NCBI GenBank assembly: GCA_902521465.1
Contig: CABYRL010000002.1
Span: 58,777 to 122,776 of the forward strand
Length of the DNA stretch: 64,000 nt
Direction: 5' to 3'
Origin: an uncultured Alphaproteobacteria bacterium
GTDB taxonomy: Bacteria; Pseudomonadota; Alphaproteobacteria; HIMB59
A model generated the notes under the pieces. It ran no database searches and was not told the origin of the DNA. It saw only the letters and a list, made by a program, of their open reading frames with translations. The translations under genes were made by a program, and so were the position numbers. How positions within the stretch are numbered: position 1 is the first letter of the stretch; the number at the start of each line of letters is the position of its first letter. Below are positions 1 to 64,000 of the stretch, piece after piece.

Positions 1-192
1 AGAGTTTATAATTTGCTCAGTACTATGACTCTTGAGTGCCAAATGCTAGCAAGAGCATGTGGTAAGACAAATATTCACTCACTTGAGCCAGAAGATCTAG
101 CTGCATTAACAATGGAGTCATCAGCAATGGCTAAAGTTCCATTAGCTGGTACAGATTTAACAGTAGGTGTAGATAACTACCACTCAATTTAG
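1..192 (+). CDS. mgsC: N-methylglutamate synthase subunit C (GlxD, FMN-binding glutamate synthase family), 3' end only
   Basis: Not in ORF track. Frame 1 reads RVYNLLSTMTLECQMLARACGKTNIHSLEPEDLAALTMESSAMAKVPLAGTD...HSI* (TAG 190-192). ARACGK..H.LEPEDL.ALT.E..AMA.VPLAGT is the characteristic MgsC/GlxD C-terminus; gmaS is 1.1 kb away. Confidence 0.85.
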   Translation, partial: RVYNLLSTMTLECQMLARACGKTNIHSLEPEDLAALTMESSAMAKVPLAGTDLTVGVDNYHSI

Positions 193-201
193 GAGAGTAT
201 T

Positions 202-678
202 ATGGTTAAAAAGAAAGTTACAAAAAAGAAATCAACTTCTGCAAAATCAAAAAAACCTACTAAGTCAAAAGGTTATCAAGTTGTAGGTGGGGCTAAATTA
301 AAAGATAAGGAAATTAAAACATCAAGAGAAAAAATGATTGGCCAGCATATTGGCTATCGATATGATGTTAACTTAATTCCTGATTATAAGCACTTAACGC
401 CATTTCTAAAACAATATATCGAAATTATGGGTTGGGATGACTTAAATTGGTTAGAGGACATCCATATGGGTTTCGAAGGTGATACCCCTGCTGTGTTTGA
501 CAGAAATGCAAACGCTTGGATAACTTTACCAAAGAAGATTAAACTTCCAAAAAACCAACAAGATAGAGATATGTTAGCTAGAGAACTTTTAATTAAGTTT
601 CAAATGTCACCTAATCATCCCTTGGTACAGTTAAAAAGAACATACGCTAAGGGCGAGAACTTTAAGTTAGTTGAGTAA
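202..678 (+). CDS. Hypothetical protein with Lys-rich N-terminal tail, coupled to mgsC
   Basis: 158-aa ORF; AGGAG RBS overlaps the mgsC stop; globular-looking Trp/Asp-rich core (GWDDLNWLEDIHMG); followed by a terminator hairpin. Confidence 0.75.
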   Translation: MVKKKVTKKKSTSAKSKKPTKSKGYQVVGGAKLKDKEIKTSREKMIGQHIGYRYDVNLIPDYKHLTPFLKQYIEIMGWDDLNWLEDIHMGFEGDTPAVFDRNANAWITLPKKIKLPKNQQDRDMLARELLIKFQMSPNHPLVQLKRTYAKGENFKLVE

Positions 679-688
679 AATTTTATAA

Positions 689-712
689 ATAAGGGAGCCT
701 TTGCTCCCTTAT
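689..712. terminator. Intrinsic terminator, probably bidirectional
   Basis: Perfect hairpin ATAAGGGAGC-CTTT-GCTCCCTTAT between convergent genes. Confidence 0.75.
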
Positions 713-725
713 ACATTCAAATATT

Positions 726-1280
726 TTAATCTTTAATTCTTATTAATTTAGATTTTTTCCAGTTTGGAATAAATTTTATAACATCAATGTCATTTCCCAA
801 ACCAGGATTAAAATTTTTATTATGCCAAAAAATATTTTCCCAATGTTCCTCATTTTTATCGAGAATAAAAGGAGAGCATGACAATCTATAATTTGTAGAA
901 AGGTGAATAAAATCTAAGATACATGAGCCGTCTTTAACTACTTTTTTTGAGATACTTGAGTTTTTTGGAAAAGTAGCAAATAAAGAGTCTGAAAATTTAT
1001 CTTTATCCATAAAATATTCAGAAGATAAAAATTTATTCATTTTATCAAATCGATCAGCAGGATCGTAAGTTCGTTTAAAAGTGTGTTCAAACAGTTTTGT
1101 AGTGTTTACAGGATCATTTTCCGAAATTACAACAATAATTCTTAGAAGTTCATTTCCTTTCTTATCAAGCAATATAGGTGCCATAGATGAATTTGGTCTG
1201 CCATTTTGTGTTCTAAATGCCTGAATTCTAGATTGACATTGCCAATCAAGAAACTTTTCTTGTAAAACTTCAGGTGTCAT
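726..1280 (-). CDS. Hypothetical protein downstream of gmaS
   Basis: 184-aa ORF starting 7 nt after the gmaS stop on the same strand (FLDWQCQSR..., FWHN..FNP motifs); function not recognised. Confidence 0.75.
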   Translation of the reverse strand: MTPEVLQEKFLDWQCQSRIQAFRTQNGRPNSSMAPILLDKKGNELLRIIVVISENDPVNTTKLFEHTFKRTYDPADRFDKMNKFLSSEYFMDKDKFSDSLFATFPKNSSISKKVVKDGSCILDFIHLSTNYRLSCSPFILDKNEEHWENIFWHNKNFNPGLGNDIDVIKFIPNWKKSKLIRIKD

Positions 1281-1287
1281 AAATAAT

Positions 1288-2595
1288 TTAACAATCTAGA
1301 GTTGTTTCTCTTTCCCAATTAGAAAGGTGTTTATTAAAAGTACCCCAATCTTGATTTTTTAGTTTGACATAGCTATTAACTAAATCATCACCAAAACCTG
1401 CTCTAATGATTTTTGATTTATCAAAATCACGTATTGCATCAAGAAGATTTAATGGCAATTTCTTTACTTTTCCAGCCTTGTGACCTTCTGTGTACATATT
1501 AATATCTAATCTTTTACCAGGGTCTCTTTTATTATTTAAACCGTCCAAACCTAAAAGTAAAATACCTGCTTGAAGTAAATAAGGATTTGTAGCTCCATCC
1601 ATTAATCTCAATTCAAATCTTCCTGCTCCAGGAACTCTAACCATGTGTGTTCTGTTGTTACCTGCCCAAGTAATCGAACTTGGTGACCAAGTTGCACCTG
1701 ATGTTGTAACACTACCGTTGATTCTTTTATATGAGTTTACAGTTGGATTAAAAACAGCAGCCATTTTGTCCGCACTTTCCATTATTCCACCTAAGAAATT
1801 GTAACCAGTTTTGGATAAACCTAATTCATCTTTTTTATCTAAAAACATATTTTTTTTGCCAGATTTATCCCAAATAGAAATATGACAATGACATCCATTG
1901 CCTGTTAAATTTGTGAAAGGTTTGGGCATGAAAGTCGCCCTTAATGAATGTTTTTCAGCAATAGATTTGACCATGAATTTAAAAAAAGCATGTCTATCTG
2001 CAGTTACTAAACAATCTGAAAAATCCCAGTTCATTTCAAATTGACCATTCGCATCCTCATGGTCGTTTTGGTAAGGTTTCCATCCAAGTGAGATCATTGA
2101 GTCACATATTTCAGTAATAACATCATATCTTCTCATTAATGCAGAGGAGTCATAGCATGGTTTTGCTTGCGTATCCCTTTGATCTGATAAAGAAGTCCCA
2201 TCTTCATTAACTAGAAAAAATTCACACTCAACACCTGACTTCATATAAAGATTTTTTTTAGCTGCTTTTTCTATTTGTCTTTTTAAGGCTATTCTTGGTG
2301 AGGTTTCTACTGGTTTACCATCCATAAACAAATCTGAGGCAACCCAAGCTATTTCTTTATTCCAAGGAAGCTGGATAACACTATCACCATCAGGCATACC
2401 AAACATATCAGAGTCAGCTGGAGACATATCAAGCCATGTTGCAAAACCAGCAAATCCAGCACCTTCAGATTGAATTTCATCTATAGCTGTTGCAGGTACA
2501 AGCTTTGATCTGAGCACTCCAAATAAATCTACAAAGCTTACAAAAAAATATTTAACACCATTTTTTTTTGCAAATTGGTGAAGGTTAGTTGCCAT
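1288..2595 (-). CDS. gmaS: Gamma-glutamylmethylamide synthetase (GlnT / 'type III' GS family)
   Basis: GAGFAGFATW in place of GFDGSS, ECEFF, DHEDANGQFEMN, TGNGCHCH, SGATWSP, RFELRLMD; GAGGAG RBS; linked to mgsC. Confidence 0.85.
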   Translation of the reverse strand: MATNLHQFAKKNGVKYFFVSFVDLFGVLRSKLVPATAIDEIQSEGAGFAGFATWLDMSPADSDMFGMPDGDSVIQLPWNKEIAWVASDLFMDGKPVETSPRIALKRQIEKAAKKNLYMKSGVECEFFLVNEDGTSLSDQRDTQAKPCYDSSALMRRYDVITEICDSMISLGWKPYQNDHEDANGQFEMNWDFSDCLVTADRHAFFKFMVKSIAEKHSLRATFMPKPFTNLTGNGCHCHISIWDKSGKKNMFLDKKDELGLSKTGYNFLGGIMESADKMAAVFNPTVNSYKRINGSVTTSGATWSPSSITWAGNNRTHMVRVPGAGRFELRLMDGATNPYLLQAGILLLGLDGLNNKRDPGKRLDINMYTEGHKAGKVKKLPLNLLDAIRDFDKSKIIRAGFGDDLVNSYVKLKNQDWGTFNKHLSNWERETTLDC

Positions 2596-2616
2596 TATAT
2601 ATCTCCTCTATCTGAA

Positions 2617-2633
2617 TATGCAAATTGTGCATA
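2617..2633. promoter_or_regulatory. Palindromic candidate operator TATGCA-N5-TGCATA in the gmaS/amt divergent region
   Basis: Perfect 6-bp inverted repeat about 20 nt upstream of the gmaS start; a 13/17 copy lies upstream of glnB (26393-26409). Confidence 0.4.
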
Positions 2634-2828
2634 CCATTAAAAAAACAATTGAACTCAATCTTTTTTTAACATTAATTAATTTCTTTTGATTTTATAATTA
2701 AGTCAATTAAAAGTAAAATACATAAAAGTACAGGAAAGAAGATTCTAAAAAGTTGTAAAAAGATTTTTTCTCTGTTCTTTTTTATTTTTATAAAAATAAA
2801 AAGTAATAATTAATAAGGAGGTCATATA

Positions 2829-4106
2829 ATGACACTTGAAGAACTTGAATCGTACGTGATGATGCAAGCGAACGTCAGTATGGAAGCTTACTATTGGTGG
2901 TGTACTGCGTTAATGATTGCAATTCACGTAGGTTTCTTGATGTATGAAGTAGGATCGTCTCGTTTTAAAAATGCGGTCTCTTCAGCTACAAAAAACCTTT
3001 TAGCGTTCGCGTTTATGATACCAACTTTCTGGTTATTTGGTTGGTATATTTATCTTGCATTTCCAGAGGGATTTACTCCAATAGCACTTGACGGTTATGG
3101 TACTCCATGGAATGTATCTATGGGGCCAATGTTAAGTGACCAAGCCACAGGTGTTTTCTGGGCAGCATTTACATTATTTGCTTGTACTACAGCATCTATT
3201 TTTTCAGGATCTGTTCTTGAGAGAATAAGAATTAGCTCATTTACTTTCTTGGCTGTTGTTTTAGGGTCTGTAGCATGGATCTTAGCCGCTTCATGGGGCT
3301 GGCATCCTGATGGTTGGTTAGTAACACAATTCGGATATCATGATGTTGGAGCAGCTGGTGTTGTTCACATGGTAGCAGGTTGGTTTGCTTTCGGAGTTGT
3401 CTTAAACTTAGGACCTAGAGTTGGTAAATACAATGCTGACGGTTCTGCGAATGAGATTGAGGGTCATGATCTTCGTTTCTCATTTATTGGTCTTTTAATG
3501 ATTATTGTTGGTTTCTTCGGATTCCTCGGTGGTTGTTTAATCTGGGCAGGTGCAGAGTTTGGTGGATGGATAAACATTTACGGTGCTCCAGCAACATTAT
3601 CATCTTTCGCTTTCAATACCCTCATGGGTCTAGGTGGAGGAATGATTGGTGCATTCTGGATGAGTAAAGGTAACCCATTCTGGATGATGTCAGGTGGTCT
3701 TGCAGGTATATTCTCCTGTGCGTCTGGGCTTGATGTTTGGTATCCAGGATTAGCCTTTGTTCTCGGTTTTGTTGGCGGTGTTATAATTATTCCTGCGAAT
3801 AATTGGTTACACAGTGTTTTCAAGATTGATGATCCAGTAGGAGCTATATCTGTTCATGGAGTTGCCGGTATATGGGGTGTGATTGCAATGGGATTATTTG
3901 CTTCAGGCTATCCAGCATCTGGTGATATTCCTCCAACAAGTTTTGGTGGACAGTTAGTTGGATGTATAGTCATGTTCTTAGTAGGATTTGTGCCTGGTTA
4001 TGGTTTATCATTCATTATGAAAATGATGAATTGGTTACGTGTACCAGATGCAGTTCAAAAAGCAGGTATTGATAGCGCTGAGTTAAATCTCAAGGCATAT
4101 CAGTAA
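2829..4106 (+). CDS. amt: Ammonium/methylammonium transporter (Amt family)
   Basis: 425 aa, multi-TM; HD.GAAGVVH and D.VGAISVHG twin-His motifs; LRV..GID..E...AY C-terminus; AAGGAGG RBS. Confidence 0.95.
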   Translation: MTLEELESYVMMQANVSMEAYYWWCTALMIAIHVGFLMYEVGSSRFKNAVSSATKNLLAFAFMIPTFWLFGWYIYLAFPEGFTPIALDGYGTPWNVSMGPMLSDQATGVFWAAFTLFACTTASIFSGSVLERIRISSFTFLAVVLGSVAWILAASWGWHPDGWLVTQFGYHDVGAAGVVHMVAGWFAFGVVLNLGPRVGKYNADGSANEIEGHDLRFSFIGLLMIIVGFFGFLGGCLIWAGAEFGGWINIYGAPATLSSFAFNTLMGLGGGMIGAFWMSKGNPFWMMSGGLAGIFSCASGLDVWYPGLAFVLGFVGGVIIIPANNWLHSVFKIDDPVGAISVHGVAGIWGVIAMGLFASGYPASGDIPPTSFGGQLVGCIVMFLVGFVPGYGLSFIMKMMNWLRVPDAVQKAGIDSAELNLKAYQ

Positions 4107-4126
4107 CATATAAGGAAGGAGAAAAT

Positions 4127-4300
4127 ATGAATACATTTCCAGGACCTGAAAATAGTTGGGAAGGTGTGGACGCTTATTTCACTTATGCCAACAGTGAAGG
4201 TGCACTGATATTTTGGACCCTTTTTGTTATTGCTCTATGCGTGCTAGTCACTATGGCAACAGCAAGACACGAGTCTGATACTGCAAAAAAAACAAAATAA
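4127..4300 (+). CDS. 57-aa single-TM protein directly downstream of amt (below ORF-track cutoff)
   Basis: AAGGAAGGAG RBS, ATG at 4127; MNTFPGPENSWEGVDAYFTYANSEGALIFWTLFVIALCVLVTMATARHESDTAKKTK*; lies inside the amt transcript, before the terminator. Confidence 0.8.
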   Translation: MNTFPGPENSWEGVDAYFTYANSEGALIFWTLFVIALCVLVTMATARHESDTAKKTK

Positions 4301-4309
4301 TGTATAATT

Positions 4310-4335
4310 TAAGGCGGGGAATTATCCCCGCCTTA
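4310..4335 (+). terminator. Intrinsic terminator of the amt operon
   Basis: GC-rich hairpin TAAGGCGGGGA-ATTA-TCCCCGCCTTA. Confidence 0.8.
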
Positions 4336-4341
4336 TAATAA

Positions 4342-4512
4342 ATGGATTACAACACTTCAAATCTCTTTTTTCAAAATCTCATTCAATCAATAGCTGAAAA
4401 TAAACTAATAGCAGCAGTTATTTGGATTGCATTTATGATTTTTATTTTAAGAAAAATTGCAAAAAAAGATAACGAATTGATTTTAAAAAAGAAATTCTCT
4501 AGACATAAATAA
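4342..4512 (+). CDS. 56-aa putative single-TM protein (below ORF-track cutoff)
   Basis: MDYNTSNLFFQNLIQSIAENKLIAAVIWIAFMIFILRKIAKKDNELILKKKFSRHK*; fills the gap between the terminator and the GATase gene; hydrophobic helix then basic tail; no clear RBS. Confidence 0.55.
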   Translation: MDYNTSNLFFQNLIQSIAENKLIAAVIWIAFMIFILRKIAKKDNELILKKKFSRHK

Positions 4513-4521
4513 ACAGAAAAC

Positions 4522-5262
4522 TTGAATTTACTAATTATCAGTGGCATGGATCAAAACCATGATAATGAACATGTTAAATCAAATTCTTCTTATCAATATA
4601 GTTTTTTTGAAGAAATTATTAAAAAGCAAAATCCCCTCTCAAATATCTCGGTTTATAAACCTTACATTGAGGATGTAAATAAATTTAGTTTTGAAGATTA
4701 CGATGCCTTTTTATGGACCGGAGGTCTCGGTAATATTTATGATGACAATGATCACAATAAAAATCAGTTGAAGATATTTGATAGAATAGCAACTCTAGAA
4801 AGACCAATTTGGGGAAGTTGTTGGGGTCTTCAAGTGGTTGTAACAGCATTTGGAGGAAAAATATCAAGTTCTATGAGTCCAGAGTTTGGATATTCTGAAA
4901 AAATAAAAATTATAAAAAATCATTTTGTTTATAAAAATAAAAAAAATTTATTTACTGCCCCTGGTCATCATTATGATAGTTTAGAAACTCTTCCCAAGGA
5001 CTTTGACATAATTTCTGAGAATAATCATTCTATTCAATCTATATGTCATAAAAAACAAAACATATTTTGTACTCAATATCATCCAGAACTACCATACAAC
5101 TATATCGGTAAATTAATGAGTTATTGGAAAAGAAATTATTTAAAGATTATGAGTGAAAATGAATTTGAAGCATTATTAAATAAATTACAAAGTTTTGAAA
5201 ATGAAGATCAATTTAACAGAGAACTTGAATTACTGAATTGGTTAGAAAATATTAAATTATAA
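4522..5262 (+). CDS. Class I glutamine amidotransferase-like protein (possible gamma-glutamyl-amide hydrolase)
   Basis: FLWTGG, GSCWGLQ nucleophile elbow, QYHPE (Cys-His-Glu triad); TTG start. Confidence 0.85.
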   Translation: MNLLIISGMDQNHDNEHVKSNSSYQYSFFEEIIKKQNPLSNISVYKPYIEDVNKFSFEDYDAFLWTGGLGNIYDDNDHNKNQLKIFDRIATLERPIWGSCWGLQVVVTAFGGKISSSMSPEFGYSEKIKIIKNHFVYKNKKNLFTAPGHHYDSLETLPKDFDIISENNHSIQSICHKKQNIFCTQYHPELPYNYIGKLMSYWKRNYLKIMSENEFEALLNKLQSFENEDQFNRELELLNWLENIKL

Positions 5263-5550
5263 TTATTTTTTGGTAGCGATCATAATTAGTGATAAAAAAA
5301 TCACTGCTAAAAGACCACAAAAAACTGCTGCAAAAAAAATAGTGGATATAATGAACATAAATACTTTTATATCTGTAATCTTACTAAAAAAAAGTGGTGT
5401 CTGTAAAAACTGATCAACAGTGAGTATAAAAGTTAAAACAAAAAATCCCATCATAAAGCCTCTTTTGTAAAATTTAATCCATGATTTTTTAAAGTAATCA
5501 ATATTCATAATTTGAAGTAGTAATTTTATATTATGGTCATATAATTTCAA
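5263..5550 (-). CDS. Small two-TM hypothetical membrane protein (start uncertain)
   Basis: 95-aa ORF with two hydrophobic segments; fills the gap; its stop abuts the GATase stop. Confidence 0.55.
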   Translation of the reverse strand: MKLYDHNIKLLLQIMNIDYFKKSWIKFYKRGFMMGFFVLTFILTVDQFLQTPLFFSKITDIKVFMFIISTIFFAAVFCGLLAVIFLSLIMIATKK

Positions 5551-5584
5551 TTCGATAAGATTTAAATTTTAGGAGGAGACTAAC

Positions 5585-6982
5585 TTGGGTCAATATTTTG
5601 AAAATTTTAAAGACGCCTTACCTGATGTAAAAAAAGTTAGAAAAATTAAAAAGGATTTAGAAAAAAAAGGCGTAAAATACATTTATTCTAATTGGATTGA
5701 TTTTCTGGGTAGTCCAAAAACCAAGCCTATGCCTATATCTGATTTTGAGGATCTTTGTATGGGTAAAGGCCCTCAATTTGCTGTTCATTCTGTTTCCTTT
5801 GTTCCAGAATTAACTCCAGCAGATAATGATCAAATCCCTGTGCCAGATTTGGATAGTCTCGTTATATGTCCATGGGATAAAACATGTGCATGGGTTTTTG
5901 CAGATTTATATTGGAATGACAAACCTTACGATGTTTGCCCAAGAATGACGTTAAAAAAACAAATAAAGGAAAGCGCTAAATCTGACTTGAAATTTTTTGT
6001 TGGTATCGAACCCGAATTTTTCTTAATGAAGTGGGAGGGCGACAAACCAGTTAAAGCAATTGATAGAGATCCTATAAATTTGAGAAGACAAGCTTTTGGG
6101 TATGACTCAGAGTACTCAATAGATGGAATGCATTTTTTAAAAGAAATAATAGATATTTTAAATAATGATTTGAAATGGGATCTCCATGATGTCGTTGCTG
6201 AGGGCGCATATGGCCAGTATGAATTAGATTTCGGTTACACAGATATTTTAGGGATGGCTGATAGATTTGTATTTTTAAGAGTATTACTCAAGGAAGTTGC
6301 AAAAAAATATGGATATTTTGTATCATTTATGCCAAAGACAACTATTAGTGATTGGAGAGCTGGTGCTCACATTAATCATAGTGTGGCATCAATTAAAAAG
6401 AAAAATAATAACATATATAAGAATGGGAATAATTTCTCTGATAAAGCCTACAATGCTGTCGCTGGAATTTTAAAACATGGAGCAGCGATTACAGCTCTAG
6501 CGTGTCCAACTGTTAACTCATATAACGGATTTGTTCCTACAGTTGAGGGCCTTGATGGTGGCCGTCATACATGGGCTCCTACACACATGACATACGGCAG
6601 TAATAATAGATCAGCTATGATAAGACTACCACAAAATAGATATTGTATAGAAAATAGGGCATCTGATTTAACTCAAAATCCTTATTTAACTTTTTCTTTA
6701 TTAGCCGCAGCTGTTACAGAGGGTATCGACAAAAAAATGAAGCCCCCAAAACCAACTAATAAAAGTCTTTATGATTTGACCGAGAAAGAAAAAAAAGAGG
6801 TTACTACACTGCCAAGAAATTTATTAGAGGCAGTAGACGCTTTCGCTGCTGATAAATTAACTAAAAAAGTTTTTTCTGAGGCTATGATAAACAATTTTAT
6901 TGGATATAAATATGATGAGTGGTCTAGATATCATACAACTACAACTGATTGGGAAATCAAAGAATATCTAAAGTTATTTTAA
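5585..6982 (+). CDS. Atypical glutamine synthetase-family ligase (second GlnT-like paralog)
   Basis: GIEPEFF, EGAYGQYELDF, GAHINHS, NNRSAMIRLP, IENRASD; AGGAGGAG RBS and TTG start; amine- and glutamate-site residues differ from GlnA. Confidence 0.9.
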   Translation: MGQYFENFKDALPDVKKVRKIKKDLEKKGVKYIYSNWIDFLGSPKTKPMPISDFEDLCMGKGPQFAVHSVSFVPELTPADNDQIPVPDLDSLVICPWDKTCAWVFADLYWNDKPYDVCPRMTLKKQIKESAKSDLKFFVGIEPEFFLMKWEGDKPVKAIDRDPINLRRQAFGYDSEYSIDGMHFLKEIIDILNNDLKWDLHDVVAEGAYGQYELDFGYTDILGMADRFVFLRVLLKEVAKKYGYFVSFMPKTTISDWRAGAHINHSVASIKKKNNNIYKNGNNFSDKAYNAVAGILKHGAAITALACPTVNSYNGFVPTVEGLDGGRHTWAPTHMTYGSNNRSAMIRLPQNRYCIENRASDLTQNPYLTFSLLAAAVTEGIDKKMKPPKPTNKSLYDLTEKEKKEVTTLPRNLLEAVDAFAADKLTKKVFSEAMINNFIGYKYDEWSRYHTTTTDWEIKEYLKLF

Positions 6983-7999
6983 TTGATTAGTAAAGAGGAA
7001 CTACATAAATACCAATTAAATAATTTCAAATTAAAATCAGGCGACATAATAGATTTACAATTAAATTATTTAGCATTTGGGAAACTAAATTCTGACAAAT
7101 CAAATGTAATTTTATTTCCTACTAGGTATGCTGGTACACATCTTGAGCAAGGATATCTGATTGGTAATAATTTTCCCATAGACCCAGATAAATATTTCAT
7201 CATTATTCCAAATATGTTTTGTAATGGTGTTTCCTCCTCACCCAGTAATACAGAAATACCCTTTAATGGACCTAATTTTCCCTTAATTACAATATATGAT
7301 AACGTGCAAGCACAATACACTCTTCTAAAAGAAATATTTAACATAGAAAAAATTAAATTAGTTATAGGTTGGTCAATGGGAGGACAACAAGCATTTGAGT
7401 GGGCGTCATATTTTCCAGACATGGTAGAAAATATGATATCTATGTGTGGTCATGCTAAAACCACAGAGCATACATATGTATTTTTAGAGGGCGTATATGC
7501 TGCTTTGACTTCAGATCCAAACTGGAATTCTGGAAATTATGAAAAACAACCTCAAAATGGAAAAACAACAATGGCAAGAGTATGGGCTGGATGGGCGCAT
7601 GGGCAAGACTGGTTTAGGGAAAAAAAATATATCGATGATGGTTACAAAGATGCAAAAGAAGTTTTGGATAAACTTTGGAATAGAATTTATTATCGTAAGG
7701 ATGCAAATGATTTATTAGCGATGATAAGAACTTGGCAAGAGCACGACATAAGCAACAATAATAAATTTAATAATCAATTTGATAAAGCTCTTAACTCTAT
7801 TACTGCGCGATGTATTTTAATGCCAGGTAAAAATGATTTATACTTCCCCCCAGAGGATAATGAAATTGAATTAAAAAATATTAAAAATGGTGAATTACGT
7901 ATCATTCCTTCAAGCTACGGTCACTATGCTGGAGCAGGTAAGTCCAAAGAAGATTTAAATTTTGTTAATGATGCTATAAAGGATATATTGATTACTTAA
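6983..7999 (+). CDS. Alpha/beta hydrolase, homoserine O-acetyltransferase (MetX)-like
   Basis: GWSMGGQQA nucleophile motif, DLYFPP, YGHYAG; TTG immediately follows the ligase stop (TAATTG). Confidence 0.85.
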   Translation: MISKEELHKYQLNNFKLKSGDIIDLQLNYLAFGKLNSDKSNVILFPTRYAGTHLEQGYLIGNNFPIDPDKYFIIIPNMFCNGVSSSPSNTEIPFNGPNFPLITIYDNVQAQYTLLKEIFNIEKIKLVIGWSMGGQQAFEWASYFPDMVENMISMCGHAKTTEHTYVFLEGVYAALTSDPNWNSGNYEKQPQNGKTTMARVWAGWAHGQDWFREKKYIDDGYKDAKEVLDKLWNRIYYRKDANDLLAMIRTWQEHDISNNNKFNNQFDKALNSITARCILMPGKNDLYFPPEDNEIELKNIKNGELRIIPSSYGHYAGAGKSKEDLNFVNDAIKDILIT

Positions 8000-9188
8000 C
8001 AATAATTTTAAAATATTTTTTTTTACCAATCTTGAGTATTTTTTTGTTATAAGACTTGTCAATCGTAAGATTAATATCGTTAATTTGGTAGTCGTCAATC
8101 TTTATACCACCACCCTCAATTAGCCTTTTTGCTTCAGATTTTGATGAGACCGTACTATTGGATGTTAGTGTATCTATGAGTTTCGAGTCTATTTTAAAGT
8201 TAATTTCATCAATATTATCGTAAGAATTATTTTCAAAAATTGATCTTGCTTTTTCTTCAGCCTCTTGTGCTGAGCTTTCTGAGTGACAATCTGTTGTCAC
8301 TAAATATGCTAATTTTTTTTTCGCATTATTGATATCTTCTTTAATTAATATTTTTATTTCTTCTTTATCTAAATCACTAAAAATAAGTAATAGTTTTTCC
8401 ACATCATTATCATCCACATTTCTCCAATACTGATAGAAATCATAAGAATTGTATTTATTTTGATCTATCCAGACAGCGCCTTGCTCGGTCTTGCCCATCT
8501 TCTTACCTGTAGAGGTAGTTAAAAGAGGTGTAGTAAGACCAAAAGCATCTTTTTTGTTTATTTTTGATATAATTTCCATACCCAAAACGATATTACCCCA
8601 TTGATCCGAGCCGCCAATTTGCAACTCACAATTTTCATGTTTATTTAAGTGAAGAAAATCATAACTTTGGAGTATCATGTAATTAAATTCTAAAAATGAT
8701 AATGATTGCTCTCTTTTAAGTCTCTCTTTTACACTCTCAAATGTAAGCATACGATTGATTGAAACTTGACTTCCCAAATCTCTCAATAACTCTATGTAAT
8801 TTAATTTATCAAGCCATTGATCATTATTTATAAATTTTATATTTTCTTTGAATTCTCTAAAATAATGTTCAAATATTCTTTTAAAATTCTCAATATTTTT
8901 TTGGATTGTTTCGTAAGTTAAAATTTGTCTTGAGGCATCTTTGCCAGAGGGGTCACCAATTTTTGTTGTACCTCCACCTAATAGTACTATAGCCTGATGA
9001 CCATGTTTGATTAGAGTCTTAATAGCTCTTAATTGAACAAGACTACCGGCATGTAATGCATCAGCAGTAGCATCAAATCCAATATAAAAAATAATTTTTT
9101 TCTTATTGAGTAAATTATTAAGTTCTATTTCATTAGTGCATTGATTGAATAGATTTCTATCTTTAAATAACTGTATATAATCTATCAT
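7992..9188 (-). CDS. tyrS: Tyrosyl-tRNA synthetase
   Basis: YIGFDATADALHAGS, GGGTTKIGDPSGK, QIGGSDQWGNI, KMGKT, S4-like C-terminus. Confidence 0.97.
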   Translation of the reverse strand: MIDYIQLFKDRNLFNQCTNEIELNNLLNKKKIIFYIGFDATADALHAGSLVQLRAIKTLIKHGHQAIVLLGGGTTKIGDPSGKDASRQILTYETIQKNIENFKRIFEHYFREFKENIKFINNDQWLDKLNYIELLRDLGSQVSINRMLTFESVKERLKREQSLSFLEFNYMILQSYDFLHLNKHENCELQIGGSDQWGNIVLGMEIISKINKKDAFGLTTPLLTTSTGKKMGKTEQGAVWIDQNKYNSYDFYQYWRNVDDNDVEKLLLIFSDLDKEEIKILIKEDINNAKKKLAYLVTTDCHSESSAQEAEEKARSIFENNSYDNIDEINFKIDSKLIDTLTSNSTVSSKSEAKRLIEGGGIKIDDYQINDINLTIDKSYNKKILKIGKKKYFKIIVK

Positions 9189-9221
9189 ATATAATAATTA
9201 ACATAATTTTATAGATATCAA

Positions 9222-10271
9222 ATGGAATATATCGCCCTCGGTTGCATGTCTGGTACTTCTTTAGATGGTATTGATTGTAGCTTGGTCAAATCTGATGGAG
9301 TTTCATATGTGACTGATATATCAAATGAATTCATTCCATATAGTGATGACCTGGAATTAAAATTACGTAATGTAATTTTGAAAGGATACTTAGACGATAC
9401 CAAAGTTATAAACCAGCTAAATCAAGAATATAAGGATTCTATAAACAATTTTATTAAAAAAAATAATTTCGAAATAGACTTAATTGCAATGCATGGACAA
9501 ACAATATATCACGATCAAAAAACAAAAATTTCAATACAACTATTTGATAAGAGTATTAGATTTAACACTAACTCTCCTGTTATATGTAACTTTAGAAAAA
9601 ATGATTTGTTAAATGGTGGTAATGGGGCACCAATAATGCCAGAATTCCACCGAGTCTTAGCTAATCAACTAAATTTAAAAAAGGTTATTTTTGTCAATAT
9701 AGGAGGTGTTACTAATATAACTGTAATTGATAACCAAAAAATTGCTGCTGGTGATAGTTCTTTTGGTAATGCCATCGTTAATGATTTAATTTATGAAAAA
9801 ACTAAAGAAAGATTTGATGTTGATGGTTCATTATCTAATAATGGTCAAAAAATTGATGTTCTATTTAAGAGAATAATAAGTGACAAGTATTTTTTAGAAA
9901 AACTTCCTAAATCTTTAGACAGAAATTATTTTCATAAATATATAGATTATTCTATTAAAGATAAAAATTTAAATGATTTAATTTATACATTACTTGAAGT
10001 TATTCCATTTGCTATTAATTCTTTGATTTCCTCGCAATCAGAATTCAAAATTATTTTAACGGGTGGTGGAAGAAAAAATCTAACTTTAAAAAAAATTTTT
10101 AGTAATTATTTTGATAATATTTCTTTAATTGATGATTTCCAAATAGATGGAGATTTTATAGAATCCCAAGGAATGGCATTACTTGGTATAAGATATATGC
10201 TAAAAAAACAATCTACATATTATGAAACTACAAAAGTTTTAAAAAATATTTACTTAGGTGAAAAGTGTTAG
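9222..10271 (+). CDS. anmK: Anhydro-N-acetylmuramic acid kinase
   Basis: GCMSGTSLDGID, HGQT, GNGAP, NIGGVTN, TGGGRKN; divergent from tyrS as usual in alphaproteobacteria. Confidence 0.93.
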   Translation: MEYIALGCMSGTSLDGIDCSLVKSDGVSYVTDISNEFIPYSDDLELKLRNVILKGYLDDTKVINQLNQEYKDSINNFIKKNNFEIDLIAMHGQTIYHDQKTKISIQLFDKSIRFNTNSPVICNFRKNDLLNGGNGAPIMPEFHRVLANQLNLKKVIFVNIGGVTNITVIDNQKIAAGDSSFGNAIVNDLIYEKTKERFDVDGSLSNNGQKIDVLFKRIISDKYFLEKLPKSLDRNYFHKYIDYSIKDKNLNDLIYTLLEVIPFAINSLISSQSEFKIILTGGGRKNLTLKKIFSNYFDNISLIDDFQIDGDFIESQGMALLGIRYMLKKQSTYYETTKVLKNIYLGEKC

Positions 10272-10924
10272 CTTTTGTGTTTTTGAATATACTTATTTAA
10301 AGTATTCATAAGAGGATCTAGCTTTCCCTCAAATAAGTGATTTGATTTTGAGATAGTTTCCATTGAAACTTCTGCATTTTTTTGTTTTTTAAATGTTTCA
10401 AAAAATTCTTTTAAATTATCTCTTTTTACTATTTCATCTTGTTCAGCTCTAACAATCAATGTTTTTATAGGACAGGGTGATAAAAAATTAAAATCGTACA
10501 AATTTACAGGTGGGGCTATTAAAATTAATCCATCTACTTCTGGTCTTCTCATTAGAGTTTGAAATCCAATCCATGCACCAAAGGAGAATCCTACAATCCA
10601 ACACGACCTAAAATCCTCATTTTTTTTTTGGAGCCAATCTAAAGAGACACTCGCATCATTTAGCTCTCCCTCTCCCTCAGTGAAGGCACCATCACTCTTG
10701 CCAACACCACGAAAATTTATTCTTAAAGTTGAAAAACCAGCATCTTTCATCACTTTAAATGCAGCATAATTAACTTTAGTGTCCATAGTTCCACCGTGTT
10801 TAGGATTAGGATGGAGAATTATAGCTATATTTGGTTTTTCTTGCTCACTAGGTGAGTATTTGGCTTGAAGTTTACCTTCGCCACCTTGTATAAATACTTC
10901 TGGCATAATTAAAGAAGAGATCAT
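10268..10924 (-). CDS. Alpha/beta hydrolase (conserved alphaproteobacterial Fe-S-locus neighbour)
   Basis: LHPNPKHGGTM, NFRGVGKSDG, GFSFGAWI, FQTLMRRPE, NHLF. Confidence 0.9.
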   Translation of the reverse strand: MISSLIMPEVFIQGGEGKLQAKYSPSEQEKPNIAIILHPNPKHGGTMDTKVNYAAFKVMKDAGFSTLRINFRGVGKSDGAFTEGEGELNDASVSLDWLQKKNEDFRSCWIVGFSFGAWIGFQTLMRRPEVDGLILIAPPVNLYDFNFLSPCPIKTLIVRAEQDEIVKRDNLKEFFETFKKQKNAEVSMETISKSNHLFEGKLDPLMNTLNKYIQKHKS

Positions 10925-10956
10925 AGATTACTTTTGATAAAAAAAGCAAGTTATAA

Positions 10957-12057
10957 ATGAATTCACTAGGTTTTAATAAAGATCCATCAAGCACAACAGT
11001 GGTGGTTGCTATGTCTGGTGGAGTGGACAGTTCTGTCACAGCTGGTCTATTAAAAAAAGAGGGATACAATGTTATAGGTATAACTCTTCAGCTCTATACT
11101 TCTAATAACTCTGCAAAAAAAGGTTCTTGTTGTTCAGGTCTTGATATTTATGACGCTAGAAGAGTTGCCCAAAAATTAGATATACCCCACTATGTATTTA
11201 ATTATGAAAAAACATTTAAATCAGATGTAATCGATTACTTTATCAACGCTTACGAAAATGGTGAGACACCCATACCTTGTGTTAAGTGTAATGAGACTGT
11301 TAAGTTTAGAGATTTAATGAACTTTGCAAAAAAATTAGAGGCAGATTGTATGGCAACAGGTCATTACATTAGAAGAAAAGGTAATATTAAAGATGCCCAT
11401 ATGTATAGGGCCGAGGATAAATCGAAGGATCAAAGTTATTTTTTATTTGCAACAACACAGGATCAGTTAGATTACCTAAGATTTCCTCTTGGTGAGATAT
11501 CTAAAGCAGAAACTAGAAAAATAGCAGAGGATCTTGGTCTTATCGTTTATGACAAGAAGGATAGTCAAGATATATGTTTCATTCCAGATGGAGATTATAA
11601 AAAATTTATTAAGTCAAATAAGAAGATAGGTGAAATACTCGACCTTTCAGGTAATGTTTTATCTTTTCATGACGGTATTCAAAATTTTACAGTTGGTCAA
11701 AGAAGAGGCTTAGGTATATCAAATGAAGACCCACTTTATGTTGTTGATATCATTAAAGATAAAAACCAAATAATTGTTGGTGATAAGAAAGATTTGTTAG
11801 GTAAATCCCTTTTATTAGGTGATTTGAATTTTATTATGCCAGAGTACGACCTTTCCAAAAAAACTGTTGAAATCCCTTGTAGTGCAAAAATTAGATCTTT
11901 ATCTGAACCAAAAAAGGGAAAACTTATTAAACAATCTACTTCCTACTCTTTTGAGTTTGATGAACCTGCAGAGGCAATTACCAAAGGTCAAGCTTGTGTT
12001 TTGTATGATAATGATAGGGTTTTAGGTGGTGGGATTATTAAACAGAAACTGAACTAA
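10957..12057 (+). CDS. mnmA: tRNA-specific 2-thiouridylase
   Basis: AMSGGVDSS, TPIPCVKCN, ATGHY, KDQSYFL, DSQDICF, TVGQRRGL, GQACV. Confidence 0.97.
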   Translation: MNSLGFNKDPSSTTVVVAMSGGVDSSVTAGLLKKEGYNVIGITLQLYTSNNSAKKGSCCSGLDIYDARRVAQKLDIPHYVFNYEKTFKSDVIDYFINAYENGETPIPCVKCNETVKFRDLMNFAKKLEADCMATGHYIRRKGNIKDAHMYRAEDKSKDQSYFLFATTQDQLDYLRFPLGEISKAETRKIAEDLGLIVYDKKDSQDICFIPDGDYKKFIKSNKKIGEILDLSGNVLSFHDGIQNFTVGQRRGLGISNEDPLYVVDIIKDKNQIIVGDKKDLLGKSLLLGDLNFIMPEYDLSKKTVEIPCSAKIRSLSEPKKGKLIKQSTSYSFEFDEPAEAITKGQACVLYDNDRVLGGGIIKQKLN

Positions 12058-12117
12058 TTAGGGTATTTACTCGTATTTTCTTGTAAAAATCCTTATTTAT
12101 CATATATATCGAGACCT

Positions 12118-13575
12118 ATGGCAGCTACAGATCAAACAATTAAACAAGTAAACACACTGGGTAGTAGTGATTACAAATATGGTTTTTCTACTGAAGTAGA
12201 CGAGATCCGACCTCCAAAAGGTTTAAATGAAGAAATAATAAAATTCATATCTGCCCAAAAAGATGAACCAGAGTGGATGCTTGAATGGAGACTAAATGCA
12301 TTTAAAGTCTTCAACAAATTACCGAAGCCTCAATGGGCTAAATTGAATATTCCAGAAATTGATTATCAAGATTGTTATTATTACTCAATACCTAAAAGTT
12401 TAAAAGATAAACCAAAGTCACTAGATGAAATAGACCCAGAAATACTAAAAACTTACGAAAAACTTGGTATTCCATTAAAAGAACAAAAAATGTTATCTGG
12501 TATAGCTGTTGATGCTGTTTTCGACTCCGTATCAGTTGCCACGACATATAAAAAACAACTGAGTGACTTAGGTATAATATTTTGTTCAATTTCTGAGGCA
12601 GTAAAAACTCACCCAGAATTAGTAAAAAAATATCTAGGAAGTGTAATTCCAGTATCAGATCATTCTTTCGCAGCATTAAACTCAGCCGTTTTCACTGATG
12701 GATCGTTTATTTACATTCCTGAGGGAGTAAGGTGCCCAGTTGAATTATCAACATATTTTAGAATTAATGCAATGAATACAGGTCAATTCGAAAGAACGCT
12801 TATCATTGCTGATAAAGACAGTTATGTGAGTTACCTAGAAGGCTGTACTGCACCAATGAGAGATGAAAACCAACTTCATGCTGCTAATGTAGAGTTAGTT
12901 GCCCTAGATAATGCTGAAATTAAGTATTCAACAGTTCAAAACTGGTACCCAGGAGATAAAGAGGGTAAGGGAGGCATCTACAACTTTGTAACCAAAAGAG
13001 GTGCCTGCAGAGGGAAAAATTCTAAAATATCTTGGACTCAAGTCGAGACAGGATCTGCAATTACATGGAAATATCCAAGCTGCATTTTACAAGGAGATAA
13101 CTCTAAAGGAGAATTTTATTCAGTAGCCATAACTAACAATATGCAACAAGCTGACACTGGCACAAAAATGATACACATTGGTAAAAACACGTCTTCTAAA
13201 ATCATATCAAAAGGCATCTCAGCTGGAAAAGCTAATAATACATATAGAGGCCTTGTAAATATTTTGTCGAAAGCCAAAAATGCGAGAAATTTTACTCAAT
13301 GTGACTCTCTATTAATAGGTAATCAATGTGGAGCTCACACAGTTCCATATATAGAGTCAAGTAATTCCGACTCAATGGTTGAGCACGAGGCCACAACCTC
13401 AAAAATTAACGAAGATCAATTATTTTACTGTCAGCAAAGAGGATTAAACAGTGAAGATGCAGTGGGGTTAATTGTGAATGGTTTTTGTAAAGAGGTACTT
13501 CAACATTTACCAATGGAGTTTGCTGTTGAAGCTCAAAAATTAGTCGCAATTAGCTTAGAGGGAAGCGTTGGATAA
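12118..13575 (+). CDS. sufB: Fe-S cluster assembly protein SufB
   Basis: [43 protein letters not shown]. Confidence 0.98.
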
Positions 13576-14321
13576 TGTTAGAAATTAAAAACCTTCATGT
13601 CTCTATTGAAGAAAAAAAAATAATTAAAGGTTTGGATTTATCTATTAATAAAGGTGAAGTTCACGCACTTATGGGCCCCAACGGTTCTGGTAAAAGTACA
13701 CTCTCTTACGTGCTATCCGGTAAAGATAAATATGAAATAAATGATGGAACAATAGATTACAATGGTAAAAATTTATTGGAATTAGATGTTGATGAAAGAG
13801 CGAACGAGGGATTATTTCTTGCATTTCAATATCCAATGGAGATACCTGGTGTGCAAACTTCATTTTTTTTGAAAACAGCAATCAATTCTAAAAGAAAATA
13901 TTTAGGTCAAAGTGAAATGGACGCATTGGAATTTGCTAAATTAATGAAATCAAAAGCAGAAGAATTGAATATAAGTACTGAAATGCTCAAAAGAGATCTA
14001 AATGTTAACTACTCTGGTGGTGAAAAAAAGAAACAAGAAATTTTACAGATGTCTATGTTAAGTCCCAAAATGGCTATTTTAGATGAAACAGACTCCGGTT
14101 TAGATATTGATGCCTTAAGAATTGTCTCTGAGGGAGTAAATAAATTAAGAAATAGTGATAATTCTTTCTTAGTTATAACTCATTATCAAAGACTTTTAAA
14201 TTATATAAAGCCTGATTTTGTTCATATTATTGCAGATGGTAAAATCGTAAAATCTGGTGATTACTCTTTAGCTTTAGAGCTAGAAGAAAAAGGTTACGAA
14301 GAGATATCTCAAACTGCTTAA
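13575..14321 (+). CDS. sufC: Fe-S cluster assembly ATPase SufC
   Basis: GPNGSGKST, LAFQYPMEIPGV, SGGEKKK, LDETDSGLDID. Confidence 0.97.
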   Translation: MLEIKNLHVSIEEKKIIKGLDLSINKGEVHALMGPNGSGKSTLSYVLSGKDKYEINDGTIDYNGKNLLELDVDERANEGLFLAFQYPMEIPGVQTSFFLKTAINSKRKYLGQSEMDALEFAKLMKSKAEELNISTEMLKRDLNVNYSGGEKKKQEILQMSMLSPKMAILDETDSGLDIDALRIVSEGVNKLRNSDNSFLVITHYQRLLNYIKPDFVHIIADGKIVKSGDYSLALELEEKGYEEISQTA

Positions 14322-15421
14322 TGGAACTTGTATTAAATTTAGACAAGATACAATCTGAAAGTGTATCTCAATATGCTAAAGACATCTTAGATAATCAAAA
14401 CCCATATAAAAATTTTAAAATTGAAAATTATAAATACGCTCAACTTCATAAAGATGTCAAATCCGAAATCTTACTTAGAGATATAAATTTTTCTGAACTA
14501 TTAGATAATACTAAAAATATTACCTCTTCTATTTCAAATCCATTTGACTTAACAGCTAATTTAAATCTCTGGAATTACAATAATGAAGATAGCTTTTTTA
14601 GAGTTTCTTCTTTAGTAAAGAGGGAAACTAAATCTGTAAATTTAGATACATTTGATGAAAGAAATTTATTTTTAGATATTTCTCAAATAAATGAGAACAT
14701 ACATATATCTAAATCCTCTACAAACGAAGTCAATCTTATTATTTTTAATAGCAAATCAAATGATGAGTACCCTAAATCAATTTTCTTAGATTTATCTAAT
14801 AATTCTAAGTTAAATGTAGTTCACTTTAATGTTTCAAATAATAAATCTTTTTTATACTTTGAGACTAATTTACAAGACAACTCATATTTAAATTTTGTTT
14901 CTTTTCAATCAGATAATATCCATACAAGAAACGAGTTTTATGCTTCATTAAATCAAGAGTGTAACTTTGATTTATATGGTCTTAATATCAACAATTATGG
15001 TGTAAATGACAATTATTCTTTTATACAACATTTAAAACCCTCTTCATCAAGTAGAGAAGTTTTTAAATCTATTGTTGAAAAGGGCGCTATTACAAACTTT
15101 CAAGGAAAGATATATGTTGACTCTATTGCTCAGAAAACTGATGGATATCAAATGAGTAGATCATTGCTTTTAGATGACATATCGAAAGCCAATAATAAAC
15201 CAGAACTTGAAATTTATGCAGATGATGTAAAATGTAGTCACGGGTCTACTGTCTCCAAATTAGATGACGAGCAAATTTATTATTTTAAGTCCAGAGGTAT
15301 TGATAGCGAAATAGCTAAAAAAATATTAAAAAAAGCATTTATTGTTGAGATTATTGAGTCAATTAAAGACGATATGTTAAAGAATTATTCAAATGAGTTA
15401 ATTGAAAGTTTATTATCATGA
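14321..15421 (+). CDS. sufD: Fe-S cluster assembly protein SufD (divergent N-terminus)
   Basis: FQGKIYV, AQKTDGYQ, KPELEIYADDVKCSHGST. Confidence 0.93.
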   Translation: MELVLNLDKIQSESVSQYAKDILDNQNPYKNFKIENYKYAQLHKDVKSEILLRDINFSELLDNTKNITSSISNPFDLTANLNLWNYNNEDSFFRVSSLVKRETKSVNLDTFDERNLFLDISQINENIHISKSSTNEVNLIIFNSKSNDEYPKSIFLDLSNNSKLNVVHFNVSNNKSFLYFETNLQDNSYLNFVSFQSDNIHTRNEFYASLNQECNFDLYGLNINNYGVNDNYSFIQHLKPSSSSREVFKSIVEKGAITNFQGKIYVDSIAQKTDGYQMSRSLLLDDISKANNKPELEIYADDVKCSHGSTVSKLDDEQIYYFKSRGIDSEIAKKILKKAFIVEIIESIKDDMLKNYSNELIESLLS

Positions 15422-16626
15422 ATAATATTAAATTAGATTTTCCAATTTTAGATAAAAAGATCAGAGACAAAGCTATTACTTATCTTGACTCTGCAGCAAG
15501 CACTCAGAAACCCAAACAAGTAATTAACTCTATTTCTGAATTTTTAGAAAACTCTTATGAAAATGTTCATAGAGGAATGAATTCACTTAGTATAGATGCT
15601 ACAGATTTATATGAAAAATCTAGAGATGTAGCAAAAAGTTTTATTAATTCTAATTCTACAAATGAGATAATTTTTACAAGAGGAGCTACTGACTCTATAA
15701 ATATTATTGCTAATTCATTATCTGAACATCTTAAAGAGGGCGATAAGATTGTTGTAACTGAATTAGAACATCACTCAAATTATTTGCCTTGGATGAACTT
15801 ATGTAAAAAATTAGGTTTAGAATTAAAAATAATTCCTATTTCTAAAGATGGCATTTTATCTGAAGACGATATCATTAATAATTGTGATGACTCCACAAAG
15901 GTTCTCTCTTTAACACACATGTCAAATGTAACTGGCCAAATACTTGATATTAAAAAGATTAAAAAATCAATTAATAAAGATACTTATGTTGCCGTTGATG
16001 GTTGTCAATCAATAGCACACTTAAAAATTGACGTAAAAGATTTGGATTGTGATTTTTACTCTTTTTCATCTCATAAACTTTATGGTCCATCTGGTATTGG
16101 AATTTTGTATGGTAAAGAAGATATTTTAAATAAATTAAATCCTCCAACACTTGGAGGAGGGATGATCAATGAAGTTTCATCTAATGATTTTTCCTATGCT
16201 ATGTTACCCAATAAATTTGAACCGGGTACGCCTTCAATTGAGGCAGCAATTGGCTTTAAAACTGCTATGGAATATTTAAATAATAATAATTACCAAGACT
16301 ATTTTCTGAATGAAAAAAAACTCAGATCTACATTAATTAAAGCTTTACGTGAATTCAAAGAAGTAGATATATATGGCTCTAATGAAGATGGAAATGCTAC
16401 ATCCATTGTTTCTTTTAATATTAAAAACCAAAATTTTAATGATATTGCCACTTTTCTTGACCAGTATGGAATTATGATTAGAGGAGGTCACCATTGTTGC
16501 CAACCATTTATGAAAAAGTTAGGTATCCCTGGTTCTTGCAGAGTCTCTTTTGGTATTTATAACGATCTTAATGATATTGATCATTTTATAGACTCTTTGA
16601 AAAAAACTCTAAAACTTCTTCAATAA
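15418..16626 (+). CDS. sufS: Cysteine desulfurase SufS
   Basis: YLDSAASTQKP, SSHKLYGP (PLP Lys), RGGHHCCQP. Confidence 0.96.
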   Translation: MNNIKLDFPILDKKIRDKAITYLDSAASTQKPKQVINSISEFLENSYENVHRGMNSLSIDATDLYEKSRDVAKSFINSNSTNEIIFTRGATDSINIIANSLSEHLKEGDKIVVTELEHHSNYLPWMNLCKKLGLELKIIPISKDGILSEDDIINNCDDSTKVLSLTHMSNVTGQILDIKKIKKSINKDTYVAVDGCQSIAHLKIDVKDLDCDFYSFSSHKLYGPSGIGILYGKEDILNKLNPPTLGGGMINEVSSNDFSYAMLPNKFEPGTPSIEAAIGFKTAMEYLNNNNYQDYFLNEKKLRSTLIKALREFKEVDIYGSNEDGNATSIVSFNIKNQNFNDIATFLDQYGIMIRGGHHCCQPFMKKLGIPGSCRVSFGIYNDLNDIDHFIDSLKKTLKLLQ

Positions 16627-16629
16627 GCT

Positions 16630-17019
16630 ATGGATAATAAAACACTCTCTGACTTTATGCCAAAAGTAAGTTCTGAAGGTGAGATTACTTACGGAGAAAA
16701 ATTGTCATCACAGTCAGTGACATTAACAAATGATCATATAATCAAAGTTCTCACAGATATAAAAGATCCTGAAATGGATATGAATATTTATGATCTTGGT
16801 TTAATTTACGACATATCAATAGATAATTTTAACAATATTAAAATTATCATGACACTGACAACAGTTAACTGTCCAGTTGCTGATAGTTTTCCATTAGAGG
16901 TCGCTAAAAAAGTTCATGAACTAAATGATGTAGGACAAGTCATTATAAAACTAACCTTTCAACCACCATGGAATAAAGATATGATGAGTGAAAATGCAAA
17001 GTTAGCTTTAGGTTTTTAG
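16630..17019 (+). CDS. sufT: DUF59/SufT-type Fe-S assembly protein
   Basis: DPE...NIYDLGLIY, MTLTTVNCP, FQPPW..DMMSE. Confidence 0.9.
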   Translation: MDNKTLSDFMPKVSSEGEITYGEKLSSQSVTLTNDHIIKVLTDIKDPEMDMNIYDLGLIYDISIDNFNNIKIIMTLTTVNCPVADSFPLEVAKKVHELNDVGQVIIKLTFQPPWNKDMMSENAKLALGF

Positions 17020-17020
17020 T

Positions 17021-17356
17021 ATGACCAGTCCATTATTTTCATTATCCAAAACTGCTGAAGAACAAATTTCTAAATTATTAGTTAATAATAGTAATGCTAT
17101 TGGTTTAAAGATTGGCTTAAGTACTAAAGGTTGTGCTGGATTGAGTTATACAATGGAATATGTGAGTAATGATAACATACAAGGTTGTGAGCTAGTCAAT
17201 GATTACAAGTTTCCTCTTTATATTGAGGACAAAGCAGTTATGTATGTAATAGGCACAGAAATGGACTTTATTAAAGAAGAATTTGGAGAAAGGTTTATTT
17301 TTAAAAATCCTAATCAGACTAGTGAATGCGGTTGTGGTGAGAGTTTTCACGTTTAG
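17021..17356 (+). CDS. sufA: A-type Fe-S carrier (HesB/IscA/SufA)
   Basis: KGCAGLSY, NPN....CGCGESF. Confidence 0.93.
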   Translation: MTSPLFSLSKTAEEQISKLLVNNSNAIGLKIGLSTKGCAGLSYTMEYVSNDNIQGCELVNDYKFPLYIEDKAVMYVIGTEMDFIKEEFGERFIFKNPNQTSECGCGESFHV

Positions 17357-17368
17357 ATTTTAGTTATA

Positions 17369-18226
17369 TTGATGGCAATCTTATTGGGTATTCTCTCAGC
17401 TTTTAGTTTCGGTGTTGGAGATTTTTTAGCAAGATTTTCATCTAAGGAAGTTGGATTTAAAAATTCACTTTTTTGGATGCTGGTTGTTGGCTCAATATTT
17501 TATTTAATTTTATTTTATTTTTTTGGAAGTGGTCTTTCTCCAAATGCGATTGGTCTAAGTAATAGTTTCCTATCAGGAATTCTAATAATGTTTGGACTTC
17601 TTTGTTTGTACAGAGGTCTCCAAATGGGACCAGTGTCAATTGTAGCCTCGATAACAGCAACCAATCCCTTTTTTGTTTTTGTTATTAGATTTTTTTTAGG
17701 AAGTGAACCCACTCTTACTCAATGGATTGCCACACTTGTTGTAATATCCGGCGCAATATTTGTATCCATAAGCGCTGAGAGTTTTAAAGAAAGCCTAGGT
17801 TTGTCAAAAAAACAGATAAAAGAGTCTCTGATTGTGTCATTTATGGCCAGTGGCATGCTTGCTTTGGGTCTTATTTTTTCTCAAGAGGCCTCTAATTCTT
17901 TAGATCCAATTGAGGCTGTTATTTATGTAAGATTTTTTAGCTTATTGGGTATTGCTTCTTTATTATTTTTTATGAAGTCTAAAATAACTCTAACAAAGAA
18001 AGCAGTTCCTATTTTATTTTTTCAAGGAATATTAGAAACCACAGGTTATTTTTGTTTGGTCTCAGCATATGCTTTTGACAAAGTGAGTATTGCAGTAGTC
18101 ATTTCTTCAGGTTTTGGTCTTGTAACAGTTTTATTGGCTAGACTAGTTTTAAAAGAAAAAATATCTAAAATTCAAACTTTTGGCATCTCTTTAACTTTCA
18201 TTGGTGTTGTTGGTCTTACTATCTAA
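17369..18226 (+). CDS. EamA/DMT family transporter
   Basis: About 10 TM; YRGL..GPVSIV, LARLVLKEKI. Confidence 0.85.
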   Translation: MMAILLGILSAFSFGVGDFLARFSSKEVGFKNSLFWMLVVGSIFYLILFYFFGSGLSPNAIGLSNSFLSGILIMFGLLCLYRGLQMGPVSIVASITATNPFFVFVIRFFLGSEPTLTQWIATLVVISGAIFVSISAESFKESLGLSKKQIKESLIVSFMASGMLALGLIFSQEASNSLDPIEAVIYVRFFSLLGIASLLFFMKSKITLTKKAVPILFFQGILETTGYFCLVSAYAFDKVSIAVVISSGFGLVTVLLARLVLKEKISKIQTFGISLTFIGVVGLTI

Positions 18227-19115
18227 TTAAATTTTGAAGCCTCTTTTTATCAAAACGATATGAATTCATTGCTATAGCTAAGCAAATAATTATTCCTCCT
18301 ATAATTGTATTTATATCTGGTGTTTCATTGATACCCAGAATAGGTAGCCAAGCCCAAAAAATTCCTCCAACTACTTCTAATAAAGATAGCATTGTTAGTT
18401 CTCCCGAAAGTAATTTTTTTGAACCGATGCTAAACAGAATAAGCCCAGTTGCAACAATTAAACCGTGAGTCATGCTCAACAAAACATTTCTTAAAGGTAA
18501 ATAGATTTCTTGATTATTAAAAACCATTAAAAATGCGGAAATAGCTGCACAAAAAATTCCTGCATAAATTAAAATATAAAATTTTTTAAAGTTACTTTTG
18601 CTTCTCAAAGCAACGGTGAATGCTGAAAAGCCAAGACTTGATATAAAGCCCATAATTAATCCATACAACGATCCACTAAAGGCACTTGCATATATCATTA
18701 TTAAAGTACCAATAAACGCAATAATCATAGTTATAAAATTTTGTTTTGAGATTTTCTCATTAATAAACACTAGGGCAATTAATGATGCTAAAAAAGGCAT
18801 TAACGCCAACATAAATAGAGTAACTGCGGCAGTTGTATTGCTTATTGAATAAATAAAACCAACCATGGCTGTTGTTAAACTAAGACCACCAATCACAGAA
18901 ACTTTATCTATTTTGATTAAATTCATAAAAAAGTCTTTTTGCTCATTAAGAATAAGATATATGGCGATGATAATTGCAACTGTAAGCCCTCTAATAACAA
19001 GGTAGGGGAGTTGATAGATTTGAGGGTCTATCATATTTTTGACCACAAGCGGTCCAAAACTCCATATTAATCCACTTAAAACTACTATAATTACTGCCTT
19101 GATGTGGTCGCTCAT
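18219..19115 (-). CDS. EamA/DMT family transporter
   Basis: About 10 TM in two repeats; P.LASLIA..F.NEKI, GINETP. Confidence 0.85.
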   Translation of the reverse strand: MSDHIKAVIIVVLSGLIWSFGPLVVKNMIDPQIYQLPYLVIRGLTVAIIIAIYLILNEQKDFFMNLIKIDKVSVIGGLSLTTAMVGFIYSISNTTAAVTLFMLALMPFLASLIALVFINEKISKQNFITMIIAFIGTLIMIYASAFSGSLYGLIMGFISSLGFSAFTVALRSKSNFKKFYILIYAGIFCAAISAFLMVFNNQEIYLPLRNVLLSMTHGLIVATGLILFSIGSKKLLSGELTMLSLLEVVGGIFWAWLPILGINETPDINTIIGGIIICLAIAMNSYRFDKKRLQNLIR

Positions 19116-19156
19116 TTTAAGAAATTAACTTATTTTATAAATTAACTTTTTAATAG

Positions 19157-20941
19157 TTAATTACTGATAAAGAAATCTGAGAGAGTTTTAATATCATCAA
19201 AAGAAGTATTCTTACCCTCATTACTTCTTAGAGTAAATGAGTCTGACTCAATCTCTTTCTCACCCATTACAAGAGAATAGGGTATCTTTTTAGAAACAGA
19301 ATTTCTTATTTTATAACCCAATTTGTTATCAGATCCATCAACAATTACTCTTACACCCATTTTTTGAAGCTCCCCTTTAATCCGGTTACTATGATCAACA
19401 AATTTTTCGGACACAGGGAGAATTGCAAGTTGTATAGGCGTAACAAATAAGGGAAGCCAGCCATTAGTGTTTTCAAGAATAATTGCTATAAACCTTTCTA
19501 GAGATCCGACAACTGCTCGGTGTATCATTATTGGAACTTGATTTTTGTCATCTTTGTCTTTGTATTTTGCACCCAATCTATCAGGGAGATTGAAGTCAAT
19601 TTGTATTGTTCCACATTGCCACTCTCGACCCAGTGAGTCCTCTAATGTAAATTCTATTTTTGGACCATAGAATGCTCCTTCACCCTCTAAAATATTAAAT
19701 TCTTTATTGTTGTCTTTTAAAACTTTTTTTAACTGATTTTCCGCATTGTCCCAGTTTTCTTGCGTGCCAATACTTTTTTCTGGGCGAGTAGAAATATTAT
19801 ATTTTATTTTTTCAAATCCGAACTTTTTATACACTCTCTCAATTAATAGGGTTGTCTCATTACAAACATCATATATTTGTTCAGCAGAACAAAATATGTG
19901 GGCATCATCTTGAGTAAAACCTCTGACCCTAAATAATCCATTTAGAGCTCCAGAGGGTTCGTATCTATGACACTTACCAAACTCCGAGTATCTAAGTGGT
20001 AAATCTTTGTAAGTTATTAGTTGAGAGTTAAATAAAACAATATGACATGGGCAATTCATAGGTTTTAGTGCAAATGTCTTGTTGTCAGTTTCTGATGTAA
20101 ACATATTTTCTTTAAAATTGTCCCAATGACCAGACTTTATCCAAAGCTCATTTGATACTAGTTCAGGTGTTTTTACTTCGAAATAATTTAGTTTTTGCTG
20201 CTCAGAGCGAATATATTTTTCAATATTTTGATACAAGGTTAAGCCTTTATCTTTCCAAAATACATTCCCTGCTGATAAATCAGTTAGAAGGAACAAACCC
20301 ATATCAGTGCCTAATCTTCTATGATTTCTTTCTTTAGCCTCTTCTAAATTTTTTAAATAAACTCGAAGTTCTTTTTCAGAATACCAAGCGGTTGCATAAA
20401 TTCTTTGAAGCATTTTGTTAGTGCTAATACCTCTCCAATAAGCCCCTGATACATTTGTTATTTTAAAGCTGGCATTATAATCTTTTGTGCTTTTATGATG
20501 AGGACCTTTACAAAGATCAGTAAAATTTTTTTGCTCATAGAGTGTTATTTCATCAGAATTATCTAAATTATTAATAAGCTCCAATTTATATTTATTATCT
20601 TTAAATATTTCTGATGCCTCTTTTTTAGTTACAGCTCTCTTTAAAAAGTTTCTTCCCTCTGAGAGAATTTCTTTCATTTTTTTTTCTATATTAGCTACGT
20701 CATCATCTGATAAAGTACTTTCCATATCAAAGTCATAATAAAAACCGTTCTTTATAAAAGGACCAATAGTTGGTTTAGCATTTGGGAAAAGAGTAATTAC
20801 AGCTTCAGCCAAAATATGAGCCATATCATGCCGCATTATATTTAATGCATCATCAGATTTAGGTTTAATGGGAGTGCTATTTTCAACTTCAGTGTCCCAA
20901 TAATTATTATTCGAGTCTTTAAATGCTATTATATCGCTCAT
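19157..20941 (-). CDS. thrS: Threonyl-tRNA synthetase (short N-terminus)
   Basis: RHD.AH, DLCKGPH, KPMNCP, RGFTQDDAH, AFYGPK, WQCGTIQ, HRA..GS.ERF. Confidence 0.97.
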   Translation of the reverse strand: MSDIIAFKDSNNNYWDTEVENSTPIKPKSDDALNIMRHDMAHILAEAVITLFPNAKPTIGPFIKNGFYYDFDMESTLSDDDVANIEKKMKEILSEGRNFLKRAVTKKEASEIFKDNKYKLELINNLDNSDEITLYEQKNFTDLCKGPHHKSTKDYNASFKITNVSGAYWRGISTNKMLQRIYATAWYSEKELRVYLKNLEEAKERNHRRLGTDMGLFLLTDLSAGNVFWKDKGLTLYQNIEKYIRSEQQKLNYFEVKTPELVSNELWIKSGHWDNFKENMFTSETDNKTFALKPMNCPCHIVLFNSQLITYKDLPLRYSEFGKCHRYEPSGALNGLFRVRGFTQDDAHIFCSAEQIYDVCNETTLLIERVYKKFGFEKIKYNISTRPEKSIGTQENWDNAENQLKKVLKDNNKEFNILEGEGAFYGPKIEFTLEDSLGREWQCGTIQIDFNLPDRLGAKYKDKDDKNQVPIMIHRAVVGSLERFIAIILENTNGWLPLFVTPIQLAILPVSEKFVDHSNRIKGELQKMGVRVIVDGSDNKLGYKIRNSVSKKIPYSLVMGEKEIESDSFTLRSNEGKNTSFDDIKTLSDFFISN

Positions 20942-21270
20942 AATTCTAATTTTTTATAAAAACAACTTTTTTTACCCGTATGGCAAGCGCCAATGCCTTC
21001 AAGCTCAACTTCATAAATCAAAGCGTCACTGTCACAATCAGTATAAATATTAATAATATTAAGTTTATTGCCAGATGTTTCGCCTTTTAACCATAATTTT
21101 TTTTTACTTCTACTCCAAAAGTGTGCTTTTTTTGTTTTTACTGTCATTTCAATAGAATTTTTATTTGAGTAGGCCATCATAAGAATTTCATTAGTTGACT
21201 TCTCTTGAGCAATCGTAGGTATGAGCCCATCAGAATTAAAAACTAGGTGATTTATGTTGAAATTTTCCAA
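20938..21270 (-). CDS. hisI: Phosphoribosyl-AMP cyclohydrolase
   Basis: GLIPTIAQ, WSRS...LWLKGETSG, DCDSD, ACHTG..SCF. Confidence 0.95.
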   Translation of the reverse strand: MENFNINHLVFNSDGLIPTIAQEKSTNEILMMAYSNKNSIEMTVKTKKAHFWSRSKKKLWLKGETSGNKLNIINIYTDCDSDALIYEVELEGIGACHTGKKSCFYKKLEL

Positions 21271-21336
21271 TGTCTTGATTTTTAATGATTTTTACTTTTA
21301 TTAAAGTATTTTTCAATTATTAAAAGAATTTTTTCG

Positions 21337-22263
21337 ATGAATTATTATTTAGCACCAATGATGGGTTACACAGACTGCTATTTTAGAAGTTTAGTGGAAA
21401 ACATTTATGGAAATAGTGTAACTACTTTTTCTGAAATGATAGTGGATAAAGCAATCATCCATAATGAGACCAAAACAATAACCAAGCATTTTTTAAAAAA
21501 TAATAAAAGCGCCATTCAAATTGCAGGCTCAGATCCTGAAGAAATTAAAAGAACAATAAATATTTTAAATAAAGTAGATATTATTAAACATGTAAATTTT
21601 AATTTAGGGTGCCCAAGTTCTAGAGTCCAAGAAAATATGCTTGGTTTAGCTTTAACCCAAAAGTATGACTTAGTAAAAAAATGTTTATATGAATTGATCA
21701 AATATAATAAAGATGTATCGGTAAAATGTAGACTTGGTTTAGGTATGGATGAGGATAAGAGTTATATTTTTGATTATCTTAAATTGTTTAATGAAATAGG
21801 AATTAAAAAAGTATTTATACATTGTAGAAATGGTGTTTTGAACTTAGATACCAAAAAAAATAGAACAATTCCGAAAATTAATTACAATTTATTTTTAGAG
21901 TGTTGTGATCAATTTCCTGAAATGGAACTTATTCCTAACGGTGAGGTTAATGATTTAGCAACCTTTAAATTTTTTCAGTCAAAAAATATTACTCAATTTA
22001 TGATTGGTAGGCAATTTGCGAAAGACGCTTTTTTTTTAGAAAAATTAGATCTTGAGAATATCAAAAAGAAGACAACTTCAATAATTAATACAATAAATGA
22101 ATTAGAGCATTACAAATATTTAAATATTAATTTATTAAAAAAAAGTATATTCACTGCACTTAGTAACATATCAAATTCCAAAAAAGTAAAAAAAGAAATC
22201 TCAGTTATTGATAATTATAGTGGCTTACTAAATTATTTTGAGAGGAATGCCATTTGGAGTTAA
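21337..22263 (+). CDS. dusA: tRNA-dihydrouridine synthase, DusA-like
   Basis: LAPMMGYTD..FR, QIAGSDP, NFNLGCPSSRVQ, VSVKCRLG, NGEV, MIGR. Confidence 0.8.
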   Translation: MNYYLAPMMGYTDCYFRSLVENIYGNSVTTFSEMIVDKAIIHNETKTITKHFLKNNKSAIQIAGSDPEEIKRTINILNKVDIIKHVNFNLGCPSSRVQENMLGLALTQKYDLVKKCLYELIKYNKDVSVKCRLGLGMDEDKSYIFDYLKLFNEIGIKKVFIHCRNGVLNLDTKKNRTIPKINYNLFLECCDQFPEMELIPNGEVNDLATFKFFQSKNITQFMIGRQFAKDAFFLEKLDLENIKKKTTSIINTINELEHYKYLNINLLKKSIFTALSNISNSKKVKKEISVIDNYSGLLNYFERNAIWS

Positions 22264-24578
22264 AGAGATTATATAAATCTTCCACTTTTTTATCAAAATT
22301 TGAATATCTTAATAATTCTTATAATATTTCTAAGGTTGATGCACAATTAATACTTAACCACTACAAAAGTAATATAAAAAAATATTCTAATTCCTCTACA
22401 ACTAACTTTTCAAATATATATAAACTTAAAAATGAGCTTATTTATTTAATTTTTATATCAATTCATCAAAATTTAATTTCTCAGTCTAATGGATCAAGAT
22501 TATGGTCAATTTTATGCAAAAATATTTTAAGTAAAATCATTAATACCAATCTATACAGATCATTTAATAATAGTTTAAAAAAATATTATTTTATTTTAGG
22601 TATGGGTAAAATTGGTGTAAGAGATTTAAATTTCGCCTCTGATATTGATATAATCATATTCTATGACTCCAAAAATAGTCCTATTTCTCTTCAAGATTTT
22701 AATAAATCTATAAAGAAAACCATTAGTGACATTTCGAATATTTCTGAGTCTTTTTTTCATAAAATAGATTTAAGGTTACGACCAGATTTTGGTGATTCAT
22801 TAATTGTATCTGACATAGATCAGGCAATTAATTATTATACATCAGTTGGCAGAAACTGGGAGAGATTGGCATTTCATAGATCTAGTTTTTTGTGTGGTGA
22901 TATTCAAAAATATTTCTCATTTAAGGTGGCAATTAAAAGTTTCTTATTTAGAAGAACATTTGACTATTACGCTATAGATGAAATTAAAAAACTCTTTGCC
23001 TCCAATAATACTGAACAAAAGCTAGATATAAAAAATTCTTATGGCTTTATTCGATCTTGTGAAAATATAATACACTTTAATCAACTTCTTTGGTCTGGAA
23101 AAATAAACTCTCTTAAAGAGAGTAATATTCATAAATTACTTATAAATTTAAAAAAACATGAAAATATAATTCCAAAAAATGACTTAAAAAATATAACAGA
23201 GGCATATTATTACTTCCGTAAAATTGAGAATTATTTACATATAAAAAAGAATACTTTTCAGAATATAATTGACTCTAATGAAACCTATTTAAATTCAGTA
23301 TTAGATAACTTTTCAAACAAATTAGAGAAGCATAAATCTGAAATTCAAACAATATATCAGCGTTTATTTTTCCCTAAAATAAATAGAGAAAGTTTACGAC
23401 GTGAAAAATTTAATGAATCTAGCCAAAAAATTATAGATAGTCTTCTCAAAAGAGCTGAGAAAATCAATAGTTCAGATACAGTAAAAAATGATTATTTAGA
23501 GTCTATTTCAAGTCTCATAAATATTTTATCAACACATAATAAACGAGATGATCTGATTATAAAATTTGACTATTTAATTAACTATTATAAGTCTGGTGTC
23601 CATTTAACCGCTTTATACAAATACAATAATAAAATTTTTTTAGAGTTAGCTTTCATATTTGAGAATTCTTCAAAATTAACAAATCTTATTTACAAAAATC
23701 ATTTTTTAATAGAGTCACTAGTTTATTTTTTTAATTATGGCATACCTACTTTTAAGCTGAGAGAATTTTCTGATAATTTTGATTTAGATTTAAAAAAATC
23801 AATCCAGGATATTTATGAAATTTTATTCCTTTTAGATTATTTGTTACTTTCAAAAAAAATAACAAATACTAACTTCCTCAAAAAACGAAATACCGCTGTA
23901 AGAAAGTTTATTTTTTATATTTTTGAACTAGTTAAAAATGAATACATTGTCAATAGAAGCAATATTTTCTCTGACTTAACACCGATTTTATTTGGAAGTT
24001 ACGGTGTCAAAATGGCTACGAATTTTTCAGATTTAGACATTTTTTTTATATATAAATCAAACAAAAATAATCACATAGATAATATTAAAATTGTAAGGAG
24101 ATTTTACTCGATAATGAAACAATATATTGATCCAAATATACTAATAATTGACGATAGAAATAAACCTTTTGATAGAGACTCTGATCAAGTTATTAATATT
24201 GAAAATTTCTTTTCATTTTATTCAAAGACTAGTGAGCCATTTCATAAATTGTCTTTTATGAAGGTATGTCTTTTAACAAATAATCTAAAATTAATTAAGT
24301 ATTTTACAAAAATGAAAAATCAAATTATTTCAAACTTTTCTAAAATCGACAATGAATACTTTTTAAAAATAGTAGATATAAAAAATCCTTTAAAAAATAA
24401 TAAGGATCTTTTTCAACTCTTTAAGATTAAAGAAGACATCAATCACATAAATAATAAAGAGTTTTCATATCGTGACGATATTGATTATTTAAGAGAGTTG
24501 CTTATGTTTGAAAATCTAACTAGCAACCCATCCAAAGTAGATAATAAAAAATATTTAGACAGGTTGCTTTTAATTTAG
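22254..24578 (+). CDS. glnE: Glutamine synthetase adenylyltransferase/removase (shortened, divergent C-terminal domain)
   Basis: LGMGKIG..LNFASDIDII, DLRLRPD, YY..VGRNWER; second nucleotidyltransferase repeat FGSYG....NFSDLDIFFIY; adjacent to glnA. Confidence 0.85.
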   Translation: MELKRLYKSSTFLSKFEYLNNSYNISKVDAQLILNHYKSNIKKYSNSSTTNFSNIYKLKNELIYLIFISIHQNLISQSNGSRLWSILCKNILSKIINTNLYRSFNNSLKKYYFILGMGKIGVRDLNFASDIDIIIFYDSKNSPISLQDFNKSIKKTISDISNISESFFHKIDLRLRPDFGDSLIVSDIDQAINYYTSVGRNWERLAFHRSSFLCGDIQKYFSFKVAIKSFLFRRTFDYYAIDEIKKLFASNNTEQKLDIKNSYGFIRSCENIIHFNQLLWSGKINSLKESNIHKLLINLKKHENIIPKNDLKNITEAYYYFRKIENYLHIKKNTFQNIIDSNETYLNSVLDNFSNKLEKHKSEIQTIYQRLFFPKINRESLRREKFNESSQKIIDSLLKRAEKINSSDTVKNDYLESISSLINILSTHNKRDDLIIKFDYLINYYKSGVHLTALYKYNNKIFLELAFIFENSSKLTNLIYKNHFLIESLVYFFNYGIPTFKLREFSDNFDLDLKKSIQDIYEILFLLDYLLLSKKITNTNFLKKRNTAVRKFIFYIFELVKNEYIVNRSNIFSDLTPILFGSYGVKMATNFSDLDIFFIYKSNKNNHIDNIKIVRRFYSIMKQYIDPNILIIDDRNKPFDRDSDQVINIENFFSFYSKTSEPFHKLSFMKVCLLTNNLKLIKYFTKMKNQIISNFSKIDNEYFLKIVDIKNPLKNNKDLFQLFKIKEDINHINNKEFSYRDDIDYLRELLMFENLTSNPSKVDNKKYLDRLLLI

Positions 24579-24579
24579 T

Positions 24580-25995
24580 TTAGTAATCGTAGTACATGTC
24601 GAACTCTGCAGGTGTAACTAGCAGTTTATTTGGTTCGATTTCTTCTTCTCTTTTGTATTCGATATATGACTCGATTAAATCCTTAGTAAATACATTACCT
24701 TCTAAAAGAAAATCATGGTTAGATTCAAGATTGTTAATCGCTTCCTCAAGAGTGCCAGGTACTTCTTTTACTTTAGATTGCTCTTCAGGAGGTAAATCAT
24801 AAAGATTTTTATCCATTGGTTCACCGGGATCAATTCTATTCTTAATCCCATCTAGACCTGCCATAAGCATAGCTGAAAATGCTAAATATCCATTTGCAGT
24901 TGCATCTGGACATCTAAACTCAACTCTTTTTGCTTTAGGAGATGGTGAGTATGCAGGTATTCTACATATAGCACTTCTATTTCTATTAGAGTATGCAAGC
25001 TTAACTGGAGCCTCATAACCTGGAACTAATCTCTTGTAAGAGTTAATAGTTGGATTTGTAAAAGCTAATAAAGATGGTGCGTGCTTTAGCAAACCACCAA
25101 TATAAAATTTTGCTTCATCACTAAGATTAGCGTATCCACCTTCACCATAAAATACTGGTTTACCGTTTGACCAAATACTTTGATGACAATGCATTCCTGA
25201 ACCATTGTCGTTTGAAAGAGGTTTTGGCATAAAAGTAGCACTTAAACCATTGCTTTTTGCTGTGTTTCTTACAACGTATTTATATTTTTGAAGATCATCG
25301 GCCATCTTAACTAATGTGTCGAATTTTAAATCAATCTCACATTGACCAGCAGTAGCAACTTCGTGGTGTTGCGCTTCAACACTCATACCAATTGCAACCA
25401 TGTGATTTACCATTTCTGATCTAACATCTTGCATAGTGTCATGAGGTGGGCACGGGAAATAGCCTCCTTTATTTCTAACTTTATAACCTAGATTTGGACC
25501 TTCATCTGTGCCTGTATTCCAAACAGCTTCACCTGAGTCAACAGAAAAAGAAGAGTGATGAGGGTGCGTGTTAATTTGAACATTATTGAAAAGAAAAAAT
25601 TCAGCTTCTGGTCCAAAGAAAATACTATCACCAACTCCTGAGGTTTTAACGTATTCTTCTGCTTTTTTTGCAACGTATCTTGGATCTTTATCGTACTTTT
25701 GTCCAGTAATTGGATCTTGAATATCACATATCAGAACTAGAGTAGGATCAGTAAAAAAGGGATCTACAAATGCAGTCTCAATATCTGGAATTAATATCAT
25801 GTCACTAGCTTCAATTGACTGAAAACATCTAATTGAAGAGCCGTCGAAACCAATACCTTCCTCAAATACGTCCATTTCAAATGTATTAATATGGTTTGAA
25901 AAGTGCTGCCATGTTCCTAAAGGATCAGTAAATCTAAAATCAATATACTTAATACCATTTTCATCGATCATTTTTTGTAATGATTTTTTGTCCAT
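24580..25995 (-). CDS. glnA: Glutamine synthetase type I-beta
   Basis: GFDGSSI, GPEAEFF, HHEVA, DNGSGMHCHQS, KRLVPGYEAP, RVEFRCPD, NLYDLP adenylylation site. Confidence 0.98.
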   Translation of the reverse strand: MDKKSLQKMIDENGIKYIDFRFTDPLGTWQHFSNHINTFEMDVFEEGIGFDGSSIRCFQSIEASDMILIPDIETAFVDPFFTDPTLVLICDIQDPITGQKYDKDPRYVAKKAEEYVKTSGVGDSIFFGPEAEFFLFNNVQINTHPHHSSFSVDSGEAVWNTGTDEGPNLGYKVRNKGGYFPCPPHDTMQDVRSEMVNHMVAIGMSVEAQHHEVATAGQCEIDLKFDTLVKMADDLQKYKYVVRNTAKSNGLSATFMPKPLSNDNGSGMHCHQSIWSNGKPVFYGEGGYANLSDEAKFYIGGLLKHAPSLLAFTNPTINSYKRLVPGYEAPVKLAYSNRNRSAICRIPAYSPSPKAKRVEFRCPDATANGYLAFSAMLMAGLDGIKNRIDPGEPMDKNLYDLPPEEQSKVKEVPGTLEEAINNLESNHDFLLEGNVFTKDLIESYIEYKREEEIEPNKLLVTPAEFDMYYDY

Positions 25996-26035
25996 CTAAT
26001 AACCTCCTGAGTTGTTAACTTGGTTTATGTAAAAA

Positions 26036-26413
<378 letters not shown>

Positions 26414-26439
26414 CTATACTATAAATTAATTCAATTTTT

Positions 26440-26517
26440 GGCGGGTGTAGCTCAGTTGGTTAGAGCGCCGGTTTGTGGTACCGGAGGTCGGGGGTTCAAG
26501 TCCCCTTACTCGCCCCA
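26440..26517 (+). tRNA. tRNA-His(GTG) with encoded G-1, C73 and CCA
   Basis: Acceptor GCGGGTG/TACTCGC, anticodon arm CCGGT-TTGTGGT-ACCGG, T-arm GGGGG-TTCAAGT-CCCCT, then C-CCA; G at 26440 is the -1 base. Confidence 0.96.
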
Positions 26518-26523
26518 ATTTGT

Positions 26524-26605
26524 GCGCCAGTGGCGGAATGGTAGACGCGCTGGTCTTAGGAACCAGTGGGCAACCGTGGGGGTTCGAGTCCCTCCTGGCG
26601 CACCA
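26524..26605 (+). tRNA. tRNA-Leu(TAG)
   Basis: GCGCCAG acceptor, GGCGGAATGGTAGACGC D-arm, CTGGT-CTTAGGA-ACCAG, long variable arm, TTCGAGT, ACCA. Confidence 0.96.
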
Positions 26606-26618
26606 GAATACAAGTAAA

Positions 26619-27845
26619 ATGGATTATAAAAACATAGAAAAAAAAAGTTACAAAACCTCTTTTGAGGTTTCATTAGATCAAAGCGCGATAGCCAAAATTA
26701 TTGACGAAAAAGTATCAGAAAAGCAACCCACTTTTGAAATTGCAGGTTTTAGAAAGGGTAAAGTACCGGTAAGCATTATAAAGTCAAAAATTGGTCTTCA
26801 AATTGAAAACGAGGTATTAAATGAAGAGGTATCAAAAAATATAAATAAAATTAGTGAGGATGAAAAAATACAATCTCTAATACAACCCGATGTTAATTTT
26901 AAGGATAATTATAATTTTACCTTGGATTTTTATTTAAAACCCGAAATTAAAATGGAAGAATTAAAAACAAGTGAAATAGAGAAAGTTACATCAGAAGTAA
27001 CAAAAAAAGATATTGATGATTTTAGAGAAAAAGTAAGAAAAGAATACTATTCATTAGAGAGTATAGATACATCAGATGAAAATTCTGTTATAGATTTTGA
27101 AATATTAAACTACGAAGATGAACAAAAAAAATTATTTTCTCAAAAAGAGGTACGAGTAGACTTAAATACCCAAACGAAAGAAGAAGTATTTCTAGACTTA
27201 AAAAAAGCTCTTTTAAAAATTAAAAATAAATCTGATATTAATTTTTCCACAAAAGGAATAAAGATAAACGCTCAAATTAAAGATATAAATAAAAAGATTT
27301 ATCCTAAAAATGATGACGATTTGATTAAAATTTTAAAATTAAAATCTACTAAAGAATTAAATGACAAAATAGATAATAAACTCAAAGAGGATATGAATTA
27401 TCTTCAAAAAGAGTTTTTTATTGAAGATTTACTTAAAGTACTATTACAAAAGAAAAAGATTGATATCAATGAAGAGGTTGTAAATCTTGAGCTAAAAAGA
27501 AAATATCAAATAGATTTATCTAAAATGAAAGATGAGCACAAAGAAAGAATTGATAGTTTAAAAAAACTCACAAGTGAGAATATTCAAAAAGATGTTCTTT
27601 TTTCTGAATTAGTAAAATTTTTAAATGTAAAAGTTGAGCAGAAAGAACTCCAAGAGTATATTCAAAAATATTATGGTGAAAAAATTGATCAAAGAACGGC
27701 TGAAACTGCTTATGGTACTCTTCTTAGAAATAAAATAGCAGATGAGTCTATGAAAACTTTTAAAATCAAAGAAACTAAGTTAAGCTTAGAAGAGCTAATG
27801 AAAAAAGGATCTCAAACTAATGAATCTAGTACCCATAGTCATTGA
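26619..27845 (+). CDS. tig: Trigger factor (start corrected to ATG 26619; FKBP domain degenerate)
   Basis: GFRKGKVP ribosome-binding motif; tRNA-Leu-tig-clpP-clpX-lon synteny. The ORF-track start (26475) lies inside tRNA-His. Confidence 0.9.
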
Positions 27846-28410
27846 ACAATCTGGTAAGGGAGAGAGATCTTTTGATATTTTCTCCAGACTGCTTAGAGAA
27901 AGAATTATTTTTTTGACAGGCGCCATCAATGATGAGACTGCCTCTCTAATATGCGCTCAACTTTTATTTTTAGAATCTGAAAATCCAGAAGAACCCATTA
28001 ACCTTTATATTAATTCACCAGGAGGTTTAGTTACAGCTGGTTTAGCCATGTATGATACTATGCAGTATATTAAATGTCCCGTTCATACAGTTTGCATAGG
28101 TCAAGCTGCCTCTGCAGGTTCGTTAATACTTGCAGCAGGAAAAGAGGGTAACAGATATGCTTTACCACACTCTAAAATAATGATTCATCAACCATCTGGT
28201 GGTTTTTCAGGACAAGCAAGTGATATTAAAATTCATGCCGAAGAGATATTAAAGACAAAAAAAAGACTAAATGAAATCTATCAAAAGCATACTAAAATAA
28301 GCATTGGTGAAATAGAAAAGGCAATGGAAAGAGATAGATTTTTTGACCCTGAAGAGGCACAAAAATTTGGTTTGATAGATAAAGTTATTACTACTAGAAT
28401 TGAGAAGTAA
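27820..28410 (+). CDS. clpP: ATP-dependent Clp protease proteolytic subunit
   Basis: [32 protein letters not shown]. Confidence 0.98.
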
Positions 28411-28415
28411 AAAAA

Positions 28416-29669
28416 ATGTCTGATGAAAAAATAATTTCTGCTAATAGTTCTGATAAAAAAATATCTTGCTCTTTTTGTGGTAAAAGCCAAGAGGAGGTTA
28501 AAAAATTAATTGCTGGACCAAATGTCTATATTTGTAATGAGTGTGTAGTTTTATGTAAGGATATTCTTGTTGAGGATGATAAAATTGATACAAAGAAAAA
28601 ATTTGAGATACCAAAGCCAAGTGAGATATACAATTATCTTGATGATCATATAATCGGTCAAGATCATGCAAAAAAAATATTATCTGTATCTGTTTATAAT
28701 CATTATAAGAGAGTTCAAAACCCCTCAAAAGATATAGAGATATCTAAATCAAACATATTACTTATTGGACCGACAGGTTGTGGTAAAACACTTTTAGCAC
28801 AAACCCTAGCAAAATTTTTAAATGTACCTTTTACAATTGCTGATGCTACTACGTTGACGGAGGCTGGATATGTTGGTGAAGATGTAGAAAATATTATTTT
28901 AAGATTACTTCAGCAATGTGATTATGATGTTGCTTTGGCTCAAAAAGGTATCGTATATATTGATGAAATTGATAAAGTGGGTAGAAAAAGTGAAAATCCA
29001 TCAATAACAAGAGACGTATCTGGCGAGGGAGTTCAACAAGCTTTACTAAAAATAATTGAGGGAACAACTGCCAGTGTGCCACCTCAAGGTGGAAGAAAAC
29101 ATCCCCAACAAGAGTTCCTTCAAGTTGATACAAAAAATATATTGTTTGTTTGCGGGGGCGCCTTTGAAGGCATTGATAAAATCATAAAAAATAGAGTGAA
29201 TAAAAAGTCTATCGGCTTTAATAAATCAATCAATCAGGACCAACCAATGACATCACAACTTGAGAATGACGATTTGATTAAATTTGGATTAATACCTGAA
29301 TTAGTAGGAAGACTTCCTGTAAGCGCTAGTCTTAATGAGTTATCTTTAGAAGATTTAAAAGAGATAATTACAAGACCAAAAAATGCAATATCAAAACAAT
29401 ACAAAGCTCTTTTTTCTTTTGAAGGGGTTGAATTCGAGATAACTGAAGATGGTAGGGAGCAAATTGCTCAATTAGCTGTTGAAAAAAAAATTGGTGCACG
29501 AGGCCTAAGATCAATCATGGAAAAACTGCTTTTAGATTGCATGTATGATATTCCTGATAAGGATTCTGTGGATAAGGTAGTTTTGAGTAAAGAGTCAGTA
29601 ATCTCAAATAGACCAATAATCGTATATAAAGAAAAAGCAAAAATTAAAAAAAAAGTGGGTGAAAATTAA
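28416..29669 (+). CDS. clpX: ATP-dependent Clp protease ATPase subunit
   Basis: CSFCGK zinc finger, [32 protein letters not shown] loop, GARGLR. Confidence 0.98.
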
Positions 29670-29692
29670 AAATTCCTCACTATCTTAATAGT

Positions 29693-32110
29693 ATGGAAAA
29701 TCAAATCATTGGACCCATTTTACCTTTAAGGGATTTAGTTGTTTATCCCTCTATAACCTCACCTTTGTTTGTTGGCCGAGCTAAATCTATTGATGCAATT
29801 AATTTTGCCATGAATAATAATAACAAGATTATTTATTTATTTACACAAAAAGAACCAACCACTGATGATCCCCAAGTTAACGATGTTTATTCCTACGGAG
29901 TAAAATCAAAAATTATTCAGTTTCTTAAGTTACCTGACAATACATATAAAGTTCTTACTGAAGGTTTAGAAATTGTGAAGATAAAGTCTGCTGTTAAGGC
30001 AAGTAATAACTTCCTTACAGCTAAAATTGAAACAGTAGTAATTAACAAAAAAAATTCAGTTGAATTAAAAGCCTCTTTGAGAGTCTTAAAAAATGAATTT
30101 CAAAACTATATACAAAATATAGGAAATAATAATGACATCCTTGAAGGGCTTTTAAATATTGAAGATCCATATCAGTTTATTGATAATATTTATTACAACT
30201 TAAATGTTGGAATTGAAGATAAACAAAAAAATTTAGAAATTATTGACATTAATAAAAAAATTCAAAATCTACTGAATTTCTTTTCAAAAGAACTCAACTT
30301 TTCTGCTCTTGAGAAAAAAATTAAAAATAGAGTAAAAAGACAAATGGAAAAAACTCAGAGAGAGTACTACCTAAATGAACAAATGAAAGCCATACAGAAA
30401 GAACTTGGTGATGGTGAAGACGGTTCTAACGAGTACTCTGAAATAGAGAAAAAGATTAATGAGGTAAAATTATCAAAAGAGGCAAAAGAAAAAGCTTTAA
30501 ATGAATTTAAAAAATTAAAATCTATGAGTCCAATGTCTGCTGAGGCATCTGTTATTCGTAATTACCTTGAATGGATATTAGATATACCATGGGAAAATTT
30601 CTCAAAAGAAGTTATAGACATAAAAGGTTCTGAAAAAATATTAAATGACGATCACTATGGTCTCGAAAAAGTAAAAGAGAGAATACTTGAATTTTTAGCA
30701 GTAAAAAAAAGATCAAAGAAAGCATCTGGTACAATACTTTGTTTTGTAGGACCTCCTGGTGTGGGTAAAACTTCATTAGGTAAATCTATAGCTAGAGCTA
30801 CTGGCAGAGAATTTGCAAAGATTTCTCTTGGTGGAATTAGGGACGAGGCTGAGATTAGAGGTCATAGAAGAACTTATATTGGCTCAATGCCTGGTCGATT
30901 TATTCAGGCTATGAAGAAAACCAAAACATCTAATCCTATTATTTTATTAGATGAAATTGACAAAGTGGGCAGTGACTGGAGAGGAGATCCATCCTCTGCA
31001 TTATTAGAAGTTTTAGATCCTGAGCAAAATAATCAATTTAATGATCATTATCTTGAGGTTGATTATGACTTATCAAATGTAATGTTTATATGCACAGGTA
31101 ATACTTACAACATACCTGGTCCTCTTCTTGACAGATTAGAGATCATTGAAGTATCTGGTTACACAGAAAAAGAAAAAGTTGAAATTGCCAAAAAATATTT
31201 AATTCCAAGAAAAATGAATAAAAATATCTTAAAAAATAATGAATTTAAGCTTGATAAAAGCTCAATTACCAAAATAGTAAGACACTACACCAGAGAGTCA
31301 GGTGTCAGAGGGCTCGAAAAAGTCTTTGATAAGCTTTTTAGAAAACTTGTTTTTCAATTAGAAAAAAATAAATCAAGGTCAAAAAAACCATTTGTATTTG
31401 ATGATAAAGCTATAAAAAATTTTTTAGGCCCAGAAAAATTTAAGGATAGTATTTTAGAAAAGAAAAATTTAGTTGGCATCACCAACGGGCTTGCATGGAC
31501 TCAGGTTGGTGGAGATATCTTAAATATTGAAGTTAATTTATCTTCAGGTAAGGGGATGATTAATGCAACAGGTAAACTTGGTGACGTGATGAAAGAGTCT
31601 ATTACTGCTGCTTTAGGTTACATTAAATCTAATTCCGTTGAGTTTGGAGTAAATCCAAAGGTCTTCGATAAAATAGATATTCATTTACATGTACCTGAAG
31701 GAGCTATACCTAAAGATGGTCCAAGTGCTGGAATTACAATATTTACCTCATTAATTTCATCTCTAACTGATATTAAAATTAAAAGAGACATTGCAATGAC
31801 TGGGGAAATTACATTAAAAGGAAGAGTTCTACCAATTGGGGGATTAAAAGAGAAATTATTGGCTGCGATAAGGTACGGTATTAAAACTGTTATAATACCA
31901 AAAGAAAATGAAAAGGACTTAGTTGAAATACAAAAAGACATTCAAAACAAGTTGATAATTAAGAAAGTCGAGTTTGCGAAAGAGGTATTGGACTTAGCTC
32001 TCGATGGAAAAATTAGTAAAATCAACAAAAAATTAGACTGGAGACACCTAGTTACAGAGTCTATGAAGCCAAAAAACCAGCAAAATCAAGAAAAAACATT
32101 CGTCAACTAG
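29693..32110 (+). CDS. lon: Lon protease
   Basis: LPLRD, GPPGVGKTS, RGHRRTYIG, PKDGPSAG, MTGE, IGGLKEK. Confidence 0.98.
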   Translation: MENQIIGPILPLRDLVVYPSITSPLFVGRAKSIDAINFAMNNNNKIIYLFTQKEPTTDDPQVNDVYSYGVKSKIIQFLKLPDNTYKVLTEGLEIVKIKSAVKASNNFLTAKIETVVINKKNSVELKASLRVLKNEFQNYIQNIGNNNDILEGLLNIEDPYQFIDNIYYNLNVGIEDKQKNLEIIDINKKIQNLLNFFSKELNFSALEKKIKNRVKRQMEKTQREYYLNEQMKAIQKELGDGEDGSNEYSEIEKKINEVKLSKEAKEKALNEFKKLKSMSPMSAEASVIRNYLEWILDIPWENFSKEVIDIKGSEKILNDDHYGLEKVKERILEFLAVKKRSKKASGTILCFVGPPGVGKTSLGKSIARATGREFAKISLGGIRDEAEIRGHRRTYIGSMPGRFIQAMKKTKTSNPIILLDEIDKVGSDWRGDPSSALLEVLDPEQNNQFNDHYLEVDYDLSNVMFICTGNTYNIPGPLLDRLEIIEVSGYTEKEKVEIAKKYLIPRKMNKNILKNNEFKLDKSSITKIVRHYTRESGVRGLEKVFDKLFRKLVFQLEKNKSRSKKPFVFDDKAIKNFLGPEKFKDSILEKKNLVGITNGLAWTQVGGDILNIEVNLSSGKGMINATGKLGDVMKESITAALGYIKSNSVEFGVNPKVFDKIDIHLHVPEGAIPKDGPSAGITIFTSLISSLTDIKIKRDIAMTGEITLKGRVLPIGGLKEKLLAAIRYGIKTVIIPKENEKDLVEIQKDIQNKLIIKKVEFAKEVLDLALDGKISKINKKLDWRHLVTESMKPKNQQNQEKTFVN

Positions 32111-32120
32111 TATATTGTTG

Positions 32121-32150
32121 TTGATTTTCTTACCTTTTTCTTACTACAAT
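32121..32150 (+). promoter_or_regulatory. Candidate sigma70 promoter for hup-tRNA-Val-tRNA-Asp
   Basis: TTGATT-N18-TACAAT in the lon-hup gap, upstream of an AAGGAGG RBS. Confidence 0.4.
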
Positions 32151-32180
32151 TAACTAATAGAATCACTAAGGAGGTTCGGT

Positions 32181-32462
32181 ATGAACAAAAATGAACTCAT
32201 TGCTGAATATAGTACGAAAAATGGTGTTGGAAAATCAGATGCAACTAAGGCTGTAGAAAGTTTATTTGATATTATCACATCTACTTTGAAAGCAGGAGGG
32301 GATGTTAAGATTGCCGGTTTTGGTACTTTTAAGGTAGCTAACACAAAAGCTAAGACTGGAAGAAACCCAAGAACGGGAGAGTCAATCCAAATTCCTGCAT
32401 CAAAAAAGCCAAAATTTCTTGCTGGAAAACAGCTAAAAGAACTAATAAAGTCCACAGTCTAA
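32181..32462 (+). CDS. hup: DNA-binding protein HU
   Basis: MNKNELI, GFGTF, GRNPRTGE.IQIPA..KPKF.AGK.LK. Confidence 0.96.
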   Translation: MNKNELIAEYSTKNGVGKSDATKAVESLFDIITSTLKAGGDVKIAGFGTFKVANTKAKTGRNPRTGESIQIPASKKPKFLAGKQLKELIKSTV

Positions 32463-32480
32463 TTTTTTGCAAATTAGATA

Positions 32481-32556
32481 GGGCGATTAGCTCAGTTGGT
32501 AGAGCATCTCGTTTACACCGAGAGGGTCGGCGGTTCGAGTCCGTCATCGCCCACCA
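32481..32556 (+). tRNA. tRNA-Val(TAC)
   Basis: GGGCGAT/ATCGCCC acceptor, TCTCG-TTTACAC-CGAGA anticodon arm, ACCA; 76 nt. Confidence 0.97.
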
Positions 32557-32569
32557 TTCGACAATTGTC

Positions 32570-32647
32570 GGGGGTGTAGTTCAGTTTGGTTAGAACGCCT
32601 GCCTGTCACGCAGGAGGTCGCGGGTTCGAGTCCCGTCGCTCCCGCCA
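32570..32647 (+). tRNA. tRNA-Asp(GTC); integration target
   Basis: GGGGGTG/CGCTCCC acceptor, CCTGC-CTGTCAC-GCAGG anticodon arm, G73-CCA. Confidence 0.97.
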
Positions 32648-32650
32648 CTT
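32603..32650 (+). repeat. att-like repeat copy 1 (tRNA-Asp 3' half plus CTT)
   Basis: CTGTCACGCAGGAGGTCGCGGGTTCGAGTCCCGTCGCTCCCGCCACTT; starts at the first base of the anticodon loop. Confidence 0.95.
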
Positions 32651-32696
32651 TTATAAGGGAGTGGGTTATATTTTTCCTAACTTTTTCAATAGTTAT

Positions 32697-32782
32697 CTGT
32701 TCAACAAAAAAACATTGAATCAATAAACCATGTCGTCTAATTCCCTAAAATTTCTTTCTAGTGGTGAACATATGGTGAGCAA
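32697..32782. repeat. Left motif block: CTGTTCAACA, then GGTGAACA-TAT-GGTGAGCAA
   Basis: Mirrored by 35131-35215 (18/20 identity in the tandem pair; spacing 66 vs 65 nt). Confidence 0.7.
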
Positions 32783-32811
32783 AACCCCCCATGTACTTTT
32801 AGACAATAATA

Positions 32812-32976
32812 ATGGAAGTGATTTCAATGCAGAACAGATTTCCCAATCCCATACCCTATAGCTTTGGGAAATGGGAAAAGCCAAAGAAGGTTATCTGTAT
32901 TGCTTCAGAAATTAGAAAGTCACTTGAAGAGAGTGATCAAAAAGAACTACATAAACTATTTTGGAAGAGAGCATAA
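32812..32976 (+). CDS. 54-aa hypothetical protein (below ORF-track cutoff)
   Basis: MEVISMQNRFPNPIPYSFGKWEKPKKVICIASEIRKSLEESDQKELHKLFWKRA*; its TAA abuts the ATG of the next ORF. Confidence 0.5.
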   Translation: MEVISMQNRFPNPIPYSFGKWEKPKKVICIASEIRKSLEESDQKELHKLFWKRA

Positions 32977-33162
32977 ATGGATCGTTACTTATCGGACTAT
33001 GAAAAACTTCTTCATGAATACGAAAGGATTGAGTCAAAACTTAATAGCCTTTTTATTCAGACTGATCTATCAGAGTCAGCTAGAAAGAAGTTAGAAATAA
33101 GTTTGAAGAGAAGATTAAAAACACTACTACCTGAACTAAGAAAAAAAGAATTAGAAGTTTAA
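32977..33162 (+). CDS. 61-aa hypothetical helical/coiled-coil protein
   Basis: ORF track; amphipathic charged helix; TAAATG junction with the upstream ORF. Confidence 0.6.
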   Translation: MDRYLSDYEKLLHEYERIESKLNSLFIQTDLSESARKKLEISLKRRLKTLLPELRKKELEV

Positions 33163-33200
33163 TATCGTTTCTAGTTCATTCGTGTCGTTACTTAAATTCT

Positions 33201-33238
33201 TCCAAATTTGATGAATTTAATGCGAAATTAATTGAAAT
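33201..33238 (+). repeat. 38-bp direct repeat, copy 1
   Basis: TCCAAATTTGATGAATTTAATGCGAAATTAATTGAAAT; 37/38 identical to 34725-34762. Confidence 0.95.
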
Positions 33239-33249
33239 TGATTCAATTT

Positions 33250-34677
33250 TTACATTAAGTATTCTTCAAGCAAAGATATTGTTTTTTTTGCAGAATTAAT
33301 AGCCGCTTCATTGTTTCTTCCCTCTACGACCCCCCAATGCTCACATTCTTTTTTATAATCTTTGTAATGCTTATCAGCAGAAACATCCCAAGTATCGTAA
33401 TTATCTAAATGAATTACTTTATCTTCCATTCGCCACGTTCTTTTTCCATCCGCAGCAAGCCAGTATTTGCAATTTTTAGTTACTCTAAACCATTGATTTG
33501 AAAATTCTGCCTCATCCCAATTGCTCCATCCATCAAAGTTATGATGGGCGTTAGGAAAAATATCTATAGTTGCATTACCACCAAAATCGTTAAAGTTTTT
33601 TGCCATATCTTTACAAAATAAGGCAGGAGTAGTCTCATCCTTTTCACCTGTTAAAAAATGAATTTTATTTTTAGTTACACCCTGTTTATCTAAATATCTA
33701 CAATATGGATAAACTCCTATTCTTAATGCAAAATCATTTAAATTTTCATCATCAATTATTGGCTTTCTAATCATATCAAGACCAGTGTAAACTGCAGATG
33801 AACCACCCCAACTAAAACCCATTACCGCAATTTTTTCAGGATCTATTTTGGGATGAGATTGCATGTGCTTTAAACCATAGAGAGCGTCAGCTGCTCCCAT
33901 CCATGGTGTTAGTTTACTGCTGTTGCCTTGGATAATCATATTGTAAATACTGAGGCCTCGTGGAAGACAGCTATCAATCTCTAATGTAGCAACACCTGCT
34001 TTTTTTATATCCTGACCTAAAGTAAAATTTCTTTGCCCAAAGTCACAGGCAGAATTCATAATTAAAATCATTAAAGGATATTTTTCTTTTTGCTCTTGAG
34101 GGTAAGTTAAAAAACCCTCAATCGTATATTTTTGATCATTTTCAACACCATCTATAAAATCAATAGGAATTCTGGGAGTAAATGCTTCAAATTTAACATT
34201 CTCTGCTCGATAGAGCAGAGCATCGCAATTATTCCATTCATCAGTGACCTCAATATGATTATTGCTTGACATTTTCCCAAACCACTTCCTGGTATTATCC
34301 TTATCATCAACAGGCTCTTTGCTTACAATTTCGAAAGAATTCTCATTAACCTTAAATGATTTTATTTTGACTCTTCCTCCAAAAGATGGCCAAAGCCATT
34401 TTTCTTTTTTTATAATAACTTTTTTGGGATCTTTCTTATCTTTTTTGATAACTAGATCAATTACACCTTCAATAATTCCATTGCCTAACTCATAGCGTCC
34501 ATTCCATTCGCAATTAGCTAAACCTCTCCATCTCCCAATGATATTTGAGGATATTTCCTCAGATTTTAATACTTTATCTTCCGTTTTTTCATTGCCATCA
34601 ACTTGTTGCCCATCCTTAAAAGTAAGTCCCCAACTCAAACTAGGGATTAATAGTAATAGGGTGATAATTATTCTCAT
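33250..34677 (-). CDS. Secreted dienelactone-hydrolase-family alpha/beta hydrolase with extra N-terminal domain
   Basis: Signal peptide MRIIITLLLLIPSLSWG (ATG at 34677 preferred over 34713); IDPEKIAVMGFSWGG, GEKDETTP, FPNAHHNFD. Confidence 0.85.
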   Translation of the reverse strand: MRIIITLLLLIPSLSWGLTFKDGQQVDGNEKTEDKVLKSEEISSNIIGRWRGLANCEWNGRYELGNGIIEGVIDLVIKKDKKDPKKVIIKKEKWLWPSFGGRVKIKSFKVNENSFEIVSKEPVDDKDNTRKWFGKMSSNNHIEVTDEWNNCDALLYRAENVKFEAFTPRIPIDFIDGVENDQKYTIEGFLTYPQEQKEKYPLMILIMNSACDFGQRNFTLGQDIKKAGVATLEIDSCLPRGLSIYNMIIQGNSSKLTPWMGAADALYGLKHMQSHPKIDPEKIAVMGFSWGGSSAVYTGLDMIRKPIIDDENLNDFALRIGVYPYCRYLDKQGVTKNKIHFLTGEKDETTPALFCKDMAKNFNDFGGNATIDIFPNAHHNFDGWSNWDEAEFSNQWFRVTKNCKYWLAADGKRTWRMEDKVIHLDNYDTWDVSADKHYKDYKKECEHWGVVEGRNNEAAINSAKKTISLLEEYLM

Positions 34678-34724
34678 AAGATATATTATTGTACATAGTG
34701 GATTTAAAATCAAAACGAAATTTG

Positions 34725-34762
34725 TCCAAATTTGATGAATTTAATGCGAAATTAATCGAAAT
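34725..34762 (+). repeat. 38-bp direct repeat, copy 2
   Basis: TCCAAATTTGATGAATTTAATGCGAAATTAATCGAAAT. Confidence 0.95.
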
Positions 34763-35130
34763 ACTTCTCTATACAAATAAAATGCTCTCTCTATGAGGGG
34801 GTTATTAGGGTTATTTTGTTAATGTTTTCAATTGTTGATACGGAGTTCTTAGTAGTTTTTCCGTATTTCTCGCACAGAACTCTCCTAGGTAATGTAACCT
34901 TTTGTTACCCTGAAATGTTTACTTTTGTTAACTTTGAAAGCTACGCATAGGGGGGGTTCAAAATTACTAAAGGTACACTTTAATACATGTTTAACACGCA
35001 TTTTTGAATCGTAGGGTACGAAGTAAATGCTACCCCCGTAACAAGTTAACATCAGGCTAACACCATGCTCTATGATTCCTAAAACAGCGTTTCGCGGTGC
35101 ATGATCCATGGTCAAATATCAATGGATATT

Positions 35131-35215
35131 CTGTTCACCAATATTGGAATATTTGAATCATTATTTCGTAAAATGTGGTAGTGTTTCAGTAGAAAGGTGA
35201 ACACTTGGTGAGCAA
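35131..35215. repeat. Right motif block: CTGTTCACCA, then GGTGAACA-CTT-GGTGAGCAA
   Basis: Same order, orientation and spacing as 32697-32782; ends 60 nt before the distal att copy. Confidence 0.7.
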
Positions 35216-35275
35216 CTCTTATGGGTGTTTAAAAAGGCTTGGTAATATAGGCTTAAAACAACCTAGGATTCCTTA

Positions 35276-35323
35276 CTGTCACGCAGGAGGTCGCGGGTTC
35301 GAGTCCCGTCGCTCCCGCCACTT
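35276..35323 (+). repeat. att-like repeat copy 2 (displaced tRNA-Asp 3' fragment)
   Basis: 48/48 identity with 32603-32650; lacks the tRNA 5' half, so it is not a functional tRNA. Confidence 0.95.
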
Positions 35324-36350
35324 CAAAATATTCATTTCGTTTTTTTTAATTTTTTCTTTATTTTCATGTTCTTCTTATAAATCAAAAGATGTTCATGGAT
35401 TAAAGACACTTGGTATGAGCTTTGGCGATACAACAATTAAAGGTTTTAAAATTGACCCAGGTTGGAATGCTAGTTCAAAAGATGAAATAAAAAAATATCA
35501 AAGAAAAAAAAACTTGGTACTTTTTCAACTTCAGAAAGAGAAAACAAGATACGGAGATACTGCTTTTTTTATCCAAGCACCAGGAGATGAGTGTTATAAC
35601 AAATTAAAAGATTGCTCACGACCAAATGGTGAAAAACAAAAAAGAGTAGAGGTAGGAACCAATTATGGTTTTCAAGGAGAAATATGGTTATCTTATTCTT
35701 TTTTAATCACAGAAAATTACGAACTAAATAATGATAGCGCTATGAATAAATCAATATTGCAATTTCATAGCACAGAGAGTTTTTTTGGTCCTATGTTTAT
35801 GCTTCAAATAGACAAGAAGAAAGGTTTGCTTTGGAGACACGAATCTAGTGAGGGAGTTATTATTATTCAAGGAGGGAATGATGATTGCTCACCTGGTGCT
35901 GGAGGTCCAGAGGATACTGATAAAAGAATTTTTTGTGAAGCTAGGCATGATTGGTACCAAATAATATCTGCAAAAAATTTACAAAGAAATAAATGGTATG
36001 ATTTAGTCTTCAATATTAATTTTAATAAAAAGGATATTTCCAAAGCTTTTCATAAAATTTGGTTAAATGGAAAGTTATTGCATTACAGAAAAAACCAAAC
36101 ACTCTGGAAAGATCAAAAAGGTGTAAAAAACTCAGATAATTTGGCAAATTTTAAATTTGGTATTTATGGTTCAAGATTAGATGGCTCTTATCAATCTATT
36201 TATGCTGATGAAATCCACTTTGGAACTGAATGTAATGACCTTTTAATAGAAAATATTGGCTATCATTGTAGTAATCTAAAAAAACAAACAATAAATGAAT
36301 CATTTCCTATCTTTACAGAAGATAGAGTTGCTTATTATACTAGAGGATAA
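35322..36350 (+). CDS. Polysaccharide-lyase-like (heparin lyase I-type) lipoprotein; start codon unresolved
   Basis: Lipobox-like KIFISFFLIFSLFS-C; KRVE, ILQFH, KWYD, IWLNGK, FKFGIY, IYADE motifs typical of these beta-sandwich lyases. Confidence 0.7.
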   Translation, partial: FKIFISFFLIFSLFSCSSYKSKDVHGLKTLGMSFGDTTIKGFKIDPGWNASSKDEIKKYQRKKNLVLFQLQKEKTRYGDTAFFIQAPGDECYNKLKDCSRPNGEKQKRVEVGTNYGFQGEIWLSYSFLITENYELNNDSAMNKSILQFHSTESFFGPMFMLQIDKKKGLLWRHESSEGVIIIQGGNDDCSPGAGGPEDTDKRIFCEARHDWYQIISAKNLQRNKWYDLVFNINFNKKDISKAFHKIWLNGKLLHYRKNQTLWKDQKGVKNSDNLANFKFGIYGSRLDGSYQSIYADEIHFGTECNDLLIENIGYHCSNLKKQTINESFPIFTEDRVAYYTRG

Positions 36351-36479
36351 AATATTTTTTTAACTTTTTTACACTCAAATATCTAAAAATCAAGTGTAAG
36401 ACTAATGCGTCATTTTTATCGTCACTAAATACATATTGTTTCTTATAATGTATTGCGTTACGGAAAATCAAAACTTTTA

Positions 36480-36839
36480 ATGTATAACCTAGATTATATT
36501 TTCATATTGATATTCATTGTTATTGGGGCAGGAATGGCAATCGCTATGTATTTGCTTTCAAAAATATTATCACCTAGCTCACCTGATACTGAAAAACTAT
36601 CTGCATATGAATGTGGTTTTGAGGCATTTGACGACGCTCGGTCAAAATTTGATGTTAAGTTTTATTTAGTATCAATACTATTTATTATATTTGATTTAGA
36701 AATTGCGTTTTTATTTCCCTGGGCCGTGAGTCTTAGCAATATTGGAGCTCTTGGTTTTTATTCAATGATGTTTTTTTTATTTATTCTCACAGTAGGATTT
36801 ATATATGAATGGAAAAATGGAGCACTAGATTGGGAGTAG
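36480..36839 (+). CDS. nuoA: NADH-quinone oxidoreductase subunit A (ATG 36480 preferred)
   Basis: [35 protein letters not shown]. Confidence 0.97.
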
Positions 36840-37339
36840 TATTAGAAAAAGACAAATCATTAAATATTGATGAGCTATTTGAAAAAAAAGGTTTTGTAAC
36901 AGCATCATTTGAAAATTTAATAAATTGGGCGAGGTCAGGATCTTTATGGCCTATGACTTTCGGTTTAGCATGTTGTGGTGTTGAGATGATGCACTCCTAT
37001 ATGAGTAGATACGATCTAGATCGTTTAGGTGTAATTCCAAGAGGTTCTCCAAGACAATCTGATGTAATGATTGTTGCGGGAACTCTTACAAACAAAATGG
37101 CTTCTGCTTTGAGAAAAGTTTATGATCAAATGCCTGAACCAAGATGGGTAATCTCTATGGGTTCTTGTGCTAATGGAGGAGGATATTATCACTACTCTTA
37201 CTCTGTTGTTCGAGGATGCGATAGGATAGTGCCTGTTGATATTTATGTCCCTGGATGTCCACCTACAGCAGAAGCTCTTTTGTACGGCATTATGCAACTT
37301 CAAGATAAAATCAAAAAGAAAAAGAAGATTTATAGGTAA
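36830..37339 (+). CDS. nuoB: NADH-quinone oxidoreductase subunit B (TTG 36830 preferred)
   Basis: [35 protein letters not shown]. Confidence 0.97.
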
Positions 37340-37344
37340 ATTTC

Positions 37345-37941
37345 TTGTCTCCAAATATTTTACAAAAATATTCAACTGGTAACTTCCATTTTCCAATAAA
37401 GTCTGGAATAGACAATATATTAGTTAACAAAGACTCCATTCTAGAAGTAACACAAAAAATTAAAGAAGACGAAGATCTACTCTATGACCAGTTAATTGAT
37501 ATTACTGTAACTGATAATATGCTATCCAAATCAAGTTATTCAAATGAACGATTTACTCTTATCTATTCTTTTCTAAGTTTAAAATTTAATAAAAGGTTAT
37601 TTATTTTTACTAACATTTCCGAAGATAATTTAGATATCAATTCAATAACACAAATATTTGAGTCTGCCGATTGGTTTGAAAGAGAATGTTACGATCTTTT
37701 TGGCATAAACTTTGTTAATCACCCAAATCTTCAAAGAATAATGAATGATTATAATTTTCAAGGTCATCCGCTCAGAAAAGACTTTCCTCTGACGGGTTAT
37801 GAAGAGGTTCGTTATGATGAAAACTTAAAAAAAGTTGTTTATGAACCTGTTTCATTAAAACAGGAATTTAGAGATTTTGACAATGAAAGTCCCTGGGAGG
37901 GAATGAAAGAAACAATTAAAGAGGAGCTTGAAAAGAAGTAA
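37345..37941 (+). CDS. nuoC: NADH-quinone oxidoreductase subunit C
   Basis: [30 protein letters not shown]. Confidence 0.96.
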
Positions 37942-39116
37942 TGTCAGAGAATTTTAAACCTGTAACTCTAAACTTTGGACCCCAACATCCTGCCGCTCAT
38001 GGAGTTTTAAGACTTCTTGTACAATTAGAAGGGGAGGTAGTTAATAAAGCTGAACCCCACATTGGACTTTTGCATAGAGGAACTGAAAAATTAATTGAAC
38101 AGAAAACTTATACTCAAGCTATTCCATATTTTGATCGTCTAGATTATGTCTCACCAATGTGTCAAGAACATGCTTTCGCTTTAGCTGTTGAGAATTTATT
38201 AAATATTGAAGCTCCTAAACGAGCTCAATACATCAGAGTTATGTTTGCAGAAGTTACTAGGATACTAAATCATTTATTAAATATTCCAGCGTTTGCTATG
38301 GATATAGGTGCTGCTACTCCAATGCTGTGGGCTTTCGAAGAAAGAGAAAAAATGTTGGAGTTCCATGAAGCTGTATCTGGTGCCAGATTTCATGCAGCTT
38401 ATTTTCGACCTGGTGGAGTTCACCAAGACTTGCCTGAAAATTTGTTAGAAAAAATGAAAAAGTACTTTACTAACTTTCCTAAATTTATAGATACGCTTGA
38501 AGAACTACTTACTGAAAATAGAATATTCAAACAACGATCTGTTGATATAGGTATTTTAAAGAAAGATGATGCAATAAGACTAAGTTGCAGTGGCCCTGTT
38601 CTTCGTGCTAGTGGTGTAGCTTGGGATTTAAGAAAATCTCAACCTTATGATGTTTATGAGGATTTAGATTTCGACATACCAGTTGGAAAAACCGGTGACA
38701 CCTATGATAGATATTTGGTGAGAATGGAGGAGATGAGAGAGTCAGTTAAGATAATCTTACAATGTATTGAAAATATTCCAGAAGGACCCGTAATGGTTGA
38801 GAATAATAAAATTACTCCACCTAAAAGATCAGAAATGAAAAACTCAATGGAAGCTATTATTCATCATTTTAAATTATTTACCGAGGGTTATAGAGTTCCT
38901 GAGGGTATTACATACAAAAGCGTAGAGGCACCAAAAGGAGAATTTGGTGTTGTATTAGTTTCAGATGGAAGTTCCAAACCATATCGATGCAAGTTGAGAG
39001 CGCCGGGCTTTGTCCATTTACAGGCATTACATTTTTTATCAAAGGGCCACCAACTAGCTGACGTACCATCAATCTTAGGAAGTTTAGATATAGTATTTGG
39101 AGAGGTAGACAGATGA
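37941..39116 (+). CDS. nuoD: NADH-quinone oxidoreductase subunit D
   Basis: [37 protein letters not shown]. Confidence 0.98.
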
Positions 39117-39700
39117 GTGGTAATCATCCAGGTTTATCAAATAATTTTTCTAGATCGGGCGAAAAATTTTCTTGGTCTAAAGATAATCTAAGATCAATTA
39201 AAAATATAATTTCTAAATATCCTAAAGGCAGAGAACAAAGCGCAGTTATGCCTCTTCTCTATTTGGCTCAAGAGCAAAACAATAATTGGATAAGTATCGA
39301 ATGTATAGAAACAATCGCTGAAACTTTAAATATGCCTAAAATAAGAGTCACAGAAGTGGCTTCATTTTATTCAATGTATAATACAAGACCTGTTGGAGAA
39401 AATCTTGTTCAGATTTGTAGAACCTCTCCTTGTTGGCTTAGAGGTTCAAATAAGATTACGAAAACTATTTGTAAAGAAACAAAATGTGAAATTAATGATA
39501 CTAGTGACGATAATAAATTTACAGTTGTTGAAGTAGAGTGTCTAGGTGCTTGTTCAAATGGACCTATGATACAAATCAATAATGATTTCTATGAGGATTT
39601 AGATGAAGAGTCTACAAAAAAAATTATAGACAATATTAAAGAGGGAAAACCAAATGTTATTGGCTCTCAAAAAGGCAGGAGAAGTTCAGAAAATGCTTAA
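39113..39700 (+). CDS. nuoE: NADH-quinone oxidoreductase subunit E
   Basis: SAVMPLL.LAQ, VASFYSM, CRTSPC, ECLGAC.NGP. Confidence 0.97.
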
Positions 39701-40964
39701 TGAAAAAGATAAAGTTTTTCAAAACCTTCATGGTTTTCAAGAACCCTTCATAGAAGGAGCTTTAAAAAGAGGCTCCTGGTCAAACACAAAAGAAATTTTG
39801 TCTAAAGATCAAAATGATATTATCGAATTAGTTAAATCCAGTCAGTTAAGAGGAAGAGGTGGAGCTGGATTTTCTACAGGTCTTAAATGGTCATTCATGC
39901 CAAAGAACACTGGTAAACAGCATTATTTGGTTGTCAATGCTGATGAGTCAGAACCTGGTACTTGCAAAGATAGAGAAATTATTAGAAATGACCCACATAC
40001 TCTTGTAGAAGGGTGCTTGATAGCTTCATACGCAATTCAAGCCACTAAATGTTACATATACATTAGGGGCGAATACCACCACGAATATGTCCAATTAGAA
40101 AAGGCAATTGAAGAGGCATATGAACGAGGCTTTATCGGAAAAAATGCTTGTGGTAGCGGATTTGATTTTGATCTTTATGTTCACAGGGGTGCTGGAGCTT
40201 ACATATGTGGAGAAGAGACAGCTCTTTTAGAGAGTTTAGAAGGAAAAAAAGGACAACCAAGATTAAAACCTCCTTTTCCTGCTGGTGTAGGTTTGTATGG
40301 TATGCCAACAACTATTAACAATGTTGAGTCAATAGCAGTAGTTCCAACTATTTTAAGAAGAGGCCCAGATTGGTTTAAGTCAATTGGCGCTGAAAATAAT
40401 ACAGGTACAAAAATTTTTTGCATATCTGGTAACGTTAATAAGCCATGCACAATAGAAGAGGAAATGGGAATACCACTTAAAGAATTAGTAGAAAAGCATT
40501 GTGATGGAGTTGAGGGAGGATGGGATAATTTAAAGGCGATAGTACCAGGAGGTTCTAGTACCCCAATGCTTCCAAAAAATATTTGTGAGTCAGTTCTAAT
40601 GAATTTTGATGATCTAAAAGCTAATGGCTCAGGTTTAGGTACCGCAGGAGTGATTGTTGTTAACAAGAATAATGATATTGCTGAAGTGATTGAGAGATTT
40701 GCTCACTTTTACAAACACGAAAGTTGTGGTCAATGTACACCTTGTAGAGAAGGAACAGGCTGGATGCATAGAATGATGCAGAGATTAGTTAGAGGAGAGA
40801 TATCTCCTGAACAAATAGAGCTTTTAGAAAATGTTACAAAGCAAGTAGAGGGTCATACTATCTGCGCTTTAGGAGATGCAGCAGCTTGGCCTATACAAGG
40901 ACTCATTAAAAATTTTAAATCAGAGTTAATAAGTAAATATAATAAAAAGTTAAAAGCATCATGA
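39693..40964 (+). CDS. nuoF: NADH-quinone oxidoreductase subunit F (ATG 39693 preferred)
   Basis: [47 protein letters not shown]; AGGAG upstream. Confidence 0.98.
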
Positions 40965-42994
40965 GTGACGATCTAATAAATATTAAAGTTAATCAAAAAG
41001 AAATTCAGGTAGATAAAAATCTGACTGTGATGCAAGCCTGTGAAATCGCTGGTGAAGAAATTCCAAGATTTTGCTATCACGACAAACTCTCTATAGCTGG
41101 TAACTGTAGAATGTGTTTAGTAGAAATAGAAAAAGCTCCAAAATTAGTATCTTCCTGCACTATGCCTCTAATGGAGGGCATGTCGATAATCACCAATTCT
41201 GAAAAAGTAAATGCAGGTAGAAAAGGTGTAATGGAGTTTTTATTAATTAATCACCCCTTAGATTGCCCAATATGTGATCAAGGTGGAGAATGCGATTTAC
41301 AGGATCAGGCCATGTACTACGGTTTCGACAAATCCAGATATAAAGAAAATAAAAGGGCTGTAGATAATAAAAATATGGGTCCTCTGGTAAACACTATAAT
41401 GACTAGATGTATCCATTGCACTAGGTGTGTAAGATTTGCCACTGAAGTAGCCGGAGTCCCAGAATTAGGTATGTTAGGTAGGGGCGAGAATGCAGAAATT
41501 ACCACTTACCTTGAACAATCAATCACTTCAGAGCTTTCAGGAAATGTAATTGATTTATGCCCTGTAGGAGCACTTACGAGTAAGCCATATCAATTTAAAG
41601 CACGTCCTTGGGAGCTAAAACGTACTGACTCAATCGATATTTTCGATAGTGTTGGTTCTAATATCAGAGTCGATAGTAGAGCGGAGGAGATTTTAAGAGT
41701 TACACCAAGAACAAATGAATACATAAATGAAGAGTGGATATCAGATAAAGTTCGATTTAACTATGATGGTTACTACCAACAAAGAATAGACACACCCTAC
41801 ATTAAAGAAAACCAAAAATTATCAATATCAAATTGGGAAGAGTCATTAAAAGTTTTAAAAGATAAATTAAAAACTCTAAAACCATTAGCTTTGATTGGTG
41901 AGCACGTAGATTTAGAAACCGGATATGCAATCAAAAAATTTATGTCTAATTATGGTAAAGACAATGTGGAGTGCCGAACTGATAATCATGCTATCCTAGA
42001 AAGCTTAGATAGTTATCGTTTTAACACACCTTTAAACGATATAGAAAATTCAGATTTAATTATACTTTTAGGAACAAACCCAAAAATAGAAACACCAATT
42101 ATAAATCATAAGATATTTAAAGCTTACAATAATGACTCAAAAGTATTTAACATAGGTGAAAATATATCTTTGAACTATAAAACAGAGTATCTAGGAGAGA
42201 GTTTATCAAGTTTAAATAATGAAAATCTAATCAAAGCATTAAAAAAATCTACAAATCCTCTTATAATTATTGGCTCTGCGTTTTTAAATAAAATTAAAAA
42301 TATTAAAACTTTAAAATCAATTTTTTCATATGCTGATAAATACAAAGTTATTACAAAAGAAAAAAATAATCTAAATTTTTTAATTCCATATGCCTCACGT
42401 GTGGGCCAATTGATTATAGGCAATACTACTAATAAACTTTGTGAGCCGTTTTCTAATTTAAAAAAAGATAATTTTGAATTGGTTCTTTCTTTTGGTTCAG
42501 AACATATTGCCAACGAGCAATTCAATAACTGTTTTAAAGTTTATTTTGGCCATCATGGTGATGATGGAGCGATGGGGTCTGATATTGTTTTGCCAACCCC
42601 TCTTTATACAGAGAAAAATGGTACTTTTGTAAATATTGAAGGCAGACCTCAAGAAGCAAAAAAATGCCATAATCCAATTGGATCCGCCAAAGAGGAGTGG
42701 TCTATACTAAAAAAATTATCTGATGAATTATCTTTTGATTTTATCCCAAATACTTTTGAACAATTAAGATCTGAGTTATTTGACAAACACCCAATTCTGT
42801 CTGATTATCATGAAATTATTGCTGTTGAAAATTCAACTTCAATTACACCAGATATTGAATTTGAAGATTGTAAGGCAGAATATCCTATAAGTAATTTTTA
42901 TATGTCAGATGTGATTTCAAAAAATTCGGTCACTATGGCTAAATGTGTTGAGGAAATAACCTCAACTCCATCTCTTTTGGAGAAATCAGCATAA
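40961..42994 (+). CDS. nuoG: NADH-quinone oxidoreductase subunit G
   Basis: [45 protein letters not shown]. Confidence 0.98.
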
Positions 42995-43992
42995 TGACAA
43001 GTTTATCTATTGAGTTAACAATTGGTATTTTAAAAATATTTAGTTTCGTTGTCCCTGTACTAGTTTCTGTTGCATTATTAGTTTACTTAGAAAGAAAAGT
43101 GCTTGGTGCTGTTCAATTAAGAAAAGGCCCTAACGTTGTTGGACCATTCGGAATACTACAGAGTTTTGCTGATGTCTTAAAATTACTCACTAAGGAGAAT
43201 TTACTTCCATCTAGCTCAAACAAGTTCCTCTTTATCTTTGCGCCTATGCTTACTTTAATATTAAGTTTAATAGCTTGGGCTGTTATCCCAATTAGCTCTA
43301 CTTATGTTATAGCAAATATAAATATAGGTATTTTATATTTGTTCGCTGTGTCATCGTTTGGTGTTTATGGGGTCATTATTGCTGGTTGGGCCAGTAATTC
43401 TAAGTATCCATTTTTAGGGGCGTTGAGATCAGCAGCTCAGATGATTTCTTATGAAGTGTCAATAGGTTTTGTAATCATAACAGTCTTAATTTGTGTCGGC
43501 TCATTAAATTTAATTGATATTGTAGAGAGTCAAAAGAATATGTGGTTTGCCATACCACTGTTACCTATGTTTGTTATATTTATAATTTCAGCATTGGCTG
43601 AAACAAATAGACTCCCATTTGATTTGCCTGAAGATGAAGCCACATTAGTTGCAGGTTTTTTTACCGAATACTCATCAATATCATTTGGCTTATTTTTTTT
43701 AGCAGAATACGCAAATATGATTTTAATGAGTTCCTTAACTGTAATTCTATTTTTAGGTGGTTGGTACCCACCAATAGATATATTCCCTTTAAACGCAATA
43801 CCTGGAATATTCTGGTTTGTAATTAAAGTATTTTTAATTCTTTTCGTGTTTTTATGGGTCAGAGCAACTTTTCCAAGATATAGATATGATCAACTTATGC
43901 GACTTGGTTGGAAAATCTTTCTACCTTTTACTTTGGTTTGGGTAGTTATTACATCAGCATTTTTATTTTACTTTGGACTATTACCTAACTAA
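42994..43992 (+). CDS. nuoH: NADH-quinone oxidoreductase subunit H
   Basis: ERKV...[39 protein letters not shown]. Confidence 0.98.
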
Positions 43993-43994
43993 CA

Positions 43995-44483
43995 ATGACA
44001 ACACTAATTAAATACATTAAATCCTTTACCCTTTTCGAATTAATGAAAGGTTTAAAATTAACGATAACTTATTTTTTTAAGCCAAAAGTCACTCTTAATT
44101 ACCCTAATCAAAAAGGTCCTATTAGTCCTCGCTTCAGGGGAGAACATGCTTTGAGGAGATATCCAAATGGTGAGGAAAGATGTATTGCATGTAAGTTATG
44201 TGAAGCAGTTTGCCCTGCTCAAGCAATAACTATTGAAGCAGAACCAAAACCTGACGGAAGTAGAAGAACTACCCGATATGACATTGATATGACTAAGTGT
44301 ATTTATTGTGGTTTATGCGAAGAGGCGTGCCCAGTAGATGCAATTGTTGAAGGACCCAATTTTGAATACGCAACTGAAACAAGAGAAGAGTTACTTTATG
44401 ACAAGGAAAAGCTTTTACGAAACGGAGATATTTGGGAAAAACAAATTAGCGAAAATTTAAAAAGGGACAGTAAATATAGATAA
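43995..44483 (+). CDS. nuoI: NADH-quinone oxidoreductase subunit I
   Basis: [24 protein letters not shown]. Confidence 0.98.
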
Positions 44484-45082
44484 TGTTCCTTGTTGGCTCT
44501 TTTTTTTTGTTTGCAGCATTTTTGATCACCACATGTATATTTGTAATATTTTCAAAAAACCCAGTTAACTCTGTACTTTTTCTTGTACTTGCGTTTCTAA
44601 ATTCTACTTTTCTATTTATTCTTATCGGCGCAGAGTTCGTTGGTATTATTCTTGCGATTGTTTATATAGGAGCAGTAGCTATACTATTTCTTTTTGTTGT
44701 GATGATGCTTGATATTCAAATCACAACTTTAATGTTTAATATAAAAAGATATATACCCCTTGCATTACTTTTTGCTGGTATAATTTTAGCTGAAATAATT
44801 TATTTAACTGTATTTAAAACTTCAAAAGATAATTTAGACACCTTCATTAGGTCTAAAAATAATACTGAGCAAATTGGAGATGTGCTTTACACAGAGTATT
44901 TTATTGATTTTCAGTTAAGTGGTATCGTTTTGTTACTTGCTATGATTGGTGCAATTGTTCTAACACATGTGTATAGACCAACCATTAAAAGACAAAACAT
45001 AGAAAGTCAAAACTCAACTACAGCTGAAGATAGAGTAAAACTAGTAAAAATTAAGTCTGGTGAAGGTATTAAAGATGACTAG
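44483..45082 (+). CDS. nuoJ: NADH-quinone oxidoreductase subunit J
   Basis: NPVNS, VYIGAVAILFLFVVMML, LLLAMIGAI. Confidence 0.96.
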   Translation: MFLVGSFFLFAAFLITTCIFVIFSKNPVNSVLFLVLAFLNSTFLFILIGAEFVGIILAIVYIGAVAILFLFVVMMLDIQITTLMFNIKRYIPLALLFAGIILAEIIYLTVFKTSKDNLDTFIRSKNNTEQIGDVLYTEYFIDFQLSGIVLLLAMIGAIVLTHVYRPTIKRQNIESQNSTTAEDRVKLVKIKSGEGIKDD

Positions 45083-45386
45083 CCTTACGTATAATCACTT
45101 CTTCATACTTTCTCTAATTGTTTTTATTATTGGATGCTTTGGATTATTTTTAAACAGAAGAAATATGATCCTAATTTTAATGTGTATTGAAATTATATTA
45201 TTGGCTGCAAATATTAATTTTGTATCAGCTTCGGTTTTCCTAAATGATATTAATGGTCAGGTATTCTCCATTTTTATTTTAACTATTGCCGCTGCAGAAG
45301 CAGCCATTGGTTTAGCTATATTGGTTATTTATTTCAGAAATAAGGGAGAGATTGACATTACTCAAATCAATCAACTAAAAGATTAA
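45075..45386 (+). CDS. nuoK: NADH-quinone oxidoreductase subunit K (ATG 45075 preferred)
   Basis: LNRRN, IEIILLA, AAAEAAIGLA. Confidence 0.96.
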   Translation: MTSLTYNHFFILSLIVFIIGCFGLFLNRRNMILILMCIEIILLAANINFVSASVFLNDINGQVFSIFILTIAAAEAAIGLAILVIYFRNKGEIDITQINQLKD

Positions 45387-47302
45387 TGTTAAGTTATAAA
45401 TTACTTTTTTTTCTTCCTCTAATTTCAACCATTTTTACATATCCTTTTGGAGTGTTATTAGGTGAAAAAACTGCCCAATATTTCTCTTCTACTCTAATAT
45501 CTATAGCAGCTATTTTAAGTTGGTTCTTATTTATCAGTTTTTCAAGCTCTTCATCGTCTGAAATTATAATTCCTGTCCTCGAGTGGTTTTTTGTTTCTGG
45601 TCAGTTCTTTAATTGGGGAATTTCTGTTAATTCTCTTACTCTTTTGATGTTAACACTTGTTCTCACAGTTTCTGCATTGGTTCATATTTATTCAATTGAG
45701 TACATGTCTCATGATAACTCAAAAGTAAGGTTCATGACTTATTTGAGTCTATTTACCTTTTGTATGGTTGCATTAGTTGTAAGTGATAATTTAATTCAGT
45801 TATTTTTTGGATGGGAGGGTGTTGGTCTAGCCTCTTATTTATTGATAGGTTTCTGGCATCATAAGAAGTCTGCAAATTTAGCTGCAATGAAAGCTTTTTT
45901 AGTAAATAGAGTTGCAGATTTTGGATTTCTCATCGGTATTGCAACTCTCTATATATTTTTAGACACATTATCAATTAATGAAATAATTGCGGGGAAAGAG
46001 AAATTATTAAGCTATCAAATTAATTTTTTAGGATTTGAAATTAATGCTTTAATTTTTTCTTGTTTTTTCCTTTTCATAGGTGCTATGGGAAAATCCGCCC
46101 AGTTTGGCTTTCATACATGGTTACCTGACGCTATGGAGGGACCTACACCTGTCTCAGCATTAATTCATGCAGCAACAATGGTAACAGCTGGTGTTTTCTT
46201 GACTGTAAGATTTTCAGAATTAATGGTCATGTCTGACTTTATTATGACTTTTGTTTTAATAATAGGTCTATTAACAGCATTCTTTGCTGCATCAGTGGGC
46301 TTTTTTCAAAAAGATATAAAAAAGGTGATAGCTTATTCAACTTGTAGTCAGTTGGGTTTCATGTTTGTGGCTTGTGGTTTAGGCGCATTTAATATTGCAA
46401 TTTTTCATTTAATAACACATGGTTATTTTAAGGCATTACTCTTTTTATCTTCAGGATCTGTTATTCATGGTGTTCATGATGAGCAAGATATGGATAAAAT
46501 GGGAAATCTTTTTTCAAAGATGAAAATCACCGCAGTAATGATGTGGATAGGTACATTAGCTATTATAGGTTTTCCATATTCATCAGGTTACTTTTCAAAA
46601 GATCTAATTTTAAGTTCATCATTTAACTTAATTAGTTTAGGCCCATTGGTTTATGTAATTTTGGCTATAGTCTCTGCCATGACCGCATTTTACTCGTTCA
46701 GGCTCATATTTAAGGTGTTTCATGGGAACTATAATGGATCTTATGATTATGAAAAAATTCATGAATCCGGTCCTTTTATGTTAGTTCCATTATTATTACT
46801 TTCCGTAGGTGCAATTCTAGCAGGCTTCTTTCTAAACGATTTATTAGCGGGATATAATTCAAAAAATTTCTGGAACGGAATAATATTTTTGAGTCAAGAT
46901 AAGCAGTATTATTCCTCTTTTTATCCAATTTTATCAAAATCATTGGTAGCTTTTGGTATAGGGCTGGCAGTTTATTATTATGGTTATAATTTAAATAAAC
47001 TTGCTGACTTAAAAAAACGGTTTTACTCAATCTATAATTTTATTTTGAACAAATGGTATTTTGATGAACTTTATAATAAAATTTTTGTTTTACCACTTTA
47101 CAATTTAGGCAAGTTTTTATGGACTAAAATAGACCAAGGTATAATTGATAAGTATTTACCAAATGGAAGTGCCTCGATAGTTTCTACAATTTCAAAAGCT
47201 TTTAAAAGGATACAAACAGGGTATATATTCGATTACACTTTTATAATAATTTCTGGTTTCACACTCTTTATAACTATCATTTTTTATATATCCATAACCT
47301 AA
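45386..47302 (+). CDS. nuoL: NADH-quinone oxidoreductase subunit L
   Basis: FFGWEGVGLASY, KSAQ, WLPDAMEGPTPVSALIHAATMV, YSTCSQLG. Confidence 0.98.
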   Translation: MLSYKLLFFLPLISTIFTYPFGVLLGEKTAQYFSSTLISIAAILSWFLFISFSSSSSSEIIIPVLEWFFVSGQFFNWGISVNSLTLLMLTLVLTVSALVHIYSIEYMSHDNSKVRFMTYLSLFTFCMVALVVSDNLIQLFFGWEGVGLASYLLIGFWHHKKSANLAAMKAFLVNRVADFGFLIGIATLYIFLDTLSINEIIAGKEKLLSYQINFLGFEINALIFSCFFLFIGAMGKSAQFGFHTWLPDAMEGPTPVSALIHAATMVTAGVFLTVRFSELMVMSDFIMTFVLIIGLLTAFFAASVGFFQKDIKKVIAYSTCSQLGFMFVACGLGAFNIAIFHLITHGYFKALLFLSSGSVIHGVHDEQDMDKMGNLFSKMKITAVMMWIGTLAIIGFPYSSGYFSKDLILSSSFNLISLGPLVYVILAIVSAMTAFYSFRLIFKVFHGNYNGSYDYEKIHESGPFMLVPLLLLSVGAILAGFFLNDLLAGYNSKNFWNGIIFLSQDKQYYSSFYPILSKSLVAFGIGLAVYYYGYNLNKLADLKKRFYSIYNFILNKWYFDELYNKIFVLPLYNLGKFLWTKIDQGIIDKYLPNGSASIVSTISKAFKRIQTGYIFDYTFIIISGFTLFITIIFYISIT

Positions 47303-47303
47303 G

Positions 47304-48758
47304 ATGAGTTTCCCAATATTATCACTGTTAATCCTAACGCCTATTATAGGAGCATTAACACTCTCACTTTCAAGTAGCACGCAACTCAAAAACAAAACTA
47401 TTTTTCTATCAGGTTTATGGATAACAACAGGTGAATTTCTTCTTAGTTTGTTATTGCCATTTTTTTATGATAAATCCAAAAATGGTTATCAATTTATTGA
47501 GTTTCATACTTGGTTTGATAAGTTTGATATTAATTACTATGTCGGAGTTGATGGTGTTTCAATACCGCTTATATTACTGACTACCTTCTTAGTCCCTATT
47601 TGTTTATTGTGCTCTATTAACTCTATTCAAAATAGAGCCAAAGAATTTGTTATTTATTTTTTATTGCTTGAGAGTTTTATTATAGGAGTATTTGTTAGTA
47701 TTGATATTGTAATTTTTTACGTTTTCTTTGAAGCTGTTTTAATTCCGATGTTTTTGATTATTGGAATTTGGGGAGGAGAAAATAGACTTTATGCTACTTT
47801 CAAATTCTTTCTCTACACACTAGCAGGATCTGTTTTAATGTTACTTGCGATTATTTATATTATTTCTAAAGTGAAATCAGGCAATATTGAGTTAATTTCG
47901 GACTTTACATTTGATCAGCAAATAGAGTTGGTTCTCTTTTTATGTTTTTTTGCATCTTTTGCAGTAAAAGTACCGATGTTTCCTTTTCATACATGGTTAC
48001 CTGATGCACACGTTCAAGCGCCCACGAGTGGTTCAGTAATTTTAGCTGGTGTGCTTCTTAAATTAGGCGCATACGGTTTTATAAGACTATCCTTACCTTT
48101 TTTTGAGTATGCCTCACTTTATTTTCAACCAATGATATTTGCACTAAGTTGTGTAGCTATTGTTTACACATCAATCGTAGCTCTAAGACAACTAGATATG
48201 AAAAAAATGATTGCCTATTCCTCTGTTGCTCATATGGGATTTGTCACCATTGGCATTTTCACTTTAACTCAAGATGGAATTAATGGTGCGTATTTTCAGA
48301 TGATAAGTCATGGAATTGTTTCTGCAGCATTATTTTTAATAGTTGGTGTGGTATACGAAAGACATCACACCAGAATGATATCTGATTATAGTGGTGTAAC
48401 AAATGTAATGCCCAAATATTCATTCTTTTTTATGGTTTTTATGCTCTCATCTGTGGGTCTTCCTGGAACTAGTGGTTTTGTTGGGGAGTTCTTAGTTATA
48501 ATGTCAACTATAAGTGTTAGTGTTTATCTTACTTTTTTTACCGCTATTGGAGTAATCTTAGGAGCTTCATACATGCTCTTATTGTACAAAAATATTAATT
48601 TCGGAGATTTAAAATCAGATATTAAGCAATTAGCTGATTTAACAAATATTGAAATTTTCTACTTCTCATGTTTAGCATTTCTCACAATGCTTTTAGGGAT
48701 TTATCCAAAACTTTTATTTGAAATGATAAATAAGAGTATTTCCTTAAGCATTATATAA
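47304..48758 (+). CDS. nuoM: NADH-quinone oxidoreductase subunit M
   Basis: GVDGVS, KVPMFPFHTWLPDAH, LLKLG.YG, AYSSVAHMG. Confidence 0.98.
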   Translation: MSFPILSLLILTPIIGALTLSLSSSTQLKNKTIFLSGLWITTGEFLLSLLLPFFYDKSKNGYQFIEFHTWFDKFDINYYVGVDGVSIPLILLTTFLVPICLLCSINSIQNRAKEFVIYFLLLESFIIGVFVSIDIVIFYVFFEAVLIPMFLIIGIWGGENRLYATFKFFLYTLAGSVLMLLAIIYIISKVKSGNIELISDFTFDQQIELVLFLCFFASFAVKVPMFPFHTWLPDAHVQAPTSGSVILAGVLLKLGAYGFIRLSLPFFEYASLYFQPMIFALSCVAIVYTSIVALRQLDMKKMIAYSSVAHMGFVTIGIFTLTQDGINGAYFQMISHGIVSAALFLIVGVVYERHHTRMISDYSGVTNVMPKYSFFFMVFMLSSVGLPGTSGFVGEFLVIMSTISVSVYLTFFTAIGVILGASYMLLLYKNINFGDLKSDIKQLADLTNIEIFYFSCLAFLTMLLGIYPKLLFEMINKSISLSII

Positions 48759-50146
48759 TGATTAATTTATTTCAATTCATACCAGAAATTTTTATCTTAT
48801 CTTTGATTTTAATAACTTTATGTTTTGGATTATTTAATAAGGACAGGGCTATATCTTTAAATACTTTAGGTTTCATTTTGTTGAGTATTTTGCTTTTAAA
48901 TTATGGAAAAGATTTTTATAGCTCCACACAAATATCACTTAATACGATTAACTTATTTGTTTTATCTAAGATTATTTTATCTATTGGCTCAATCGTATTC
49001 ATTTTACTGTTAAAAAGACCCTTGAAGAATGAAAATTTATACAGATACGAATATGTGTTATTTTTACTGTTTGCTATTCTTGGCTCATTTGTTCTAATTT
49101 CTAGTAATAATTTTTTAACAGCTTTTATTGGTTTAGAGTTACAATCTTTATCCTTGTACTTGATGGCTGCTTTCAATACTAAAAATTTATCTTCAAATGA
49201 AGCTGGTATAAAATATTTTTCTCTTGGTGCTTTATCATCAGGATTTCTTTTATTTGGTATTTCAATGATTTATTACGATACTGGGTCTTTTAATATACAA
49301 AACCTAGATAATTTCACTGCAATAAGCGAAATAGGATTATCATTAGTTCTTATTTCTTTATTTTTTAAAGTTTCCGCTGCTCCATTTCATATTTGGACAC
49401 CTGATGTGTACGAAGGATCTCCAACTATATCTACACTCTTTTTTGCAACTTTACCTAAATTTGCATCATTAATATTTTTATTCAGAGTTTATCAAGAACT
49501 TAACATTTCTGATATCAAATCTCTTAATTACATTTTTCAAATGGTATGTGCTATTTCATTATTAGTAGGAGTATATGGAGCCATTACACAAAAAGTTATA
49601 AAAAGACTTCTAGCCTTCAGCTCTATCAACCACATTGGTTTTATGCTTCTCGGAATAATGAGTTATCAATTTATGTCTGAGGGTACATTATTTTTTTACT
49701 TAATTATTTATCTGATTACTACGTTTGGTATTTTTGCTGTTTTACTGAACTTGAGAACTGTAGATGGGGAATTTACCAAAATATCCCAACTCAAAGGTTT
49801 AAGATTTACCTCAAATTCAAAATCCATAAGTATGTTGGTGTTTTTCTTTTCTCTCGCGGGAATACCACCTTTTGCAGGGTTCTTCGCAAAGTTCTTCATT
49901 CTTTCAGCTTCTATAAATGATGGTTTTATTTTATTATCAATTATTGCTGTTTTAAGTTCAGTAATTGCCGCATTCTATTACTTAACAATTATTAAGAATA
50001 TGTTTTTCAATAAATCAGAAATAGAGTTACTAGATGATAATAACAAAACAGGCAAAGTTATATTTATATCATCTGGATTAATTATAACTTTATTTTTCAT
50101 CTATCCAGACCCTTTAATTAATTTAGTAGATAATCTTTTTAAATAA
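48758..50146 (+). CDS. nuoN: NADH-quinone oxidoreductase subunit N
   Basis: LELQSL, EAGIKYF, FK...APFH.WTPDVYEG, AGIPPFAGF. Confidence 0.97.
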   Translation: MINLFQFIPEIFILSLILITLCFGLFNKDRAISLNTLGFILLSILLLNYGKDFYSSTQISLNTINLFVLSKIILSIGSIVFILLLKRPLKNENLYRYEYVLFLLFAILGSFVLISSNNFLTAFIGLELQSLSLYLMAAFNTKNLSSNEAGIKYFSLGALSSGFLLFGISMIYYDTGSFNIQNLDNFTAISEIGLSLVLISLFFKVSAAPFHIWTPDVYEGSPTISTLFFATLPKFASLIFLFRVYQELNISDIKSLNYIFQMVCAISLLVGVYGAITQKVIKRLLAFSSINHIGFMLLGIMSYQFMSEGTLFFYLIIYLITTFGIFAVLLNLRTVDGEFTKISQLKGLRFTSNSKSISMLVFFFSLAGIPPFAGFFAKFFILSASINDGFILLSIIAVLSSVIAAFYYLTIIKNMFFNKSEIELLDDNNKTGKVIFISSGLIITLFFIYPDPLINLVDNLFK

Positions 50147-50149
50147 AAA

Positions 50150-50836
50150 TTGTATAAAGTTATCTTTGACTCAATTAATTCAACACAAGATGAAATTATT
50201 GGCTTTAATAATTATAAAAAAATTTTAAAAAATAATAATTTATATATCCAATCTTTTAGGCAAATTAAAGGTACTGGAAGAGGTAAAAAAAAATGGTTAA
50301 GCCCTATAGGTAATATTTATTTAACAATTAATCAAAAATTAAAAGCCTCACATGCTTTAAGAAATAACTTTTATATTTGTTACATAATCCACAAATTTTT
50401 TAAAATTAATTTTAATATTAACCTAAACTACAAATGGCCAAATGATTTATATTATAAAAATAAAAAAATAGTTGGTGTTGTTGTCAAATCAACCATCTTA
50501 GGTAAAAAATCATATCTAAAAACGGGTATAGGAATAAATATAAACAATTCTCCAATAGTAGACTCAGTTTCTCTATTTAGCATTATCAATGAAAAGTCAA
50601 ATATCCTCGATTTATCAAATATAATTATTGATATTATTGAACATAATTTAACAAAAAAAATATCTAATAAGAAATTAGTGAGATATCTTAATCATTATAT
50701 GCTAAGGGACTATAAATTAAATCATCCAATTTTTGGAAAAAATATTATTGAAATATTATCAGTAAATGAAGATTTATCTTTAAAGATCAAAATAGATGAC
50801 ACAACTAAAAATATCTTCTTTGGAGAACTAGTTTGA
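50150..50836 (+). CDS. birA: Biotin--protein ligase (no HTH)
   Basis: STQ, Q..GTGRG...WLSP.GN, KWPND, GIGIN; usual position after nuoN. Confidence 0.88.
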   Translation: MYKVIFDSINSTQDEIIGFNNYKKILKNNNLYIQSFRQIKGTGRGKKKWLSPIGNIYLTINQKLKASHALRNNFYICYIIHKFFKINFNINLNYKWPNDLYYKNKKIVGVVVKSTILGKKSYLKTGIGININNSPIVDSVSLFSIINEKSNILDLSNIIIDIIEHNLTKKISNKKLVRYLNHYMLRDYKLNHPIFGKNIIEILSVNEDLSLKIKIDDTTKNIFFGELV

Positions 50837-51591
50837 ATTTATTAGTTGATATTGGAAATACATCTATAAAATTTTCATCAATTGTTGATAAGAATTTAAA
50901 AAAAATCTCTCAAATTAGATACTCAAAGGAAGATTTAAAATCAGTCACTCTTTTTTTTAAGAATAAACTCAAAACTCATACTAAAATTTATATTTGCTCT
51001 GTTGTCTCAGAAGTAGACAAAGTTATAATTAAAAATTTAAAACCCTATCAAAATCGTTTATTTTTCATTAATAAAAAAAAATTATCTCGTTTAGTTCATA
51101 AAACAGTTAATGTACGCCAGCTAGGTAATGATAGAATTATTAATGTTTTATCTGCTATAAATATTTATCCAAAATCTAAATTCTTTATCATAGTTGATTT
51201 AGGAACTGCCACTACATTAGATATTATTATAAATAAGAAATATTACGGAGGTGTGATATTACCCGGCCTTACCACCTCTTATGAAAATCTAATTTCTTTA
51301 GCTTCTGGTATAAAGAATATGAAATTTTCAAATAAATCTAGCATCATAGGTAAAAATACTAATCAAGCTCTTATGTCTGGATTTAATGTGGGTTACAAAA
51401 TAATGATAGAGTCTTACATAAAATTAATTAAAACTACATACAAAAGAAATTTTAAAGTGATTTTTACTGGTGGATATGCTACCTCTATCGACTATAAAAA
51501 AACTAATTTTATTTATAGAGAAGATTTAACTCTTTTAGGTATTTTTTTTTATCATATTTTTTTAAATGAAAAACTTAGAATTATTAAATAA
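50833..51591 (+). CDS. coaX: Type III pantothenate kinase
   Basis: VDIGNT..K, GNDR, VDLGTATT, GG.ILPG, TGG. Confidence 0.93.
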   Translation: MNLLVDIGNTSIKFSSIVDKNLKKISQIRYSKEDLKSVTLFFKNKLKTHTKIYICSVVSEVDKVIIKNLKPYQNRLFFINKKKLSRLVHKTVNVRQLGNDRIINVLSAINIYPKSKFFIIVDLGTATTLDIIINKKYYGGVILPGLTTSYENLISLASGIKNMKFSNKSSIIGKNTNQALMSGFNVGYKIMIESYIKLIKTTYKRNFKVIFTGGYATSIDYKKTNFIYREDLTLLGIFFYHIFLNEKLRIIK

Positions 51592-53224
51592 TAAAAAAAA
51601 CAATTATTTTTTGCCCATTGGAGGAATAGGTGAAATAGGGGGTAATAACTATTTATACTCTTTTAAAGGAGAACAAATAATAGTTGATGGTGGTATATCA
51701 TTTGCTGATGATAGTCTCCCAGGTGTAGATATAACTATTCCTGATCCTTATATTTTTTTGAATACATCTATTAAACCTAAAGCAATGATACTAACTCACG
51801 CGCATGAAGATCATGTTGGAGGATTAGAGTATTACTTTGACAAGATTGATTTTCCAATCTATTGCAATCAATTTACTTTTTCCTATATAAAACATAAGTT
51901 CAATAAAATTAATGATTTTGAGAAAAAATTTGTAATAGTTGAGGACTATCAAGAAGTAGAGTTTGAGAATTTTTCATTTCAATTAATTCCGACAACTCAC
52001 TCTATACCCGATCCCACAGGTATATTTTTTAAAACATTGGAAGGAAATATTTATCATACAGGTGATTGGAAAATAGATAAAAATCCAGTTACAGGCTCAC
52101 CTTTTGATTACAAAAATTACCAGTTATTAAAAGATGAAAATATAGACTTACTTATAGGTGACTCAACTAACGCCGGTGTAAACGAGATATCACGCTCAGA
52201 GTCTGAGTTAGATCCATCATTTGATAATTTATTTAATAAACTTCAAGGTAGAATTATAGTTACTTGTTTTTCCTCAAATATTGCAAGACTTAAAACCATT
52301 ATCTCAAATGCTATTAAGCATGATAAAAAAATATTTGTTGTAGGAAGAAGTATAAAAAGAGCTATTAATACTGCTATAGAAGAAAAGATAATTGAAAATT
52401 TTGAAATACTTAACGAAAAAAAATTTCAGGATTATAATAAAGATAAAGTTCTTTTAATCTGCACAGGTAGTCAAGGTGAAAAAAACTCTGCTCTTTGGAA
52501 GATTGCAAATAATACACATAATCAAATTAAATTAAGTTCAAAAGATAATATAATTTTTTCATCAAAAGAAATTCCTGGCAACGAAAAATCAATTTCATAT
52601 TTAAAAAATTCTTTTAGTTATTTAGGCTTAAATATTATTTCTGATGATGAGGAGTTTGTTCATGTTTCAGGGCATCCAGGAAAAAATGAAATAAAAGAAT
52701 TTTACTCTTTTATTCAGCCTAAATCTTTAATTCCTATGCACGGAGAATATCTTCATTTAAAAAAACATTTAGAAATAGCTAAAAGCTTAAAAATTGAAAA
52801 AACTAATCTTCTTTTAAGTGGAGATTTGTGCCAATTAGATTTAGTAAATAAAAACCATAAGTTAATTGAACAATTTGTTATAAAAAAACTACCTGTTATT
52901 CAAAATCTAATTATTGAAGAAGATAATTTTATAAATGAAAGGGGAAAGATCATTCATAATGGTGTAGTTAGTATTAATTTAATTCTAAACAAACAATTTG
53001 ATATTATTAAATTTCAAATATCTGATAAAGGCTTCCCTTTTTCCTATAATAAAGAAGCAATTCAAGATGAAATTAAAGATATCTTGCTAAATAAAATATT
53101 GTTTATCAAGGAGGAGATAGATGAAAATTCGCTAAGCGGGTTAGTAGAGGAAGTTTCAAGAAAAACTTATAATAGAAATTTTTCATTAAAGCCTGAATTG
53201 TTAATACACATATCTTTGATATGA
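51566..53224 (+). CDS. rnj: Ribonuclease J
   Basis: PIGGIGEIG.N, THAHEDHVG, HSIPD, HTGDWK, TGSQGE, HVSGH, PMHGE. Confidence 0.95.
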   Translation: MKNLELLNNKKNNYFLPIGGIGEIGGNNYLYSFKGEQIIVDGGISFADDSLPGVDITIPDPYIFLNTSIKPKAMILTHAHEDHVGGLEYYFDKIDFPIYCNQFTFSYIKHKFNKINDFEKKFVIVEDYQEVEFENFSFQLIPTTHSIPDPTGIFFKTLEGNIYHTGDWKIDKNPVTGSPFDYKNYQLLKDENIDLLIGDSTNAGVNEISRSESELDPSFDNLFNKLQGRIIVTCFSSNIARLKTIISNAIKHDKKIFVVGRSIKRAINTAIEEKIIENFEILNEKKFQDYNKDKVLLICTGSQGEKNSALWKIANNTHNQIKLSSKDNIIFSSKEIPGNEKSISYLKNSFSYLGLNIISDDEEFVHVSGHPGKNEIKEFYSFIQPKSLIPMHGEYLHLKKHLEIAKSLKIEKTNLLLSGDLCQLDLVNKNHKLIEQFVIKKLPVIQNLIIEEDNFINERGKIIHNGVVSINLILNKQFDIIKFQISDKGFPFSYNKEAIQDEIKDILLNKILFIKEEIDENSLSGLVEEVSRKTYNRNFSLKPELLIHISLI

Positions 53225-53421
53225 AGTTTTTATTTTTACTTTTTATTATCTGGTGGGTTATTTTTATGACAATATTACCTATTAAAAGATCTGATTTCGA
53301 AGAGGGTATGCCAAAAAAGTCATATTTAGGAATAAAATTTTTAGTTTCATTTGCTCTATCAATGGTCGTATCTTTTTTTATAATAAAATATGAAAATAAC
53401 ATATTCGAATACTTTAAATGA
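53221..53421 (+). CDS. Small two-TM protein, DUF1467-like
   Basis: IIWW..FM.ILP motif; conserved rnj-DUF1467-proS position in alphaproteobacteria. Confidence 0.7.
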   Translation: MKFLFLLFIIWWVIFMTILPIKRSDFEEGMPKKSYLGIKFLVSFALSMVVSFFIIKYENNIFEYFK

Positions 53422-54692
53422 AACTCTCAAATCTTTTATTTAACTCATTAAAAGAGTCACCAAAAGAAGCTAAAATTATTTCCCATCAATTAATGTTGCG
53501 TTCATCGATGATTAGGCAGCACACCTCTGGTATATACACATGGTTACCGTTAGGTTTTAAAGTTCTAAAAAATATTGAGAATATTATTCGAAATAATCAA
53601 GACGAAATAGGTTGTAATGAAATGTTAATGTCTACTATTCAATCTTCAGAATTATGGAAAAAAAGTGGCAGATATGCAGACTATGGAAAAGAGATGTTAA
53701 GAATTACTGACAGACATGATAACGATTTATTATATGGACCAACTAATGAAGAGGTCATTACAGATTTATTTTCAGATTATGTTAATTCTTATAAAGGTCT
53801 CCCTAAATATCTGTACCATATTCAATGGAAATTTAGAGATGAAATTAGACCTCGGTTTGGAGTAATGCGAGGCAGAGAATTCTTAATGAAAGATGCTTAT
53901 AGTTTTGACTTAACCGAAGAAGCTGCTTTTGAAACTTATAAAAAATTTTTTAGAAGTTATTTAAAAACTTTTCTGGACCTAGGATTACAACCTATACCTG
54001 TAAAAGCTGCAACGGGTGCTATTGGTGGAGACTTATCTCATGAGTTCCAAATATTAGCTAATACCGGTGAAAGTGAACTTGCTTACGACTCTAAATTAGT
54101 TGATTCTAATTTATACGAAAAAAGTTATGAAGAAATTACAGCAATGTATTCTGCTTCTGACGAAATGATCGATAAATCAAAATATGATATGATAATTGGA
54201 AGAGGTATTGAAGTGGGCCACATATTTAATTTTGGCACAAAATATACAAAGCCTTTGGAATGCTTCGTTTTAAATCAAGATGGAAAAAGAATAACACCAT
54301 ATATGGGATCCTATGGAATAGGAGTTTCCAGATTAACAGCAGCCATAATAGAGGCATTCCACGATGATAAAGGTATCAAATGGCCAATTAATATTTCACC
54401 ATTTAAAATAAACATCATAATGCAACCAAACTCTGACTATATTAAAGATGTGGAAAGTATTTATAATCTGCTTATCACGAAATATGACAATGTTAGTTTA
54501 GATGATAGAGATTTAAGTATAGGAAGAAAAATTAAAGACTCTGAATTGATTGGAATACCTTGGACATTGATTATCGGGAATAATTTTAAAGAAAAAGGTC
54601 AAATTGAACTGATTAGTAGATCTAACAGTGATAAGATATTCTTAAGTAAACATGAAATTGAGAATTTTAAATTTGAACAATACACTCCATAA
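53418..54692 (+). CDS. proS: Prolyl-tRNA synthetase (short form)
   Basis: SHQLMLR, GIYTWLP.G, GPTNEE, FRDE.RPRFG.MRGREF, IEVGHIF, GIGVSR. Confidence 0.97.
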   Translation: MKLSNLLFNSLKESPKEAKIISHQLMLRSSMIRQHTSGIYTWLPLGFKVLKNIENIIRNNQDEIGCNEMLMSTIQSSELWKKSGRYADYGKEMLRITDRHDNDLLYGPTNEEVITDLFSDYVNSYKGLPKYLYHIQWKFRDEIRPRFGVMRGREFLMKDAYSFDLTEEAAFETYKKFFRSYLKTFLDLGLQPIPVKAATGAIGGDLSHEFQILANTGESELAYDSKLVDSNLYEKSYEEITAMYSASDEMIDKSKYDMIIGRGIEVGHIFNFGTKYTKPLECFVLNQDGKRITPYMGSYGIGVSRLTAAIIEAFHDDKGIKWPINISPFKINIIMQPNSDYIKDVESIYNLLITKYDNVSLDDRDLSIGRKIKDSELIGIPWTLIIGNNFKEKGQIELISRSNSDKIFLSKHEIENFKFEQYTP

Positions 54693-55845
54693 ACTATCTT
54701 TCTCATATATATTTAATTTTAAAAAAGATAAAGCATTCTCGGTATCAACAATTTTATCATCACTAGCATTAATTTTAGGTATTTCAATTTTAATAACAGT
54801 AATGTCTGTTATGAATGGTTTTAGAGAACAATTAGTTGACTCTTTAAGTGGTGTGAATGGAGATATTACTATTTATAATGCTAACAAAGATAAAATCAAA
54901 AAAATCCAAGAAAAAAATCCTTCAATATCTTTTGTTGAAAATTTTCAAAGTAGAGTAATAACAAGTAATGAAAATGGCATTGAGGGTCTGCTAATGAAAT
55001 CACTTAATAAAGATGATATTTATAAGATTCCCAAAATTAATCAAAATATATTTGAAATTGAAAAAAATATCGATAATTGGGTTTTTATTGGAGTTGAACT
55101 AGCAAGATCTTTAGATCTAAAAGTAGGGATGCCTCTTCAAATTAACATTCCTGGAAATTCTATGACAATTTTGGGCCCTGTTTTAAATTCAAGAAATTTA
55201 ACCATTAAAGGAACATTTAATACAGGTGTATATGACTTTGATAAATATTTTATTTTTAGCAATATCGAACAGTTTAAAAATAACATAAGCAATAAAGTTA
55301 TAGATGTATATTTTAATAATAAAGACTTTGATTATAGTGATTTAGATGGCCTAAACTACTCAACATGGGAAGATCAAAATCAAACTTTAGCTCAAGCGTT
55401 ATCTACTGAAAAAAATGTTATGTTTGTTATTCTCTTTTTTATTATTGTAATTTCGTCTTTTACAATAATTTCAAATCAAATTTTTTTCATTAAAGAAAAA
55501 TACAAAGATATTGTTTTGTTGAAAGCATTGGGTATAAAGCAATCAAAAATTTGTTTTTTATTTTTTTTAAATTCTTTCTTCATATCATTTTTCTCTATTG
55601 TTATTGGGACTTGTTTAGGATTGCTGCTATCAACAAATATTGACTCAGTTGAAAACTTTTTATCATATTTGTTAAATTTTGAACTTTGGAATAATGAAAT
55701 AAGATATTTAGCATCAATGCCTTATAGTATTAAATTTAATGACATAGTGTTTATTGTTAGTATTTCTCTTTTTTCAAGTTTAATCGCATCTTACATTCCA
55801 ATATTGAGAATATTTAGAATTAAACCAAATCTAATATTAAGATGA
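54652..55845 (+). CDS. lolE: Lipoprotein-releasing ABC transporter permease LolC/E (TTG 54673 is an alternative start)
   Basis: LI.VMSVMNGF, EKNVMF, LKALG; upstream of lolD. Confidence 0.88.
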   Translation: MKLRILNLNNTLHKLSFSYIFNFKKDKAFSVSTILSSLALILGISILITVMSVMNGFREQLVDSLSGVNGDITIYNANKDKIKKIQEKNPSISFVENFQSRVITSNENGIEGLLMKSLNKDDIYKIPKINQNIFEIEKNIDNWVFIGVELARSLDLKVGMPLQINIPGNSMTILGPVLNSRNLTIKGTFNTGVYDFDKYFIFSNIEQFKNNISNKVIDVYFNNKDFDYSDLDGLNYSTWEDQNQTLAQALSTEKNVMFVILFFIIVISSFTIISNQIFFIKEKYKDIVLLKALGIKQSKICFLFFLNSFFISFFSIVIGTCLGLLLSTNIDSVENFLSYLLNFELWNNEIRYLASMPYSIKFNDIVFIVSISLFSSLIASYIPILRIFRIKPNLILR

Positions 55846-56477
55846 GTTTATTAGAACTAAAAAATATATCTAAATCATACCTATCTAAGGTAGGAAACTT
55901 TCAAGTAATAAATAAATTAAATTTATCAATAGATCATAATCAAAATATTTTTTTATTTGGTCCATCAGGTTGCGGTAAGTCGACTTTATTAAACTTAATA
56001 TCAGGATTAGATAAAGCAGACACCGGCGATATTTACTTTGATGGCAAATTAGTAAAAAACCATTTTGACCTTTTGAAAGACGATATAGGAATTATATTTC
56101 AGGATCACTATCTAATATCTGAATTGAACATTTTCGATAATATTAAATTAAAAAGTAACGATACGAAAAAAATTGAAAAAATCTTATCCTATTTCAATTT
56201 AAGTCAATTTAAATTTAAATACCCTAATCAGATGTCAAATGGACAAAAACAAAGAGTTTGTGTTGCAAGGTCACTAGTGAATAGCCCTAAACTTTTAATA
56301 GCCGATGAACCTACAAGTTACTTAGATAAAGAAAATGCAAAGTTGGTAATTGATCTTATATTAAATAGTTCCAAAAAATTTAATTTATCAACAATAATAG
56401 CTAGTCATGATATTTCATTTCGTCCACTTTTTGATAAGTCTTATACAATTGAAGATAAATCAATAACAGAATGCTAA
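55842..56477 (+). CDS. lolD: Lipoprotein-releasing ABC transporter ATPase LolD
   Basis: GPSGCGKST, SNGQKQRV, ADEPT, SH; synteny. Confidence 0.85.
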   Translation: MSLLELKNISKSYLSKVGNFQVINKLNLSIDHNQNIFLFGPSGCGKSTLLNLISGLDKADTGDIYFDGKLVKNHFDLLKDDIGIIFQDHYLISELNIFDNIKLKSNDTKKIEKILSYFNLSQFKFKYPNQMSNGQKQRVCVARSLVNSPKLLIADEPTSYLDKENAKLVIDLILNSSKKFNLSTIIASHDISFRPLFDKSYTIEDKSITEC

Positions 56478-59400
56478 TACCTCTAAGAAATTACTCAAAT
56501 TATTCAATTTGTGAGTCAAATATTAAAATTGAGGATCTTGTGAATTTTGCTGAGAGGAAAAAATTACCTGCAATGGCATTAACAGACTACAAATTATTAT
56601 CAGGCGCTCTTGAATTTTCAACTAAATGTAAAAACAAGGGTATTCAACCTATTATAGGATTAGATGTGGATTTTATCTCAAAATTAAAGCACAAATCACG
56701 ACTTACCTTTCTATGTAAAAACGATAAAGGTTTTAAAAATCTCAACATACTATCTACAAAAATAAATACTGAAAATGAATTTCATTTATCTTTAGATAAT
56801 ATTAATAATTATTCTGAAGGTAACATTTTAATATTAGGTGGGTTATTTAGTTATTTTCATGATTTGAATATCAATAAAAATAATTTAAAAATTATTTTAG
56901 ATGAAATCGCTACTTTAAAAAATTTTTTTAAAAATGATATTTTTTTTGAATTCGATGAAAACTTAGATAATAAACTATTAAATGAAATATCTATAAAATC
57001 TAAAATTAACATCTTTTTATCTTCATTTAGTTTTTACAAACAAGATAAAGATTATGATGCAATAAAAATACTTCATTGTTTGAAGAATAGTGAATATTTA
57101 CAAAATACTTCATTTAAAATAAAAAATAATTATTATTTAACTAAAATATATCAAGAAAATAATAATCTAAAACCACTAATACAAAACTCAAATTTAATAG
57201 CAAATAAAATCAATTTTCTAATTGAAGAAAAACCTATTACATTGCCAAATTTTAAATCAGATTTTGACTCTGATGAAGATAAAGAAATTATTCAACAATC
57301 TAGAAGTGGCTTAGATTTAAGATTAAAAAAAATACTTGTAAACAGAACCATTGAGGATTTTAACAGTCAATCTAAAATTTATAGAGATCGATTAGAATAT
57401 GAATTAAATGTTATTATAAAAATGAAATTCTCTGGATATTTTCTTATAGTCAGTGATTTTATTAGGTGGGCTAAATCAAATTCAATTCCAGTTGGCCCAG
57501 GTAGAGGATCAGGAGCCGGATCTATTGTTGCATGGTCTTTATTAATTACAGATGTAGATCCAATTCAATATGGTTTACTTTTTGAGAGATTTTTAAACCC
57601 TGATAGAGTGTCAATGCCGGACTTCGATATTGATTTTTGTAAATCAAGAAGAGATGAAGTTATTGAGTATGTACAAAAAAAGTATGGTTATCAAAATGTT
57701 GCACAAATAATTACCTTTGGATCGATGATCTCAAGGGGAATATTAAAGGATATTGGCAGAGTAGAAGGTGTACCATATTCTGAAGTAGAGAGAATGGTTA
57801 ACAAAATTCCATATAATCCAGTTCATCCTTTAAGTATTAGTGAATTAAAAGCAAATCATACTGATCAATTAGGAGATTTAGCTGACTCCCCTATGATGGA
57901 GAAAGCTGAGTCTATGGAAGGTGCGCTAAGAAATGTTTCAACTCACGCAGCAGGTATAATTATTTCATCAGATAAGCTCTATGGAAATATTCCTTTATTC
58001 AAGGACGATGACTCTGAAATAATGGCAACCCAATATAATATGAAAGATTGCGAAAAAGCAGGTTTATTAAAATTTGATTTTTTAGGCTTAGCTAATCTTA
58101 CTATCATTGATGAAACACTTAAATTAATAAAAGCTAAAAAAAAAATTTCTATTGACTTAGCTGAAATACCTTTTGACGACAAGAAAACTTTTAAATTATT
58201 AAGTGATGGATTTACATGTGGAGTATTTCAAGTTGAAAGTGCTGCAATGGTAGACACTTTAATTAAACTTAAACCAACTAGCTTAGAGGAAGTAATCGCA
58301 GTTTTAGCTTTGAATAGGCCTGGTCCAATGCAATTTATTGATAGTTTTATTAAAAGAAAAAAAGGTGAGGAAAAAATAATATATGACCATCCTTTACTTG
58401 AACCAATTTTGAGAGAAACTTATGGAATAATTGTTTATCAAGAACAAATTATGAAAATAGCACAAGTGATATCAGGATATACTTTAGGTCAAGCAGACTT
58501 ATTAAGAAGAGCTATTGGTAAAAAAATTAAAGCTGAATTAATGAATCAAAAGGATAATTTTATTAAAGGCGCTGTAAATAAAAAGGTTAGATCTAAAGAT
58601 GCGGAGAAACTTTTTTCCTTGATTGAAAAATTTGCAGAATATGGATTCAACAAAAGTCATGCAGCAGCTTATGCTTTTATTACTTATTATACAGCATATC
58701 TAAAAGCACATTTTCCATTAGAATTTTATTGTGAGCTACTAAATAATTCGTTGAATAATACCGACAAAATTTTTGTAATACTAAATGAAATGTATGAACA
58801 AGACTTAATCATATTACCACCTGATATAAATTATTCAGATTGCAAATTTATAGTAAACGAAGATAAGATTATTTATGGATTAGCCGCACTAAAGGGAGTA
58901 GGAGAGGAGTCTATGAAAGAATTAGTTATTGAAAGAAATACAAATGGTAAATTTAAATCTTTATCAGATTTTAATGATAGATTATCTAGATCAGTACTAA
59001 ATAAAAGACAAATAGAGAAACTAATATTGTCTAATTCTTTAAACTCTCTTAATAAAGACATTTCAAAATTATTTGCAAACGTAGAAAATATCATACAAAA
59101 AAAATCTGGAGCATCATTGTTTAATGATATATCTGATAGACAATTTTTTTTAAAAAAAAATTACGATGAAGTTGACTCAATAAAAGCTGAATTTGAAAGT
59201 TATGGATTTCTCTATTCACAAAAAAAACAAACAAAAATACTTTCAAATCTTAATCATTCTTCATTTAAAGAAAAAGTTGACTCAAAATTAGAATTTTTAG
59301 AAGAATTTTATTTTTACGTTGTAAAGGCACAATACAAAACTACTAGAAATGGCAAAAGGTATATCCTTTTGAGTGTAATTAATGAAAGTGGTTTTTTTGA

Positions 59401-59656
59401 TTTGAGACTTTTTGATAGCAACTTTGATATAAATTCACTTCATACAAAATATATAAAGGCAAAAATTAAATCTGTTATTAAAAATGATTTTTATAATGTA
59501 AATATTGACAAGTTAAATACAATTGAAGATGAAGATTTAATCAATCAAATTAATTTTATTTCCTACCAAGAGCTCCTCGATTTAGACAAAGAAAGCAAAT
59601 TTAAAAATATTAAAGTTCATAATGATAACAAAATACTTAATATTTCTCTGAATTAA
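56471..59656 (+). CDS. dnaE: DNA polymerase III alpha subunit
   Basis: GPGRGSGAGS, FERFLNPDR.SMPDFDIDF, HAAG, KFDFLGL, YQEQ.M, YGFNKSH. Confidence 0.98.
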   Translation: MLIPLRNYSNYSICESNIKIEDLVNFAERKKLPAMALTDYKLLSGALEFSTKCKNKGIQPIIGLDVDFISKLKHKSRLTFLCKNDKGFKNLNILSTKINTENEFHLSLDNINNYSEGNILILGGLFSYFHDLNINKNNLKIILDEIATLKNFFKNDIFFEFDENLDNKLLNEISIKSKINIFLSSFSFYKQDKDYDAIKILHCLKNSEYLQNTSFKIKNNYYLTKIYQENNNLKPLIQNSNLIANKINFLIEEKPITLPNFKSDFDSDEDKEIIQQSRSGLDLRLKKILVNRTIEDFNSQSKIYRDRLEYELNVIIKMKFSGYFLIVSDFIRWAKSNSIPVGPGRGSGAGSIVAWSLLITDVDPIQYGLLFERFLNPDRVSMPDFDIDFCKSRRDEVIEYVQKKYGYQNVAQIITFGSMISRGILKDIGRVEGVPYSEVERMVNKIPYNPVHPLSISELKANHTDQLGDLADSPMMEKAESMEGALRNVSTHAAGIIISSDKLYGNIPLFKDDDSEIMATQYNMKDCEKAGLLKFDFLGLANLTIIDETLKLIKAKKKISIDLAEIPFDDKKTFKLLSDGFTCGVFQVESAAMVDTLIKLKPTSLEEVIAVLALNRPGPMQFIDSFIKRKKGEEKIIYDHPLLEPILRETYGIIVYQEQIMKIAQVISGYTLGQADLLRRAIGKKIKAELMNQKDNFIKGAVNKKVRSKDAEKLFSLIEKFAEYGFNKSHAAAYAFITYYTAYLKAHFPLEFYCELLNNSLNNTDKIFVILNEMYEQDLIILPPDINYSDCKFIVNEDKIIYGLAALKGVGEESMKELVIERNTNGKFKSLSDFNDRLSRSVLNKRQIEKLILSNSLNSLNKDISKLFANVENIIQKKSGASLFNDISDRQFFLKKNYDEVDSIKAEFESYGFLYSQKKQTKILSNLNHSSFKEKVDSKLEFLEEFYFYVVKAQYKTTRNGKRYILLSVINESGFFDLRLFDSNFDINSLHTKYIKAKIKSVIKNDFYNVNIDKLNTIEDEDLINQINFISYQELLDLDKESKFKNIKVHNDNKILNISLN

Positions 59657-59701
59657 CTCTTGATATTTTAAATTTATTCGTTAAAACATCAAAAAAAAAC
59701 A

Positions 59702-59761
59702 GGTTAATAGACATCCGGTGCCTATTGGTTTCCCTTCTATTAACTAAAGTTAAACCGGAGG
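59702..59761 (+). promoter_or_regulatory. Structured rpsB 5' leader (candidate S2 autoregulatory pseudoknot)
   Basis: Stem 59702-59711/59736-59745; loop TCCGGT (59714-19) pairs with ACCGGA (59754-59), which overlaps the GGAGG RBS. Confidence 0.6.
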
Positions 59762-59765
59762 AAAA

Positions 59766-60476
59766 ATGAATATAGAAATATCACTTGAAGATCTTCTAAA
59801 GAATGGTTCTCACTTTGGTCATAATAAAAAAAGGTGGAATCCTAAAATGGAAAAATATATTTATGGAGAAAAAAATGGTACACATATTTTAGATTTGAGA
59901 AAGTCTCTCCCTTTGATTGAAAATGCTTTGAAATTTGCCCATGAGTCATCTAAAAATAAAAAAAAATTTTTATTTGTTTCAACTAAAAAACAACATAGTG
60001 AAATAGTTGAAACTATTGCTAAAGAAACTAATAATTATTTTGTTAATTTTAGATGGTTAGGTGGAATGATCACTAATTGGAATACTGTAAAAAACTCTAT
60101 AAACACTCTAAATAATTATGAAAATATTTTAAAATCAGAAGATACGGTTTTTACAAAAAAAGAACTATCAGATATAGAAAAAAAGAAAGTCAGATTAGAT
60201 AAAACCCTTGGGGGAATTGTTGAGATGAAGTCAACTCCAGATGTAATTTTTATTATAGATACCAATAGAGAACACATCGCAGTTTTAGAAGCAAAAAAAT
60301 TAGGAATTCCAATTATAGGTATCGTTGATACAAATTGTGATCCAGAGATAATAGACTATCCAATTCCAGCAAATGATGATGGCGTCAAATCTGTCCAATT
60401 TATACTTGATAATTTTAAAAAAGTTTTAATGTCAAATGATAATAGTCTGCCAGAAGAGAGTGTTAATAATGATTAG
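59766..60476 (+). CDS. rpsB: 30S ribosomal protein S2
   Basis: HFGH...WNPKM, RWLGG..TNW, EA.KLGIP, DTNCDP, PIPANDD. Confidence 0.98.
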   Translation: MNIEISLEDLLKNGSHFGHNKKRWNPKMEKYIYGEKNGTHILDLRKSLPLIENALKFAHESSKNKKKFLFVSTKKQHSEIVETIAKETNNYFVNFRWLGGMITNWNTVKNSINTLNNYENILKSEDTVFTKKELSDIEKKKVRLDKTLGGIVEMKSTPDVIFIIDTNREHIAVLEAKKLGIPIIGIVDTNCDPEIIDYPIPANDDGVKSVQFILDNFKKVLMSNDNSLPEESVNND

Positions 60477-61341
60477 CATGGAATTAATCAAAAAACTTAG
60501 AGACTCTACTGGTAGTGGAATTGTAGATTGTAAAAAAGCACTTTCTGAAAATAATAATGACTTAGAAGCATCAGTTAAATGGTTAAGAGAAAAAGGAATT
60601 CTTAAAGCTCAAAAAAAACAAGATAGAGAAACAAATGAGGGAGTTGTTTCTTTTTATAACAACTCATCAAATACAAATTTTACTGTTTGCAAAATAAAAT
60701 GTGAAACTGACTTTGTAGCTAAAAATAATGATTTTTTAAATTTTGCTGAGATCCTCTCTAGAGCTATTCATGAAAATAAAGATATAAGTCATCATGGAAC
60801 TGATCAAGATTTGGCTGGTTTAACTATTAATCAACAATCATTGAGCGATTGTCTTACAGATTTAATTACTAAAATTGGAGAAAATATTCAAATAGTTTCT
60901 TACAAAAAATACTCTTCAGAAAAATCAATTTTTGTTACATATCTTCATAATAAATATAATTCCAGTTGCTCAAAAATAGCTTCTGTAGTTGAAATTTCAA
61001 CTGACAACACAGACTTAGCTTTAAAATTAGTTGATGAATTAAAAGTAATTGCAATGCAAATATCTGCCATGAAACCAATGGGCATTGATGAAAATTCAAT
61101 AAACTCAAAAATTTTAGAGGATGAAAAAGATATTATTTTAAAACAAATGAATAATGTTCCTGATAATAAAAAAGATCAAATTATTAAAGGTAAATTAAAT
61201 AAGTTTTTAAAAGAAAATACACTTTTAGGACAAGCTTTAATAACAGATCCAAAGAAAAGTGTAAGCTCTTTTTTGAGTGAAATTTCAAAAAATAATAACA
61301 TATCTCTTAACATTGAAACTATGGATTTATATACTATTTAA
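60469..61341 (+). CDS. tsf: Elongation factor Ts (ATG 60469 preferred)
   Basis: IKKLR..TG.G..DCKKAL, WLREKG, CETDFVAKN, KIGENI. Confidence 0.96.
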   Translation: MISMELIKKLRDSTGSGIVDCKKALSENNNDLEASVKWLREKGILKAQKKQDRETNEGVVSFYNNSSNTNFTVCKIKCETDFVAKNNDFLNFAEILSRAIHENKDISHHGTDQDLAGLTINQQSLSDCLTDLITKIGENIQIVSYKKYSSEKSIFVTYLHNKYNSSCSKIASVVEISTDNTDLALKLVDELKVIAMQISAMKPMGIDENSINSKILEDEKDIILKQMNNVPDNKKDQIIKGKLNKFLKENTLLGQALITDPKKSVSSFLSEISKNNNISLNIETMDLYTI

Positions 61342-61345
61342 TACC

Positions 61346-62056
61346 ATGTATAAAAATATCATGTTAAAGATTTCTGGTGAGTCTTTAGCAGGATCTAATG
61401 ATCAAGGTTTCGATTTTGATATTTTAAACGATCTTTCTAACAGTATTAAAAAACTTCAATCTAAAAATCTTAAAATTTCTATTGTTTTAGGAGGAGGCAA
61501 TTTTATTAGAGGTTCATCTTTTTCTAATGGAGTAGTTGATAGAGTAACCTCTGATTATATGGGTATGCTTGGTACTGTAATTAATTCATTAGCCTTACAA
61601 TCTAATCTTAAAAAAATTGGCGTAGAGTCTAGGGTGATGACAGCTATAAGTATAAACAAAGTTGCTGAACCGTACATTAAAAATAAAGCATCTAACCATC
61701 TTGATAAAAACAGAGTTGTAATTTTTGCCTCAGGAACTGGAAATCCTTTTTTTTCAACAGACACAGCTGCAGTGCTTAGGGCCTCAGAAATGAAATCAGA
61801 TATAATTTTAAAAGGAACAAAAGTTGATGGTATTTATGACAAAGATCCTAATGAAAATCCTAATGCAAAAAAAATATCTATCATTTCTTATTCAGATTAT
61901 CTAAATAAAGACATAAAAGTTATGGATGCCACTGCAATTAGCTTAGCAAAAGATAGATCTTTACCGATAATTATTTTTTCTATATTAAAAAGTTCAAATA
62001 TAATTGACATAGTAAATGGTAACGGATCATACTCTATTATTAAAAATACTAAATAA
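61346..62056 (+). CDS. pyrH: Uridylate kinase (ATG 61346 preferred)
   Basis: LKISGESL, GGGNF.RG, DYMGMLGT, GTGNPFFSTD, VMDATA. Confidence 0.97.
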   Translation: MYKNIMLKISGESLAGSNDQGFDFDILNDLSNSIKKLQSKNLKISIVLGGGNFIRGSSFSNGVVDRVTSDYMGMLGTVINSLALQSNLKKIGVESRVMTAISINKVAEPYIKNKASNHLDKNRVVIFASGTGNPFFSTDTAAVLRASEMKSDIILKGTKVDGIYDKDPNENPNAKKISIISYSDYLNKDIKVMDATAISLAKDRSLPIIIFSILKSSNIIDIVNGNGSYSIIKNTK

Positions 62057-62607
62057 TGTTTGAAAAAGATAATTGTTTGAAGGAAATGAATTTGAGCCTT
62101 GACGCTTTTTCCAATGAACTTAAAAACATCAGAACTGGAAGAGTTTCTCCTGATATTCTAAAGTCTATATCAGTTGATAGTTATGGATCTAAAACACCTC
62201 TAACACAACTTTCTAATATTAATAACTTGGATAATATGACTTTAAATATTAACGTTTGGGATTCTTCCTTAATTAAAAATATTGAAAAATCTATTTTAGA
62301 CTCGAACCTAGGTGTCACACCTCAGACCGATGGCACAAATATACTTTTAAAATTTCCTGAACTTTCTGCTGAACGAAGAAAAGATCTAGTAAAGATAATT
62401 TCAGAAATAGCAGAAAAGTTTAAGATATCTGTTAGAGGAGTACGTAGAAAGCACTTAGATGATATAAAAAAACTTGAAAAAGAAAAAACAATTTCTATAG
62501 ATGAAAGTAAAAAATTTCATGATGATGTTCAGAAAATTACCGACCTTATAATAAAAAAAATTGAAAATTTAACCTCAGTAAAAGAAACTGAAATTCTTAA
62601 AGTATAA
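62056..62607 (+). CDS. frr: Ribosome recycling factor
   Basis: IRTGR, YGSKTPL, P.LSAERRKDLVK, R.VRR. Confidence 0.96.
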   Translation: MFEKDNCLKEMNLSLDAFSNELKNIRTGRVSPDILKSISVDSYGSKTPLTQLSNINNLDNMTLNINVWDSSLIKNIEKSILDSNLGVTPQTDGTNILLKFPELSAERRKDLVKIISEIAEKFKISVRGVRRKHLDDIKKLEKEKTISIDESKKFHDDVQKITDLIIKKIENLTSVKETEILKV

Positions 62608-62609
62608 AA

Positions 62610-63281
62610 TTGTCAAAAAAAATAAATCATGTTGCGCTTATAATGGATGGCAATAATCGATGGTCAAAAAAAAATAAAATTAGTAAATATAACTCTTATC
62701 AAAAAGGTGCAAAAAAATTAATTGAAATAACTAATTTTATTTTTCAAAAATATGATATTAATTATGTTTCTGCGTTTGCTCTATCAAAACATAACTTAAA
62801 CAGAGGTTCTGCATTAATAAATATTATCAAAAATGTTTTAATCGATTTTTTAGATCAATCTAACGATATTCATAGTTTAAAGTTTAGTATTAAATTTAAA
62901 GGAAATTTGAGTTTTCTATCAAGTAGCATAATTAATAAACTAATGGATATAGAAAAAAACAATTTAAAATATAAAAAAAAATTAGTTATATATTTAAATT
63001 ACAGTGGTAAAGATGATATTTTTAATTCAATCAAATCTATCAATAATATAAAAAAATTTACAAAAAAAAATTTTCATAATAATCTCACCTCTGCAGGAAT
63101 ACCTGATCCAGATATTTTAATTAGAACCGGTGGCTTCAAAAGAATAAGTGATTTTATGTTATATCAAATATCATTTACTGAACTTTTTTTTAAAAAAAAA
63201 TTATGGCCAGATATAAATAAAAATGACATTAAAAATATTATTGAAGAATTTAATAGGATAGATCGAAAATTTGGTAATTGA
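62610..63281 (+). CDS. uppS: Undecaprenyl diphosphate synthase
   Basis: IMDGNNRW, LNYSG, PDPDILIRTGG..RISDF.LYQ. Confidence 0.95.
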   Translation: MSKKINHVALIMDGNNRWSKKNKISKYNSYQKGAKKLIEITNFIFQKYDINYVSAFALSKHNLNRGSALINIIKNVLIDFLDQSNDIHSLKFSIKFKGNLSFLSSSIINKLMDIEKNNLKYKKKLVIYLNYSGKDDIFNSIKSINNIKKFTKKNFHNNLTSAGIPDPDILIRTGGFKRISDFMLYQISFTELFFKKKLWPDINKNDIKNIIEEFNRIDRKFGN

Positions 63282-63984
63282 TTATAGTAGAATAATTGTC
63301 GGATTTTTTATATTAATTTTTTTTACTTTAGGTTATTTTTTAAAACTTGATATTTTGATTTTATCTTTAATTACTATTTTCGTAATTATTGAATTATATT
63401 TATCTAAGTTTATTTCTAAAATTTCTGATATAATTATAATTGCTTTTTTTATTATACTATTTCCATTAATATATATTAATAATAAAATTATATTTTTCAT
63501 AAATATTCTTTTTTTTCTTTTTGTATTAATTAATATATTCCTACCAAATTTTTATTTTAAAAAGTTTTTTTTGCTAAGTGTTTTAATTTTTGTTCATAAT
63601 TTTTTCACGTTTATTTACTTTGATAGAAATCTTTTATATTTAACTATAATGGTTGCTTTTTTTAATGATACTGTTGCATACATTTCTGGCAGAACACTTA
63701 AGGGACCTTTAATCGTACCTTCAATAAGTCCAAATAAAACTTGGTCAGGTACAACTGTTTCTTTTATTTTTACATTATTTTTGATTTACCAATTTGATAT
63801 ATCAATATTATTAGCTAGTTTCTTATCAATTTCACTATTTTTTGGTGATATATTTTTTTCCTATGTTAAAAGAAATTATAATTTGAAAGATTTTTCAAAT
63901 TTTCTCAAAGGTCACGGAGGTTTTCTTGATAGATTAGATAGTATGTTTTTCTTTTCAGTAATAATAAATTATATTTTTCTATGA
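63271..63984 (+). CDS. cdsA: Phosphatidate cytidylyltransferase
   Basis: DT.AY..G, SPNKTW.G, GD...S..KR....KDF, GHGG.LDRLDS. Confidence 0.95.
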   Translation: MVIDYSRIIVGFFILIFFTLGYFLKLDILILSLITIFVIIELYLSKFISKISDIIIIAFFIILFPLIYINNKIIFFINILFFLFVLINIFLPNFYFKKFFLLSVLIFVHNFFTFIYFDRNLLYLTIMVAFFNDTVAYISGRTLKGPLIVPSISPNKTWSGTTVSFIFTLFLIYQFDISILLASFLSISLFFGDIFFSYVKRNYNLKDFSNFLKGHGGFLDRLDSMFFFSVIINYIFL

Positions 63985-64000
63985 ATATAAAAATTCTAAT

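What the first reader, a model, noticed from the sequence alone, without database searches (positions are those of the whole stretch)
33201..34762. Single-gene cassette bracketed by 38-bp direct repeats inside the islet
Seen: 37/38-identical repeats sit 11 nt beyond the stop and 47 nt before the start of the hydrolase gene, enclosing exactly one gene. They lack attC-type palindromy and IS ends. On the minus strand the repeat contains ATTTCGCATTA (9/11 to the pdif XerC arm ATTTCGTATAA), but the XerD-side arm does not match. Inference: a fixed-site cassette exchange or array system nested in a tRNA islet, where each cargo gene carries one repeat; this is the most novel-looking architecture in the window.
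Basis: partly seen in the sequence, partly recalled or inferred. Interest (0 to 1): 0.75.

Follow-up and report, generated by a model that had tools for sequence, protein, structure and literature searches.

The report
Hydrolase module duplicated a satellite backbone segment
The two 38-bp repeats are real, but they are two copies of a backbone segment found in a family of small SAR11 (Pelagibacter) mobile islands, duplicated when a 1.5-kb hydrolase gene module recombined into a decayed island; this looks like ordinary short-homology recombination, not a new cassette-exchange system.

Summary
They lie 1,524 bp apart and enclose one minus-strand gene, a secreted dienelactone-hydrolase-family enzyme.

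The window is SAR11. The islet (32648-35323) is the remnant of a ~5.8-kb island integrated at tRNA-Asp, of the phage-satellite type (integrase, excisionase, primase, helicase). It lost those genes through a 4.7-kb deletion.

The repeat, 'R', is a backbone segment of this island family. I found one copy per element in lineages at tRNA-Asp, tRNA-Arg and tRNA-Lys. It sits between a 27-aa hydrophobic small ORF and a conserved promoter-like element upstream of the cargo genes.

About 27 full-length tRNA-Asp elements carry one R and no hydrolase. Only one lineage (six genomes) carries two. The same 1,524-bp unit occurs circularly permuted in another island (L004, L075), where shared signal-peptide DNA bounds it instead of R.

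Best reading: a single-crossover insertion by general recombination on short shared sequence. I found no arrays, no per-gene repeat, no attC hairpin and no dedicated recombinase, and the Xer resemblance is at chance level. Interest is moderate to low.

The parts
32570..32647 (+). tRNA-Asp(GTC), the integration target. Its last 45 nt (from 32603) plus 3 flanking nt, to 32650, form the att core that is repeated at 35276-35323. tRNA-Val lies just upstream at 32481-32556.
   Evidence: ARAGORN; Rfam; repeat family D1; core positions
32651..32843 (+). Left end of the decayed island: the stretch that precedes the integrase gene in full-length relatives. It ends at the deletion junction AGATTTCC (32836-32843, 8-nt microhomology), where 4,687 bp (integrase, 369-aa ORF, excisionase-like, primase, AAA_25 helicase) are missing.
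   Evidence: BLAST to L005/L036; junction sequences; tblastn of the integrase finds only a 42-aa remnant at 32730-32873
32977..33162 (+). 61-aa ORF, the last backbone gene of the tRNA-Asp island. Function unknown; no Pfam or PHROG hit.
   Evidence: found on hundreds of contigs, always 30-38 nt upstream of R
33194..33238 (+). R copy 1 (exact core 33201-33232). Its left flank is island backbone; its right flank is the 3' end of the module.
33217..33249 (-). Remnant of the small ORF's 3' end (KLNQFQLISH*). It directly follows the hydrolase stop codon and overlaps R copy 1. It shows that the module's own R came from a canonical small ORF-R unit of another island.
33250..34677 (-). Cargo gene: secreted alpha/beta hydrolase of the dienelactone hydrolase family, 475 aa, with a GFSWG nucleophile motif and an uncharacterised N-terminal ~190 aa. 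The signal peptide MRIIITLLLLIPSLSWG is encoded at 34627-34677.
   Evidence: present in contigs from metatranscriptome runs
34685..34713 (-). Promoter-like element TTGATT-N17-AATAAT, 7 nt upstream of the ATG. The hexamers and spacer length are conserved in other islands while the spacer sequence varies.
   Evidence: scan (the count in the region equals chance, so the scan alone proves nothing); alignment A1 one search shows the conservation
34718..34762 (+). R copy 2 (exact core 34725-34756). Its left flank is the module's promoter region; its right flank is the island's non-coding end region.
34763..35275 (.). Non-coding end region of the island. It contains a degenerate small-ORF frame (34741-34818, minus strand, no start codon) and blocks shared with the equivalent regions of the tRNA-Arg and other islands.
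35276..35323 (+). attR: 48-nt copy of the tRNA-Asp 3' end, identical to 32603-32650.

Best explanation
R is a conserved backbone segment of a family of small SAR11 islands that integrate at tRNA genes. These islands have a P4-type integrase, an excisionase-like regulator and primase/helicase or DnaD-like replication genes, and they fit the marine phage satellites called VEIMEs. Read in the direction of the cargo genes, R covers the last five codons and stop of a 27-aa hydrophobic small ORF plus the ~25 nt that precede a conserved promoter-like element. The cargo genes follow.

The window's islet began as a cargo-less 5.8-kb tRNA-Asp island with one R. A 1,524-bp module then entered it. The module carries the promoter, signal-peptide leader, hydrolase, a 30-nt small-ORF tail and its own R. 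It entered by one reciprocal crossover between its R and the resident R, on 38 identical bp. This is Campbell-type insertion of a circular or tandemly duplicated intermediate, and it necessarily leaves R on both sides.

I infer that host general (homology-dependent) recombination did this, not a dedicated recombinase. Later an 8-bp-microhomology deletion removed integrase through helicase and immobilised the islet. The islet now spreads between SAR11 lineages by recombination in the flanking core genes.

Shown: the repeat; the empty, filled and permuted forms with breakpoints in R; the position of R in the family; the deletion. Inferred: the circular intermediate, the enzyme, and the promoter function.
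For: 1. Organism and locus. The 26-mer scan hits only Pelagibacteraceae single-cell genomes. The context is lon-hupB-tRNA-Val-tRNA-Asp-[islet]-nuoA.

2. All four junction types are present. Backbone+R+module 3' end and module 5' end+R+island end occur in the window. Backbone+R+island end is the empty form (L005, L006, L009-L016, L036, L040, L042 and others). Module 5' end+R+module 3' end occurs in L004 and L075.

3. The empty state is ancestral. L012 is 71-84% identical in the flanks and has one R and no hydrolase. So do about 27 distinct contigs of the tRNA-Asp island.

4. R is backbone. The nhmmer profile gives one hit per element in islands at tRNA-Arg (L027-L032, attR fragment near L028 6030-6073), tRNA-Lys (L014), L017 and L008. 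It is always in the same orientation relative to the integrase and always next to the small ORF.

5. L004 and L075 carry the same unit (97% identical) circularly permuted. There it is bounded by two signal-peptide copies 1,524 bp apart instead of by R.

6. L035 and L038 show further rearrangements that break in the signal-peptide DNA. Metagenome contigs branch at 34627-34661. This supports short-homology recombination as the general process here.

7. The 4,687-bp deletion with microhomology is shown.

8. Full-length relatives encode integrase, excisionase, primase and helicase and occur as 2.5-3.25-unit tandem contigs. This matches the VEIME description in PMC9618062.

9. PMC11796062 reports SAR11 islands at tRNAs with partial tRNA repeats, and exchange of one- or two-gene fragments by homologous recombination.
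Against: No circular or tandem intermediate was observed; only short Logan contigs were available and no Nanopore run was served. Only one insertion at R is documented, so the position of the crossover cannot be compared between events. From memory, 38 bp of identity is close to the lower limit for efficient RecA-dependent exchange in E. coli, and the limit in SAR11 is unknown. R is nearly invariant across islands whose other parts do not align, and neither coding, RNA structure nor the insertion history explains that. It could be a protein-binding site, and a recombinase site is not excluded. The donor element, an island with an intact small ORF-R-promoter-hydrolase, was not found.
Confidence: 0.62

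Rival explanations
1. Two islands sat in tandem at tRNA-Asp. An internal deletion ran from 30 nt into the first island's small ORF to just past the hydrolase stop codon in the second. It removed the first island's end region, the att core and the whole backbone of the second island. R1 and R2 are then simply the two islands' own R copies, and no exchange at R was needed to create the window's structure.
For: Tandem or stacked islands at this tRNA are observed (L005/L046 has a second module after the tRNA fragment). Illegitimate deletions are frequent at this locus: 4,687 bp in the window, the R2-to-36321 deletion in L035, and the 34808-35843 deletion in L007. In all other islands cargo sits between the backbone and promoter-R, which is where the hydrolase would sit in the second island.
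Against: The model needs a first island that combines the tRNA-Asp backbone with a canonical small-ORF tail. None of about 27 tRNA-Asp contigs has that; their R hits stop at profile position 59, not 72. It also does not remove the need for an exchange inside R. The permuted order in L004/L075 (hydrolase-tail-R-promoter-signal peptide) requires R1 to have been joined to what follows R2 at least once.
Confidence: 0.2
2. R is a dedicated recombination site, a functional analogue of integron attI/attC or of Xer-dependent modules. A recombinase (the island's integrase with its excisionase, or a host enzyme) captures and releases promoter-gene-R circles at this site.
For: Breakpoints lie exactly in R, and filled, empty and joined forms all exist. 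R is far better conserved than its surroundings across islands with different integrases and replication genes. It lies at the border of the cargo region in every lineage. It contains four roughly 10-bp-phased GAAATTNAT-like motifs, read directly from the sequence, which is a pattern typical of protein-binding sites. In the P0124 sister clade R is replaced in a patch while both flanks stay above 90% identical.
Against: There is one R per element even with multi-gene cargo, and no arrays. Only one insertion lineage is known. The same unit uses signal-peptide DNA as its boundary elsewhere. R has no hairpin. No inverted-repeat core is conserved between R variants, as read from alignment A1. The Xer half-site is at chance level and the second arm is absent. 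The integrases of these islands target GC-rich tRNA 3' ends that are unlike R. Hydrolase homologues at 60-80% identity outside these islands have no R.
Confidence: 0.1
3. The repeat is a chance match, an assembly artefact, or a local one-off promoter duplication with no relation to gene movement.
For: R does lie next to a promoter-like element.
Against: The 32-mer matches 0 of 100 shuffles. The same structure appears in five independent single-cell assemblies and in metagenome contigs. Empty and permuted forms exist.
Confidence: 0.01

Closest known systems
VEIMEs, marine phage satellites of Pelagibacter (Eppley et al. 2022, PNAS, PMC9618062); more broadly P4-like satellites and PICIs
   Same: The full-length relative of the islet is ~5.8 kb. 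It encodes a tyrosine integrase, an excisionase/AlpA-like regulator and primase plus helicase. It is integrated in Pelagibacter single-cell genomes and assembles as head-to-tail multimers.
   Different: The window's copy has lost all of these genes. Packaging in virions and a helper phage could not be tested. R, the small ORF and the cargo promoter are not features described in that paper as far as I could read it. Identity with a specific published VEIME was not checked.
SAR11 flexible genomic islands at tRNA genes with a partial tRNA repeat (PMC11796062, Microbiome 2025)
   Same: A small islet next to a tRNA with a >90% identical partial tRNA copy, variable one- or two-gene content, and exchange attributed to homologous recombination.
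   Different: That work reports almost no mobile-element genes in the islands. Here the islet can be traced to a specific integrase-bearing element and a specific internal joint (R).
Tycheposons of Prochlorococcus (Hackl et al. 2023, Cell; recalled from memory, cited in papers found)
   Same: Small tRNA-targeting elements with a tyrosine recombinase, sometimes primase/helicase, cargo at the far end, and remnants left in tandem next to the tRNA.
   Different: Different host and, presumably, different integrase clades (not tested). No equivalent of R or the small ORF is known to me.
Integron cassettes (attI/attC, IntI, Pc promoter)
   Same: A cargo region headed by a conserved promoter next to a conserved site, and a single-gene unit that carries one copy of the site.
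   Different: No IntI, no attC hairpin, no GTTRRRY core, no arrays. The module brings its own promoter.
pdif modules and Xer-dependent integrative elements
   Same: Small gene modules bracketed by short sites without their own recombinase.
   Different: R has no XerD arm. The XerC-like half is a chance-level match. The repeats are direct, whereas the two sites bracketing a pdif module face each other (from memory).
Campbell-type insertion of a circular DNA by homologous recombination, and cis-mobilisable remnants such as CIMEs or stacked SCC elements
   Same: A single crossover duplicates the shared sequence on both sides of the insert; loop-out restores the empty site; decayed elements are left bracketed by repeats.
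   Different: Here the shared sequence is only 38-45 bp and lies inside another mobile element.

Membership tests
Integron gene cassette (attC) / attI platform | attC folds as an imperfect hairpin in single-stranded DNA (R''-L''/L'-R' inverted repeats) | tested here: not met
   Strand folding, DNA parameters: copy 2 gives z = -0.34 and +0.15; the fold of copy 1 uses its flanks and differs from copy 2
Integron gene cassette (attC) / attI platform | IntI-type integrase adjacent to the array | tested here: not met
   No integrase remains in the window's islet. The family's integrase is P4-type, PF13356+PF00589, and targets tRNA 3' ends. The IntI-specific insertion was not examined.
Integron gene cassette (attC) / attI platform | Arrays of cassettes, one site per cassette | tested here: not met
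   One R per element in 50+ loci; two only in the window-type lineage; multi-gene cargo still has a single R
Xer/dif-type site (pdif module, IMEX) | 28-bp site: 11-bp XerC arm, 6-bp spacer, 11-bp XerD arm | tested here: not met
   The 9/11 XerC-like match occurs 67 times in the window against 63 +/- 7.7 by chance. The stretch at the XerD position, TCAAATTTGGA, shares 4/11 with TTATGTTAAAT (consensus recalled from memory).
Xer/dif-type site (pdif module, IMEX) | The two sites bracketing a module face each other (pdif modules; from memory) | tested here: not met
   The two copies are direct repeats
attL/attR of a site-specific integrative element | Direct repeats at both ends, an empty site with one copy, and a joined (attP-like) form | tested here: met
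   All four junction types were found. The joined form was seen only embedded in another island, not as a circle.
attL/attR of a site-specific integrative element | A cognate recombinase encoded by or linked to the unit, acting at a fixed crossover point | tested here: inconclusive
   The unit encodes only the hydrolase. Only one insertion event is known, so crossover positions cannot be compared. Other junctions of the same unit lie in signal-peptide DNA.
VEIME / phage satellite (applies to the islet, not to the repeat) | 5-17 kb element with integrase plus replication and regulatory genes and no capsid genes | tested here: met
   Met for full-length relatives (L036, L009: integrase, excisionase-like, primase, AAA_25 helicase). 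The window's copy is a deletion remnant.
VEIME / phage satellite (applies to the islet, not to the repeat) | Site-specific integration in host genomes | tested here: met
   The 48-nt tRNA-Asp 3' end is repeated at both ends in the window, L036, L040 and L042
VEIME / phage satellite (applies to the islet, not to the repeat) | Concatemeric DNA packaged in phage particles with the aid of a helper phage | not testable with these tools
   Contigs with 2.5-3.25 head-to-tail units and no chromosomal flank exist (FUFK010041992.1 = L009/L011; L037, L048, L065). Their physical origin is unknown. R is absent from phage collections.
Dienelactone hydrolase family (the cargo gene) | Match to Pfam PF01738 above the gathering score; alpha/beta-hydrolase nucleophile motif G-x-S-x-G | tested here: met
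   33.4 bits against a cut-off of 21. GFSWG is present in the translation. Only weak PDB relatives were found, E about 2e-4. The substrate is unknown.

The most novel reading that the evidence does not exclude
R, together with the adjacent small ORF and promoter, is a dedicated cargo-capture and expression platform of Pelagibacter phage satellites. It would be a functional analogue of integron attI plus Pc that uses an AT-rich, non-hairpin site. A satellite or host protein would recombine promoter-gene-R circles into it, and the window would preserve one such capture.
Probability: 0.07. Interest if true: 0.85.

Novelty: new variant of a known kind. Interest (0 to 1): 0.38.

Why it matters
The result takes an apparently novel 'cassette system' back to something ordinary: a decayed SAR11 phage-satellite-type island that gained one cargo gene by recombination on 38 bp of shared backbone.

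Three points may still interest people who study the SAR11 flexible genome.
- Islands with different integrases and tRNA targets share a nearly invariant ~150-nt head of the cargo region (small ORF, R, promoter). Its function is unknown.
- Cargo genes are reshuffled at two short shared sequences, R and a signal-peptide leader that is common to unrelated secreted enzymes such as hydrolases and polysaccharide lyases. This offers a concrete mechanism for the exchange of one- or two-gene fragments reported in SAR11 populations.
- An immobilised islet is more conserved between diverged genomes than the core genes beside it.

Tried and rejected
- Xer/dif reading: the half-site is at chance level and there is no second arm.
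- attC-like hairpin: none.
- Structured RNA in the small ORF-R-promoter module: consensus energy -1 kcal/mol and no compensatory pairs. Rfam finds only tRNAs in the window.
- R as a packaging site shared with a helper phage: no match in INPHARED phages beyond the tRNA part, and none in IMG/VR with two patterns. An integrase-based scan of IMG/VR also found nothing.
- R travelling with the hydrolase family: homologues at 60-80% identity (L018-L020) have no R.
- Circles or deletion joints in reads: Logan contigs are too short and break at R and at the signal peptide, so no joints were reported. No Nanopore run was served.
- More insertions at R: about 40 further contexts of the adjacent 61-aa ORF show only the empty form or the hydrolase form.
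- A recombinase in the window's islet: only a 42-aa leader remnant remains.
- An intact donor island with small ORF-R-promoter-hydrolase: not found.
Full report
**1. The observation**

The direct repeat is real. Positions 33194-33238 and 34718-34762 match at 42 of 45. The exact 32-mer TCCAAATTTGATGAATTTAATGCGAAATTAAT lies at 33201-33232 and 34725-34756. Even with three mismatches allowed, it occurs twice in the window and never in 100 shuffles.

The copies are 1,524 bp apart. They enclose one minus-strand gene, 33250-34677, of 475 aa. It has a signal peptide and a dienelactone-hydrolase (PF01738) domain. Copy 1 ends 11 nt past the stop codon, and copy 2's core begins 47 nt before the ATG.

Five independent single-cell assemblies carry the same two-copy structure. 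It is therefore not an assembly artefact.

**2. Where the window comes from**

A scan of one genome per species found a 26-mer from within the repeat only in Pelagibacteraceae (SAR11) single-cell genomes. The local gene order is lon, hupB, tRNA-Val, tRNA-Asp, islet, a polysaccharide-lyase-like gene, then nuoA onwards.

The islet runs from the end of tRNA-Asp (32647) to a 48-nt copy of the tRNA's 3' end at 35276-35323. That is the signature of integration at the tRNA.

**3. What the islet is**

Related loci show a full-length, ~5.8-kb element at the same site (period 5,826 bp in L036). It encodes:
- a P4-type tyrosine integrase (PF13356+PF00589);
- a 369-aa protein of unknown function;
- an excisionase/regulator-like protein;
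- a Toprim primase;
- an AAA_25 helicase;
- the 61-aa ORF that the window still has at 32977-33162.

After the 61-aa ORF come R, about 510 nt of non-coding DNA and the att core. The window lacks 4,687 bp, from integrase to helicase. The junction is an 8-nt microhomology, AGATTTCC, at 32836-32843. No integrase homologue remains in the window.

The element is abundant. Variants of the 61-aa protein occur on hundreds of contigs. Several contigs consist of 2.5 to 3.25 head-to-tail units with no chromosomal flank. [quoted passage not shown] I could not compare sequences with that dataset.

**4. What R is**

I built a profile of R with its flanks and searched all 74 loci fetched by then. It finds one copy per element, apart from the head-to-tail multimer contigs, and two copies 1,524 bp apart only in the window-type lineage.

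R is present in islands with different integrases and targets:
- tRNA-Asp;
- tRNA-Arg (L027-L032, attR fragment near L028 6030-6073);
- tRNA-Lys (L014);
- L017, which carries 7 kb of cargo;
- L008.

R always has the same orientation relative to the integrase. It always lies at the far border of the cargo region.

Read in the direction of the cargo genes, R covers the last five codons and stop codon of a 27-aa hydrophobic ORF. That ORF is MNPFVIMAAVLITSFCLKLNQFHLISH in L017. It is intact in three lineages, frameshifted in L014 and degenerate in the tRNA-Asp island. About 25 nt further on comes a promoter-like element, TTGATT-N17-(C/A)ATAAT. Its hexamers and spacer length are conserved while the spacer sequence varies. 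The first cargo ATG follows 7-10 nt later (alignment A1; scan).

R is not a hairpin. The module has no conserved RNA structure.

So R is part of the head of the cargo region in this island family. It is not a tag carried by each cargo gene: L014, L028 and L017 have several cargo genes and one R.

**5. How the two copies arose**

All four junction types exist:

| Form | Where found |
|---|---|
| backbone + R + module 3' end | window copy 1 |
| module promoter + R + island end | window copy 2 |
| backbone + R + island end (empty) | two single-cell genomes from the first scan, more from later look-ups, and most metagenome contigs |
| module promoter + R + module 3' end | L004 and L075 |

The empty form is ancestral. 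L012 is only 71-84% identical in the flanks and has it. About 27 distinct tRNA-Asp contigs have it as well.

The inserted unit is exactly one period: promoter, signal-peptide leader, hydrolase, a 30-nt tail of a canonical small ORF (KLNQFQLISH*, directly after the hydrolase stop codon), and R. The tRNA-Asp islands do not have that canonical tail. The unit's R therefore came from another island.

L004 and L075 carry the same unit at 97% identity in circularly permuted order. There it is bounded by two copies of signal-peptide DNA 1,524 bp apart. A circular permutation requires a circular or tandem-duplicate intermediate and at least one exchange inside R.

The simplest history is a single crossover between a 1,524-bp circle and the resident R, on 38 identical bp.

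**6. Why I favour general recombination over a dedicated site**

- Only one insertion at R is documented. All two-copy genomes share the same 4.7-kb deletion junction, so they are one lineage.
- The same unit has other boundaries. In L004, L075, L035 and L038 the breaks fall in or at the shared signal-peptide DNA. L035 has a polysaccharide lyase inserted between the promoter/leader and the hydrolase. L038 has other genes upstream and no second R.
- Metagenome contigs branch at 34627-34661, and depth there is 2-4 times that of the neighbouring sequence.
- At least six unrelated mature proteins share this leader at the DNA level. The protein search also found lyases that match the hydrolase only in its first 4-6%.
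- PMC11796062 describes exchange of one- or two-gene fragments by homologous recombination in SAR11 islands, several of which carry partial tRNA repeats.
- Deletions at microhomology are common at this locus.

**7. What remains open**

A tandem pair of islands followed by an internal deletion could also give R-gene-R. I rate this at about 0.2. It needs an unobserved island variant, and it still needs one exchange in R to explain L004 and L075.

A dedicated recombination site is not excluded; I rate it at about 0.1. R is nearly invariant across islands that otherwise do not align. It carries four roughly helically phased GAAATTNAT-like motifs. In one sister clade (L055-L064) it is replaced in a patch between conserved flanks. 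These features suggest a protein-binding site of unknown function.

R is absent from phage collections. A packaging site shared with a helper phage is therefore unsupported.

**8.

- The Xer resemblance is at chance level: 67 matches in the window against 63 +/- 7.7 expected. The second arm is missing.
- Arrays and a linked recombinase were not found.
- Circles could not be tested with the reads on hand.

**9. The cargo**

The hydrolase has a GFSWG nucleophile motif, an unassigned N-terminal ~190 aa, and only weak relatives among solved structures. It appears in contigs from metatranscriptome runs. It travels with polysaccharide lyases in related islands. That hints at a role in degrading extracellular polymers, but the substrate is unknown.

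**10. Verdict**

The object is a new variant of a known kind: a cargo module inside a decayed SAR11 phage-satellite-type island, bracketed by a duplicated backbone segment. Interest is moderate to low. The conserved small ORF-R-promoter head and the shared signal-peptide joint are the parts worth a specialist's attention.

Noticed in passing
L017 10379-10462 (-), L028 5744-5827 (-), L008 around 1082-1165 (+); degenerate frame in window 34741-34818 (-): A 27-aa hydrophobic ORF (MNPFVIMAAVLITSFCLKLNQFHLISH and variants) is conserved at the head of the cargo region in three island lineages. It is frameshifted in L014 and degenerate in the tRNA-Asp islands. Its size and composition recall type I toxins or leader peptides. 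R overlaps its 3' end and is more conserved than its coding part.
   Followed up: partly
window 34627-34677 (-); L004 2279-2334, 2545-2600, 4425-4480, 5949-6004; L035, L038, L014, L026: Near-identical signal-peptide DNA (MKTLLALLLLIPSLSWG / MRIIITLLLLIPSLSWG, about 50 nt; up to ~80 nt between the hydrolase and the L035 lyase) heads at least six unrelated secreted proteins, including hydrolase, polysaccharide lyases and small proteins. It marks rearrangement breakpoints and truncated scars. In metagenome contigs it is a branching hub with 2-4 times the depth of neighbouring sequence.
   Followed up: partly
L009+L011 (FUFK010041992.1, 18.9 kb), L037, L048, L065/L068: These contigs consist of 2.5-3.25 head-to-tail copies of the 5.8-kb tRNA-Asp island with no chromosomal flank. 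This is consistent with concatemeric or circular replicative forms of an active phage-satellite-type element.
   Followed up: partly
window 31000-35323 versus L002: Between the window and L002 the core genes are diverged (lon 82%, hupB 91%), but the islet's left part is 99.5% identical and the hydrolase unit 97.5%. The immobilised islet has evidently moved between diverged SAR11 lineages, presumably by recombination in the flanks.
   Followed up: partly
window 35324-36452; L041, L042, L046, L049: The stretch between attR and nuoA is itself variable. The polysaccharide-lyase-like gene is present in the window and absent in L042. L041 has a 6,319-aa gene there. L046 has a second islet with an Mrr/helicase (restriction-like) gene, and L049 has a methyltransferase.
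   Followed up: no
window 35205-36350 (+): As a mechanical ORF, the polysaccharide-lyase-like gene (PF14099) starts inside the tRNA-Asp fragment. Its real start is probably downstream, before a lipoprotein-like leader (…FSLFSCSS).
   Followed up: no
L055-L064 (for example L055 5220-5260): A sister clade of the tRNA-Asp island (61-aa protein 80% identical) has a patch-diverged R, about 24/38 identical, while both flanks stay above 90% identical. The R patch seems to evolve or be replaced independently of its surroundings.
   Followed up: partly
L004 6817-7590 (-): The integrase ORF of the island that carries the permuted hydrolase unit is 257 aa, against 424 aa in close homologues. It is probably broken. 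This island also has cargo between the ~260-aa gene and the excisionase gene, unlike its relatives.
   Followed up: no
window 26441-26605: A second tRNA pair (His, Leu) lies 6 kb upstream. I did not check whether it also carries an islet.
   Followed up: no
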